A stretch of DNA of 63,187 bases, counting the filler, from Octopus bimaculoides (taxonomy: Eukaryota): NCBI RefSeq assembly GCF_001194135.2. It is 6 parts of 6 records of this genome, joined end to end, with 100 filler letters (N's around TTAATTAATTAA, not from the genome) between each part and the next. Parts side by side here need not be neighbours in the genome. Positions count along the whole stretch, not along the records: positions 61,150 to 63,187 come from NW_026431500.1; 5 more parts are not named here. The stretch is one strand, 5' to 3'. Positions 1-63,187 of the stretch are shown piece by piece. The stretch's first letter is position 1. Every line of letters starts with the position of its first letter. The position numbers and the translations under genes are program-made. The notes under the pieces were generated by a model that worked only from the letters and a program-made list of their open reading frames with translations, had not been told where the DNA came from and searched no databases.

Positions 1-99
1 GCACTAATTTCTTTTATTAAGGGATATAGTACAGTTTTTTGTTGTACTAGTGTTTGTATTGTGTGTTGTGTGTATAATGCGTTAGGTATGTGGCCTGCT

Positions 100-1830
100 A
101 GAGTCAGTTTATTTTATTGGATATTTGCTATATAGATTGCGTCTTGTGTTTGTAGATTGTTTTGTTTGGCTTGTATTATTGCATTGATAGTGTCTTATGT
201 TGGATGTAGGCTGTTCCTAGCAGGGCTATTTTTTGAATAGTGTGTTGAGGATCCAGGTATAACTTGTAGGTTATACTGGTATTGTTTTCACCTTTATGCC
301 TTGACTACTTTAATTTCGAGGTCTTTGTGCTTAGAAAATTTCTCCACTTCTTTTTGGACAATATTTTGGTCAGAAGGGGCTGCAATGTCTATCAGTAAGC
401 AAGTGTTTTTTTGTGGCTTGGTCGTTGTCTTGTATCTTGTTTGGCACATGTTTATGCTATTTATTGTCAGTATTAATGTTGAAGTGTCAACAACTACTTA
501 CTCGGTCATATCTGTATATATATTGAGATCTGGCAAGGACTGGGCAGCCAGAGATGATGTGATCAACGGTCTCATTGTGCTGGTTGTGCATTCTACATTG
601 GGTTATAGGGCCTGTTTTCTTTATTTTGCTTTTACAGTTGTTTGTAGTCAGACATTGGTCTCGTTCAGCGAGAATTAGTCCTTCCGTTTCAGCTTTTAGT
701 CCAGAACTTTTGAGTCATTGTTGGCTTTTACTTAGGCTCACTTCTCTGTCAAGCCTTGCAGGGTATTGCCCATGGAGGGATTTTTCTCTCCGTTTCTTCT
801 TTAGTATGTTTTGTTGTTTTGCTTTTGTGGGGTTTTTTTTTTGTCTCTTTGACCATTTCTGCGGTTGTCATCTGAGGTCAATGTATCAATGTAGTTTGCT
901 TCTGCTTTGTATTTGCCACCTGCTCGTGTATAGAAGAAAGCATTTTGTTTGTTTGTTTGTTTTTGTTGTTGCTTTTACATGTAGTAGTCTTCCTCTTTTT
1001 GCTTCTTTTTCTTGCTTTTACATGTAGTAGCCTTCCTCTTTTTGTTTCTAAGTACTTTTCTAGTCCAACTGTTGTTATTTATGATAGTTCTCGATCTGTA
1101 TCAGACAACGGCCTCCTGCTTAGTGAGGTAGATATATTGTTTGTGTCTGCTTTTGGTAGGGGAAGAGACTTCGGTATGCTGTTAATAGTTTTCTGGTTTT
1201 GCTATCTAAATTCGCCGATATTCCAGTTTATTATGTTGAAGCTGTAATTTGTAACTGGTATGGCCAGCGTGTTTACCCTTGTTATCTTATTTTTAACATT
1301 GAGTTCAGTGTTTAATATTAGTCTAATTCTTCTGTAATATTCTCTCCTAATTTTCCCTTTTATTTCTGTGTGTGGTATTTTAGTTGTTTCGTCTACTCCT
1401 AGATATTTGTATGGGCGATAATGGTGTAATTCTCTGTTTCTGTGTCTATGTCAAGTGCAGTGGTTTCAGTGCTGAATAATTTGCCTCTTTTCAGTGTCAC
1501 CTCGGCACATATGTCCAGCGGTATTCTCATCCTGATGTCATTGCTGAAACTATGGGCAATTTTCAGAAGGTTTCTCTGTTTCGTGGTATTTTTAGTGAAA
1601 GCTTTTTAGTGAAAATCATTCATGTGCAGGAAATGGGTTATTGTTAGTCCATAGCATCTATAACCCCTAGTGGTTTCATTTAACAAGTTCGTTAGCGGGG
1701 TCAGAGAAAGGTGCGAAAGCAGGGGTGACAGTGAGTCTCCCTCGAAAATTCCCCTTCTTATGGATATAAGGTAGGTTTTAATGACATGTGATTCAATTTT
1801 AAATCTTATACTAGTTTTCCAATTTGCCAT
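100..1830 (-). mobile_element. R4/Dong-clade REL non-LTR retrotransposon, 3' half, disrupted
   Basis: Minus-strand translation gives RT motifs IRRGIFEGDSLSPLL and ITHFLHMND (YMDD-like), a YKYLG-like motif, YSFNIINW, the CCHC region ETVDHIISGCPVLARSQY, and REL-like TCLLIDIAAPSDQNIVQKEVEKF and IALLGTAYI. Many stops and frameshifts. Confidence 0.85.
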
Positions 1831-1859
1831 TGCATATTTGATATATTTTTAGCAGTATT

Positions 1860-3010
1860 GAAGTTACTTTATTGATGTGGAGAGATTCCAGCGTCCATGA
1901 GTCTGAAGAAAAAGGAGAAGATAATGACCCTAGGAAAAACAGCCAGGAAAATGATGTCGAAACAGAATTTGAAGACCACATATTTGCTGAACAACACAGA
2001 AAATCTATCATTGAAATGAAGCAGGAAGTTCTGAATGAGCTTGCAGTTGTAAGGCATACAAATATGAATGACAGGGAACCACTCCATAAACTCTCAAATG
2101 CACACCAACATAAAGCATAAATAAAAATTGGCAACTGCGTTACACAAGAAATCCGATCTTAATAAATTAAATGAAATTATTCACTCTGTTGCTAAGGTAA
2201 TCGAAAGACGCTATTTTACACCCAAAAAGCCAACAATACCGAATTCGAAAAGAAAATCAAATTGGAGGAGTAGAATTGAAACTGAGATTGAATCATTGCG
2301 AAGGGAGATATCAATATTAACTGAGCTAATCTCTGGAAATAGTGTAAGATCAAGAAAAGGCAGGAAGATTGTGAGAAAATATGGACTCTCAACAAGAGAA
2401 GAACTAATGTCAGCGAAAGAAACACTTAAACAAAAAGTTCAAGCAAAAGCTCAGAGAATACGCAGATTTGAGAAAAGAATCAAATTCTACAAACAAAATC
2501 AGATGTTCAAAGCGAATGCCAAATCATTTTACAGGGAAAAAGGGAAAGAAAAAATAACCATTGAAAATCCACCCCTAATGGAAGAAGTTGAAAACTTTTG
2601 GAAAGGGATCTGAAGTGATGAGAAACCATACAATGAAAATGTAGACTGGATCAAACGCACCCAAGATGCCTACAAAAATCTACAAGAACAGGTATGGGAA
2701 GACATCTCAATCGCCGACCTAAGGAAGGCACTAACGAAGGCTCATAAGTGGAAATCCCCTGGTGCTGATAGAGTACCAAATTTCTGGCTCTCATCACTCT
2801 CGTCCGCACACAAAACGTTAGTAATACTATTTATGAAAGACCCGGGAAAAACTCCCCATTCGATGGCAAATGGTATTACTTACCTCCTCCCCAAAAATAA
2901 CGAAATCAAAGACCCAAAAAACTACCGGCCTATAACATGTTTGTCTACTACCTATGCGATTTTGACATCTATTCTTGTGGAGAAAACATATACGTTTACG
3001 GAAGAGAATA
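1860..3010 (+). mobile_element. R4/Dong-clade non-LTR element, pre-RT region through RT domain 2
   Basis: Translation gives KQKVQAKAQRIRRFEKRIKFYKQNQMF, EEVENFWKGI, AHKWKSPGADRVPNFWL and GITYLLPKNNEIKDPKNYRPITCLSTTY. One in-frame stop at 2611. Confidence 0.85.
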
Positions 3011-3083
3011 ATCCCCGGGTTCAGACTGTGATGCTCTGGAGCCCCTGCCGGGCCAGACTCTTTCATCTGCTGTGCTTCCATGC

Positions 3084-3133
<50 letters not shown>

Positions 3134-3269
3134 TGTATATATATATGTGATATACATACAATATGTGTGTATATACATATAATATACATACAATCTGTAT
3201 ATACATATACGTGTTTGTGTGTGTGTATGCATGCATGTATGTATGTATGATTGTTTGTATGTGTAAGTG

Positions 3270-4110
3270 GGTGACTCCGCATTGGTATATCTCATTTTCT
3301 TCATAACACCACTTTCGAAAATGTCGATGCTGCTATGAGGTTTTACTACTATGGAATATTTTTCAATGATACCCCACATACAAATGGCTCATGAATTCAA
3401 ATATGGGGATCTTGAATACAGCATTCCTTTGCGATAAACAGTGGAAGTTTCACGTTCAAATAATTCTTTATACACTTTGAACCTTGTACTGGTGCAGAGA
3501 TTTGGACAAAACGAACCTTATAATTTTTGCTATTCAAGTTTTCAGAATTTTATGAAGGTTAATACTCAGCCTTGTTGATGTTAAAACTTATTGTGATGTA
3601 TTGAGGTGACAAGAAATGCCGGTTGCTTACAACTACTCCAAATGCCATCACTAAGACTGGGCTCTTTCTTTGCATAACTTCAGGAAACATGGAAAACTAA
3701 AATGCAATAATTTTGCTCTGATAATGATTGATTTAATCGTCTATGAACATCTTTTCGTCAACAAAAGTCCATACCTTTTCCACAGTAAAAACTTTAGATT
3801 TGGAAGATAGAATATCTCCATACTTGCAAACGTCTTTCGTCTAAGTCACTTTTAATGGACCTAAACACCACACTCCTGCTCATAAAATACTTTGTATTTA
3901 CTTTTTTGGGGAGGGGGGGGGTATTTTTTCAGTTTGTGGAAGCTTTTTCTTGATGGGAACAGGTCGTTTCAAAATCACAGAGGAAGTTATGATTATGTTT
4001 ACAATCGTTCGATTACCATAAAATGAGCCAATGATATCTTTTGTAGCCTTAAGCTTAACCAAAGTACGGCAATCTGCTGCTTTTACAATGATCTCGTCAG
4101 GCAACGCCCT
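3270..4110 (-). mobile_element. Degenerate Penelope-like RT relic
   Basis: Motif remnants in the expected order: DEIIVKAADCRTLV (cf. DIIIKPADKG), KLPQTEK (cf. LPKIHK), LVT, NY-like, KMRYTNA (cf. RYxDD). Heavily decayed. Confidence 0.4.
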
Positions 4111-4759
4111 GTATCGGCAATGAAGTTATGAGGCGACGCCCAGCGCAGCTCATTTTAGCAAATACATTTTGGCGCAATTATCGCATAATTCTAGTACATT
4201 CAACCACAATATGTAAACAAAAACAAAAAAAAACAATTAAATTTGATATCTTAAATTCATTACGTGCAAAAGATTAACTCTTAATTCACGACACTTAAGA
4301 TATATTTTAAACGGCCTAAATTTAACTGCCCCACCCTGTGTAGATACACTCACACCCACGCATGCACGCACACACAAACACACACTCATACACACACATA
4401 TAAGCACGGGCACACACACACACACATAGCTGTACATATATCCACAGACGTTCGCAATGTCGTGTATATGCATGGAATGCAATAGTATCCTTTACGTTGT
4501 ATTTCAAATATGCCGATAAAACTTGAAATTATCAAAGGTAAATTACATTTTATAAGAGAAACAATAAACAAATCACATAATAGATCGATTATATAATTCA
4601 AGAAGTAAAAATAACAATATTAAGTTACAAGGTTAGGAAAGAGAAAGAATTGGTTGGCACAATTTACTTACTGCTGTGATATTAGGAAAAGTGGCCCTTT
4701 CCGAACAAAATGAGATTATTTCAAGATCATCTATATACAAATATATCTAAACAGGAAGT

Positions 4760-4978
<219 letters not shown>

Positions 4979-5404
4979 GTTTATGTATGAAGGGAATCAG
5001 CTTAATAGGATCTATTTCCGACTTTGGATGGGTTCTGATTCTGCATTTATATGTATAGCGCTTCTGTATTGTGAAAATATTGGCTAATGTGTGTGTGCGG
5101 GAAGGACTATCTCAATGTCGTCTGCTGACATACCATGTTTAATTTTGAAATGTTAGGTATGCTGTTGATATTGATTGGTTACTTTACGTGATATTCCTCT
5201 AAGATTTTTTTCCATTCTATTTACCATGTTATGCAACGTTTTTCTCCATATCTTATGGCATTGTACATACAACATAGTCTTTCTATGCATCTTATACTAT
5301 ATACTACGTGTCTAATACTTGCAGTTTATTTGTAGAGTTGGTTTGGAAATCCCAAAATATTATAATATTAAAATGCCAAATTGCTCATTAAAATATTATC
5401 TTTT

Positions 5405-5595
5405 TCTTTTATCTTTTACTTGATTCTGTCATTTGACAGCGGCTGTGCTGGGGCACCGCCTTGAAGAGTTTTAGTCGAACCCCAGTACTTTTTTAGTACT
5501 TATTCTTTTGGTCTCTTTGCCGAACTGCTAGGTTACGAGGGCGTAAACACACCAACACTGGTTGTTTAGCAGAGGTGGAGGACAACCACAACTAC
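5405..5595 (-). mobile_element. SINE 3' module (family C; tail GGCGGTGCCCCAGCA...GTCAAATGAC-GAA)
   Basis: Similar to copies at 11968, 33790 and 45910; ends at a (CA)/(TA) microsatellite. Confidence 0.7.
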
Positions 5596-5603
5596 ACACA
5601 CAC

Positions 5604-5654
<51 letters not shown>

Positions 5655-5754
5655 NNNNNNNNNNNNNNNNNNNNNNNNNNNNNNNNNNNNNNNNNNNNTT
5701 AATTAATTAANNNNNNNNNNNNNNNNNNNNNNNNNNNNNNNNNNNNNNNNNNNN
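5655..5754. other. Artificial scaffold-join spacer N44-TTAATTAATTAA-N44
   Basis: Exactly 100 nt, stop codons in all six frames, identical at five positions. Confidence 0.95.
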
Positions 5755-5974
5755 ATCGTCTTTTGAATTATGAACATATTTACATCATAAGGGTTTTTTC
5801 GTTGTAAGGTTTTCTTTTTTAGTTGATTTTCAGCTAGCAAGACGTATCGTAGATGGCATAATAAGTCACACCCGGACAAGGTCGGGTTATACTGCTAGTA
5901 CTTAATAAAACAAGAAATGAAAAGCAGAGAGTATATTTGGCAGTCAACGGTATGCGCGGGGAAAGAAATCTTGT

Positions 5975-6185
5975 AATAATCCTTTCTTTCTCAATAAGCA
6001 CAAGATTTGACATTTTGACAGAGGGAACTAGGCGGTTATATCGATCTCAGTGCTCAACTAGTATTTATTTCATAGACCCGGAAAGGATGAATGGCAATGT
6101 CAACCCCGGTGGAATTTGAACACAGACGAAATAACGCTAATCATTTTGTTCGACGCTGGTATCAATTCTTTCAGATCACCGCCTT
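5975..6185 (-). mobile_element. tRNA-derived SINE (family B; head GGCGAGCTGGCAGAATCGTTAGC)
   Basis: Similar to copies at 10608, 10858, 20068, 36655 and 47750; (ATT)-type tail. Confidence 0.7.
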
Positions 6186-6771
6186 TAAACTGGCAACAGT
6201 GAAAAGAAAGTAAGTTCTCTGCTAAAAGAAGTACGTTAACGAGAAATACTTGACAGCTTGAGAAAAAATATATACACTAGATCATAACCATATGTTACTA
6301 GAGAAAAACTATGTTTTTTGAAAATTTTATTTAATAGAAATTAATCTTTGAAGTATTGAGATTAATATTGATATCATCAGCCAAAGGCAAAATTTTGTTA
6401 CTATTTACCGTTTTGTTAAACTACTTTTACTCCTTGCTATCACGCTGCTATTCTCTAACTATCAGAAGTAACGACTGGTGAGATTGGAAAATTCTGAAAA
6501 TTTCTCTGGGACTAGACATGAAATCAATACATATTAGCTAGACATATCATTCTACTTAGATCTTTGGAATCGTCAACAAACACAGAAACAACTAGGCAGT
6601 GTGACTTAATCAAACAGAGAAGCTCAATGTAGAAATGTTATAGCGTACCGCTCAGTCAAAGACGGTAACTACAAACTAATATGTCACAAGGAAATGGACC
6701 ATAACCGATCTGTTTCTGCTACCAAATTAATTTGCACGGTTAACATCATGGAATAAATTTACAAACCTGTC

Positions 6772-6811
<40 letters not shown>

Positions 6812-6821
6812 NNNNNNNNNN

Positions 6822-6875
<54 letters not shown>

Positions 6876-7329
6876 GATATGATATTCAATTTAAGGGAAT
6901 AATATACAACATTATCAAACTGAATATGTGTATTAAAATCTATATGAAATTAAAAATAATGAAAAAGATTGTAATCCATCTATTTACTTTAAAGTAAGTA
7001 CACAAACGATGATGACATAATCTAGCAGCAACTGTATTGACAGAAAACGAGGAACAGACAACGTGAAACCTTTTGTAATAAATAAAAATAATAAAGGAAC
7101 ATGTAGCAAACATGGTGAAATGACGTCACGTAAGAAATACGGCAGAGAAAACTGAAATAAAGACAAGATTTATAGAAATTGAAAACAGACGACAAACCAG
7201 CAAGACATCATATAACATGAGAAGTATATTTTTCAGCAACCAATCAAGCATTAAAACTAATATGAAAAATAATAATAAACAGAATAGGTTACGATAAAGC
7301 TAATGATAGAGTGACGTGCTTGATTGTAC

Positions 7330-7800
7330 CTTTAGCTTAATCGATGGAGATGTATGAACTTTCATTAGTAGGGGTTCATGAAGAAGAGTCACTGCGAATC
7401 GATTGTAAAATAACATCAATTCACCAGGAAACGGCCTTAAAATAGGCATATTTTCCATGCAAAAAGAAAAGCACTAGAAGTGTGAAAAGATGGTGAAATC
7501 GATGCAGATGAACAAACGATAAAGAATATGAAGTGAAAGACTGGAAAGGAATTATATGAGCCTAAAGAGTGGACCTAACTCAAAACATATGTCGAAAATA
7601 AGAACTAAAGAGCTAAATTGATATGACTTCAATATTATAAACTGGACTTTGCAAGAGATTTACAAAACCGGATTGGACTGCTAGAAAATAATCTATTAAC
7701 CAAATATTGACTGGATCACAGTCTCAAAATTCAAGACACTTTCGTATAAGCAGATGCAAAGGATTACGAAAGCAAAACATTGCATTCAATACAGAAAGAA
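7330..7800 (+). mobile_element. Highly degenerate R4/Dong-like RT fragment
   Basis: Remnants RGVHEEESL (cf. RGIFQGDSL) and YDFNIINWTLQEI (cf. YSFNIINW). Confidence 0.4.
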
Positions 7801-7906
7801 AAGCAAAAATATTTAACAGAAATATGTATTTTATAATCATACATTTTTCAAACATGACAAACACAATATTAAACGTGCATAAATAGTAGAATATATATAT
7901 ATATAT

Positions 7907-8237
7907 AAGAACGAGATACTGCAGCAGCCTCGGTTTCAGAGGACCTCAGCTCTTCAATGCCCTGCCAAAACATTTGAGAGACATGCAAGACATGGATGCG
8001 GAGGTCTTCAAGACAAAACTTGACGCTTTCCTCTCCACGATACCAGACGAACCAATGGCTCGTAATGAGACGCAGTTTAGGGCAGCTGTGTCAAATTCTC
8101 TTATACACCAGATGTGCCATCAAAACTCTTGATTGGACCATGTCAGGTGGGGGAGAAGAGCCATGCAAGGAACGTGAAAATCACGGTGGTGCACCAGCAT
8201 GACCGCAGCCACTTGGCTGAAACACATAAATAAATAA
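7907..8237 (+). mobile_element. 5'-truncated LINE 3' end (CR1/L2/Jockey-group-like ORF2 C-terminus, UTR and (TAAA)n tail)
   Basis: Open frame 7911-8132: TRYCSSLGFRGPQLFNALPKHLRDMQDMDAEVFKTKLDAFLSTIPDEP...AVSNSLIHQMCHQNS*; tail TAAATAAATAA. Confidence 0.8.
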
Positions 8238-8662
8238 NNNNNNNNNNNNNNNNNNNNNNNNNNNNNNNNNNNNNNNNNNNNNNNNNNNNNNNNNNNNNNN
8301 NNNNNNNNNNNNNNNNNNNNNNNNNNNNNNNNNNNNNNNNNNNNNNNNNNNNNNNNNNNNNNNNNNNNNNNNNNNNNNNNNNNNNNNNNNNNNNNNNNNN
8401 NNNNNNNNNNNNNNNNNNNNNNNNNNNNNNNNNNNNNNNNNNNNNNNNNNNNNNNNNNNNNNNNNNNNNNNNNNNNNNNNNNNNNNNNNNNNNNNNNNNN
8501 NNNNNNNNNNNNNNNNNNNNNNNNNNNNNNNNNNNNNNNNNNNNNNNNNNNNNNNNNNNNNNNNNNNNNNNNNNNNNNNNNNNNNNNNNNNNNNNNNNNN
8601 NNNNNNNNTATATATATATATATGTATATCATTATGTTGCATGAATGAAGGATACATATACA

Positions 8663-8716
8663 GAACTGAAGAACCTAGAAGTTGACGTAATTGTCAGCTT
8701 CTGGGCTTTTCAGTTC
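8663..8716 (+). repeat. 54-nt hairpin (24-bp stem, 6-nt loop)
   Basis: GAACTGAAGAACCTAGAAGTTGAC pairs with GTCAGCTTCTGGGCTTTTCAGTTC at 23 of 24 positions, including 3 G:U pairs. Confidence 0.75.
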
Positions 8717-8814
8717 TTCAGACAAAGACTAACAGTAGCTACTTGATTCTAGTTATTTTTCCTATCGCCAGAGATAGTGCTAGAGAAAGAAAATAGTCTT
8801 GTATCTAGGATATG

Positions 8815-9160
8815 CAAATACAAAGAGATAAATCTGGACGAGCATCCTCGTATTATCGAAAAAGACAAGATATCCTAATTTTACACAGATATTGATGTAA
8901 GCAGACAATAATGTCGCAGAAAAGAACGATAAAAATTATATAACTGAATACATGGCAATAGAAACATCGAAGATATCTAATATATACTCAAGATATATCC
9001 TTATAATTATAGAAACGTTGGGATCAGTGAAGCAAAAGACGAATGAGAATCGAAGAACTTTCAGATAAGCCTTCCATGTGTAAAGCTCAGTGGAAGTAGC
9101 ACTCCTTAGGAAGTGTCCATGTTATGTGAAAGATATGATCAGAAACACTTTAAGATGAAT
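8815..9160 (+). mobile_element. Degenerate REL-endonuclease C-terminus of an R4/Dong-like element
   Basis: Remnants IIETLGSVK and VALLGSVHVM (cf. ALLGTARILRKVL). Confidence 0.55.
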
Positions 9161-9290
9161 AGCTTATAACTAGAAACCCATTCTACCACGAAATTATTTC
9201 GGAAGATTATATTACCTTAAACACAAAAACATGATTGTAGTAAGGACAACCATTCAAATTATGATGATGATGACGGCGACGACGACGATG

Positions 9291-9347
<57 letters not shown>

Positions 9348-9514
9348 CTACTGAATAATAATAATAATAATAATCTTAAAGCGGTGGAAAAGATTGGTAT
9401 CAGTCTTGCTATGAAATGTGCTCATTTTTAAGGAAACTATGACTGCCTGAGGTACTTGTGACTTGACACATGACTAAACACGCCCGTGCTGTTTCCACAT
9501 ACACTAAATGACGA

Positions 9515-9583
<69 letters not shown>
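9291..9583. repeat. (TAA)n arrays interrupted by LINE 3' ends
   Basis: Arrays at about 9291-9345, 9353-9373 and 9516-9583. Confidence 0.9.
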
Positions 9584-9584
<1 letters not shown>

Positions 9585-9708
9585 TTCTTCGCAGGGTTCT
9601 TTGTGCACGGCCAGTAAACATATGTCACCTTAGTCTGATCTCTGTGGACAACTGACACTTTCCATTATACCCAGCAAAATAAACTGAGTTTTCATCAAAT
9701 AATAATAA
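9584..9708 (+). mobile_element. Short 3' end of a Dong-like element within (TAA)n
   Basis: Begins ILRRVL; about 100 nt similar to 10473-10580 (CCAGTAAAC...ACACTTTCCATTATACCCAGCAAAATAA); followed by AATAATAA. Confidence 0.65.
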
Positions 9709-9711
9709 CAG

Positions 9712-10600
9712 TTACAAAATGTTCAACAAGATCACTTCATATTTGCTTTGCATGGATAATCTGAAATTATATGCAAAAAATTACAATGAACTGAAAGATC
9801 TCTATTAACTGCGAAAAAAGTCAGTGATGACATCAATATGGAATTTGATCTTGAGAAGTCTGCAAAAGCTTTGTTCAAACATGGTAAACTGACAGCTAAC
9901 ACTTTAGACCCAAAATGATCCTGATACATTTAGCAAGGACCTAGATCAAAAAGGCTTTTATAAGTATCTTGGGATACACAAAGGAAAAAGGATTCAACAC
10001 GGATCAATGAAAGAGAAGATGAGGAAAGAGTATTATAGACGTGTCAGAATGGTCCTGAATACTGAGAATAGAATCGCAGCTATAAAATTCCCCGGCGGAA
10101 CCAGTTGTCCAGTATAACCATAAAAGAACTGGTGTGAACACCATCCAGAGCCAGTTACTAAGGGAGATAATGCAATGATCCAGTGTGATCACCTGACCAG
10201 ACATTGGAAACCGGATATTGTTGTGGTGAATAAAAAAGAAAGAACATGCTTGATCATCGACGTAATATGTCCCGGTGACAAGAGGATCAAAGAGAAGAAA
10301 ACTGAATAACGACGACAATTTGAAGTGGGAAATACGGAGGCTGTGGTCAATGAGAAGTGTAGACGGGATATTAATAGTAATTCGCGCATTCAACTACCAA
10401 CATGGCTGAAAAAGATTGGTACAAATGTAAAGGTAGAACACCTAGACAAATCAGCATTGCTTGGAACTGCAAGAATTCTTCGCAAAGTTCTTGAAGCACG
10501 ACCAGTAAACAAGTGTCACTTAAGTCTCCTGGCTCCCCTGGAGAGCTAACACTTTCCATTATACCCAGCAAAATAAGCAATTTTGAGTAAGAAGCTAAGT
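9712..10600 (+). mobile_element. R4/Dong-clade element, RT C-terminal half and REL domain, internally deleted
   Basis: YLLCMDNLKLYAK, SDDINMEFDLEKSAK, YKYLGIH, MKEKMRKEYYRRVRMVL, KPDIVVVNKKERTCLIIDV, LDKSALLGTARILRKVLE. Confidence 0.85.
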
Positions 10601-10607
10601 TAATTAT

Positions 10608-11055
10608 ATCGACCACAGTGCTCAGTTGGTACTTATTTTATCGACTCCGAAATGATGAAAGACATAGTCGACCTCGACGGAATTTCACTTCAGAACGTAA
10701 AGAGGACGAAATGCCGCTAAGCATTTTGCCCACCTTGCTAACGATTCGGCGAGTTCGCGAACTTACCTCTTAGATGATGATAATATTAACGTGATTTAAC
10801 AAAACTTACAAAAAAAAAAAGATTGTTATCAAAAACTACATGATAATGATAAATATAATGATTCTTTCTTCTAGAGGCGTAAGGCCTGAAATTTGGCGGT
10901 AGTGGGTTGATAGTCTGGTTTCATCGACTGATACTTATTTAATCGACTCAAAAGGATGAAAAGTAAAGTCAACCTCGCCGGAATTTGAACTCAGGACGTA
11001 AAGACAGGAGAAATGCGAAGCATCCTGTTCGACGTGCTAACGATTCTACCAACTG
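10608..11055 (-). mobile_element. Two family-B SINE copies (10608-10760 and 10858-11055)
   Basis: Both contain TCGACT...GATGAAA...AGTC-ACCTCG-CGGAATTT...CAG-ACGTAAAG. Confidence 0.75.
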
Positions 11056-11243
11056 GCTGTTTTTTCATCCCAACAACAAAAATGGAAGATATGGAGTGTT
11101 AACGAAACATCTGTTGCAATAAAAGACTAGATATGTTCAGTTCGTGTACAGGATAATGTCTAGAGTGAAAAAAACATAATGCAATATTCGTAGATAATCA
11201 AACTTCCAAAAGTAAGGACTAGAATTCTTTAATGCTGCAATTT

Positions 11244-11403
11244 CAGGCATGGCTGTGTGGTAAGAAGTTTGCTTCCCAACCATATGTTTCCAGGTTAAGT
11301 CCCACAGCGTGATACTTTGGGCACGTGTCCTCTACTATAGCCTCGGCTCGACCAAAACCTTCTGAGTAGATTTGTTAGACGGCAACTGAAAGAAGCCCGT
11401 CGA
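11244..11403 (+). mobile_element. tRNA-derived SINE (family A; head GG-GTGGCTGTGTGGTAAGAAG)
   Basis: Similar to copies at 30633, 54425, 59526 and 60657; ends GAAAGAAGCCCGTCG followed by (TA)n. Confidence 0.8.
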
Positions 11404-11562
11404 ATATATATATATATAAGGTTAAGAAGGGTATTGGATTCAACCAAACCCAAAGATACGAGTAATACTGAGTAAGTGCTGTATACCGGCTAGTTTTGCC
11501 CCTTTCGCTGTATAAACAAGAGTGGGGATTATAACATAGGTCGTGTATTAGCGTGTGTATGC

Positions 11563-11662
11563 ATAAAGAGAGAAAAGGATAAAGAGAACCATGGCAAAGT
11601 TAGAAATATATTTTATGGATAAAGTCTTTGCCATAGTTCTCTTTATCCTTTTCTCTCTTTAT
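11563..11662. repeat. Inverted repeat with 37-bp arms (1 mismatch) and a 26-nt loop
   Basis: ATAAAGAGAGAAAAGGATAAAGAGAACCATGGCAAAG at 11563-11599; reverse complement at 11626-11662. Confidence 0.9.
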
Positions 11663-11892
11663 ACATGTATATATATATANNNNNNNNNNNNNNNNNNNNN
11701 NNNNNNNNNNNNNNNNNNNNNNNNNNNNNNNNNNNNNNNNNNNNNNNNNNNNNNNNNNNNNNNNNNNNNNNNNNNNNNNNNNNNNNNNNNNNNNNNNNNN
11801 NNNNNNNNNNNNNNNNNNNNNNNNNNNNNNNNNNNNNNNNNNNNNNNNNNNNNNNNNNNNNNNNNNNNNNNNNNNNNNNNNNNNNNNNNNNN

Positions 11893-11923
<31 letters not shown>

Positions 11924-11967
11924 ATGTATGTATATTGTATATGTATATGTGTGTGTGTGTGTGTCAT

Positions 11968-12125
11968 AGTGCCTGCGTTTGCTCCCTCCACCATTGTTTG
12001 ACAACCGATGTCGGTGTGTTTACGTCCCCGTAATCTTGCGGTTCGGCCTAAGAGACCGACAGAATAAGTACTAAGCTTACAAAGTATAAATTCTGGGGTC
12101 AATTTCTTCGACTAAAATCGCTGAA
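11968..12125 (+). mobile_element. SINE 3' module (family C)
   Basis: TTGACAACCGATGTCGGTGTGTTTACGTCCCCGTAA...AGAATAAGTACTAAGCTTAC. Confidence 0.75.
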
Positions 12126-12139
12126 TGCGGAGACGGGAT

Positions 12140-12560
12140 AGAGACATTTGACTATGTTGCAGTTTGACATAGTGGAACGGGAGGAAATGGAGGACAAAAT
12201 TGGAAACTGAATACGCGAAGAAAATCAGTAATATCTTGGAGACAAAATTAAATGGAAGAAATGACATTGAAGGAAGCAACATGTGAATAATACCAATATC
12301 GAAATATTCTGCAGGCTTGGTTTAGTGGATGAAAAATGTACTGGATGAAATGGATATGTGCACAAGAAAGTTGTTAACGATGCACATTCACGAAACCGTT
12401 TTGTTGACCGTACATAAGCCGGCAAAGAAGTGGGCGGAGTTACTCAATGTAACTTACACTATGCATTCGACGATTATAGGACTAGATAAATTTGACAGAC
12501 AAGTCCCAAAGATTATAAATTTTGTTACCTCACAATATTTGAGTCGAACAAAAAAGAACA
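12140..12560 (+). mobile_element. Degenerate R4/Dong-like post-RT fragment
   Basis: EYAKKISNILETKLNGRN, KYSAGLV*W, LDEMDMCTRKLLTMH. Confidence 0.65.
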
Positions 12561-13216
12561 GAAAATATTGAACGTATCACGACATGATGTCATAATTGAG
12601 AAGGCTCTAGTAAGTGCGGATTAATAACATTTCCGTTGTCATGCGAACATTTGAAACGAATTGAAATAGCTGCTGAGAAACAAGAATAACGAAGTTGCAG
12701 TAAAATACTCCTTGTCTGAAGTTTTCTGTCTCAAAATCTTTAATTTAAAGAGTTTCAAGATGACACGGATAGTTTTTGTTTTTGATAGTGACCAACGTAG
12801 ATTTTTTCCTGAAGTAACGATATAAACGCATTCTATCTGAGGCAACACGACGTCAGAAATTCTTAGGGAGATTTGAAGTCAATTAAATCGAATGTAGTAC
12901 TTAATTGATGCATTATTTATAATCTCACGAAGGAAATAAGAGAAAATCCACATGAGCAAAAATTGAGTTCACATCATTAAATGTCATAGCTATATACAGC
13001 AAGTCTTTTGTAGTTAAAATATGACAACCATTTAAATAGAATACCAATGGTATATATTTTGAGAAGTGCGCAGTCTAGTAAATCCAGTGTTTATTTTAAC
13101 AATCCCAGGAGAAAAGCAAAGAATAGTAGAACAGTCTCCGGATTTGACCTTATATCATAGATACAGAAAACGGAATACAGTATAACAGTCAGTGCACAGG
13201 TCTACCATTTTATCTA

Positions 13217-13227
13217 TACTACTACTG

Positions 13228-13309
<82 letters not shown>
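13217..13309. repeat. Palindromic microsatellite junction (CTA)n/(TAG)n
   Basis: Perfect 76-nt palindrome at 13228-13303, centred on ACTAGT. Confidence 0.95.
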
Positions 13310-14836
13310 AAAAGAAGTTCAAATGATAGTACTAGCAGTTACATATTATCAAGGTTGTTGCTGTCAATACAGGTCTTATTACTTCACTTCCTGTTGCTGT
13401 TGCAGTTGCTGCTGCAGCATCTGCTGCTGTTGCTGCTGTTACCGGTGTGCAGCATCTGCTGCTGTAGCTGTTCCTCTTGTCTCCATAGATTCTTCAGCTA
13501 GCTGATACATTTGCTGCTGATATTGTCGTTGAGTCTAATGTAAATGCTGCTACTACTAACATTTCAAATGATGGTGATGATGATGATGATGTTCATGATG
13601 AGGATTTGATGATGATGACGAATTTCATCATCATTACTATCATCATGGTGCAGACGACAATGAAAAGAACGTAAAATATAACTAAATATAACTAAATTTT
13701 AATTTAAACGATTTTTTTCGTCATTTAATAAAGGGCAGAAGCAGTTAGAATGTGTCAAATAATATTTTGAAACTGTAAAAAAAGGTGAATAATATCGATT
13801 GAGTTCTTTCTTACTAATACATCGTGATGTTGCCACACGTTTGTAGAGAAGCTATATAGCCAATTGAATTTACATTAATATATGTTTAATATTTACTCGA
13901 CTCTCCAAAAATGGAAAGTTCTATGATCTAAGATTATATGTACAAGTGGGGAAATAAATGATTAAATGAGAATTCAATAATTTCAATAGACTTGAGGAGT
14001 ATGAGACATAACACTCCGGCCCTCTTCCTTCGAATGACCGCGTGGAAAATACAATTAATAGTGTTGTTGTTTACGATTCATGCCTTTTCCCTGCTATACC
14101 CGACACTCAAACAAAACTTTTCCAAAAAACTTCCTCACTCTCAGATAAAAGACAAGAGTCCGAAACGTAGATTCTGCTCTCCTCGTGGTACTGAATTTAT
14201 CAGCTTTTTCTAAAAAGATTTGTATTGAATAATCCTTGCTGATGTAGTTTTAATTGTTCCCTCGGATTCCAGATTTCACCTCAAATACCGAGAGGCGATC
14301 AATTCAGTGCTCAACTGTTTCTATCACTGCATTCCTAAGTTTGCATATAAGTTTATTTCTCAAAACTTGACATAATACTATATTTATAATATAATATAAA
14401 ATAATATAATATAATATAATATAATACGGCATTAAATTTCATTAAAATGATATGATATATCATAAAATAATGTACTAAGAGAAAATAGCTCTAAATATGA
14501 ATCAGGGTACGTCGCGAATCAGCATACTTTTTTATAACATATAATGATATTCAATACATTATAATGTATCATGATGTATTATATTATATATCATATGATA
14601 TTGTATTATATTATATTATATTATATTATATTATATTATATTATATTATATTATATTATGTTATATTATATTATATTATATTTTATTATATTATATTACA
14701 TTACATTACATATCAAAAATGTTTGCTGAGTCACGAATTTTGGATAGAGTCAGTTTACTTTACGCCAATCATGATGATATAGGAAGAGACATGAGCAGCA
14801 AAATTTTTCGTTTTCTCAGGCTATAGTGCCAATGTA

Positions 14837-14868
<32 letters not shown>

Positions 14869-15319
14869 ATTAGGTTTATTTAATTTTGTCTCTGCAGATT
14901 ATCTAGATTGGCACTAAAATAGCTGTGTTGTTAAGAAGCATTGCAACTAGGTGTTTTCTGGTTCAGTCATACAATTATATACATACATACACACGATGAC
15001 CAATGCTATATATATATATACACACACGACCCTCCCCACCGCTTGACAACTGGTTTTGGTTTCTTTACATTCTCGTAACGTATCGGTTCACTTGGTGCCC
15101 TAGGAGGACTGAAGTCTAATGAATGACTGAAATAATTAAAAGATAAAAGAAGTGTTATAGCGTATGAATTTTCCTATTTTTTTCTGATCCGACATATTAC
15201 ATATATGTAATATACATGTAGTTGATTATATTCAAGAAAAGTTTTCCCTCGCGGTCTTAAGGGCATCATAATATAAAATTTAATACAATTTGAAAATATA
15301 TCTGAGATGACCGACATTG

Positions 15320-15540
15320 TATGAGGTGTCGCTGAAAAGTTCTTGGCTTTGGGTAAAAGAAAATACAGGAGGATCAGTTAATTGTGATTTTATTCAACAT
15401 ATTCCCCTCTTAGATTCACACATTTATTGCAGCGGTCCTTCAGTTTTTCTAAGCCTTGTAAAAGAACTCAGAAGGTTGGGACTCCAACCAGACCTTTCGT
15501 GAGACCCTTAGTGCCTGGAAATTTTCAGTACTTCCTCATA
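15320..15540. mobile_element. Tc1/mariner-type MITE
   Basis: Left end TA-TGAGGTGTCGCTGAAAAGTTC; right end reverse complement TA-TGAGGAAGTACTGAAAATTTCC; TA flanks; no ORF. Confidence 0.7.
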
Positions 15541-16306
15541 ATAACCCTATTTCTTATTAATGTTCCAAGTTCAGATGTCGTAAAAAATTTTGTATAACAT
15601 GCTCCCAAGCAAATTCTGTCAACATTAACGCTAATGACTTTCTTTTCCATCGTTGATGTAATTTTAAATAATCAAACATATTTTAGAGTTCCACTACATT
15701 AAGTATACTCGTCCTGCGATTTAGAAATGGCTGTTCGAGTCAATGAAATGAAATTCAAATCTATCGTTGAGTTTTGAATAATATATATATGTATATAGCG
15801 GCAAGTCACAAGTCGAGTTTTTAATGTGTACTGTATGCTCCTTCAGTCACCAACAAAATCTCATATCAGTCAAATACAGCGACTAAACTGAGAGATGTAA
15901 AAGAGAGGCACAGCATTTATAAAGACAGATAGATTTGATAGAAAAATATATAGAGGGGAGATTGAGAGAGGAAGAAGGAAGAGTGTAGAGAAGTGAGCAG
16001 CTTGTGAAACTGGCAATTATGTGAGCAGACAGTAGAATATACAAATGCCTGGAGAAAGCGTGAGAGAGAGAGAGGAAGAAATAACGTGAGTAAGTCGTGC
16101 AAATGGAAAAAATAGAAAGATAGAGTGTAAAATATAGATGTGGAATTAAAGAGGTAATTATATAAAATCAGAGAGATAGAATGTGAGAGAATGATAGAAA
16201 CAGAAAGAAAATTCGTGTACTATTATCACATTTTGAGGTGGAGAGTTGACTTTGGGAAACGAGGAGTAAGAAATAGAAGCAGAATTTGATTTAGAAAAAT
16301 GTTTGT

Positions 16307-16361
<55 letters not shown>

Positions 16362-16964
16362 TGTGTGTATGTGCGTGTGCGTGCATGCTTATGTATACGC
16401 GGGCGTGTGTATGTGTATGAATATATGTACTTTTATAATGGAGAAAATGTAAGTATATATATAAGTGTAACCGAAACACTACCACTCTTTCTTCTCAATA
16501 CTTATCACGCTCAATTTTTACTAATATAATTACACGGCTTCTTACGCCAAACAAATTTGAAATTATGAAACTTAAGTCTTTAAATCACACCATACTATCT
16601 TAAATTAGGAAAGGTTATATTGGACACTTTATATTCAAGTAATATGTAATATACATTATATAAACTGAGGACAAAATACGCACAGAGAGCCTTGGTTTTC
16701 TTCAAATATACTTAATTATCACTATTTTGATTTATTACTTAATCAACAACCTCACTACATCACATGCGGATGCTACACCAAGGATCAACCACAGAGTGGG
16801 TTGTACGGTTTAAATTGGATTTGGTACATGCTTATCTATAGTATCTTAACAACATTTGATATATTCAATGTTGTTTACTTCTTTGTGAGCTCTATGATAT
16901 CGTACCTAACCACTTTTGGTGTCATGCGTGTTGATGTGCCTTGATTCTAGTTAATCACTCTAAA

Positions 16965-17033
<69 letters not shown>

Positions 17034-18130
17034 TGCGCACATTCGCAACAAAGAATTGACGTTGTTTTGAAAGTAAAATAATGTCAGTTTTTACAACCTT
17101 GTGCACTTTCTTATTCTTTACAGAGAGTAATAACAATGAGGCGGAGGAAAATTATTCAGCTTCTTTTCGAAGGTAAGGTGACAGATTAATGCTAGCAAGT
17201 ATCTTCAGTGAGAGCCAGAACAATCATATACGTGAACCTTTACTATAATTCCTGAAATTTGTATCTGTATAAATACGTGGAGATTAATTTCGTCGACCAT
17301 GCATAGTTCTCACTGATTGTTGGTAATTTAGATGTAGAATTTATTCCTAACTAACAACACGATTGGAAATTACCCATATGTCTCGTCTGAATGTTCTCTG
17401 AAAATAGTTTCTCAACGCATCCTCATTAACAACAAGAGTATCCCAAGAACAAGATCAATCATAACCTGCTACTAACTATGTATAGAAGGGAAATGTTGGA
17501 GTACCACCCAGAAAAAATCCTAGACACTAAAATCCCATCCTCGGTCTATGCTTGACCGAAGACTGTAGCTCATTTCAAGAAACGCACTTACTGAACGCGT
17601 CTCTGCTAACAGATTACCATAGCAGCTCTCTACCCAGAAAATTCCGTACAAAACCATTCAAAGCTTTAGTTTCACGTGATTTCAAGAAGAAAAGTTGTTT
17701 AGCATTTCCTAGGCAATATAGACTCTCGGTTTTGGAGTTCCATGTTTGGTACGTGAAATATCGCAAGGCTTATGTTATTACAATTATTTACTTATGGGAG
17801 GGAAATAACAACAGGATTTGAAAGATAAACGTTAATTCCTTTATCTGCCAAAATGATATCATCCTCAATATTTTGCAGCCGTTATCTATCAATTCATTAA
17901 GCGTTAGCTTGAAAGCAATTTGCAACGTGTGTTTTTGTATGTGTTCACATACACACACACACACACACACATTGTGTGTGTGACAGTGTCTGCATGTGAA
18001 TGTATGTATGCATTCATGTATTGTACAAAGATACACGCACACATATATACGCATACATACACACACACAAATATGAACTCACATTCTGAAGCACGTATAT
18101 ACAAACATATACGTACGCATATATACATAA

Positions 18131-18232
<102 letters not shown>

Positions 18233-18242
18233 GTATATATAT

Positions 18243-18604
18243 AGCCTCAATATTCATCCAAGTCTAGGACCACGGGCCATACGTCCCCTAGCCAATTCAG
18301 GATCACAATACATAAATACACTGCAACACAATTTCTTTTCCCCTGCTCTATTTAACATTGTCCCGAAACATATCAAAGAGGAAAAGGATCCCATAACCTT
18401 TAAACGGAATCTGGATAAATATCTTCAAGGAATACAAGACAAGCCATCTATACCTGGATACACCTAACTGAACAAGAACTCTCTACTCGAATGGATCTCA
18501 ATACCACAAAACTTGACTTAAAAAAGATTTAGCTAATCCTATCAGGTGTCGCTATTAAGTTAGACATGACCTGGACCAATCTTTGGTCGAAACATATGTA
18601 AGTC
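18243..18604 (+). mobile_element. LINE ORF2 C-terminus and 3' UTR (same group as 7907)
   Basis: [49 protein letters not shown]; terminal stem-loop GACC-AATCTTT-GGTC-GAAAC. Confidence 0.75.
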
Positions 18605-19201
18605 TATATACATATATATATATATATATATATANNNNNNNNNNNNNNNNNNNNNNNNNNNNNNNNNNNNNNNNNNNNNNNNNNNNNNNNNNNNNNNNNN
18701 NNNNNNNNNNNNNNNNNNNNNNNNNNNNNNNNNNNNNNNNNNNNNNNNNNNNNNNNNNNNNNNNNNNNNNNNNNNNNNNNNNNNNNNNNNNNNNNNNNNN
18801 NNNNNNNNNNNNNNNNNNNNNNNNNNNNNNNNNNNNNNNNNNNNNNNNNNNNNNNNNNNNNNNNNNNNNNNNNNNNNNNNNNNNNNNNNNNNNNNNNNNN
18901 NNNNNNNNNNNNNNNNNNNNNNNNNNNNNNNNNNNNNNNNNNNNNNNNNNNNNNNNNNNNNNNNNNNNNNNNNNNNNNNNNNNNNNNNNNNNNNNNNNNN
19001 NNNNNNNNNNNNNNNNNNNNNNNNNNNNNNNNNNNNNNNNNNNNNNNNNNNNNNNNNNNNNNNNNNNNNNNNNNNNNNNNNNNNNNNNNNNNNNNNNNNN
19101 NNNNNNNNNNNNNNNNNNNNNNNNNNNNNNNNNNNNNNNNNNNNNNNNNNNNNNNNNNNNNNNNNNNNNNNNNNNNNNNNNNNNNNNNNNNNNNNNNNNN
19201 N

Positions 19202-19294
19202 CAATAAACACTCACAACGCTCGGTCTGGGAATCGAAACCGCGATCCTATGACCGCGAGTCCGCTGTCCTAACCACTGGGCCATTGCGCCTCCA
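19202..19294 (-). mobile_element. tRNA-derived SINE head (same family as 48425)
   Basis: GGAGGCGCAATGGCCCAGTGGTTAGG (A box) and GGTTTCGATTCC (B box), continuing into SINE body; truncated by a gap. Confidence 0.85.
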
Positions 19295-19442
19295 CTGTCA
19301 ATTATTATAGCAAAGGTAAATGTATATCTATTAAATCCTACACGTATAGTTGCTTATAAAATAACTAGAAACATGCAGTTTTAGTACTATAGTTAATTCG
19401 TGAGAGAGAGAAAGAGAGAGAAAGAGAGAGAGAAAGAGAGAA

Positions 19443-19481
<39 letters not shown>

Positions 19482-19679
19482 TTGTGTGTGTGTATGTTTG
19501 TGCGTGTGAGTGTGTCTGTGTTTGCGTGTGTGTGTAGCAAACGGGCGAGGGTACAGTGTCGAACAATCTTATTGACTTTAGTTCTCTTTTGTGTCCTGAG
19601 TTCAAATCTTGCCCATATCAGCTTCACTCTATTCCTTGGTAGTCGTTAAAATCTTATCAGTTGTTAAATAACATCTGAT

Positions 19680-19900
19680 CGATTTTACCTGACACGATCG
19701 GTCCATCTATTCACAATTCTCCATGTATTCGGGAGGTCAACAGAGCATCTCGTGTCTGTACAGGTCTGGTCGATGAAGGTTTTTGGCGGATCATGGCCAG
19801 TGTATATCCATGCGAACATGTCCATAACAGTGTATAACTGACGAGTTGTTGTTTAGTCCTTCAGCAATGCCCAAGAAAGTCCATTCACCTATCTACAACT
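19680..19900 (-). mobile_element. RTE-clade LINE 3' fragment
   Basis: PPKTFIDQTCTDTRCSVDLPNTW, cf. RTE C-terminal GRPxxTYIDQLxxDTGxxxDLP. Confidence 0.5.
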
Positions 19901-20067
19901 CCCACCCCCTCTTTCCCTGCCTCTTTCTTTTTTTGACGTTGAAATGATAATTTATTAGTAGACGTAATCTATATTGTAAAAGTTCGAATCCAGGGCTATG
20001 TTACAAGTATTATAATTTATTATAAGAAATGTATATCGCGTTTTCTAATGATAATAATAATAATAAT

Positions 20068-20270
20068 AATCCTTTCTACTAAAGGCACAAGGCCTGAAAT
20101 TTCTTCTTTCCTTTGGTAGTGGTGGGGATTAGTCGATTACATCGGACTCAGTATTTCACTGTTACTTATTTTATCTAACGAGTATGAATGAAAAGCAAAG
20201 TCGACCTCGGAAGAATTTGAACTCAGAACGTAAATGCCGCTATGCATTTTGCCCGGTGTGCTAACAGTTC
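20068..20270 (-). mobile_element. Family-B SINE with (AAT)n tail
   Basis: AATCCTTTCTACTAAAGGCACAAGGCCTGAAATT...AAAGTCGACCTCGG-AGAATTTGAACTCAGAACGT. Confidence 0.8.
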
Positions 20271-21218
20271 AGCTGTGCTTATGGAAGGAAATATACAAGC
20301 CTATAATAATTAGAAATGTAGCCTAATTATATAGGTGCGCGCGTTTAGTGTATTACTGAACGTGTTTGAAAGCATACCTTAGGAGGGAAATATAACTGGG
20401 ATTTGAAAGGAAATAAGTATGTCTGGAGAATTGTGGTTTTAATCTGGCTATTCCTTTGAATCCGTGTAATCTTTGACTAAGAGAGACTGTAACATGATAT
20501 TTAGATCAATGTTATATTTGGAACGCAAAAGGGAGAGAATGAGGAAAGACGTAGGGAAAATAAGTGAGGATTAAATGGATTAGTCTAGTTATAAATAGTA
20601 ATATTTATATAGTGTGGAAGTACTGATAGATTAAAATGGTACATCATCTGGAGTACATTATTAAAATAAATGATATTATATGTAATATAATAGGACTAAT
20701 AGACCAAAAACGACTACACTTAAATAAACAGAATGTTTGGTAGAGTAGTATATTATATAGCTGAAGATGAGAGAGGGGACATTGAATATGGGGAAAAAAA
20801 ACTGACCTCAGAAAAATAGAATATATGAATGTGTGTATGTGTGTATGTGTGTGTGTGTATGTCAGAGTTGTGTGTGGTAAATACATTCAAGGATATATCA
20901 CTTGTCTCAGAGGTTTCAATGCTTCGAGTGGGCAGTGTGTGAGTGCATTCGGTGTAGTGCTTTGCGAAGGGGATCCCATACCTCCTGGTTGTAATATGTT
21001 CTTGACCTGATTTCCTTAGTGGTAAACGTGTAAACAATAAATTAGATCGGTGGCTTATTAGTAATTTGAACCTAAAGGCAAAATTAATAAAGGTCACGAA
21101 AGTGACAGATGGTACTGACCAGCATCAGCTATTGCTAGAAACAAGTGTTAAAACAACTTAAAAGTCACAAAGCACTGTACTTAATGACTGACAAAGGAGG
21201 TAAGACTCCACCGTAAAT

Positions 21219-21276
21219 AGTCGGATCGAACGATTTCGGATTTTGCTGCATAGCATATTAATGTACATCAGCGACT
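21219..21276 (-). ncRNA. Decayed type I hammerhead ribozyme
   Basis: AGTCG-CTGATGT-acat...ATCC-GAAA-T-CGTTCG-A-TC-CGACT. Stem I is 5 bp, A9 is changed to U, and stem II is partly lost. Confidence 0.6.
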
Positions 21277-21476
21277 CTTAACTATTTTGTGTCATTTTAA
21301 CTTTTGTTTCTAGCAATATCTGGTGCTGGTCAGTAACCACTGTCAAATTGCTAGTAAGCTACCCATTTAATTTGATTTGTTGTTTACACTTTTATCGCTT
21401 AGGAAATCAGGTCAAGTTTTCAACGATTTTCTTATAAGACTGACAAAGGTTGTTGAGTTTAACCCTTGGCATTAAG

Positions 21477-21534
21477 ACTTGCTGACGAGGATTAAGATGT
21501 TATGCATCAAAATCCGAAATCGTTCCATCCGACT
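21477..21534 (+). ncRNA. Type I minimal hammerhead ribozyme, core intact
   Basis: TTG-CTGACGA-GGAT...ATCC-GAAA-T-CGTTCC-A-TC-CGA; AUC cleavage triplet; short stem I. Confidence 0.7.
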
Positions 21535-21666
21535 ATATACGCTAGGGACTTACTTCCCTTTGTGAGTTATTAAGTGCAGTGCTTTATAGCTTTTAAGTTG
21601 TTTTAACTCTTGTTTCTAGCAATAGCTGGTGCTGGACAATACACTCTGTCACTTTTGTGACTTTCA

Positions 21667-21713
<47 letters not shown>

Positions 21714-22354
21714 TATGTAGGTTAACAAGGCTTCCATAGTTTCATGTGAAGAGATCTTCTCAATTGTGGAGGCGATTTAATGAAAAGAAAAAAGAAAACA
21801 GAAACCTTGAGTGACACGTTGTATATATATATTAAATATAACACGAAGTTGTTTGTTTCATTTCTAATTCCTCTCTTAAAAATGTGAGTATTTATGCCAG
21901 TGTGAACAATTAGGATTTTGCCCTCATTTTTTCTGCGAGTATTTTGATATGTCAGAATAGATTTTTAATTAATTGATTACTGAAATAATACAGCTGCTTC
22001 AATCTTATTAACATTCTCATTCAACCAAAATTTCACAGTTAAACTCATAGCTAAATGTTTAATGTGACACACTATGAGCTTAAAGAAACCGTTCAATTGT
22101 TAAACTGTTTGTCTTTATATTAGAAACCACAGCTATTTGCTTTCTTCTAATCTATCCCAAGTGACGAAACTGGCATATTCCGCAAGACATAAACTTACAG
22201 AGAATGTGTTTCCAGGTAATAAGTATTATTTGAGAATCGAACATATGGATATTGACAGATGAAAGTTGTTAATCATCAAAAGTTCCCTTCTGAAACAGAT
22301 TTACGTGGCTCGCAGCGAATATATAAAAGATGATCAGCATATAGAAATTGTACC

Positions 22355-22392
<38 letters not shown>

Positions 22393-22914
22393 ATGCATGT
22401 GTGTGCGCGCGCATGATTGTATAATTTATGTGTGTGTGCGTATCTCTCTCTCTTTACACACACACACACACACACACATATATATGTATATATATGTTAT
22501 ATATGATATATTAAGACACGTATAGATGCGAAATGATGTAAGTTTAATTTGATTGATTTTTTAAAAAATATATTTGCATGTGCATTTTCTGGCCGATGTC
22601 AATGTTTTATCAGCCATACATCTGATGCATTACATTGTATTTACCTTCTCTTGCAAAATTACATGCTGCAGTTTTTTTGTAATCCAAATGTGTGAGTAAT
22701 CCTATACCTCAACCTAAAGAGTTGCCCATTAGTTTCTGGCGCACAATTGTTAGATAAATATGGATTCTAAGGTGATTGGTAACATATTGTAGAGCAAGGC
22801 AACTGTGATTGAGACGTTATATTGCGTTTTACTAAAAGAAAATTGTTTGATATGTAAATTATTATAATTATCTCTTTCTTGAAGTTGATGAATGAATTCA
22901 GTGCTAGAATATAT

Positions 22915-23870
22915 AAGCCTTGAAAAACATTGATAATCTTGAGGGCTTGTCCTCATACCACGTCTTGCCTCTCTCTAGCCTCCACTTTTCGCACTGTTAC
23001 CAATGTAGCACTTTCGCCACCTGGTCTAGTCGCCACAGAATGTTTTTGAGCAAGTCTAGGGCATTCGTTCGTGATATGGGCAATGGTTTCATCTACTCTA
23101 TTGCAGATGCGACACAGCGGAGACACTTGCTCATTCGTAAGGTTAATGCTCAAGTTCGTGGCCAAAGCTTGGTCCTGCGCTGCCAGTATAGTGCTCTCGG
23201 TCTCTTTTCTTATTATTCCTTTCATCAGCCAATTCCACCTATTTTTTCCAGCAACTTCTGCTGTGGCTACATGGAATTGATCGTGTAGTCCCTTCTTGGG
23301 TAATTCTTCTTCCTCTCCTTTTTGTACCTCTTCCTTTGTTTTCCCTTTTTCTCCTCTCAATACTCCCTCGTTCCTAACTGTCACTAGCAAGGTTTCCTTA
23401 CCTTGGGCTAGGTATCTAAGTAAGCTCTCGTGATCGATACGCACGTAGTCTTCCACACTTATCAGTCCCCTTCCTCCATTTGCTCCTCTTCATGTATAGA
23501 CTCCATGTATCGTTAGAAGCTTTCTTGACTTCCTGTCCATCTCTTTTAGCTCTTCGTCTGTCCACTTCAGGATTCCAGCGCCATAACGAACTACTGCGAC
23601 TGCGCGCGAGTTTCTTGCCGAAATTATATTTCTGGCATTCAGCTTTGAAGTCAATATTTTTCTCACCTTCCGCAGGTACTCTCTTTTTGTCTTTTATTTC
23701 TTTTTGTGGTGTTTGATTCCATCTGCTTCAAGTATTCCCAGATATTATTAGCTGGATTAAGGTTGAATTGCCTTCATCATTTCACCATTTTTTAGCCACA
23801 TGCCATGTCCTGGTAAGCTTTCCTCCTCTCATCACCATCGTAGCACATTTTGAGAGTCCAAACACCATCT
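22915..23870 (-). mobile_element. R4/Dong-clade element, post-RT region to CCHC
   Basis: DIRMVFGLSKCATMVM, REYLRKVRKILTSKLNARN, RYGAGILKWTDEELKEMDRK, KETESTILAAQDQALAT, PLCRICNRVDETIAHITNECPRLAQ. The 5' end abuts (TAA)n. Confidence 0.9.
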
Positions 23871-23944
23871 GATATTATTATTATTATTATGATTATTATT
23901 ATTATTATTATGATTATTATTGTTGTTGTTATTATTATTATTAT

Positions 23945-24190
23945 TATTTGTGATTTGACTCAGGTTCGTACTTATTCCTGGTAGATTCTATGTTGGAAGC
24001 GTGTTACTACCGGTAACCTTAGGCATCCACAATCTTTCGATAGTCCTTCAAGTGATTTAGATCTTCCTGATAATCTTTCGTGTCCCCAACAGGCAAACTT
24101 TCTGTAGAAGCTCTACAGGACATTCTATTTCAATCTCCTTCAACTATTTGTCTATTTCTTTACTTACTCACGTTCACAAGATAGTGGTAT
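23945..24190 (-). mobile_element. 3' end of a REL non-LTR element with (TAA)n tail
   Basis: LKEIEIECPVELLQKVCLLGTRKIIRKI*, then UTR, then the (TAA)n array at 23872-23945. Confidence 0.7.
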
Positions 24191-24438
24191 CAATTCCTAG
24201 GCCTGGTGGTGCGTTCTGATCTTGAGAAAAACACTTCCTCTCACGTTACTCTGCGATCACTTTGACACCTGACGTCTGGTACACAGTGCACCTGTTCAGG
24301 TAACGTCGATTTAATGGAAAGGTGAGCTAATGTACAGCACACAGATTTGATCACTATTAATAAATCATATGTGCAGGTCATTCGGCAAAAACTGAACGCT
24401 CATATGTCGTCTTCTGCAGGAGAATCCGTCATTATTAG

Positions 24439-24505
<67 letters not shown>

Positions 24506-26292
24506 GCTTTGTTGTTGTTATAAATATAATAATAATTATTATTATTATTAAAAGGCGGCGAACTGGCAAAATCGTTAGCACGCCGGGCAAAATGCTACTA
24601 AATTCATTATCTTATGTATATAACAGAAGTCATTGTTATTGTCGTTAGGTAAGGCGTTGAGGTGCCAGAGTCGTCTTCAAATTCTACCCGAGGCGAAATT
24701 GCCTTATAAACATTTGGAGCCTATAAAATCAAGAGCAAGTGTAAGTACTGGGATCGATTGTATCGATTATCCACCTTCCATAAAAATTGTTGGCCTTTTG
24801 TCTATTGTCGGGCGAATTAAGAGAATCGGTACAGCGACAGGCAAAATACCTTCACGTTTCGAATTCGAATCTCGCCTTTCTTGAATTCACTTTTCACTCC
24901 TTAATCGGTAAAATTATTTCCTGTCAAGTACAAGAGTAGGTTTAGTCAATTATATTCTTCCATTTCATCATGCATAAATCTCAAGTTTTTATATCTAGTT
25001 CAAGATAATTTAGTACTAACATCTCCGTAGATGGCAATTGTATCTTATAAATTACGAAAATTGAAATGTCGGTATAAATATTGTAACGATTGTCACAAAA
25101 TCTCAGTTAAAATTCAGTTAAGACATAAAAATAGAAGTGACTTTAGTGGCTTTACTTGTTGAAATATCGATTTTCATACAATTTCCATGGCCATTGTATA
25201 TATTACTTCTTACCAGACGAGAATGTAGTCTCCATACTAAGTTTCTAACACTGTTGAAATAAAACTAAAATTTTCCGATGGATAGAGCATTAATCTCACA
25301 TAAAATATCCATATAAATACCTATAGCTATATGACAAAATGATGATTTGCAACATATGGAATATGTTCTGATGAAACGGTTGTTACTGAAGCGCACTCAC
25401 AAATATAACACCTAGCAACTTAACCACGGAATGCAATATGATCTGGCCACACACTTGAAGATTCCCGTTGGTTTCGATGATGAGAATAAAGTTGCTCGAT
25501 CAATTAAATAACCTGATCATTGAATTTGCGCGTAAATGGCTGAATATTTCACAGACACCTGTATCGCAAATTCAGTGAAAATCAGCTTGGCATACTGTGT
25601 GAGAACGTTATATGTCAATGGCATGAACAATACAGACAGTTTCTGTCGATCTAATTTCACTCAGAAGGTTTGAGTCGACCCGGTGCAATGATGAAAACAC
25701 TTTCTCAAGATGACACACAATAGGATTGAGCCCGAAACTTCGAGATGGCTAAGCAAACTCTTAAACTATTCAGTCGATATTTTTCCATGTATAATAGAAG
25801 AGTTTATGACTTGATTTAATGAAATAAGAATTCTCAGATGAAATACGAAATATTTCGCTGGTTATAATGATGTAAATATAGCAAAATCTTTCAACAGCTT
25901 CATAGTGCATTAATCGCATGGGTAAACACATGGTGTGTATTGATGACAAAATTTTCATAATAGTATATTTGAAACATTTACGGAATATAAAGATGGATTT
26001 TTTCTTAACGTTCGAAAATTGTAGACTCAGTGATTTAATCAGTTCATTTTAGCTTGAATTATCTATTAAAAAACTTGGACGGCATTCAAAAAATAAGGAA
26101 AATAAGAACACAAACGAGCGATAAGAGAGAAAGCATTTATCTTAAACATAACTTGTGCCGGTTATATATATATATTATTCATTCATTCATATATACATTC
26201 ATGCGCACACACACTCCACGCACGTATACATTCATACAGCAACAAATACACGCACACATACATAATTCTCCCCCTCTCTCTTTCTCTCTGTA

Positions 26293-26331
<39 letters not shown>

Positions 26332-27111
26332 NNNNNNNNNNNNNNNNNNNNNNNNNNATATGTATATATGTATGTATACATATGTCTGTGTGTGTGTGTG
26401 TGTCTGGTAGTGACTATAATATTTTTAAAAAATGGTTTCTGTACACTATTTCGGAGAAGTAAAATTGGCAAGATATCAGCCACAAACAAGACAACATTCT
26501 GTGAATGTTTTGGTAAGCGTTTTGGCATAATCCGCTTACTGAAACCAAATCACTACTAAGGTCTATTAAATGTTGCTTTTTAATAAATTGCAATAGCATT
26601 GGTTTTAGAGACACATTACTCTATAACCCAGATCTCGTAGAAAAAGATTGAAGAATCAGATTATAGGAAAATCTACGATATTATCTGTGTAGTGCTGTTA
26701 CACCTTCATACATGATTTAAGAAGTAAACAAAACTATCTCAATTTAACATACTCGCAGAACAAAATTCTATATATGTCTGGCAAAATATTGTAATGATGA
26801 ACAAGAAGTAGAAAGATGAGGATAAAATCTCATACTAGAAAATAATATGCATAACACTACTATGTAAATTGCTTGAAATTTCAGCTCAAGAAGAAACAAT
26901 ACTGTGTCTAGGTGCTTGTAAATGATTGTGTGAATATACGATATACACGTGCTTATCAATACGTATGTATGTCATTATTCAGTCTATTTCAAGATTTCTT
27001 GCCAGTAGAGAGAAAACCGGTTTCTAATCTAGATCCAAGGCTCCTTCACTGGAATTTCAACATCAACAACAGGGCATTTTTTGTTTATATGTATTATATA
27101 TGTATGTATGA

Positions 27112-27144
<33 letters not shown>

Positions 27145-27439
27145 TGTATGTATGTATGTATGTATGTATGTATGTATGTATGTTGGCGCAGATTTGTATG
27201 TCTTATGTAAGTATTCTCATGCATATAGTTGCGTATCTAGACATGCTCATATATATTTAAATGATAAACTTCTGGAAAGTTTTACAGATTTTTACAGTTC
27301 CAGTGACGGATTGGTTCTGTAGTCTTCGAATTAGCTTTCTCCTTTCTGGTTTTGGGGGCCTAATTTCTCAAGATTGATATTTAGGCAGTGCATTACATAT
27401 CTCATGTATGTATGTGTGTATGTATGTATGTATGTATTA

Positions 27440-27730
27440 TGTATGTATGTCATTAAAATGATTTAATTTTGGATGCAGATCCTCCCAATATGATTTCAAT
27501 CGTTTCGTATAGCCAGCAGTGGGGTTTTGTTTCGCTCTTTCGTAGCAGTTAAATATATCATTATTCAATTCATAACTCCAAGAGAAATGAGTTTTGTAGT
27601 TACCGTTTCTTCTATAACTACAGCTAGAAAGAATTTGTTTACCTGTTGAGCTGTTGTTTTCGTTCTGTTCCTCCACTGTGTTGTTGATGTTATGTCCAGC
27701 CATGTTGTTTGTAGTAACACTCTGCATGCT
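27440..27730 (-). mobile_element. N-terminal region of an R4/Dong-like ORF
   Basis: FSWSYELNNDIFNCYERAKQNPTAGYTKRLKSYWEDLHP resembles the W..E.N....CY..A...GY..R....W...P motif of this clade. Confidence 0.55.
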
Positions 27731-28149
27731 AAACTCAAGTTTCAGTCGAAAATCACTACGATCGTAAATAAAAAAAAAGGCTTCCTCAGTTAATTCATCT
27801 GAAGATTAACCAGTTATTTAACAAGGCTTCTAGTTGTGGCTCCAAAGTTGAAGACAGTATTCATCGTATTTTCGATAAATAGTCTCCTACGCTAAATACG
27901 CGACTTGTCGCTTCGAATATGTATATACCTGAATCGATGTATATATATATACATATATATCCTACTGACATTTCCATCATTTATACATACGCACATTCAA
28001 GTATGAGTTTCTTCCCTCCTCACAGAATACTGGTACGGTTTCTTCAGAGCTTTTCTGCAATATATACACATGATCATTCATCAACCAATTCTGATGTGAG
28101 ATTTCCTGTCCTTTGATCTCCAGCTATTTCATCTCACGGGTTAGAGGTT

Positions 28150-29500
28150 TCCTATCGGACCACTCCATTACAACATTATTCGATGAGGCCATCTCTGACT
28201 AATCTGTTAACTTTTGTGTACTTCGCGGTTCTGTTTTACTGACATATTATTCTTTATATGAACGACTTAAAGTAAGATGTAATTAAATATATACTTCTAC
28301 GTATTTTATTATACTACCCTTCGCTTTTAATGACCCTTCGCTTTTAGTGACCTTTCCTAATATTACATATTCTTCTCGCTTCCACACTTCAACCTACAAG
28401 TCTCTGTAAGACATTCCTGACCTAAGATCATCAGATACCGTTTTATCTTCAATCCACACTATACTCAGCGGCTGAATCATTTTGTAGGCATTTTGTCGTT
28501 CTACTACTTCCACTATATTATCAAGAATGACTTCTATCACACCGACCCAAAATGAAAATCTTCCCTGACATTGTTTCTTCTCTTAACCTTTAACAGTATA
28601 CTCTCAAATTCTAACCTTTTTCTTCAATCTTTTTCTCATTACATGAATCGATGCTAATCTATGGAATCCTACATTATCAGATGTTTCTGAGTTTCACAAG
28701 AGTAATGAATGAAAACAGGCTATGGAAGCAGTTTTTTACATTATCTGTTTCTGTTCTCAATTATCACAATGTGTTTTCTATAAAGTTAACTCTCTTCCAA
28801 AGTTAGCTCTTCTACGGTAAGTAGAAATTAATATTTCTTCCTCTTCGAAAATGTCGGTCTTTCACTTGATATTACTTGTAAGATCTGGTATAAAAACCTC
28901 CGCATATAGGCTCAGATTTCTCCTTTCTCTCCTCTCTCTCTGTTTACCTTTCTCTTTTGTTTATTTTATATCGGTTGTTCTCAACCAGACCATTCCCCAG
29001 CAGTTGCGCACCACTGTAGCCGGTGCGGTTTCTTACAGGCATCTTTTTTTGCATAAATGGCTCATTCGATGTTACCACCAATTAAAAACTTTCCTTATTA
29101 CTCTAATGCTTTCCAATATTTATAACATTGTGAAACCGTCATCACAAAAGCCAGGATATATCTTTCCTGCATGAATATATTTCAGGTCTGATTAGTTGAG
29201 ACCCACATTGGAACCACGCTCAAATATCTAAAAACAGCGCTACTGCTATATGCTACAATATGCCAAAAACTCAAGTCTCTACTGCCAATCAGTATCCTCT
29301 GGCTGGTATATATATTCATGCGCAAACAAATTACATAAGTCTCACATACGCGGTGCGCCTCTACTTTTGTGTCATTACTACTAAATTTCACCAAACCCAA
29401 ATAACTTGCCACTTACACTATCATCAATTCTGCTGTATCTCATCCCGGTCTTTTACTCGGCACTTTCTCTCCACTCTTATTTAGAACTTCTATAGAATAT
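28150..29500 (-). mobile_element. Very degenerate RTE-like LINE (APE to RT)
   Basis: Weak remnants IGGNIE (cf. IGGDFN) and SDDL...EVWK (cf. ADDL...LEVWK). Confidence 0.3.
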
Positions 29501-29643
29501 CCTTCTATCAACATTTTCCCTACAAGTATTGACATAGGTCATCAGACTGACCTAAGATTCACACAGAACATTGTTTGCAACTATGACACTGTGGTTGTTG
29601 CCCTTACTCATTCTTTGGCTGAATAAATAAAGAATATCTAGAT

Positions 29644-29972
29644 CATAGATTCTCAAAGGTGGGCGCTACTGTCCTCGGGTGGGCGTTGAGAGAGACCAAG
29701 TGGACGCTGGTGTTTAAGGGAGTGGTGTTTGTGGGGTAGAGAAAAAGGAGGCATTGGGAGGAAGGCAGTGGATTGGGAGACGCAATGAATTTATTATATT
29801 ATTATATTACAGTATAGAAATTATATGTTATATTAAATATCAAATGATTCATAGTACATATAAATTAGTAAAATATAAAATATTTATTTACACATAAAAA
29901 TAGGGGTGGGAGCGCTGAGGGTATTATGTGGCCATGAGTGGGGCGGTTGCCCAAAAAGTTTAAGAACCTCTG
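29644..29972. mobile_element. hAT (Charlie-like) MITE, copy 1
   Basis: Ends CATAGATTCTCAAA / TTTAAGAACCTCTG; flanks ATCTAGAT and ATCAACAT (decayed 8-bp TSD); similar to 40603. Confidence 0.75.
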
Positions 29973-30632
29973 ATCAACATACTTTTAATGAGTAACGTGA
30001 CAACCAACTTTCGTTCATGAACGTAGTCGATCCACATATCAAAGTAACTTACGTTAATGTTCCCAGTCTTTTATGACCTGTCGTACAGATTATATATCAG
30101 TAACATCGCTAATGCTGCATCTCAAGGGCTAACTTTTCTTTTTATAATGCAAATCTACTTCAGGTCTTAAAGGCTAATGAGTTCACTCAAGACACAATTG
30201 CACTCCGCAAGAGAGTATTGCTCACGTATCATGGAAAGGTCAGCTACACGCGCTAACTTTCCACAATCGACCGAGAAAAAAAAAAACAGCAAAAGCAATT
30301 GGCTGGTTTTCAAAATATTTAGGAAGCTCTGAATACACGTGAGCCCACACTTTTCGTCCAATTCTCATCTTGTAAATCCCTGCGTGTCTCAGGTCTTAAT
30401 TACTCACAAATACTTCACCCTAACATAGAGTCCGATGGGCAACCTTCTGAACATCCTAATCTGCTGTAGCTGCTGAATATCTTCATAACAGCATCGACCT
30501 CATTTATATTCATATACATATACATATATATATACATTTACATATACATATACATATATATATCTATATTTACATATATACACATGTGTGTGTGTGTGTA
30601 TGAGTGTGTGTGTGCGTACGTGCGTGCGTGTA

Positions 30633-30740
30633 GGCGCAGGAGTGGCTGTGTGACAAGAAGCTTGCTTTTCAACCACATGGTTCCGGGTTCAGTCCCACTG
30701 CGTGAGTGCATTTGGCTGACGGAAACTGAAAGAAGCCCGT

Positions 30741-30743
<3 letters not shown>
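30633..30743 (+). mobile_element. Family-A SINE with internal deletion
   Basis: GGCGCAGGAGTGGCTGTGTG...GAAAGAAGCCCGTCG followed by (TA)n. Confidence 0.8.
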
Positions 30744-30777
<34 letters not shown>

Positions 30778-30877
30778 NNNNNNNNNNNNNNNNNNNNNNN
30801 NNNNNNNNNNNNNNNNNNNNNTTAATTAATTAANNNNNNNNNNNNNNNNNNNNNNNNNNNNNNNNNNNNNNNNNNNN
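30778..30877. other. Artificial scaffold-join spacer
   Basis: N44-TTAATTAATTAA-N44. Confidence 0.95.
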
Positions 30878-30919
<42 letters not shown>

Positions 30920-32504
30920 TGATAATAAGGAAAATGAAGAATTTGAACATTCAGACTACTTCTGCTTGGTTTATTCATAATAATTGTCTGACATGTTTCG
31001 GTTGTATCAACTGCAAATTGCTGCATATGAATATGCAGGGATTTATGCATAGTTTGTATGATTTATTCAGGGTAAATAAATATGTTATTGTTCAAGGAGT
31101 AATTCTCCCCATTATTAGTTTGAATCAGGCTTGATAGTGGCAGTAGTATGGTAGTTTCTTGGAAATATACCTTAAAACAGATCATTGGAAGAAACCGGCC
31201 TTGGCACTTTACAAAGAGTAACACATTATCTACCTGGATATTCATCTCCCTCCTCTCACTCTATACTAAGTATGGGGGTTTTAGTTCAGAGGTGATCTAA
31301 ACGATTAAGTATGCTATGTAAGTGCTGTAATGGATAACTGGAGCTCCAAGGTTATAGCTGAGATGGTAGTTATGGAGCCATTGCAGATTTCCAATATAGC
31401 GGATATATAATTGTTAAAGGACAACAAACGCTAAGGTAAAGCAAACATTTGTTGTCCTCTTTAACAAATATATATATATATATATATATATACATATCTA
31501 TATTTATTTATATAAGGTCATTACTATACATAAATGCCTCATGCTAATAGGGACTCTAAAGTCAAACTACCATAATAAACACATGATGGATTTTTCCCTT
31601 ATGCGGTTTTTTCACACTAACTACTTGATAAATTCTTACAAAGATTTTATACTATTATTGAATTATATATATATATATACATGCACACACACATGTGCTG
31701 TTTGTTTATGTTCCATACTTAGTAAAAGACAAATAGAACTTGCTAAACAGAAGTACGACTTTTGAAGAGTAATTACTTGCGTCAATATCATTAACTGAAA
31801 CCTTGAAGACAATGTTCCAGTAAGTCTGCAGATCAATGACTAAAGTAAGCAAAAAAAGGTCAAAAATTAATAAAACAAAAGTCAATCAATGTAAAAAATA
31901 ACAATTTTGAATTGGAAAATTGAAAGAGACTGGCGTATATTGCATTTTTTTTTTTTGATGGGGGTGAGTGGATATTATATTTTATACATTCCTTGAGATA
32001 CAATGACTGAAGATATGGTACTGAACTTCAAACCAAATGATCAAGAGGTCATGATTCACTATAAAAACAAATCAATGTTGGTCTGTGAGCAAGACACAGA
32101 ATTCTGCTTATTCTAATTTGTCTGACTAACCAAAAGGTGGAACAACAAAATCACAGATGAATGCTTAGCAATGAGTAAGGAATCTAGCCATGAAATAATT
32201 CATCCAACAGACACAATATATTGCCAGCATGCCAAAACTGGAAAGTGATTGTGAAGGAGGAACAAAAAAATATTTGTTTTTCTCTTTAAAATCTAGATTT
32301 GAATGTATTCCTCACTTCATTTATCTTTATTTCTAATCTACCTTCATTTGAATTTTCCCTCCACTCTTTGACCCCACACCATCATAGCATATTACATACA
32401 TACAAATAAATACACACACGCACATATATAAAAACACACAGCTATATATACATATAAATACACACACACACACACACACACACACAGGTATTCACAAACA
32501 TATC

Positions 32505-32945
32505 ATCATCATCATCGTTTAACATCCACCTTTCATGCTTGCATGAGTGGGACGGTTTCACAAGAACTGGCCAGGCAGAAGCCTGCACCAGATATCTGTG
32601 ACTGTTTTGGAAGGACGTTTACAGCTGGATGCCCTTCCTGACACCAACTACTCAGCAGAGTGGACTTAGTGCTTTTTACATGGCACAAGCACAGGCAAGG
32701 TATTTACAGCTGAATGCCCTTCCAAATGCCAACCACTTACAGTGTGGACCAGATGCTTCTTGAATAGCACCTGCACTGAAAGGGTCACCAAGTACTTTCA
32801 AGGCCAAATAAAAAGAACTTTCACAAGGAGTGGGGGGATTGGAAGAAATGATCTTGTGTTGGATGATGAAAGGTTATAGCAAGACAGAGAGACAGAAACA
32901 GTGTCTTTCTTTAGAGGAAGTACAAGGTTGTCCAGCAGGAGAGAG
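32505..32945 (+). mobile_element. SINE-like family D ((CAT)n-GTTTAAC...GCTGGATGCCCTTCC)
   Basis: Similar to copies at 34722, 36570, 43430 and 45537. Confidence 0.65.
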
Positions 32946-33076
32946 AGAGAGAGAGAGAGTGAGAGATTGAGATNNNNNNNNNNTATATATAACTTGCCAG
33001 TGTTCCCTTCATCATATACACAGTAAAATCATTCAGTTAAAATGGTTTATTGATGTGTGCTGTTTCTTTTTTTTTT

Positions 33077-33161
33077 CCCCTGATGAGAAGATCGCATGGT
33101 TTTACATAATTTTATTCCCTCTAGAATAATACCAATGTTTTCTTCAAAGCACATGTTGGAA
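33077..33161 (+). ncRNA. Decayed type I hammerhead ribozyme
   Basis: CC-CTGATGA-GAAGA...TCTTC-AAAG (GAAA lost)-C-ACAT-G-TT-GG; the downstream flank resembles that of the 49708 HHR. Confidence 0.55.
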
Positions 33162-33570
33162 GTATAAAGATTTGAATAACATCTGCATTTAACTCCATTT
33201 CTTTATTTATCTGTTATACAAAAACATTTCACTAAACCCTGGAATTTCTACCTTTATAAATAGGCTGTAACATCCTTGGAACTTATGTGAATTTTTCGCT
33301 TCCCTGGTAACTATTTATTTATCTTTTTCCATGTTATTTGCACACACTGAAAAAATACACAAAAAAACAACAGATGAAGACAGGTGGTGTAAACAACAAA
33401 TGAATGTATTAGTATAACGCTCATGAATAGAGAAAGTCTTTAATGTTCCGAGCCTATGCTCTTCAACAGAAAGGAACACAGAAAGAAACAAGGAGAGAAA
33501 AAAAATGTGTGTAGTGGTCAGCGATCTATAAACATATACATATATTATATAGTCAAGTAAAGTCAAGTAA

Positions 33571-33717
33571 GTATATCCTTGGCTATGGCTCGTCAGAAAG
33601 TTATGGTTTCATAACTATTATTGCACTTGACAGTATAGGGGCTGCCTACGTTGCCAAGTGCAGTAGTAGACATGAAACCAATGATAACTTTCTGAGAAGC
33701 CATAGCAAAGGATACAC
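33571..33717. repeat. 147-nt imperfect palindrome (fold-back)
   Basis: GTATATCCTTGGCTATGGCTCGTCAGAAAGTTAT versus the reverse complement of ATAACTTTCTGAGAAGCCATAGCAAAGGATACAC (30 of 34 identical); pairing continues to a 5-nt loop. Confidence 0.9.
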
Positions 33718-33789
33718 ACTATGTGACCACATAAAATAAAACTGCTCGAAAGAATTTTATTTAGAATGGGCTTCTTTTCATATTAGTTT

Positions 33790-34130
33790 ATTTGTTTTAG
33801 TCATCTGACCACGACCATGCAGGAGCACCACCTTCAGTCAAAGAAATTGATCCCAGGGCTTATTCATTTGTAAGCCTAGTACTTATTCTATCAGTCTCTT
33901 TTGCCAAACCACTAAGTTATAGGGACGTAGACAAACCAACATCAGTTGTCAAGCAATGGCGAGGGACAAACTCACACACACAAATATACATATATATATA
34001 TCTGATAGGCTTCTTTCAGTTTCTGTCTACCAAATCCACTCAAGTCAGTCCGAGGCTTTAGTCAGTCTGAAGCTATAGTAGAAAATACTTGCCCAAGGTG
34101 TCACGTAGTGGGAGTGAACCCAGAATCATT
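33790..34130 (-). mobile_element. Family A+C SINE with CpG decay
   Basis: A module at 34005-34130 and C module at 33790-33972; consensus CG positions read TG/CA. Confidence 0.75.
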
Positions 34131-34397
34131 TGGGGGGTCGTGGGNNNNNNNNNNNNNNNNNNNNNNNNNNNNNNNNNNNNNNNNNNNNNNNNNNNNNNNN
34201 NNNNNNNNNNNNNNNNNNNNNNNNNNNNNNNNNNNNNNNNNNNNNNNNNNNNNNNNNNNNNNNNNNNNNNNNNNNNNNNNNNNNNNNNNNNNNNNGGTAT
34301 CAACAAAGAGAGGAAGTAGGTATCAGATGAAGAGAGGAGGAGAAGTGGGTAGGAGTGAGGAGAGGAAGTAGATGTCAGATGAAGAGAAGAGAGGAGG

Positions 34398-34714
34398 GGA
34401 ATAGAGCCCATGTGGCACAAAGGAGCAAAGAGAGAAGATTAATTCCTGCTCACAGTGAAGGCAGGAGTCCAGATGGCCCCTGTGCAAAGACAATCCGAAC
34501 ACAAGTGTTGTAGTGAATGACTGGTAGAGTGGAAATGGTACTAGACTGTGGTGTCATTGCTGAGTCTGATGTCTCAGAGGTGCTCCACGAACCAGTCAGC
34601 CAAGCAGCGTCCTATTAGACTGATGTACAGGGAAGAGCAGGAGATGCAGTAAATGACATTGCTAGAAGTGCAGGTAAAGGAGTCGGTGATATGATAGGGA
34701 CGATGATAGGTGCC
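34398..34714 (-). mobile_element. Penelope-like GIY-YIG endonuclease C-terminal fragment (pseudogenised)
   Basis: ITDSFTCTSSNVIYCISCSSLYISLIGRCLADWFVEHL*DIRLSNDTTV*YHFHSTSHSLQHL, matching the PLE pattern FTCxSxNVIYxIxC..YIGxT.R.L..RF.EH. Confidence 0.8.
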
Positions 34715-34721
34715 TTGGCCA

Positions 34722-35200
34722 GTGCCACCTGACTGGTACCTGTGTCAGTGGCACATAAAAAGCAACATTCGAGCATGGCCAATGCTAGTGCCTCTTGATT
34801 GGCACCTGTGCCATGGCATGTAAAAAGCATCATTTGAGCATGACCGATGCCAGTGCCGCCTGACTGGCACCTGTGCTGGTGGTATGTAAAAAGCACTATT
34901 CGAGTGTGGCCAATGCCAGTGCCGCCTGACTTGCTCCCACGCCAGTGGCACATAAAAAGTACCATTCCAGCATAGCCAATGCCAGTGCCATCTGGTTGGC
35001 TCCTGTGCCTGTAGCACGTAAAAAGCACCCACTACACTCTCGGAATGGTTGACATTAGGAAGAGCATCCAGCTGTAGAAACCTTACCAAATCAGATTGGA
35101 GCCTGGTGCAACCTCCCGGCTTTTGCCAGTTCTCAGTCAAACCATCCAATCCATATCAGCATGGAAAGCAGACGTTAAATGATGGTGATGAAGATGATGA
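34722..35200 (-). mobile_element. Family-D SINE with internal 65-66-bp tandem repeats
   Basis: Units start at 34722, 34788, 34853, 34919 and 34985 (GTGCC-CCTGACTGG...TAAAAAGCA). Confidence 0.8.
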
Positions 35201-35382
35201 TGATATACATATATATGTGCACACTCACACAAACACACATATACACACATTCATATAGATTTGTATGTCATTGCATTTATATTGTCACATATACATAAAA
35301 TAATATTTTGCTTAATTTGAATCAATGTATTTGATATGATACACACCAACACAAACTCAAACACAATTCACAGACATACACA

Positions 35383-35432
<50 letters not shown>

Positions 35433-36569
35433 ACAAGAAATTATTTATCACATTTGGGAAATCATCTGTTTATTAATGTTTCCCAAACTTTATAACTAAT
35501 CTGTCACTTTACATAGCAGAGAGATAAATCAATAGATTATAAGATTTTGTACTAAATTCAAATATTCAATGTTTTCTTAAATTCCTGATTAGAAATCTTG
35601 ATTCATCTTTCTTTAAAATGGTAAAAGAAAATCCATAGATGAAAGGAATGTTTCGGCATGCCTTTATTCAATGAGAGGTTGCAAATGCTGGTTGATTTTT
35701 TTGAGGTTTATTTTGTTATTCTTTTTATTGACTATTTTTTTAGTATGAGAAGACAAGATGAAAAGGAATATATTACAGACACGGTAAGTTGAATTCTAAC
35801 CAAGTTTTGAAATATATAACTCTTTCCAAAGAAAACAGGGGTTTTTTTTGTCTTTTTATGAGATGAAATTAAGATATTATTTAGCTCTTTTTTTATTTTC
35901 TATCAGTTAATCTTGTTAATTTTTTTTTTTATTTTGAGTTTTTGAAATGTTTAATAAAAGAGAAAGAACAACAATAATTTTTTGTGGAAATGAGCATTTT
36001 AAAATAAGTAAGTACATAATTTAGAAATGACACAAAAATAGAAAAACCAAATGTATGATGCCTTTGTAAGATAATCTTCATTTAATTTTCTTGTTGGTGT
36101 TCACCTTTCTAAAGATTGTATGTTGTTTTATTTTTTGGTATGAAAATAGAAACATTAATGAGCTTCATAAGAATTTCTCCCACTCACAACATAGTAAAAG
36201 TATGTGTGTATGTGTATCTGTGAATTGGAATAATTGTGTGCATTTGTGCATGTATGTCTATGTACATACACAACAGGAATGTCTGAGATTGGCAGTTTCT
36301 AGATAACTAATAGAACTGTATTTAGATTATGTGCAGTTAGTCATTGTTTCATCGTTGTCATTATTGATTTACTGCCTACTTTTCTATGCTTGCATGGATC
36401 GGACAAGACTACATTATGGCAAACATTTCTACTGCCAGACACCCTTCCTGACACCAAACCTTACCTTTCTTTGAGCAAGTTATAATCTCCCAGTCTATCG
36501 AACAACAAACAGCCCAGACATGGTTTATGCAGAGAACTGGAAACAAAGAACACCTTTGTTTCTTATATA

Positions 36570-37040
36570 TATATATATCAACATCATCATCATTTAACAT
36601 CTATTTTCTATGCTGGCTATGGGTGGATAGTTTGACAGGAGCTGGCCAGTTAAAGAGCTGGCAGAATCGTTAGCACGCTAACGAAATGCTTGGCGGTACT
36701 TCGTCTGCCGCTACATTCTGAGTTCAAATTCCGCCGAGGTCAACTTTGCCTTTCATCCTTTCGGGGTCGATAAATTAAGTACCAATTGCATACTGGGGTC
36801 CATCTAATCAAATGGCCCCCTCCCCAAAAATTTCAGGCCTTGTGCTTAGAGAAGAATAGAAAGAGCTTCCCAGGCTCCAACTGACTATTTAAGCATGGCT
36901 TCTACGGTTGGATGCCCTTCCAAACACCAACCACTTCACAGAGTGCACTGGGTGCTCTTATACAGCATTGGCACAGGTGCTTTTATGTGGCACTGGTATG
37001 GGTGCTTTTTGACGTGGCACCAGCACCCATGTGGCAGCAA
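36570..37040 (+). mobile_element. Family-D SINE interrupted by a family-B SINE (36655-36857)
   Basis: The D sequence resumes after the B copy; AAAGAGCT is present at both junctions. Confidence 0.65.
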
Positions 37041-38370
37041 GGTTGGGAATGCACAGCTGGAAAGGGATACAGAGGACATGCTCATTTACAAAGACAACCA
37101 CGACTTTACTTAGCTTGACATGTCTTTTCAAGCAAACCACCAATAGTCACAGTCCCATTCATCCCTTCTATGAGGCCCAGCATCCAAAGATCCTTTCTCA
37201 CCTCTTCATTCCATGTAGTCCTGAGTCTACCCCTTCAACATGTTCCCTCTACAATTAGACATCAGCACCTCTTGGTGCAATTGTTTTCATTCACATATAT
37301 ATATATACATACATACATATATTCTCTTATTCTTTTATTTGTTTCAGTTATTTGACTGTAGCCAAATTTGACTGTTTGTCCACAGACTTACTCTGGTATT
37401 TAAATTTATTAGATAGCGGGGCTCTGAAAGGGGTCTCAGGGAGTAGTGTCCCTGCCTTCCTGAGCTAGTTTTCCACCACATTTCTTAAAAATTGTGGTAG
37501 AGGCCTTGGTCTCAGAATCACTCCTCTCTAGAAACTGAGGTTGGGGGTAAGCAAGGGCAATCTCTCCATAGAAAATCCAGCTCCAAAAAAGCCTCATGAT
37601 AGCAAGGGAAGATGGGCACCAGCCAACCCAAAGGTTAGGGTGGGCTGCACCTGCCTGCCTCAGTTGCTATGGCATTGAGGTAGATATGGCCACCCCCGTT
37701 AACGGCGACAAAACCTGGATTTAAAACACAGGATGATGATGATGATGACTCTAGAAAGTGCATGACCTAGTGATTAGGGTAGTTGCGCCCACGATCACCA
37801 GACCATGAGTTTGATTCCCAGACCAAGCAAAGTGTTGCATTGTTGAGTAACACACTTCATTTTATGTTCCTCGTGTTGGCATGGGAATTGACATGTCAAA
37901 TAATAAACTCAACATTTCCTCTACATGTTGTAAAAGACAACTAAAAGGGTTTGAGTTAGGATCTGCATTCCAGCCTTATAAAAGCCTCATCAGCAACAAC
38001 TACCCAGACAGAGCCATAGGTCAGAGGGTGCAAAGGTTTCATCCACCAGGTGCTGGGAATCACCAACAAATAGTGGATGATGCAATGAGGCATTGTTACA
38101 GCATATGTCCCCATATTACTACCACTACTACTACTACTTCTACCCTAGAAGAATGAAAGGTGAAGCTAATTTCAGAGGGATTTGAAATCATAAAGCAAGG
38201 AACTGGAATAAATACTGCAAACCGTTTCATCTGATGCTCTAACCATCACCATTTTAATGCCTACTTTTTTATGCTGGTATGAATCAGATGGAGTTTATTG
38301 AGGCAAATTTCTATGTGTAGATGCCCTTCCTATTGCCAACCTTCCTGCTTCTAAGCAAGATGATATTTCC

Positions 38371-38445
38371 CCATTGCATTTAGCATTCATTGACTTGGAG
38401 AAAGCCTTTGAAAGAGTCCCTCACTCTGGGACATGGTGGTCTCTT
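38371..38445 (+). mobile_element. RTE RT fragment
   Basis: LHLAFIDLEKAFERVPHSGTWWSL. Confidence 0.65.
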
Positions 38446-40602
38446 GCACACAGTTATACAAATAGCTCTAGAACAACATTGACTTTCTTAATACCAACCC
38501 ACCTGAAACTGACCCCTAATTGTATGATACTAACTTCCTGCTTTAAAGTGATCTGAATTAAAAATCTCTGTCGAATTTTCATGGTAATTTATATTTCAAA
38601 TACCAGCTCAGAAATGCCAAAGTAATTGTACTAGATTCTTCATTACAGTAAAAAAGATAACTGAAATAAAAGAATTTGTATTTCAGCAAATATATTGTAA
38701 TAAAAAGATTAAAAGAAAAATTCACTGATGTTTCTGAAAGACCTCAGAATCAATTAATAATGCATTTGTGTGAAGAGAGAGGAAAGGCAAAATCAATATT
38801 GTAAAAGAAAGGAAAATAGACAGCTATTTCTACTTTTGTTCAATAGGAGTTCTTTACTCCACATCTCCGGTAGGATTTGAACTCAGACCAGTGAAGATTA
38901 GAATGCATTAAAACATCCAGTCAGGTTCTCAATATCTCCCAAACTAGGATCAATAACAAATATTGCTGATATCTAAAAAGATATCTACCCTTATCTTCTT
39001 TTTTTTTTTCAGCATCTGATGCGCGGAATGTTTATTACACACATGTATAAATATGCATGTATGTGTATAATATTCCAGTAAAAATGTGTTAAAACGCAGA
39101 GTACAGCAACAGCATTAATAGTTGAGGCAAAAATCAATCATCCTATTTAGCTTAGAATTAAAGCCAAAAATTATTTGTTTTTCTTTTTAATAAAGTGAAA
39201 GCCCAGTTTACAAATTTGTAAAGCTTTAGAAACAAAATCAATTAAATATCTCGTCAGATTAATATCTCTGCAATATTCAGCAGATATTCACATAGTAGAA
39301 ACATTATTGTCATCTCAGTCGAACATTTATCATAACAAACTTAGCAGTGTCACAGACTTCTTGCAAACGGTTAGTACATTATAACTTCTTTTTTTCTTCC
39401 AATATCTCTGTGGATTTTCAATACATTTTGCTTTTCCTTCTTTCTTGTTTTTTTTTTGCTTTTCTTTTCTACCGATTAAACTGAAACTTTTGCATCAAAT
39501 CTTTCCAATAATTAACAGTATGTGGCACTTTTAAAATTTAATGTCAGGATTAATATATCAAATTTTTAAAAAAATTAAAAAATGAAATTATATATTAGTT
39601 TGGCTTTATGTGACAGTCAAAGTCAGCCTATAATTCCAATATTTCTGATAAATTACATTTTGTATTTCCAGTTAAATCAAACTTATATTTTCTACTTATG
39701 AGAAAAAGGAAATACTTGATATAGATTTCCAGGGCATTTTTGTTTGTTTTTTTCATTTCAAATATGTTTTAGTTTTATCAAACAGTACATCAAAATAGTT
39801 CCAATCAAAGCAAAAAAGAAGTATAGTAGCTGAGAATTTAATAATTATTAAATTTAGAAGCTATTGGTTAAGAGATTTTAATCATGTCACAAACATATCT
39901 GTAGTTCTCTTTAATTTGCTTTTAACCATCACAGCTAAAATTATGCTAGAGTATTCCTTCTATCATTCATTTCATCTCTTTTACCATAACAGCATGGCTT
40001 AGAGGTAAATTCCGAGGCAAGACTTTTATAGCTGGAAGCACTTTCAATCACCAGTCCTTACCTGTTTTTCTAGTAAGGGAATTTTTTTTATTCAAGAGGA
40101 ATTCAAAAGCAGAGATAGTGAATGGTTTTTCTTGGCATGAATTGCCCACAAACTTCACTGTTTGTGGGCCTACACCAAACAGTGACACCACTCTCCATAA
40201 CTGGAGCTAAGCTTAGTTTTGTAAGCTTATGCCCAAACACAGACATACACACACAGTGTGAATGCAATAAATAATAAGAAACGACTACACAGGAGGGACA
40301 AGGTTAAATGAATATAGTATTAGCCTTTAACATTCTACTTCAGACATTAATCTTTTGTTAGAAAAAATAAGAAAAGCTTAGAAAGAATGAGAAAGAAAAA
40401 CAGTCAGTGAGAGAGAGAGGAGGAAAACAAAAAGAAATGCATAAAGGGTTGGAAACCAGGACAAGCTTTTCTCAGTTTTTATCAACCAAATTCTCTCACA
40501 AGGCTTTGGTCAGCTCAGGGCTATCACAGAGCACGTATGCCTAAGATGCTATGCAGTGGAACTGAACTTGGAGCTATATGGTTAAGAAGTGTCCTTCTAA
40601 AT

Positions 40603-40829
40603 CATAGGTTCTCAAAGTGGGTATTATTGCCCCCTGGTGGGCATTGACACGGTCCAGGTGGGCACTGGTATCTAAAGGGGCAGTAGCTTCTAAATATCAA
40701 ATGAGTTATATTGTATATAAATTAGTAAAATATAAAATTTTTATTTATACATAAAAATAGGGATGGGGGCACTGAGGGTATTTTGTGGCCAAGAGTGGGG
40801 CTGTGGCCCAAAAAGTTTGAGAACCTCTG
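40603..40829. mobile_element. hAT (Charlie-like) MITE, copy 2
   Basis: TIR CATAGGTTCTCAAA / TTTGAGAACCTCTG; exact 8-bp TSD TTCTAAAT at 40595-40602 and 40830-40837. Confidence 0.9.
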
Positions 40830-41628
40830 TTCTAAATGATAAAGCCATTCCTATTTCCCTATATAACATTTGATATATAAAGTTCCTGATTTAGGCACAA
40901 AACCAACAACATTGAGGGCAAGGGGTTAAATGATATCATCACCCTTAATTTTTGACTGGTACTTCATCTTATTGAGCCTGAAATGCAACAGTGACTTCAG
41001 AGACTTCAGCAGGATTTGAACTCAGAATATAATATGCTAAAACAAATGCCACTAAGCATTTTAATCATCTCTAACCTAGGTGCAAGGACTCATATTTTAA
41101 AGATGAGTAGAGTTGATTATGGCAACTCCAATATCTGACAAGTCCTTTATCTAAAGTTCAAAATAAACAGATAGAAAACGTTGCAATGACTTGAAGTTTT
41201 AGTAATACAGATTTATCAAAAAACGCACAATGTCTCAGACTAGGATAGATGGGTATTCAAACCTTTAAAAGGGTCATTGGTGATATAAGTAAAAGTTGTG
41301 GATGAATTGTTAAAATGCCAGCTTTGCAACCATATTGATGCAGTTTCAATCCTACTGCATCACATCTTGGACAAGTGTCTTCTATCTTAACCTCAGAATG
41401 ACCAATGATTTGTAAATGGAATTTGGCAGAAAGAATCAGTATAGAAGTTTGGAGTAGGAGTAAGGTGGAGGTATGGATGTGTGGTTAAAAAGTTTGCTTT
41501 ACAACCAAGTAGTTTGGGGTTCCATCCTACTAGGTGCCACTTTGGGTAAATATGTTCTGCTATAGTCTCAGGCCAGTCAATGATTTATGAATGAAATTTG
41601 ATAAATGGAATTAATACAGAAGTATATG

Positions 41629-41673
<45 letters not shown>

Positions 41674-42530
41674 ACATCCATGCTTTTTATTCAGTTTGTC
41701 TACATAACACATGTTTGTGTATATTGATGAAAAATATATACATCTATGAGAAAATTTCAGATAAACAGAGTATTAAACAAAAGAACTTTGATGCTTATTC
41801 AGAGTTACAGATATTATGTCCCTTCCACGAAGAGAAAAACACTGCCTGGTTCACTGGAAATCTATAACAAATGGTAATATTATTGACAAAATTCAATATA
41901 AACACATACACAAAGAAAAAACATTGTAAGGGTTTAACAGAGGGTTTGTGTACAAGTAAGTGTGGAAAACATGTCAGAGATGATTAAATAAAAGAAACAA
42001 AAAGTGCATCAAGTGTGTTTGGGTAAAAAGACCAATAACCAAAACAATATAGGTATAACAAATCTATTTTTAATTTGTTATCCTTTCACAAAAACTTTGA
42101 TGTTTCAGTTGTGTGTTTATTCTTTATTCTCTCTCTCTCTCTCTCTCTCCCCTTTTTTCCCTCACCTTTGTAACCTTTCAAAATGTTCAGTAAAATATTA
42201 GTTACACTCTGTCAACTTAATCAAACAGCCATACCCTACATCATACTTATTTTTTTCCTCTGTGAGATGAAAGAATCACCAATATAATGAGAAAATACTG
42301 ACAATGACAAACATTCTTTTGTAATATGTTCCAGCAGATTTGAACAGAAGTATGTTAATCACTGTTGCATTTCACTTTCATAGAATACCTTCGTTTTGAT
42401 TCTTGCTGTTTTCACATAAATATAATTTATTATCGATTTTGGTAGACATCAGCAAATCATTTGTTTGCTGAATTCTATAAACAAAAGCTACAATTTTATT
42501 CTTGTTTAGGTTGATTGATCAGGGGTTAGC

Positions 42531-42575
42531 TTTGACTGAAGAGATGCAACCAGATTGAAACACCAGTGACTCAAA
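42531..42575 (+). ncRNA. Type I minimal hammerhead ribozyme, tandem copy 1 (U16.1 changed to A)
   Basis: TTTGA-CTGAAGA-GAT-gcaaccag-ATT-GAAA-C-ACCAGT-G-AC-TCAAA. Confidence 0.7.
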
Positions 42576-42770
42576 ATCCTCTCATATCAATTAATCAGGT
42601 GGGTTTTCAATACATATTGTCTGAAAAGAGAAGGCATTCTTCAAAGATAAAATACAAGCACAGTTTGCATATTCACATTCAAACCTGCCAGTACTAAAAA
42701 TGAATATGTCCATCATCAGAAAATTACTATTTTTAAATCTCACAATGTGAGATATTCAGCAACAGTACTT

Positions 42771-43077
42771 TGTAGTAAAGATTGTTTGCCAATATAACAT
42801 GGCAGTCCTGGTCTATATATTTCAAACAGGAATTTGGCAGCACCACCTCTAGCCGAACAATTATTTTGTACTGATGAAGGGGAAATAACCTGGAAATTGT
42901 GATACATAGATATAGTTTTGAGCTGAGTGGGGGTGCTAGATTCCCTTGTTCAAAAATGTAAGGACACAGGTCATGTCGTATAGCCAGTAGGAGACGATGT
43001 CTCCTAGGGCTAAATTACAGCAACATTCGTCCTACACTAGGACTGCCATGTTATGTTGGCAAACAATCTTTACTACA
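42771..43077. mobile_element. 307-bp element with 39-bp inverted ends and an internal HHR-like core
   Basis: TGTAGTAAAGATTGTTTGCCAATATAACATGGCAGTCCT versus the reverse complement of 43039-43077 (38 of 39 identical); CTGATGA-AGG...CCT-G-GAAA near 42873-42898; ATGTCCATCAT duplicated at 42706-42716 and 43077-43087. Confidence 0.8.
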
Positions 43078-43229
43078 TGTCCATCATTGTTTGAATCTCA
43101 CTTTTCCTTATGCATAGGATAATTTATTACTAATTTGGCAGACTTCAGTATAAACAGCAAGCAATTTATTTGCCAAAGTCCATAAACAAGCATCACTATT
43201 CTTGTTTAGTTTCACTGATACAGGAATAG

Positions 43230-43276
43230 CTTTGAGTGAAGCGACATGACCAAGTTGAAACACCGGTGTCTCAAAG
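43230..43276 (+). ncRNA. Type I minimal hammerhead ribozyme, tandem copy 2 (core C3G, A9C)
   Basis: CTTTGA-GTGAAGC-GAC-atgaccaa-GTT-GAAA-C-ACCGGT-G-TC-TCAAAG; exactly 700 nt downstream of copy 1. Confidence 0.7.
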
Positions 43277-43429
43277 TCCCCAAATGTCAAAGAATGAAGA
43301 GTGTTGTTGATGTTGCCAACACAAACCAACTGAAAGGAAAAGTTGTTCTCCAAAGGCAAAATACAACAGTCATTAACAAATTTACATTTAAATCTACCAG
43401 AACGCATTAAGAATGAATGTATACGTGCC

Positions 43430-43690
43430 GGTGGCATGTAAAAGGTACCATTCAAGTGTGGTCGATGCCAGTGCTGTCTGACTGACCCCCGTACCAATGA
43501 CATCTAAAAAGCAACCACTACACTCTCAGAGTGGTTGGCGTTAGGAAGGGCATCCAGCTGTAGAAATTCTGCCAGATCAGATTGGAGCCTGGTGAAGCCT
43601 CCTGGCTTGCCAGTCCTCAGTCAAATCGTCCAACCCATGCCAGCATGGAAAACGAACGTTAAATGATGATGATGATGATGATGATGATGA
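43430..43690 (-). mobile_element. Family-D SINE
   Basis: GGAAGGGCATCCAGCTGTAGAAA...CCCATGCCAGCATGGAAAACG-ACGTTAAA(TGA)n. Confidence 0.8.
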
Positions 43691-45536
43691 ATAACAGCCA
43701 ATGTGAAACTTTTGTTGATTAGTTGACTGATTTCTCAAGTCACACTGTACATCAGAGAGAGAGAGAGAGAGTTAACATAAGAGGTGCAAAGGGAGTGCAC
43801 ATACTAGGCTTGGTAGCATGCAAAGAGTAAAAAACTGCCAAAAACTACACGATGGAAAATCATACAGTAAAGAAGCAAAAAGAAAGGGAGAAAATGACAG
43901 TAATCATGGAAGGAATTATACAATGAGAAATCTATTTTATCAAACTTGATTTTAAGGAGATAAACATTCTTTCAAAAATTAGTATTCTTTTCATAATTTT
44001 GTATAAACTCCAAGAGATTTGAATTAAAGTTAAATTATAATTGATTTATGTATGCTAATTTCCTGACATTACTCATGGTAGCAAAATATACACTTCCAAT
44101 GTTACCCATCATGTAATGGATGTTAAATCTTTTATATATACTTTTAGCTAATTCATATGAAAATATTATTCTGGCTGAAAATATTCTGTTTATCATGGAA
44201 ACGTGTTTGTTTGTTTAAATCAACGTTTAGCACCCACCTGTGCTAAACACTGTTGCAATTGAGTGACTCAGTTGCTAGGTAACTAGCCCTAATGGGAAAA
44301 GGGTCAACAATTGTATGCCATTATTGGTGTGCATTTCATATGACAAAATCAATTATAAAACTGTATTAAATACCTCAGATCAATAGCTTAATGCAGTCAT
44401 GCTGTCATTATGGTTTTAAGTCTTATCCTGTTGAGACATGTATTCAGCTATGTTAAATAGTTTGAAATGAATTTCAGAAAATATTTTCTGTTCATTCACA
44501 TCTGAAAGACTACAGTGAAAGGCTTTAAATGTATGATGGAAACCAAATGTATTATATTTTCCAGAGTGAATGGGGGAAATGGAAATTACTCAGGGACTCC
44601 TGCTGCATGAAAATTTAATATTAAAGTGGTTACAATTTATGATTAACAAGAATTTTAATTAATTAGATAGACATCTTTTCTGATGGGAACAATCATTATT
44701 GACATAAAAGGGGTTATCTCCTGGAATTACCATGGCTCATCTCTTCATTATCCAATCTCTCTCTCTCCTACTTACACAAACACATCATCATCATGATCAC
44801 CAAACATGTAGCCGTCATTTCCATTTTTTCTTACCTCAATCTTTTTCATTCATCCTTCCCTCATTCTTCATACCCCTTCTCCCTAGTTTCTTTATCAGCA
44901 TAGTAATTTTTTCTTCTTTTAAGTTATTCAGAAATTCCATTTGGATCATTAATTCAAGAAACAATGAAAAACATGCATTCCTGACCATTAGTTAGCAACA
45001 AGTAAGGGTTTTGCAGCACCCTGGTTACATTTACTCAGGAATCATCCTTTTTTTTACCTTTTAGCCCCTTTTCTTACTATCCTTCTTTAGTTTCTCATCT
45101 CCACAGAACCCTTTGACCTACTACACATGGAGACCACAGGCTTACTAGTGTCATACTCCAGTGGTCCCCTCTGTTGATCTCACTAATTACCATTGTTTAA
45201 TGTCTGCCTTCCATGCTAGCATGGATGGGATGGTTTCACGAGAGCCGGCCTTGAAAGACCAAGCACACACTTCCAACTGTTTTGCTGCAATTTAGAGAAC
45301 TCACAATCTTGCCACACATCAGCCAGAACACCAGCTAATTCCTCTCTGAAGGCTGTAAGGAAACCCTTTCCATTTTTCCATAAAACAGAAGTATGTCATC
45401 TTCCTGGGCAAAGAGATATTTTAGGTTGTATGGTAAGAAGCTTGCTTTCTACCTACACAGCTCTGGATTCAGCCCCATTATATAGTACCCTCAGAAAGGG
45501 TTTTCTGTTATAGCCTTGGACCGACAAAAGCTTTCA

Positions 45537-46075
45537 TCATCATTGTTTAACGTCCGTTTTCCATGCTGGCATAGGTTGGACAGTTTGACTGAGGTCTGGA
45601 GAGCCAGCAGCTGCACCAAGCTCCAATCTGGTCTGGCAATGTTTCTACAGCTGGATGCCCTTCCTAACACCAACTATTCCGAGAGTGTAGCGGGTGCTTT
45701 TTACATGCCACTGGCACAGGAGCCAGTCAGGTGGACCTGGCATCGATCACATTCGAATGGTGCTTTTTTTACATGCCACCGGCACAGAAGTCAGTTAGGC
45801 GAGCCTGTTGGTAGACAGAAGCTGAAAGAAGCCTATTGTGTGTGCATGTGTGTGTGTGTGTGTGTGTNNNNNNNNNNNNNNNNNNNNNNNNNNTGTGTGC
45901 GTGTGTGTGTGTCCCAACACTGCTTGTAACTGGTGTGGATAACTTAGCAGTTTGGCAAAAGACACCAATAGGCTTCAGAAAGAAAAACAAGTACTGGGGT
46001 TGAATCATTCGACTAAAAATTCTTGAAGTACCCAGCATGGCCAGAGTCAAATAACTGAAACAATTAAAGGATTAA
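45537..46075 (+). mobile_element. Family-D SINE (45537-45800) followed by family A end and family C module
   Basis: Matches the other copies in this window. Confidence 0.7.
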
Positions 46076-47749
46076 ACATTAAGATGTAGCTTATCTGTAC
46101 CTTCTTTTCTTTGAGTTGGTTCATTTCATGGAACCCTCTGTGGCTCTCAATGTTATCCAAAACACAACAATTTTTTTGTTACCTTGGAAACAAGTAATAG
46201 TCTGGCAACAGGAAGGGCATCCAGGAGTAGAAAACCTGTCTCAATGAATTCCATCTGATTTATGCAAGCATGAAAATGTGGACATTAAAATGATGATGAT
46301 GATAATGACAATGATGATGATGATGATAATGATGATGATAAAGGGATCAAAACACTTAGAAGTACTCCTTCCATTATGAAGTTATGTCAGCAGTTTATGC
46401 TTGTATGTCATAAGATTTAACTCTTAATTTCTGTGAGACTCCTATGTTGAAGATGACAAGGAGATTATGGTGGTGATAAATTTTGACTTCCATCTTGAAC
46501 AAGATGAAGCAACTAAACAAAACAAAAAAAAGAATTCGAAGCACTACACACAGATAATGTAACAGCAAAATATTCATGTTTTAAAACAGATTTTACAACG
46601 TGGAAATGTGAACTAGAAATAGGAAAATGTATTTGCTACATAGTTCGTTTTAGTTCAGTAGAGATTTTGCAATGTGCTACTAGCTTTACTTACACTTTAT
46701 AGATGGGAAAATGCAATTAACAATTTCTGATTGTTTAATTATTTACAAAGTGTCATTTTAAATTATATAAAGTAAGTTCTTTAGGGAGTAAACACAATCT
46801 AATTTCTTTCTACTGCCTGTTTACAATGAAGTTACCAAATTTGATTTTCCAGACTATGAATCTAATTTTTTTCAGTAGATTAAAAAATATATGAGTATGG
46901 CTACATATATATATGCGCACGCATGTGTGTGTGTGTAGTATATGTATGCATGTATGTCTATGTTCGCATATGCGTGCATTTCATCATATGCAAGTGGTCT
47001 ATGTATCAGGGGCTGTTCAATCTAATTAGGTCTTGTGCATGTACGTATAGTTCTTCACACCTATAGATGTGTGTGTGCATGTGTATAGGCATGTGTGCTT
47101 GTGTGTATGTACATATGCATATATAGATATCTAATATAAAGCAGTGTGTGTGTGTTTGTATATGTATGCATGTTTGAGTATGTATGCATGCATACATACA
47201 AATAAACACACAGGTATATGCATTTCTCTACATGTACTCTTTTATCCATTTTTCAGCTCCGTTGATCATAAGAAATTGCATACATGCATGCATGCAGATA
47301 GGCACACATGTATACATACAAACACACACACACACAGGGCTACAGATACAAATACATACAAATAATCGCAGGGCTATAGATACAAATACATACAAATAAA
47401 CCCATGTCTTAATGCATGTACACACATGTACACATGCGTTGTACACACATGTACAACAAAAGCAGGTAGTTAATAGAATCCTAGTGAAAGTAAACAGGTT
47501 TCTGTTGTGGTCACTTTAATGCTTTTTGTCCAGTGTTACTAGGAGAAAAGTGACCATCACTCTTGATGACTCCCTTATTTCTTTCACAGCATAAAAAAAA
47601 TATAGTCACCAAAGGCATTTGCTTCAATTAACCTTTTCATGCCAACCTACCTGAGTCTGCCTCTGGTTCTATGATACTTCATGTTAAAAAACAATCTAAA
47701 TTAAAATGTTCTATCAAAGTTTTATGTTATTCCAAATACCAGCAGAAAT

Positions 47750-47966
47750 TTTCTTTTCTATTCTAGGTACAAGGCCCAAAATTTTTGGGGAGGGGAGCCA
47801 GTCGATTAGATTGACCCCAGTACACAACTGGTACTTAATTTATCAACTCTGAAAGGATGAAAGGCAAAGTCGACCTTGGTGGAATTTGAACTCAGAACAT
47901 AAAGACAGACACAATACTAAGCATTTCACTTGGCATGCTAACATTTCTGCCAGCTTCCCACCTTAC
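47750..47966 (-). mobile_element. Family-B SINE with 12-bp TSD
   Basis: ACCAGCAGAAAT at 47738-47749 and 47967-47978. Confidence 0.85.
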
Positions 47967-48199
47967 ACCAGCAGAAATATTGTAACACAAAGATTAAAGA
48001 CTCACTAACTGTTGTGTTGTGCTTTAATGTCATAAACCCATTGCAATTCAGAGATCTACACACAAAAATGGTTTTATTTAGAGTTCAAATGTTACCCCTA
48101 TGATAATCCACCCATAAAACATTCATTCTCACTAACTTTGTCAGACTCAAAATATGCAGCGTCATTCAATCTGAGACATCAGTGACAAATGCATGGAAG

Positions 48200-48950
48200 T
48201 CCTGGGATGTTTGTAAGGGCTATTGATCAATATCTCAAGATGAAGGGAGTCCACTTTCAGGTATTTGATGCATGAGGACATCAAGTACAAGTCCTATGTA
48301 AAGAGGACATGTATCATGTGACTGCTAGCCCCTCTGATTTCAATTTTGTGGACTGCCACATCTGAAGGGGACATTGAGGGTAGAACTGATCAGAGGATTT
48401 TTAAAACCAATACTCATTAGGGGTGGAGGCGCAATGGCCCAGTGGTTAGGGCAGCGGACTCGTGGTCGCAAGATCGCGGTTTCGATTCCCAGACCGAGTG
48501 TTGTGAGTGTTTATTGAGCGAAAACAGCTAAAGCTCCACGAAGCTCCAGCAGGGGATGGTGGCGAACCCTGCTATACTCTTTCACCACAACTTTCTCTCA
48601 CTCTTTCTTTCTGTTTCTATTGTACCTGTATTTCAAAAGGGCCAGCCTTTTCATACTCTGTGTGATGTTGAATCTCCCCGAGAACTACATTAAGGATACA
48701 TGTGTCTGTGGAGTGCTCAGCCACTTGCACGTTAATTTCACGAGCAGGCTGTTCCGTTGATCGGATCAACTGGAACCCTCGTCGTTGTAACCGACGGAGT
48801 GTCAACAAATAGACTCATTAGGGCCAGTTGATGTAAGTATAGTGGGTAGTATACACAGAGGCCACCTGACCCTGACAAGCCATGGATTCCATTGCTGCAT
48901 CAGGCCAACATTGGGTGTTGAGGAGAGTTTTGTTGAATAACATATTTCTT
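48200..48950 (+). mobile_element. Tc1/mariner transposase relic split by a SINE
   Basis: HEDIKYKSYVKR and SPSDFNFVDCHI* (cf. SPDLNPxDYxxW). Confidence 0.5.
48425..48812 (+). mobile_element. Full-length tRNA-derived SINE with 11-bp TSD
   Basis: A and B boxes present; ACTCATTAGGG at 48412-48422 and 48813-48823. Confidence 0.9.
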
Positions 48951-49299
48951 TGATATTTGTACTTGAATGTATGAGCTACTTTCTAGGGAATATGATGTAT
49001 TTTTTTTATTTTCTATTTGGTGTCTTTCTTTGTCCCTTGTGTATTAAATAGTTCTCACTTGTCTGGCGTACCTTGCAATAAAGAACTAAAACAACTGAAT
49101 AATTAAGCATAGCAGTGACTTCCAGATCAAAATTAATTTTATATGTAATACACAGTAGCAGTTTATTAATTGAATAACTGTTTCATCATTATCACTCCGT
49201 CTATGCTAAAACAGCCAGGTTATAAGGTAAGTTGAAAATGTCTCCCTCAAGGGACTACAAATATTTCAGAAGAAAATGTTTATTAGCTGTGATGCAATC

Positions 49300-49305
49300 T
49301 CTCTT

Positions 49306-49386
<81 letters not shown>

Positions 49387-49402
49387 CCTCTCCCTCTATC
49401 TT

Positions 49403-49490
<88 letters not shown>
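49300..49490. repeat. (CT)n microsatellite
   Basis: Seen directly in the sequence. Confidence 0.95.
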
Positions 49491-49497
<7 letters not shown>

Positions 49498-49707
49498 TTA
49501 TGTATATATTAATATTATTTTGGCTGAAAAACTTCGATAATGCAAATATGTTAATAGTTACCAGGGTAGCAAAAATGTCACACAAACTGGAATATTATAC
49601 CCGGTTAAGGGGTAGAAATTCCATGTTAAAGTGATGTATTTTGAGTTGATATAAAGAATAATAATAATAAATGGAGCAAAACACATGTAATCAATAAGTT
49701 CCTTTAA

Positions 49708-49795
49708 TTCCTACATATGTTTCAAAAATTATATGCACCCTACTCCAAAAAAGTAAGAGATGCTGGTATATACATATAATTTTATCATCAGGGAA
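49708..49795 (-). ncRNA. Type I minimal hammerhead ribozyme with long stem II
   Basis: TTCC-CTGATGA-t-AAAATTATATG...CATATAATTTT-t-GAAA-C-ATAT-G-TA-GGAA; GUA triplet; palindromic stem III loop. Confidence 0.75.
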
Positions 49796-49858
49796 CCATA
49801 TTACAAATACAAGACTTGTGCTGAATATTGATTACATGCGTTTTGCTCCATTTATTAT

Positions 49859-49904
<46 letters not shown>

Positions 49905-50025
49905 TTAGACACAACAGAGGTAACCCTTAACAGGCAACTAGAAGGAGCAGTCAAAACGACCAAAACCACATTTAAGAACAATTTCAAAGGGAACAGAAAA
50001 TAAAATCTTTTACCTTGTTTTTTTA

Positions 50026-50097
50026 CAGCCATACCTAGGTTTCAAACTCTGATTAGCAAATAAATAATTTGCTAGGAGGAGTTCTCATCAGTGGCTA
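50026..50097 (-). ncRNA. Type I minimal hammerhead ribozyme, apparently intact
   Basis: TAGCCA-CTGATGA-GAACTC...GAGTTT-GAAA-C-CTAG-G-TA-TGGCTG; stem II extended by TAGCAAAT/ATTTGCTA. Confidence 0.85.
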
Positions 50098-50464
50098 TGC
50101 CAAAACCTTAACATATAATTTAGAGATGGATTAACACGTGTCTCATCATTATATATCATAATTTTTAAAATTCACCGTGCAAGCACGGTTTCAAATGGTG
50201 TTGAATGAAAAGATGCTGAATTAATCTTCCGGAATAGCTAAAATCATATATATATATATATGTATATCATTGAAGCTGAAAAAATAATGTTTACTTAGTT
50301 TCATCATCAGACAGTTGTGAGTATTTAGAATACTGCAATAGTTAATTACTATAAGTATTCATGATTCACACACACACACACATACACACACACACACACA
50401 CACACATGCGAACATGCACATGCATGTGTGCGCGCACACACACACTCAAAATCAATTGCTTCAA

Positions 50465-50762
50465 AAAGATGATTTAGTCATGTTGAGAAATGAAAGTATG
50501 AATAGATTGAAATAAATTAAATTGATCTTCTTCATGATATCAATACTGAAGGTTCACATGTTTTTCTTTAAAAAGGCAAAAACTCACACGATGTTAGTGT
50601 TTCGTTTCCATTAGATTGTTGCACTAGCAACATATAACATTTTTTGAAGGAAAACATGGAAAGTTCCAGAACTGAAATTATGAAGAAGATCAATTTAAAC
50701 TAATTTATTTCAATTTAATTCTGTTTATTTCCTTTTATTTCAGCATGACAAAATCATCTTTA
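50465..50762. repeat. ~300-bp fold-back (MITE-like) with ~100-bp imperfect arms
   Basis: AAAGATGATTTAGTCATGTTGA...ATTGAAATAAATTAAATTGATCTTCTTCAT is mirrored at about 50645-50762; central palindrome TGTTGC-ACTA-GCAACA. Confidence 0.75.
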
Positions 50763-50791
50763 AAAGATTTATATATGTATATATATGTATA

Positions 50792-50891
50792 NNNNNNNNN
50801 NNNNNNNNNNNNNNNNNNNNNNNNNNNNNNNNNNNTTAATTAATTAANNNNNNNNNNNNNNNNNNNNNNNNNNNNNNNNNNNNNNNNNNNN
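50792..50891. other. Artificial scaffold-join spacer
   Basis: N44-TTAATTAATTAA-N44. Confidence 0.95.
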
Positions 50892-51562
50892 TAAACACCA
50901 ACCAGCATTGCTTAGTCCCTTTTGACAAGGAGAATGGACAGTCCATTTCCCCCCCTCCACCTCTCCGGTACCAACACCTACCCCTGTTTACACACACAAA
51001 CACACACACACACACACGCATACACGCATACACGCATACACTCACACACACGTTGCACGTTACTCAAACATATATATATACATATATACACCCACGCATT
51101 CGAGCAACATCCACTACACAACAACAGCAACTGCAACAACTACAATGGGAACAACTACTACTACTACTACTACTACTACTACTGATGCTATACATACACA
51201 CATACATATATACATGCGCATACACATAGACACATACACACATGCGTAAATACATAGTGACTGAGAAACTTGTATTGTATAACGATAACTTGTACTACTA
51301 CTACTACTACTACTACTACTATAGCAAGTCAGCGAACACCTACCCATCCGTCCACCCACCCTCCCACATTGTTTCTTTTCTCTTTCTTTTCTTTCTTCTT
51401 TTTATTTGTATTTTCAAGCGAATGTCACGCCCACGAAAAGTACTAAGAACTATGCTAAGGACATTGGCAAAAGCAGAGGCATGCAATGGTCAGTTTGACC
51501 AATGAGTGGACACTACTGTTTGACCATCGTAGCGACACCAGATCCGTACTAAAGCCTAGATA

Positions 51563-51870
51563 CCAATACTGACTACCAAAATTGTACCAACAACTACTTT
51601 TACGGAAAACTAAGAAAGAATTTCAGAGTCGTAACACTAAAAATGCTTCATCATTAAGGACGCTTCTGCTACAAGAATGGATGAATGAATACCAATTCGG
51701 AATACCAACCAAAATACTGACTACCAAAATTGTAGCAATGACCAAAGGATACTAATAAGTCTTTTAGTAGTTTTACTGAAAAGTAAGAAAGAAGTTCATA
51801 GTAGAAACACTAAGTTCTTCATCACTAAGGAAACATCTGCTACAAGAATGAATGGATACCAATTCTGAAC
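51563..51870. repeat. Degenerate ~150-bp tandem duplication
   Basis: AATACTGACTACCAAAATTGTA...AAGAAAGAA...CTTCATCA-TAAGGA...CTGCTACAAGAATG...ATACCAATTC occurs twice. Confidence 0.8.
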
Positions 51871-52110
51871 TAAGAACACACACACATTCCAAACTGTATC
51901 AGTAAAATACCAAAGTAGACGGCACCATACCAATACTAACGGCCAATAATAGCAGCACCATATCAACCACCACCAAGACAGGAAATTCTACTACGCCAAA
52001 TGCATTCATAAAATCACACACCCATTCCATACTAAAACTAAAAGTACTCCATACCAACCGACGAACCAACCAACAAGCTGGCCAGCCAGCCAGCTGGATT
52101 ATTATAATAC

Positions 52111-52159
<49 letters not shown>

Positions 52160-52847
52160 GTTATTATTATTATACATAGTATGTATAACTTTTATCGCAT
52201 TTCCCGTCGCCTTTCCCTCCTCCATCTTTTCTGCCCTTTCCTTTTTCGTGTAAAACCGCCTTCCTTGCCCACCCCCCGTAACACAACGAACTTTGTAAAC
52301 TACTGCTGTCCTTGTAATTTATCTGATGCCCTTGTGCCAAATGAAAGACATCATCATCGTCATCATCATCATCATCATCATCGTCATCATCATCATCGTC
52401 ATCGTCATCATCATCATCGTCATCGTCATCATCGTCATCATCGTTGTCGTCGTCGTCGTCATCATCATAAATTATCATCATTATTATTGTTCTTCTTATT
52501 GTTCTACATATTCCATACCAAACCACACCACGCTACCACAACATACAACACCACACTCACACATACACACACACAAAGGCACGCACACACACGCACACAC
52601 ACGCACGCATACACACACCAGACAACCCCTGTTCTTACAAAACCACACACCCTAAGCAATCACTCCACACAAAGTAAACCCCCATCCCACCCCATACACC
52701 ACCACCACCACTGTGCACCCCACCACTCCACCAGGATATACCACACCGCAGCTCTCACTATCACTTATCGTTGAATAGCATAACCGCCACGTCACGTCAC
52801 GTCACGCCGCCATACAATCCACTTCATACTGCTTTTGTACGAAGCTA

Positions 52848-52947
52848 NNNNNNNNNNNNNNNNNNNNNNNNNNNNNNNNNNNNNNNNNNNNTTAATTAAT
52901 TAANNNNNNNNNNNNNNNNNNNNNNNNNNNNNNNNNNNNNNNNNNNN
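52848..52947. other. Artificial scaffold-join spacer
   Basis: N44-TTAATTAATTAA-N44. Confidence 0.95.
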
Positions 52948-53851
52948 ATATATATATATATATATATATATAACGTATATAGATAAATATGCATATATAT
53001 ACATATATACATGTATACATACACATATGTTTATATATATATGCATATGTATATGCATACATGAATATGTAGAAATATGTGTGTTTTTATGTATATAGAA
53101 ACAAATGTATATACATGCATGTGTGTGTGTGCATACATTTGCATATGTGTATACATGTATACTTGTGTGCGTGTGTGTGTATATATATATATGATAGTCT
53201 TGCATTAACGGAGTTGAAAAGGAATTTGAAAGCTCTAACAACGCGGTTTTGATTTTGTTGTTTGTTTATTCTGCTATTACTTCGACTTTTGTGAATCCTT
53301 TAAAAAATTTGCTCTGTAACAAGGACGTGGAAAAATGGGAGCTAAAAGAGGAAGATGGCACCAAAATTTCTTGTACTCCTTGTCGAGGCCGAAATGCAAA
53401 TGTAATTGAAACTGTATGTTTAAATGACCACAAATCAGCCGGTGTAACATTCCACTGGCAACAGTTCATCATAGCACCAGTCAGTCATACAAGAATCCTT
53501 CCGCAGTTTTTCTCCTCCATGTTCACCATGTATGTTACTTTTGTAAGCCATTCACTTTTTTAACCCTCTATTTTATTAAAATAGCATTGGTTTGTTTATA
53601 CAAATCCCTATTTATATAAGGTCCATTAAGAGGAGACAACCCCTCATAATACTATCAATAATATTAATATTGGTAAGTTATAATCAATCCTCTATTACAA
53701 TGGAAATCTATACTATATTATCCTTAATGGACCTTTGTTTAAAAAGGAACTTATTTGACGAAGAAACTTGAATATGGACGGAACTTAGAGATGTCTTGGT
53801 ATTTACCTCTTGTTCTTGATTTTTTGTTTTTTTGTTTGTTCTTAAATGTAT

Positions 53852-53938
53852 TTCCCTGAAGACGTGTAAGGCAAATTATATGTTTGACTTAAATTTGACA
53901 GTCAAATATAGCCTTATACAGAAATGTTGACATAGGAA
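53852..53938 (+). ncRNA. Type I minimal hammerhead ribozyme with long stem II
   Basis: TTCC-CTGAAGA-c-GTGTAAGGC...GCCTTATAC-a-GAAA-T-GTTGAC-A-TA-GGAA; C10.1/A11.1 mismatch consistent with CpG decay. Confidence 0.7.
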
Positions 53939-53997
53939 TAAATGTCAATAATAATGGATATTAGCGTCAAAACTCTCTTTTAAATTTAAAACTTTGG

Positions 53998-54034
<37 letters not shown>

Positions 54035-54424
54035 NNNNNNNNNNNNNNNNNNNNNNNNNNNNNNNNNNNNNNNNNNNNNNNNNNNNNNNNNNNNNNNNNN
54101 NNNNNNNNNNNNNNNNNNNNNNNNNNNNNNNNNNNNNNNNNNNNNNNNNNNNNNNNNNNNNNNNNNNNNNNNNNNNNNNNNNNNNNNNNNNNNNNNNNNN
54201 NNNNNNNNNNNNNNNNNNNNNNNNNNNNNNNNNNNNNNNNNNNNNNNNNNNNNNNNNNNNNNNNNNNNNNNNNNNNNNNNNNNNNNNNNNNNNNNNNNNN
54301 NNNNNNNNNNNNNNNNNNNNNNNNNNNNNNNNNNNNNNNNNNNNNNNNNNNNNNNNNNNNNNNNNNNNNNNNNNNNNNNNNNNNNNNNNNNNNNNATATA
54401 TATATATATATATATATACATATA

Positions 54425-54588
54425 TACGACACGCTTCTTTCAGTTTCCGTCTACCAAATCCATTCACAAGGCTTTGGTCGGCCCGAGGCTATAGTAGAAG
54501 ACACTTGCCCAAGGTGCCACGCAGTAGGAATGAACCCGGAACCATGTGTTTGGTAAGCAAGCTACTGACCACACAGCCACTCCTGCGC
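54425..54588 (-). mobile_element. Family-A SINE, well preserved
   Basis: CpG-intact copy. Confidence 0.85.
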
Positions 54589-55025
54589 TACCATTACCTT
54601 TTTGTATCTGATACTGTAGACGTTATTTGAATTGTCTTCTTTATTTTATTTTACTTTATATATTTATTTCTTGTTTTATAAAATCTTCAAATTCATTATT
54701 TATGTGGTCGTATTACAATCACCATTGTCGAAGACTCTTGTTACTACGATTGCTACGGATGGAGTCATTTCCACACACATTGACGCACACGCACACACAT
54801 GCACGTACTCAAAGATATCAGCACTCACACACGCAAGCACACACACACACACATATCAGCATTCACACACACACATCAACGTACTCACACATCAACGTAC
54901 TCACACATATCAGCACTCACACACACACATCTACACACACTCACATCCTCCTCTCAGACAGTAATCAAATTTTCAAAAGACAAAATGAAATCTAAACAGA
55001 TCTGACTGGCTGTACCTCAAAACTA

Positions 55026-55361
55026 ATGATGATATCGCTAATGGTAATGACGACGACGACGACGACGACGACGATGATGATGATGATGATGACGATGATG
55101 ATGGTGATGACGACGACGATGATGATGATGATGATGACGATGATGATGATGATGATGACGATGACGACGATGATGATGGTGATGACGACGACGACGATGA
55201 TGATGATGATGACGACGACGATGATGATGATGATGATGATGATGACGATGATGATGATGATGATGACGACGATGATGATGATGATGATGGCGACGATGAT
55301 GATGATGATGATGATGACGATGATGATGGTGATGACGATGATGATGATGATGATGATGATG

Positions 55362-55395
<34 letters not shown>

Positions 55396-55469
55396 AGAGG
55401 TGGGAGAGGAGAAAAAGAACAACAAGAACAACAAGAACATCAACAGCAAGAAGAGCAAGAACAAGAATA

Positions 55470-55510
<41 letters not shown>

Positions 55511-55530
55511 AACAATAATAATTGTAGTGA
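55026..55530. repeat. Compound (GAT)/(GAC)/(AAT)/(AAC) trinucleotide array
   Basis: Seen directly in the sequence. Confidence 0.95.
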
Positions 55531-57093
55531 TGATGATGATGAAAGACAGTGGTGGTGGCGATGGTGAAAGAGGAGAAGGGGCACCGGTGTGTGTGTGTGG
55601 GGTGGGGGTGATTGGTGATATTACAAGAAGTAAATGCTGTCTTTCTTAGTTGCCGATTCCATAATGACACAATAAACCGAATGCGGATGTCTAAGAGCTA
55701 TTTACTGGTCTCAACAATAATAATAAGTAACGCAAGCTTTTAATTTATCAATGACATATGTAATCAGATATCACAACAAAGCAGTCACAGATAGTTAGCT
55801 GAAAGCTGGAAAGAGCAAAAGAAAGAAAGGGGAGAAAAGGTTTTTCGAGGTGGAGGAAGGTGGAGAGAAAGGGGACAGTCAAAGGAACCGCTTCAGCTTA
55901 TTCTGGCCGAGCATTCTTTCAGTTTCCACTTCTATAGATGCATATTATACGGTCTAACAGAGCCAGCTTATCTAGATAGCATCGAGTAATCAGTGAATGA
56001 GTTTCCTTGATTTCCAAAAATACGCCAAATGCTTCTGTGAGTCTGGAAATGAATAGAAACGGTTGGTTACTTTTGAAAGTGAAAGTAAGATAGCGATGAA
56101 AGCAAGTGTGAGTGTAAAAGGTACTGAGGATTTATCTAGAAAAGATATCATAATTAAGTAGCAAACCGTGATAAGGACTGCTCTTTCAGGTTCTTCACTT
56201 AGTTATGAAACACAGAATTAATTTCGTCGAGCGGTAGGTGGGTTGTAGGAGATGGATTAAGCGTAGGTGATGTGTGGTGTTGGAATGATGAAGGTTGAGA
56301 TCAACGGTTCAATGAAAGAAATCTCTTTTATCTCAAACCTATGCTATCAATTTGACCATTGATAGATTTTATAGCTTTCTTCTATTTCTCTTCAATAACT
56401 ATCATACCAAAATGTCTTTCTTATTTTATTCAGCTTATTCAAGGGAAAAAGAAAAAAAAAGATTTTTTTTTTTTAATTTGTCCAGTAATCAATCGTATAT
56501 GCTTGAGAAAACCGGAAAATTTAATTTGATTTTAAAGGTAATGGACAGAGACAGAGTAAATTTAAATAGTATTGTCTGTTCGGCTTTTAAACCACCTTGT
56601 CACTGCCATATTCAACACCGTTCTCGCCATCATTAAGAGAAAACAAAAACAACAGCAATAACAACAATAACGACAACAACGATAACAACCACAACAACAA
56701 ACTCCAGTTTCCCTACCGCCCCCCCTCCCCACCCACCGTCCAATTGTCCACAAAACACATTGAAGTTTCCTTCAATTGCACAAAAGAATCCATTCAATAT
56801 ATTTACAGTGGATTATCCATGTAGCCTGTGCGACATCTATATTTCTTATCNNNNNNNNNNNNNNNNNNNNNNNNNNNNNNNNNNNNNNNNNNNNNNNNNN
56901 NNNNNNNNNNNNNNNNNNNNNNNNNNNNNNNNNNNNNNNNNNNNNNNNNNNNNNNNNNNNNNNNNNNNNNNNNNNNNNNNNNNNNNNNNNNNNNNNNATA
57001 GGTACACCATACAATGCACGCGTCACATCTACACAACACCCTCCTCTATTCTCTCTCCCAGAATCATTCTTTCCTTTCCGTTCACATCTCATT

Positions 57094-57220
57094 TTATCCT
57101 GTCCGATCTTTCTTACCTACTTTTTCTTTCTTTTCTTTCTCATCTTCCAACATTTCTTTCGCTATCTTTTCTTTATTTCTTCCTTTCTCTCTCTTTCTCT
57201 CTTTCTTCCTTCCTTTTTCT

Positions 57221-57272
<52 letters not shown>

Positions 57273-57284
57273 TCGTTCTTTGGT

Positions 57285-57319
<35 letters not shown>

Positions 57320-57800
57320 CCTATTTCTATATTTCTTTCTTTTCTTACTCTCTTTTTCTCTATCTTCATATTTTTCTTTTTCTTTGTTTCTTTCTTTCGT
57401 TTTCTTTCTCTCTTTCTTTCCTTCTTGCTTTCTTTCTTTCTTTTTTCTTTCTTTTTTCTTTCTTTTTTCTTTCTTTCTTTCTTTGTTTGTTTGTTTGTTT
57501 CTTTCTTTCATTCTTTCTTCCTTCTTCTTTTTCTGTCTTTCTTTTTCCGTTCCTTCTGCCTTTCTCTCTTTCCTTTTCTCTTTCTGTCTCCCTTTTCTTC
57601 GTTCTTTCTTTCTTTCTCTTCCTCTTTCTTCTTCCTTTCTTTCTCTCTCTTCCTCTTTTCTTCTTTCTTTCATTCTTTCTCTTCTTTCCTTTTCTTTCTT
57701 TCTTTCTTTCTTTCTTTCTCTCTTCCTCTTCTTTCTTTCTTTCTCTCCCACACTTCCTCTCTCATGCTTTCTCACCCTCTCCCTCCCTCTCAACCTCTCC
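57094..57800. repeat. Polypyrimidine (TTTC)n-rich tract
   Basis: About 700 nt that are almost exclusively C/T on the plus strand. Confidence 0.95.
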
Positions 57801-58109
57801 TTAATTATTCTTATCCAAAATCCCACTCGTTGCAGCGATTGGTCGTACGATCTCGGCTTGACCCGAAACATAAGAATACTTCTCGTGTTTATCGTTTAGC
57901 TAAATGCCCTTGTTACTGTTTTCAATCTTATTAACTAAGACAGAACCAAACATCTTCACTGCACCATCCAACCACGACCACAACGGACGATTCCAATAGA
58001 TATTTTACAGCCTCGAGATAATATTTACTACCAAATATGCAAGAAATTATCATTTCAAATGAGGAAAACTTTTTGAGACGTATTTACAGAGAACAAAGAT
58101 ATTAGTGAT

Positions 58110-58147
58110 TCAGGAGGAAATGTTATAGTTGTTGTTGTTGTTGTTGC

Positions 58148-58187
<40 letters not shown>

Positions 58188-58291
58188 GCTAAGGTTTTCT
58201 TTCCTTCCCATATTTCTTTTTATTTGTATCAACATCCACGTTGTCAGCAAGATTATCGTCATCGTCGTCATCGTCGTCGTCGTCGTCGTCG

Positions 58292-58322
<31 letters not shown>

Positions 58323-58365
58323 CGTCGTCATCATCGTCATCATCATCTTCATCAGTGTCATCATC

Positions 58366-58398
<33 letters not shown>

Positions 58399-58805
58399 GT
58401 CATCGTCATCGTCGTCATCATTATCACCATCAGCGTCATCAACATCGTCATCATTATCGTTACAATCATCGTTGTCATGATGATGATGATGATCATGATC
58501 ATGATCATCATCATCATCATCATTATTATCATCATCAACATCGTCGTCGTTGTCGCCATCATCATTATCATCATCATCATGATCATCAGTGTTATCATCA
58601 ACGTCATCGAGATCATCATCGTAATCTGCATCAACACCATCCTGCTACTTTCCCTCTTCCTCCTCCTCCTCTTCCTCCGCTTCCTCTTCCTCCGCTTCCT
58701 CCTCCTCCTCCTCCTCCTCCTCCACTTCCTCCTCCTCCTCATCATCAGCGTCATCATCATCATCATCATCATCATCATCACCACCATCATCATCATCATC
58801 ACCAC

Positions 58806-58849
<44 letters not shown>

Positions 58850-58910
58850 CCATCATCATTATCATCATCATCAACCTCAATCGTCATCATCGTCATCGTC
58901 GTCACCCTCG

Positions 58911-58964
<54 letters not shown>

Positions 58965-58995
58965 TCATAATCATCATCATCATCATCATCGTCAT
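58110..58995. repeat. Compound (GTT)/(CAT)/(CGT)/(CCT)/(CAG) array
   Basis: Seen directly in the sequence. Confidence 0.95.
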
Positions 58996-59525
58996 AACAG
59001 CATAAACTGCGAGCTCCTAGGAAATGTTGTTTATTCGAAAGAACAAACGTGATAATGACTTGCAGTAAATTTAAGAGATGTGCTATTTTTGAGCTGTTAA
59101 ATTAGGGATATTAAATTAATACTCGCAGGGTATGACAAAGAGAAACAAAGAAAAATAGAGTGCCTCAGCGATAATTAACGAAGCTAATTTAATTGTGAGC
59201 TAATTATTAACATCTGTCTTACAGGAAATGGTTGCGCAATCCTTCTGTAAATATGTTTAGGCATGTAAATCTATTTAGCTACACATCTCTTCTTCTATAG
59301 ACAAATAAAACATGCACACTGCACATTGCATACAGCAACACACATATACACAAGCACTTATATACTATATATATGCATATCATATATGCATATCATTATT
59401 CATATATCTACAAACACACACATATATATATATACATATACACATGGGTATATGTGTATATTTATATATAAAAATCATATATATATATATATATATGTCT
59501 GTGTGTGTCTGTGTGTGAGTGTGTG

Positions 59526-59688
59526 GGCGTAGTCGTGGCTGTGTGGTAAGAAGCTTGCTTCCCAACCTATGGTTCCGCGTTCAGTCCCACTGCGTGGCAC
59601 CTTGGGCAAGTGTCTTCTACTATAGCCTCGAGCCGAACAAAGCTTTGTGTGTGCATTTGATTGAAAGATAGTGAAACAAGCCTGTCGT
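59526..59688 (+). mobile_element. Family-A SINE
   Basis: GGCGTAGTCGTGGCTGTGTGGTAAGAAGCTTGC... Confidence 0.8.
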
Positions 59689-60656
59689 GTGTGTGTGTGT
59701 GTGTGTATGTATATATATATATATATAGTTATCGCCAAGCCAACATGGCAGTCCCAAAATTAGGACGAAAGCTATTAACTATTAATTTCCAGTACCGCTG
59801 CCGTAGTCTCCTTTAGAGAGACTTAGAAATATTAATAACTATATATATATATANNNNNNNNNNNNNNNNNNNNNNNNNNNNNNNNNNNNNNNNNNNNNNN
59901 NNNNNNNNNNNNNNNNNNNNNNNNNNNNNNNNNNNNNNNNNNNNNNNNNNNNNNNNNNNNNNNNNNNNNNNNNNNNNNNNNNNNNNNNNNNNNNNNNNNN
60001 NNNNNNNNNNNNNNNNNNNNNNNNNNNNNNNNNNNNNNNNNNNNNNNNNNNNNNNNNNNNNNNNNNNNNNNNNNNNNNNNNNNNNNNNNNNNNNNNNNNN
60101 NNNNNNNNNNNNNNNNNNNNNNNNNNNNNNNNNNNNNNNNNNNNNNNNNNNNNNNNNNNNNNNNNNNNNNNNNNNNNNNNNNNNNNNNNNNNNNNNNNNN
60201 NNNNNNNNNNNNNNNNNNNNNNNNNNNNNNNNNNNNNNNNNNNNNNNNNNNNNNNNNNNNNNNNNNNNNNNNNNNNNNNNNNNNNNNNNNNNNNNNNNNN
60301 NNNNNNNNNNNNNNNNNNNNNNNNNNNNNNNNNNNNNNNNNNNNNNNNNNNNNNNNNNNNNNNNNNNNNNNNNNNNNNNNNNNNNNNNNNNNNNNNNNNN
60401 NNNNNNNNNNNNNNNNNNNNNNNNNNNNNNNNNNNNNNNNNNNNNNNNNNNNNNNNNNNNNNNNNNNNNNNNNNNNNNNNNNNNNNNNNNNNNNNNNNNN
60501 NNNNNNNNNNNNNNNNNNNNNNNNNNNNNNNNNNNNNNNNNNNNNNNNNNNNNNNNNNNNNNNNNNNNNNNNNNNNNNNNNNNNNNNNNNNNNNNNNNNN
60601 NNNNNNNNNNNNNNNNNNNNNNNNNNNNNNNNNNNNNNNNNNNNTATATATATATA

Positions 60657-60805
60657 TACGACGGGCTTCTCTCAGTTTCCGTCTACCAAATCCACTCACG
60701 AGAATTTGGTCAGCCCGAGGCAAAAGTAGGAGACACTTGCCCAAAGTGCCATGCAGTGAGGCTCAACCCAGAATGTGGCTGGGAAGCAAGCGTCTTAACA
60801 TACAG
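60657..60805 (-). mobile_element. Family-A SINE
   Basis: ACGACGGGCTTCT-TCAGTTTCCGTCTACCAAATCCACTCAC... Confidence 0.8.
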
Positions 60806-61049
60806 CTATATATATATGCATACATATATATATTAACATACAATGAGCTACTATAATAATATATTAAGATATTAAGATATATTAAATTCATTGTAATATA
60901 GGTGGTTATAGCAATTAAAACCAAAAAAGTAAAATTAATAAATGAGATTGCAAACTAGTACTTCAAATTGCTAGAAATGAGAGCCAAAATTTAATTCGAA
61001 CAACCAAGCAAAAGCACTAACCTCTTGTCGTATATATGTATATATATAT

Positions 61050-61149
61050 NNNNNNNNNNNNNNNNNNNNNNNNNNNNNNNNNNNNNNNNNNNNTTAATTA
61101 ATTAANNNNNNNNNNNNNNNNNNNNNNNNNNNNNNNNNNNNNNNNNNNN
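61050..61149. other. Artificial scaffold-join spacer truncating the long ORF
   Basis: N44-TTAATTAATTAA-N44. Confidence 0.95.
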
Positions 61150-62810
61150 CTATGGTGATATTCTGATATATATTGTGGTGTATGTGGTTCTGCAGTGGCA
61201 GGAAAACCCCGTTGTTTTTGTGCCCGTCGTAAAAAAGAAGCTTCCAGTTCATCTAGTACTGGTCTATATAGGTCTGATAATAAACGGTCTTCCTCAGATT
61301 CAAATCGCTGTACATATCGTGGTCTTGCAGTGGGAGGAGAGCGCCGTTGTTTATGTGCCCGTTGTAAGAAATAATCGTCCAGTTCACTTTGTAATGTACT
61401 ATTTTGCAGTGAACGTGAACGGTCTTGATAGTCTGGTACATATCGTGAACTCTGTGGTCGTGCAGTGGGGGGAAAGAGCCGTTGTTTTGGTGCCCGTTGT
61501 AAGAAATAATCTTCCATTTCATCTAGTGATGGTCTAGATTGCTGTGAACGTGAACGGCCTTGCTCGGATATATGTGGCTCTACATTCATGTGATAGTCTG
61601 ATGCATATCTTGAAGGGGGTTGTGTAGTGAAGTGACGGTGCCGTTGTTTTCGTACTCCTCGTGATCTAGCAAGTTCCAGTGAATCTCGTAAATTATCATA
61701 TCGCTGTAAACGTGATTGGTCTTGCTTGGATATATGTGGCTCTACATTAGTGTGATAGCCTGATACATATGTTGGAGGTCGTCTATCAACATTCATTGCA
61801 GTTACGTATGTGGGAGATGGCACTACATTGTGATGATATCTTGATACATATTGTGAATTATCGCGAACACGATTGGATCTTCTGTCTGCTGAATTATTAT
61901 TATTCTCTAAATACGAAACACTCCGACACCTGAGGGGCGCTGAAACATAGCTTTCAGAAATTCTTCTAGGAGGATAAATTGTTTTTCTTTCAGATCTGTT
62001 ATATGACATGTCTACCACCGAAATTCTGTATTCACTTGACGATATACGGTGAGGATATGGTTTTGGTATACTGAGGTGTTGTTCGTGTGTTGTGAAATTT
62101 TGGCATTCCTCAAATGGTCTTCTAGTTGACGAAATTCCATCATTATTTTCTGGTTGTTCCTTCCTTGAATGTTTAGGAATACAGAACGAGCATGTTAAAT
62201 TTGTCTTACTATTTTGAATCATTTCCGTGGCTGTATTAATGCGATGTGGGTTTATTCTTGATATCGAAGATATTTTTCCTCCTTTGATTATGCAGCTTTT
62301 GTTCGCTGCAATATTTTCCTGGTCTTCCTTTGGTAATGAGTTACCTAATTCTGCGCTTCTCTTGTTCAATTTAACCAGATGGTTGTCAGGGCAGACATCC
62401 TTTTCTCCATTCAGTGTCTTACATTCCAATTTGTTGTTTACATACACGTTCCTATCGTCTGCTACTTCACATACACATCTCTTAGTTTTCTCGTTTTTTG
62501 AATAGTCATGTTTTGCTGTTTCATCAACATCGTTTATCTGGTCATTGTTTTGACCTTCCTTAACACCTATTTGAATCATTTCCATCACATCACCAATATG
62601 ATTCCCAGTATTATTTTCACGATCGTCGTCTTGAGAATCAATATGTCCTGTATTTTCTTCTGTAAAATCCTCGCATTCATTCAGTTCTGTAGATTTGTGT
62701 AATCCCCCATTCAGAACATCTAGATATTGGGAATGGTCAGCCATTTTCACAGTTTCGGAACAGAGGTTCTCATAACACTTCGAAAAAACATCATTCTCTG
62801 TGGTAGTCAT
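61150..62810 (-). CDS. Uncharacterised protein (>=553 aa, 3'-partial): acidic disordered N-terminus, then R/S/Y-rich tandem repeats
   Basis: 1661 nt stop-free and non-microsatellite. First ATG at 62810; the frame is open to 62864 with a possible acceptor TTTCAG at 62851-62846. Codon-preserving internal repeats. No transposon motif recognised. Confidence 0.85.
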
Positions 62811-62924
62811 TCTGGTCACCTCAAATTGACGCTCAATGAAGAGAACTGAAACTAAATGATTTAATCATGATTTACTTTTAACTATGACGTCATCGGTGAT
62901 TGTGACTGTCATTTTGGCATCGTG

Positions 62925-62943
62925 TAGTAGTCGTAGTAGACGT

Positions 62944-63009
<66 letters not shown>

Positions 63010-63025
63010 NNNNNNNNNNAGACGT

Positions 63026-63115
<90 letters not shown>
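62925..63115. repeat. (GTA)n/(GCA)n microsatellite
   Basis: Seen directly in the sequence. Confidence 0.95.
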
Positions 63116-63116
<1 letters not shown>

Positions 63117-63187
63117 ACATCGCTAATCAAACCCTAATTCTTTCTACCTCCCAGGCTCAAAAGAATCACTGATGGCGACAGCAGCAA

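What the first reader, a model, noticed from the sequence alone, without database searches (positions are those of the whole stretch)
61150..62810. Orphan-like repeat protein with a novel ~42-55-aa unit
After an acidic N/D/E-rich N-terminus and an S/R-rich linker come at least four units: YVSGYHTNVEPHISKQ..., YASDYHMNVEPHISEQGRSRSQQSRPSLDEMEDYFLQRAPKQRLFPPTARP, ...ELDDYFLQRAHKQRRSPPTARP and ...LDELEASFLRRAQKQRGFPATAEP, with a fifth entering the gap. Each unit has a short amphipathic acidic-then-basic motif (DE[LM]ExxFLxRAxKQR) in Tyr/Arg/Ser-rich disorder. I recognise no family. Inference: a lineage-specific multivalent scaffold or condensate protein. It is encoded in one large, CpG-rich exon, consistent with tissue-restricted expression.
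Basis: partly seen in the sequence, partly recalled or inferred. Interest (0 to 1): 0.7.

Follow-up and report, generated by a model that had tools for sequence, protein, structure and literature searches.

The report
Octopus-only disordered repeat-protein gene family
This is the promoter and first 553 codons of a real gene from an undescribed, octopus-restricted, tandemly duplicated family of fully disordered repeat proteins; it is a genuine lineage-specific novelty, but its function is still unknown.

Summary
A 553-codon open frame on the minus strand (ATG at 62810) runs off the piece's edge at 61150. It encodes an acidic N-terminus, an S/R/Y-rich linker and a tandem array: one 27-aa unit, four full units of 54, 55, 42 and 48 aa, and the start of another. 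The gene is not a lone orphan. It belongs to an Octopus-only family with at least 10 intact copies in O. vulgaris, O. sinensis and O. bimaculoides, all labelled uncharacterized or hypothetical apart from one composition-based SRRM2-like name. Where DNA was examined, the copies are uninterrupted ORFs in tandem and inverted clusters. No Pfam or PDB match was found, and an exhaustive profile search of 1.84 billion proteins returned only family members. It is not a transposon ORF. AlphaFold predicts disorder throughout (pLDDT about 37). Amino-acid constraint is weak (dN/dS 0.54-0.86), but reading frames are kept open far beyond the neutral expectation. A compact promoter with an invariant TGACGTCA (CRE) site is better conserved than synonymous sites. 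"CpG-rich" is overstated: o/e is 0.86, which is simply undepleted. The scaffold/condensate idea is plausible but untested, and expression could not be examined.

The parts
61150..62810 (-). Coding sequence, first 553 codons (ATG 62810-62808). The C-terminal remainder (further units and the family's basic tail ending ...KRIN) lies beyond the piece's edge.
   Evidence: Relatives are 432-798 aa uninterrupted ORFs with the same start context.
62481..62810 (-). Acidic N/D/E-rich N-terminal block, aa 1-110 (net charge -17, pI 4.3)
   Evidence: The acidic block is present in all close relatives (-15 to -20).
62454..62498 (-). Family signature motif K-x-E-K...C-E-V-A-D-D, aa 105-119. This is the only run invariant in all nine aligned family members.
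62061..62480 (-). Middle region, aa 111-250, the best-conserved part among close relatives (CKTLNG, IKGGKI, INTATE). It is predicted disordered.
61851..62060 (-). S/R/Y-rich basic linker, aa 251-320, with RRISES and RCRSVSY (RRxS and RxRxxS consensus sites of basophilic kinases) and the NNNNSA run that ends the conserved N-terminal region
61770..61850 (-). Short-type unit (27 aa, aa 321-347: Y-motif plus ...VDRRPPT). It is homologous to the 27-aa units of the O. vulgaris and O. sinensis copies.
61608..61769 (-). Full unit 1 (54 aa, aa 348-401). It carries the ancestral helix core YDNLRDSLELARSRGV.
61443..61607 (-). Full unit 2 (55 aa, aa 402-456), with the derived core LDEMEDYFLQRAPKQR
61317..61442 (-). 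Full unit 3 (42 aa, aa 457-498), with a truncated Y-motif and core LDDYFLQRAHKQR
61173..61316 (-). Full unit 4 (48 aa, aa 499-546), with core LDELEASFLRRAQKQR. It holds the only element that AlphaFold models above pLDDT 50 (helix 506-533, about 63).
61152..61172 (-). Start of the next unit (YISEYHH), cut by the piece's edge
62811..62935 (-). Conserved proximal promoter / 5' leader (about 125 nt). It is 73-87% identical to seven other copies, and better conserved than synonymous sites in the most distant comparison.
62885..62892 (.). Palindromic TGACGTCA (CRE/ATF-type site), 75-82 nt upstream of the ATG. It is invariant in all 10 copies examined, within an invariant GTGACGTCA.
   Evidence: 0.01 expected by chance
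62844..62849 (-). Candidate initiator TCAGTT (TCATTT in six of the other nine copies examined, degraded in the three distant ones), 34-39 nt upstream of the ATG. Inferred, not shown.
   Evidence: Sequence. The match to the arthropod-type Inr consensus TCA[G/T]T[C/T] is from my own knowledge.
62924..63116 (.). Trinucleotide microsatellite ((CTA)n(CTG)n on the coding strand), interrupted by a 10-N assembly gap at 63010-63019. A microsatellite sits at the same place in all seven close copies and in P0009, and as a short imperfect remnant in P0006 and P0007, with CTA, ATA or CTG units.
63117..63187 (-). Far-upstream segment, 82-91% identical to the equivalent segment of four other copies

Best explanation
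WHAT IT IS (shown; about 0.9). The piece holds the promoter and the first 553 codons of a genuine protein-coding gene. It belongs to an undescribed gene family known only from the genus Octopus. Family members are single-coding-exon genes amplified by segmental tandem and inverted duplication; in O. vulgaris they form two clusters on one chromosome. The full architecture has five parts: an acidic N-terminal block; a mid region with an invariant CEVADD motif; an S/R/Y-rich basic linker; a variable array of modular units, each made of a Tyr/His motif (YV[SP]DYHxNVEP) and a short charge-polarised helical core ((Y)SxLRDSLELAxxR and derivatives); and a basic C-terminal tail. The tail is missing here only because the piece ends. 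The protein has no signal peptide, no TM segment and no recognisable domain, and it is predicted disordered almost throughout. HOW IT MOST LIKELY WORKS (inferred; about 0.35). It is an intracellular, intrinsically disordered, multivalent protein. The repeat array presents the same two short linear motifs several times over, so it could bind several copies of a partner or cross-link partners. The acidic head (net -17) and basic body (+18 here, +42 to +51 in full-length close relatives) form a block polyampholyte that could self-associate electrostatically. The RRxS and RxRxxS sites in the linker offer a switch by basophilic kinases. Selection appears to act on being translated, on composition and on motif presence, not on exact residues. 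That would explain near-neutral amino-acid change, open frames and rapid turnover of units. Transcription is probably driven by a compact, strongly conserved promoter whose core is a full palindromic CRE, which suggests control by a CREB/ATF-type bZIP factor.
For: Real gene. Under neutral substitution at the observed 9% divergence only 0.15% of simulated 1659-nt frames stay open, and 0% of 2394-nt frames. Yet the window and all nine other copies examined at DNA level are open over 388-927 codons. dN/dS is 0.62-0.86 at shallow depth and 0.54-0.75 at dS 0.42-0.80, with pS>pN at z up to 3.6. The promoter is 81% identical between the window and P0009, where synonymous sites are about 59% identical. 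TGACGTCA is invariant in 10/10 copies against 0.01 expected by chance. Family and restriction. One search returned 5 hits, all Octopus. The exhaustive profile search of 1.84e9 representatives returned 6 proteins, all from the family, and all are O. vulgaris, O. sinensis or O. bimaculoides records. Clusters and single exons are shown. The duplicated unit is about 3.7 kb including the promoter, and a 97.8% inverted repeat lies between a head-to-head pair. No known family. Pfam gave 0 hits, and PDB gave nothing by sequence or profile. Disorder. pLDDT is 37.6 for the whole protein (6-sequence alignment) and 36.8 for the N-terminal region (9 sequences), and the only element above 50 is helix 506-533. 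Mean hydropathy is -1.16 and the maximum 19-residue hydropathy is 0.31. Modular, family-wide units. There are 50 units in 11 proteins with a clear two-part consensus. Unit number differs even between the near-identical O. vulgaris and O. sinensis orthologues (798 vs 771 aa, one 27-aa unit). Charge blocks and kinase-type sites are shown.
Against: No expression, localisation or interaction data could be obtained, and no paper or supplement mentions any member. The alignments used for AlphaFold are shallow (6 and 9 close sequences), so low confidence is weaker evidence of disorder than it would be with a deep alignment. The acid/base block pattern is not conserved in the distant paralogues (P0006: -8/-28; P0009: -33/+6), so it cannot be the family's common mechanism. 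Amino-acid constraint is weak and substitutions are spread evenly over codon positions, so pairwise tests at shallow depth cannot exclude neutrality of the residues themselves. Gene conversion among copies may inflate apparent conservation of both the promoter and the N-terminus. The CRE assignment is a consensus match, and factor binding is not shown.
Confidence: 0.5

Rival explanations
1. This is a germline-expressed (for example post-meiotic testis), rapidly evolving ampliconic gene family. It would act in sperm chromatin or cytoskeleton, or in genetic conflict, and not as a general scaffold. This rival concerns biological context and does not exclude a multivalent-IDP mechanism.
For: The genes are lineage-restricted and intronless, and they are amplified in tandem and in a near-perfect palindrome (97.8% arms). 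dN/dS is high at 0.54-0.86. Repeat number changes between sister species. The product is basic, Arg/Ser-rich and disordered. A full CRE lies within 100 nt of the ATG. From my own knowledge, this combination recalls mammalian CREM-dependent intronless spermatid genes and ampliconic testis families.
Against: There are no expression data. CRE sites also drive neuronal and endocrine genes. Arg content (about 15% in the repeats) is far below that of protamine-like proteins. The analogy is drawn from mammals and flies, not molluscs.
Confidence: 0.15
2. This is a nuclear SR-like RNA-processing or speckle protein, as the NCBI name 'serine/arginine repetitive matrix protein 2-like' given to one paralogue (P0008) suggests.
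For: The linker and repeats are S/R-rich. P0008 carries that automatic name. The protein is disordered and basic.
Against: There is no RS domain. Only 20 RS/SR dipeptides occur in 552 positions, at most 8 in any 50 residues, and the longest alternating run is 4 residues. There is no cwf21, PWI or RRM domain. The name is compositional and applies to a paralogue with different repeats.
Confidence: 0.07
3. This is a non-functional or selfish sequence: a transposon ORF (ORF1-like), a satellite-derived ORF or a decaying pseudogene copy that happens to be open.
For: It is multi-copy and intronless, amino-acid change is near-neutral with an even codon-position spectrum, and TE fragments lie nearby.
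Against: All copies lie in two local clusters on one chromosome and are not dispersed. The duplicated unit has no terminal repeats and no adjacent RT or transposase. The nearby TE pieces are isolated Tc1 HTH and zf-RVT fragments at orthologous intergenic positions. There is no Transposase_22, CCHC or coiled-coil signature. Open frames are maintained far beyond the neutral expectation. dN/dS is significantly below 1 at depth, and the promoter is conserved.
Confidence: 0.04
4. This is a secreted structural or biomaterial protein, like the Tyr/His-rich cephalopod sucker-ring or beak proteins.
For: The repeats contain Tyr and His, the gene is cephalopod-restricted, and the architecture is modular.
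Against: There is no signal peptide or hydrophobic segment anywhere: the N-terminal 30 residues have mean hydropathy -0.58 and the maximum 19-residue value is 0.31. Gly is 2.9%, with no GGY-type modules.
Confidence: 0.02

Closest known systems
Uncharacterized Octopus proteins: O. vulgaris CAI9723197-CAI9723200, CAI9723204, CAI9722905/6; O. sinensis LOC118763368 (XP_036358764.1) and XP_036359032.1; O. bimaculoides LOC106872223 (XP_014774617.1)
   Same: These are true homologues. The N-terminal 310 aa are 41-85% identical to the window, with the same start context, the same CRE promoter and the same unit types; the basic tail is seen only in the relatives, because the window is cut before it.
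   Different: None is the window's own protein (best whole-protein identity is 55-71%). The window's units 2-4 carry a derived core (DE[LM]ExxFLxRAxKQR) not seen in any of them. The window is about equally distant (dS about 0.09) from copies b, c and d of O. vulgaris/O. sinensis, so it comes from another Octopus species or an unannotated paralogue.
Reflectins (cephalopod-restricted, intronless, tandemly clustered, disordered, condensate-forming proteins; the properties are from my own knowledge)
   Same: The genomic style is the same (lineage-restricted, single coding exon, tandem cluster), and the product is an intracellular disordered repeat protein.
   Different: There is no reflectin motif ([MF]D-x5-MD-x5-MD), Met is 1.6% where reflectins are Met-rich, and there is no sequence similarity. 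This is an analogy of kind only.
SRRM2 / RS-domain proteins
   Same: They share S/R-rich, basic, disordered sequence, and one paralogue is automatically named SRRM2-like.
   Different: There are no RS dipeptide tracts and no cwf21 or PWI domain.
CCDC85 family (PF10226), listed for paralogue P0001
   Same: A short helical stretch of each P0001 unit scores weakly against the first 39 of 192 profile positions.
   Different: The whole-protein score of 24.7 bits is a sum over repeats, and no single stretch passes. The window protein gives no hit at E<=10.

Membership tests
Octopus CEVADD/LRDSLELA repeat-protein family (undescribed; defined here) | N-terminal region of about 310 aa homologous to the family profile, including the invariant K-x-EK...CEVADD motif | tested here: met
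   Identity is 41-85% over 313 aa, and CEVADD is invariant in 9/9 sequences. The profile recovers only family members among 1.84e9 proteins.
Octopus CEVADD/LRDSLELA repeat-protein family (undescribed; defined here) | Array of modular units (Y-motif YV.DYHxNVEP and/or helix core SxLRDSLELA) | tested here: met
   The window has 4 significant units (E 1e-13 to 3e-27) among 50 units in 11 proteins.
Octopus CEVADD/LRDSLELA repeat-protein family (undescribed; defined here) | Single uninterrupted coding exon preceded by the conserved CRE-containing promoter | tested here: met
   553 codons are open from the conserved ATG, and TGACGTCA lies at -75 to -82, as in all 10 copies.
Octopus CEVADD/LRDSLELA repeat-protein family (undescribed; defined here) | Conserved basic C-terminal tail (...TW[AD]PDTS...KRIN) | not testable with these tools
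   The piece ends at 61150, inside the repeat array. The tail is seen in P0001, P0002 and P0004 and in the uninterrupted ORFs Os_b, Os_c and Os_d.
CCDC85 (PF10226) | Match to the Pfam profile above the gathering score through a real domain hit | tested here: not met
   The window gives 0 Pfam hits at E<=10. The hit in P0001 has 0 stretches that pass individually and covers 36 of 192 positions.
RS-domain / SRRM2-like proteins | Extended RS/SR dipeptide tracts plus a cwf21 or PWI domain | tested here: not met
   20 RS/SR dipeptides occur in 552 positions, the longest alternating run is 4 residues, and there is no domain.
Reflectin | Repeated [MF]D-x5-MD-x5-MD-x3/4 motifs and Met/Tyr/Arg/Asn-rich composition | tested here: not met
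   There is no motif match and Met is 1.6%.
Retrotransposon ORF1 / transposon-encoded protein | Known ORF1 or transposase domain, an adjacent RT/EN or transposase ORF within the repeated unit, and dispersed copies | tested here: not met
   There are no Pfam hits and no CCHC knuckle. The repeated unit of about 3.7 kb holds only this ORF. Nearby TE fragments are isolated and lie at orthologous positions. The copies are confined to two clusters on one chromosome. A genome-wide copy count was not possible.
Secreted cephalopod structural proteins (suckerin / beak-protein type) | N-terminal signal peptide and Gly/Tyr/His-rich modules | tested here: not met
   There is no hydrophobic N-terminus or segment. 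Gly is 2.9%, with no GGY-type motifs.

The most novel reading that the evidence does not exclude
The family is an octopus-specific cell-biological invention: a set of CREB/ATF-controlled (cAMP-, Ca2+- or hormone-responsive) genes encoding block-polyampholyte, multivalent disordered proteins that build a lineage-specific condensate or granule in neurons or germ cells. Rapid turnover of repeat units would tune valency between species.
Probability: 0.1. Interest if true: 0.7.

Novelty: new variant of a known kind. Interest (0 to 1): 0.35.

Why it matters
Cephalopod novelties are often credited to lineage-specific gene families, yet few such families beyond the reflectins have been dissected. This one is clean and tractable. 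It has at least 10 intact, intronless, clustered genes. A roughly 125-nt promoter with an invariant CRE is under stronger constraint than the coding sequence. The product appears fully disordered, and its repeat valency changes even between sister species. If it is expressed in a specific tissue, it offers a compact system for studying how a young disordered repeat protein is born, amplified and regulated. The short promoter could also serve as a candidate cell-type- or signal-specific driver for the transgenic cephalopod tools now emerging. As things stand, it is an uncharacterised lineage-restricted family with no demonstrated function, which is common in animal genomes.

Tried and rejected
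(1) Pfam on the window protein and on nine relatives gave nothing real. The CCDC85, COMM_HN, Invasin_D4 and GTF2I hits are sub-threshold or are sums over repeats.

(2) PDB sequence and profile searches with the whole protein, the N-terminal profile and the C-terminal module profile gave only E of about 1 noise.

(3) Two of the three large word-indexed protein searches, on the C-terminal module as a single unit and as an alignment, returned nothing. They did not even recover the proteins the query came from, so they are uninformative rather than negative.

(4) Fold search was not run, because both AlphaFold models have pLDDT about 37 and would give meaningless matches.

(5) Rfam found no RNA family in the piece.

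(6) Literature and supplement searches for every accession and LOC identifier, and for cephalopod lineage-specific tandem families, found no mention.

(7) Splice acceptor upstream of the ATG: the window's TTTCAG is TTTCAT in the other six close copies, so it was rejected as a conserved acceptor and reinterpreted as a possible initiator.

(8) Lateral amphipathicity of the motif was rejected.

(9) The TE ORF1, RS-domain, reflectin and secreted structural protein readings were rejected.

(10) The species of origin could not be determined with the collections available.
Full report
**1. What is in the piece**

The usable piece is window 61150-63187. A long open frame lies on the minus strand. Its ATG is at 62810-62808, there is an in-frame TGA 12 nt upstream, and 553 sense codons run to the left edge of the piece at 61150, so the C-terminus is cut off.

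- Residues 1-110 are N/D/E-rich, with net charge -17 and pI 4.3.
- Residues 251-340 hold 17.8% Ser, 14.4% Arg and 10% Tyr.
- The remainder is basic.

The repeat is real:
- At DNA level, Tandem Repeats Finder reports a period of 135 nt (score 362). The repeat finder gives four copies spaced 135, 135 and 162 nt, all multiples of three.
- At protein level, the units are aa 321-347 (27 aa), 348-401 (54), 402-456 (55), 457-498 (42), 499-546 (48) and 547-553 (cut).
- The summed pairwise unit score is 558, against 217 +/- 14.5 in shuffles, giving z = 23.5.

**2. Not an orphan: an Octopus-only family**

- The first large protein search returned only five proteins, all from Octopus (O. vulgaris, O. sinensis, O. 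bimaculoides) and all unnamed.
- An exhaustive HMMER search of 1.84 billion representative proteins, using a profile of the N-terminal 312 positions, found six proteins. All belong to the family and four were new (P0006-P0009). By their records these four are again from O. vulgaris or O. sinensis.
- No member is identical to the window's protein. Identity is 55-71% overall and 41-85% over the N-terminal 313 aa.
- Pfam gives no hit at E<=10. The 'CCDC85' domain precomputed for P0001 is a sum of weak matches over its repeats, with no stretch passing on its own.
- PDB sequence and profile searches give only noise.

**3. Genomic organisation**

- In O. vulgaris all members lie on chromosome OX597818.1. 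One sub-cluster is at about 51.6 Mb (P0007, P0006). The other is at about 93.93-93.99 Mb (consecutive gene models CAI9723197-CAI9723204, including P0004, the 597-aa P0010, P0001, P0002, a 1514-aa gene and P0009). A class-V aminotransferase gene bounds it.
- In O. sinensis a 51-kb locus holds four intact copies of 432, 597, 771 and 643 aa, in both orientations. It also holds a 1388-aa ORF with very divergent units of about 110 aa.
- Every copy examined at DNA level is one uninterrupted ORF.
- The duplicated unit is about 3.7 kb, running from about 180 nt upstream of the ATG to about 1.7-2 kb downstream of the stop.
- One head-to-head pair is separated by inverted arms that are 97.8% identical.
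- The only transposon-like ORFs nearby are isolated Tc1/mariner HTH and zf-RVT fragments. They sit at orthologous intergenic positions and are not part of the repeated unit.

This is segmental tandem and inverted duplication, not transposition.

**4. Architecture of the protein family**

Alignment shows five parts:
- an acidic head;
- a mid region whose only run invariant in all nine aligned members is K-x-EK...C-E-V-A-D-D (window aa 105-119);
- an S/R/Y-rich linker ending in NNNNSA;
- a variable array of units;
- a basic tail ending ...KRIN, which is beyond the piece's edge in the window's copy.

A profile built from the window's four full units and iterated locally finds 50 units in 11 family proteins. 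The consensus is YV.DYHINVEP..SK...SRS..YS.L.DSLELARS....R...ST.QP, which has two conserved sub-elements: a Tyr/His motif and a helical core.

- The core LRDSLELA is the most widespread element. It forms 29-30-aa units in O. bimaculoides P0005 and O. sinensis P0008.
- The window's first full unit still carries it, as an exact 13-mer LRDSLELARSRGV shared with P0008.
- Unit number changes quickly. The O. vulgaris and O. sinensis orthologues P0001 and Os_c (dS 0.006) differ by one 27-aa unit, and P0001 contains two identical consecutive 54-aa units.
- More distant paralogues replace this array with a different C-terminal module of about 100 aa (...TWDPDTSRWSRDF...SGSCFSDY...LNRxWxxAFY...PEMPxxxQCxF). 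The close relatives' tail keeps only its TWAPDTSF core.

**5. Is it under selection?**

- Amino-acid constraint is weak. dN/dS is 0.62-0.86 for the N-terminal region at dS 0.05-0.18, and substitutions are spread evenly over codon positions, for example 22/25/20.
- At greater depth (dS 0.42-0.80) dN/dS is 0.54-0.75 and pS exceeds pN with z up to 3.6. Purifying selection is therefore weak but statistically real.
- The strongest evidence comes from frame maintenance. Under neutral substitution at 9% divergence only 0.15% of simulated 1659-nt frames stay open, and none of 2000 simulated 2394-nt frames do. Yet all ten copies are open.
- The proximal promoter is 81% identical between the window and P0009, where synonymous sites are only about 59% identical.

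Transcription itself could not be tested.

**6. Promoter**

- The roughly 125 nt upstream of the ATG align across all copies.
- The block GTGACGTCA is invariant in 10 of 10 copies, and TTGATGACGTCATAGTT is invariant in the seven close copies.
- The palindrome TGACGTCA lies at window 62885-62892, 75-82 nt upstream of the ATG, with 0.01 occurrences expected by chance. It is the full consensus cAMP-response element bound by CREB/ATF bZIP factors (established knowledge).
- A TCAGTT (TCATTT in six of the other nine copies examined, degraded in the three distant ones) at -34 to -39 resembles an initiator. This is inference.
- A trinucleotide microsatellite lies just upstream in all seven close copies and in P0009, and as a short remnant in P0006 and P0007, although its unit varies between CTA, ATA and CTG.

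**7. Structure and physical character**

- AlphaFold2 gives mean pLDDT 37.6 for the 553 residues (6-sequence alignment). The only element above 50 is a helix at 506-533, which is the motif in the last full unit.
- The N-terminal 313 residues, run with a 9-sequence alignment, give pLDDT 36.8 and no secondary structure.
- The alignments are shallow, so this is supportive evidence and not proof.
- The sequence is very hydrophilic (mean Kyte-Doolittle -1.16) with no hydrophobic segment (maximum 0.31 over 19 residues). It therefore has no signal peptide and no membrane span.
- The helical motifs have hydrophobic moments of 0.20-0.28, reached by 47-58% of shuffles. They are charge-polarised along their length but not laterally amphipathic.
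- The protein is a block polyampholyte: -17 in the head and +18 in the body here, and -18 to -20 against +42 to +51 in the three full-length close relatives tallied (P0001, P0002, Os_b). This pattern is not kept in the distant paralogues.

**8. CpG**

- The ORF has GC 39.4% and CpG o/e 0.86.
- Family coding sequences range from 0.83 to 1.13, against 0.65-0.89 in the surrounding non-genic octopus DNA.
- 'CpG-rich' is therefore too strong, and 'not depleted' is correct.
- In O. bimaculoides, 5mC marks the bodies of highly and broadly expressed genes, while unmethylated genes are silent or variably expressed across tissues (PMC9476566).
- Undepleted CpG is thus compatible with restricted expression, but only indirectly.

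**9. Interpretation**

Shown: this is a real, selectively maintained gene. It belongs to an undescribed Octopus-restricted family of intronless, clustered genes, and its product has no known domain and is predicted disordered.

Inferred (about 0.35): it acts as an intracellular multivalent disordered protein.
- Its reiterated Tyr/His motifs and helical cores would bind several partners or cross-link them.
- Electrostatic self-association between the acidic head and the basic array is possible.
- Regulation through the RRxS and RxRxxS sites of the linker is possible.
- Transcription would be under a CREB/ATF-type factor.

Rivals:
- a germline ampliconic, fast-evolving family (0.15);
- an SR-like nuclear protein (0.07; the RS-domain test failed);
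- a non-functional or TE-derived ORF (0.04; argued against);
- a secreted structural protein (0.02; there is no signal peptide).

**10. Novelty and score**

All relatives are public records labelled 'uncharacterized', 'hypothetical' or, in one case, a composition-based 'SRRM2-like' name. No paper or supplement in the library mentions them.

The sequence family is undescribed. The kind it belongs to, a taxonomically restricted, tandemly amplified, disordered repeat-protein family, is familiar, and no function has been demonstrated. I rate it a new variant of a known kind, with interest 0.35.

The most attractive feature for follow-up is the very compact, deeply conserved CRE promoter, paired with a coding region that evolves almost freely.

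Noticed in passing
window 62924-63116 (gap 63010-63019): The 10-N gap sits inside the (GTA)n(GCA)n microsatellite and is flanked by near-identical sequence on both sides (AGACGTAGCAGCAGC...GTAGTAGTA). This looks like an assembly or scaffolding duplication within a microsatellite, not a real tandem copy.
   Followed up: partly
window 62924-63116; L001, L002, L003, L004 upstream of each family ATG: A trinucleotide microsatellite lies about 100-130 nt upstream of the ATG in the close copies and in P0009, and as a short imperfect remnant in P0006 and P0007. The repeat unit differs between copies (CTA, ATA, CTG). Its persistence at one position through the family's history is unexplained.
   Followed up: partly
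L002 10001-40951 (O. sinensis LOC118763368 isoform X2, P0003): The 484-aa gene model leaves the ORF near codon 390 and joins exons up to 30 kb downstream, across other family members. The uninterrupted ORF at L002 10001-11794 encodes 597 aa with the family's KRIN tail and matches the 597-aa O. vulgaris protein P0010. The model is probably mis-joined, or it is a read-through isoform.
   Followed up: partly
L003 3324 and 10001 (O. vulgaris P0007, P0006): The annotated start codons look displaced. In P0007 the family's ancestral ATG lies 66 nt upstream, in frame. In P0006 the ancestral ATG has become TTG and a downstream ATG is used.
   Followed up: partly
L002 25237-26706 and 27052-28518: Inverted arms 97.8% identical lie between the head-to-head copies c and d. 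This palindromic arrangement could promote gene conversion or rearrangement.
   Followed up: no
L002 24345-25031 (minus) and the orthologous place in L001 (about 9000-9800): An insertion of about 900 nt carrying a zf-RVT (reverse-transcriptase zinc-binding) fragment separates the proximal promoter of copy c/P0001 from the far-upstream conserved segment. It is present in both O. sinensis and O. vulgaris.
   Followed up: partly
L002 40521-45027: A promoter-like fragment (82% identical to the window's ATG region) is followed by a 1388-aa ORF made of about 110-aa units of the family's other C-terminal module. The usual N-terminal region seems to be missing. A 1514-aa gene at the equivalent place in O. 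vulgaris (L004 1-3904) is probably its orthologue.
   Followed up: partly
window 61175-61537 (+ strand): A 120-aa ORF antisense to the repeat array is itself repetitive (…PVVFVPVV…). It is a by-product of the sense-strand repeats, and I found no evidence that it is a gene.
   Followed up: no
tool behaviour: The word-indexed protein search did not return P0006-P0009 even when queried with their own sequence, although the collection holds them. Negative results from that tool for this family should not be read as absence.
   Followed up: yes
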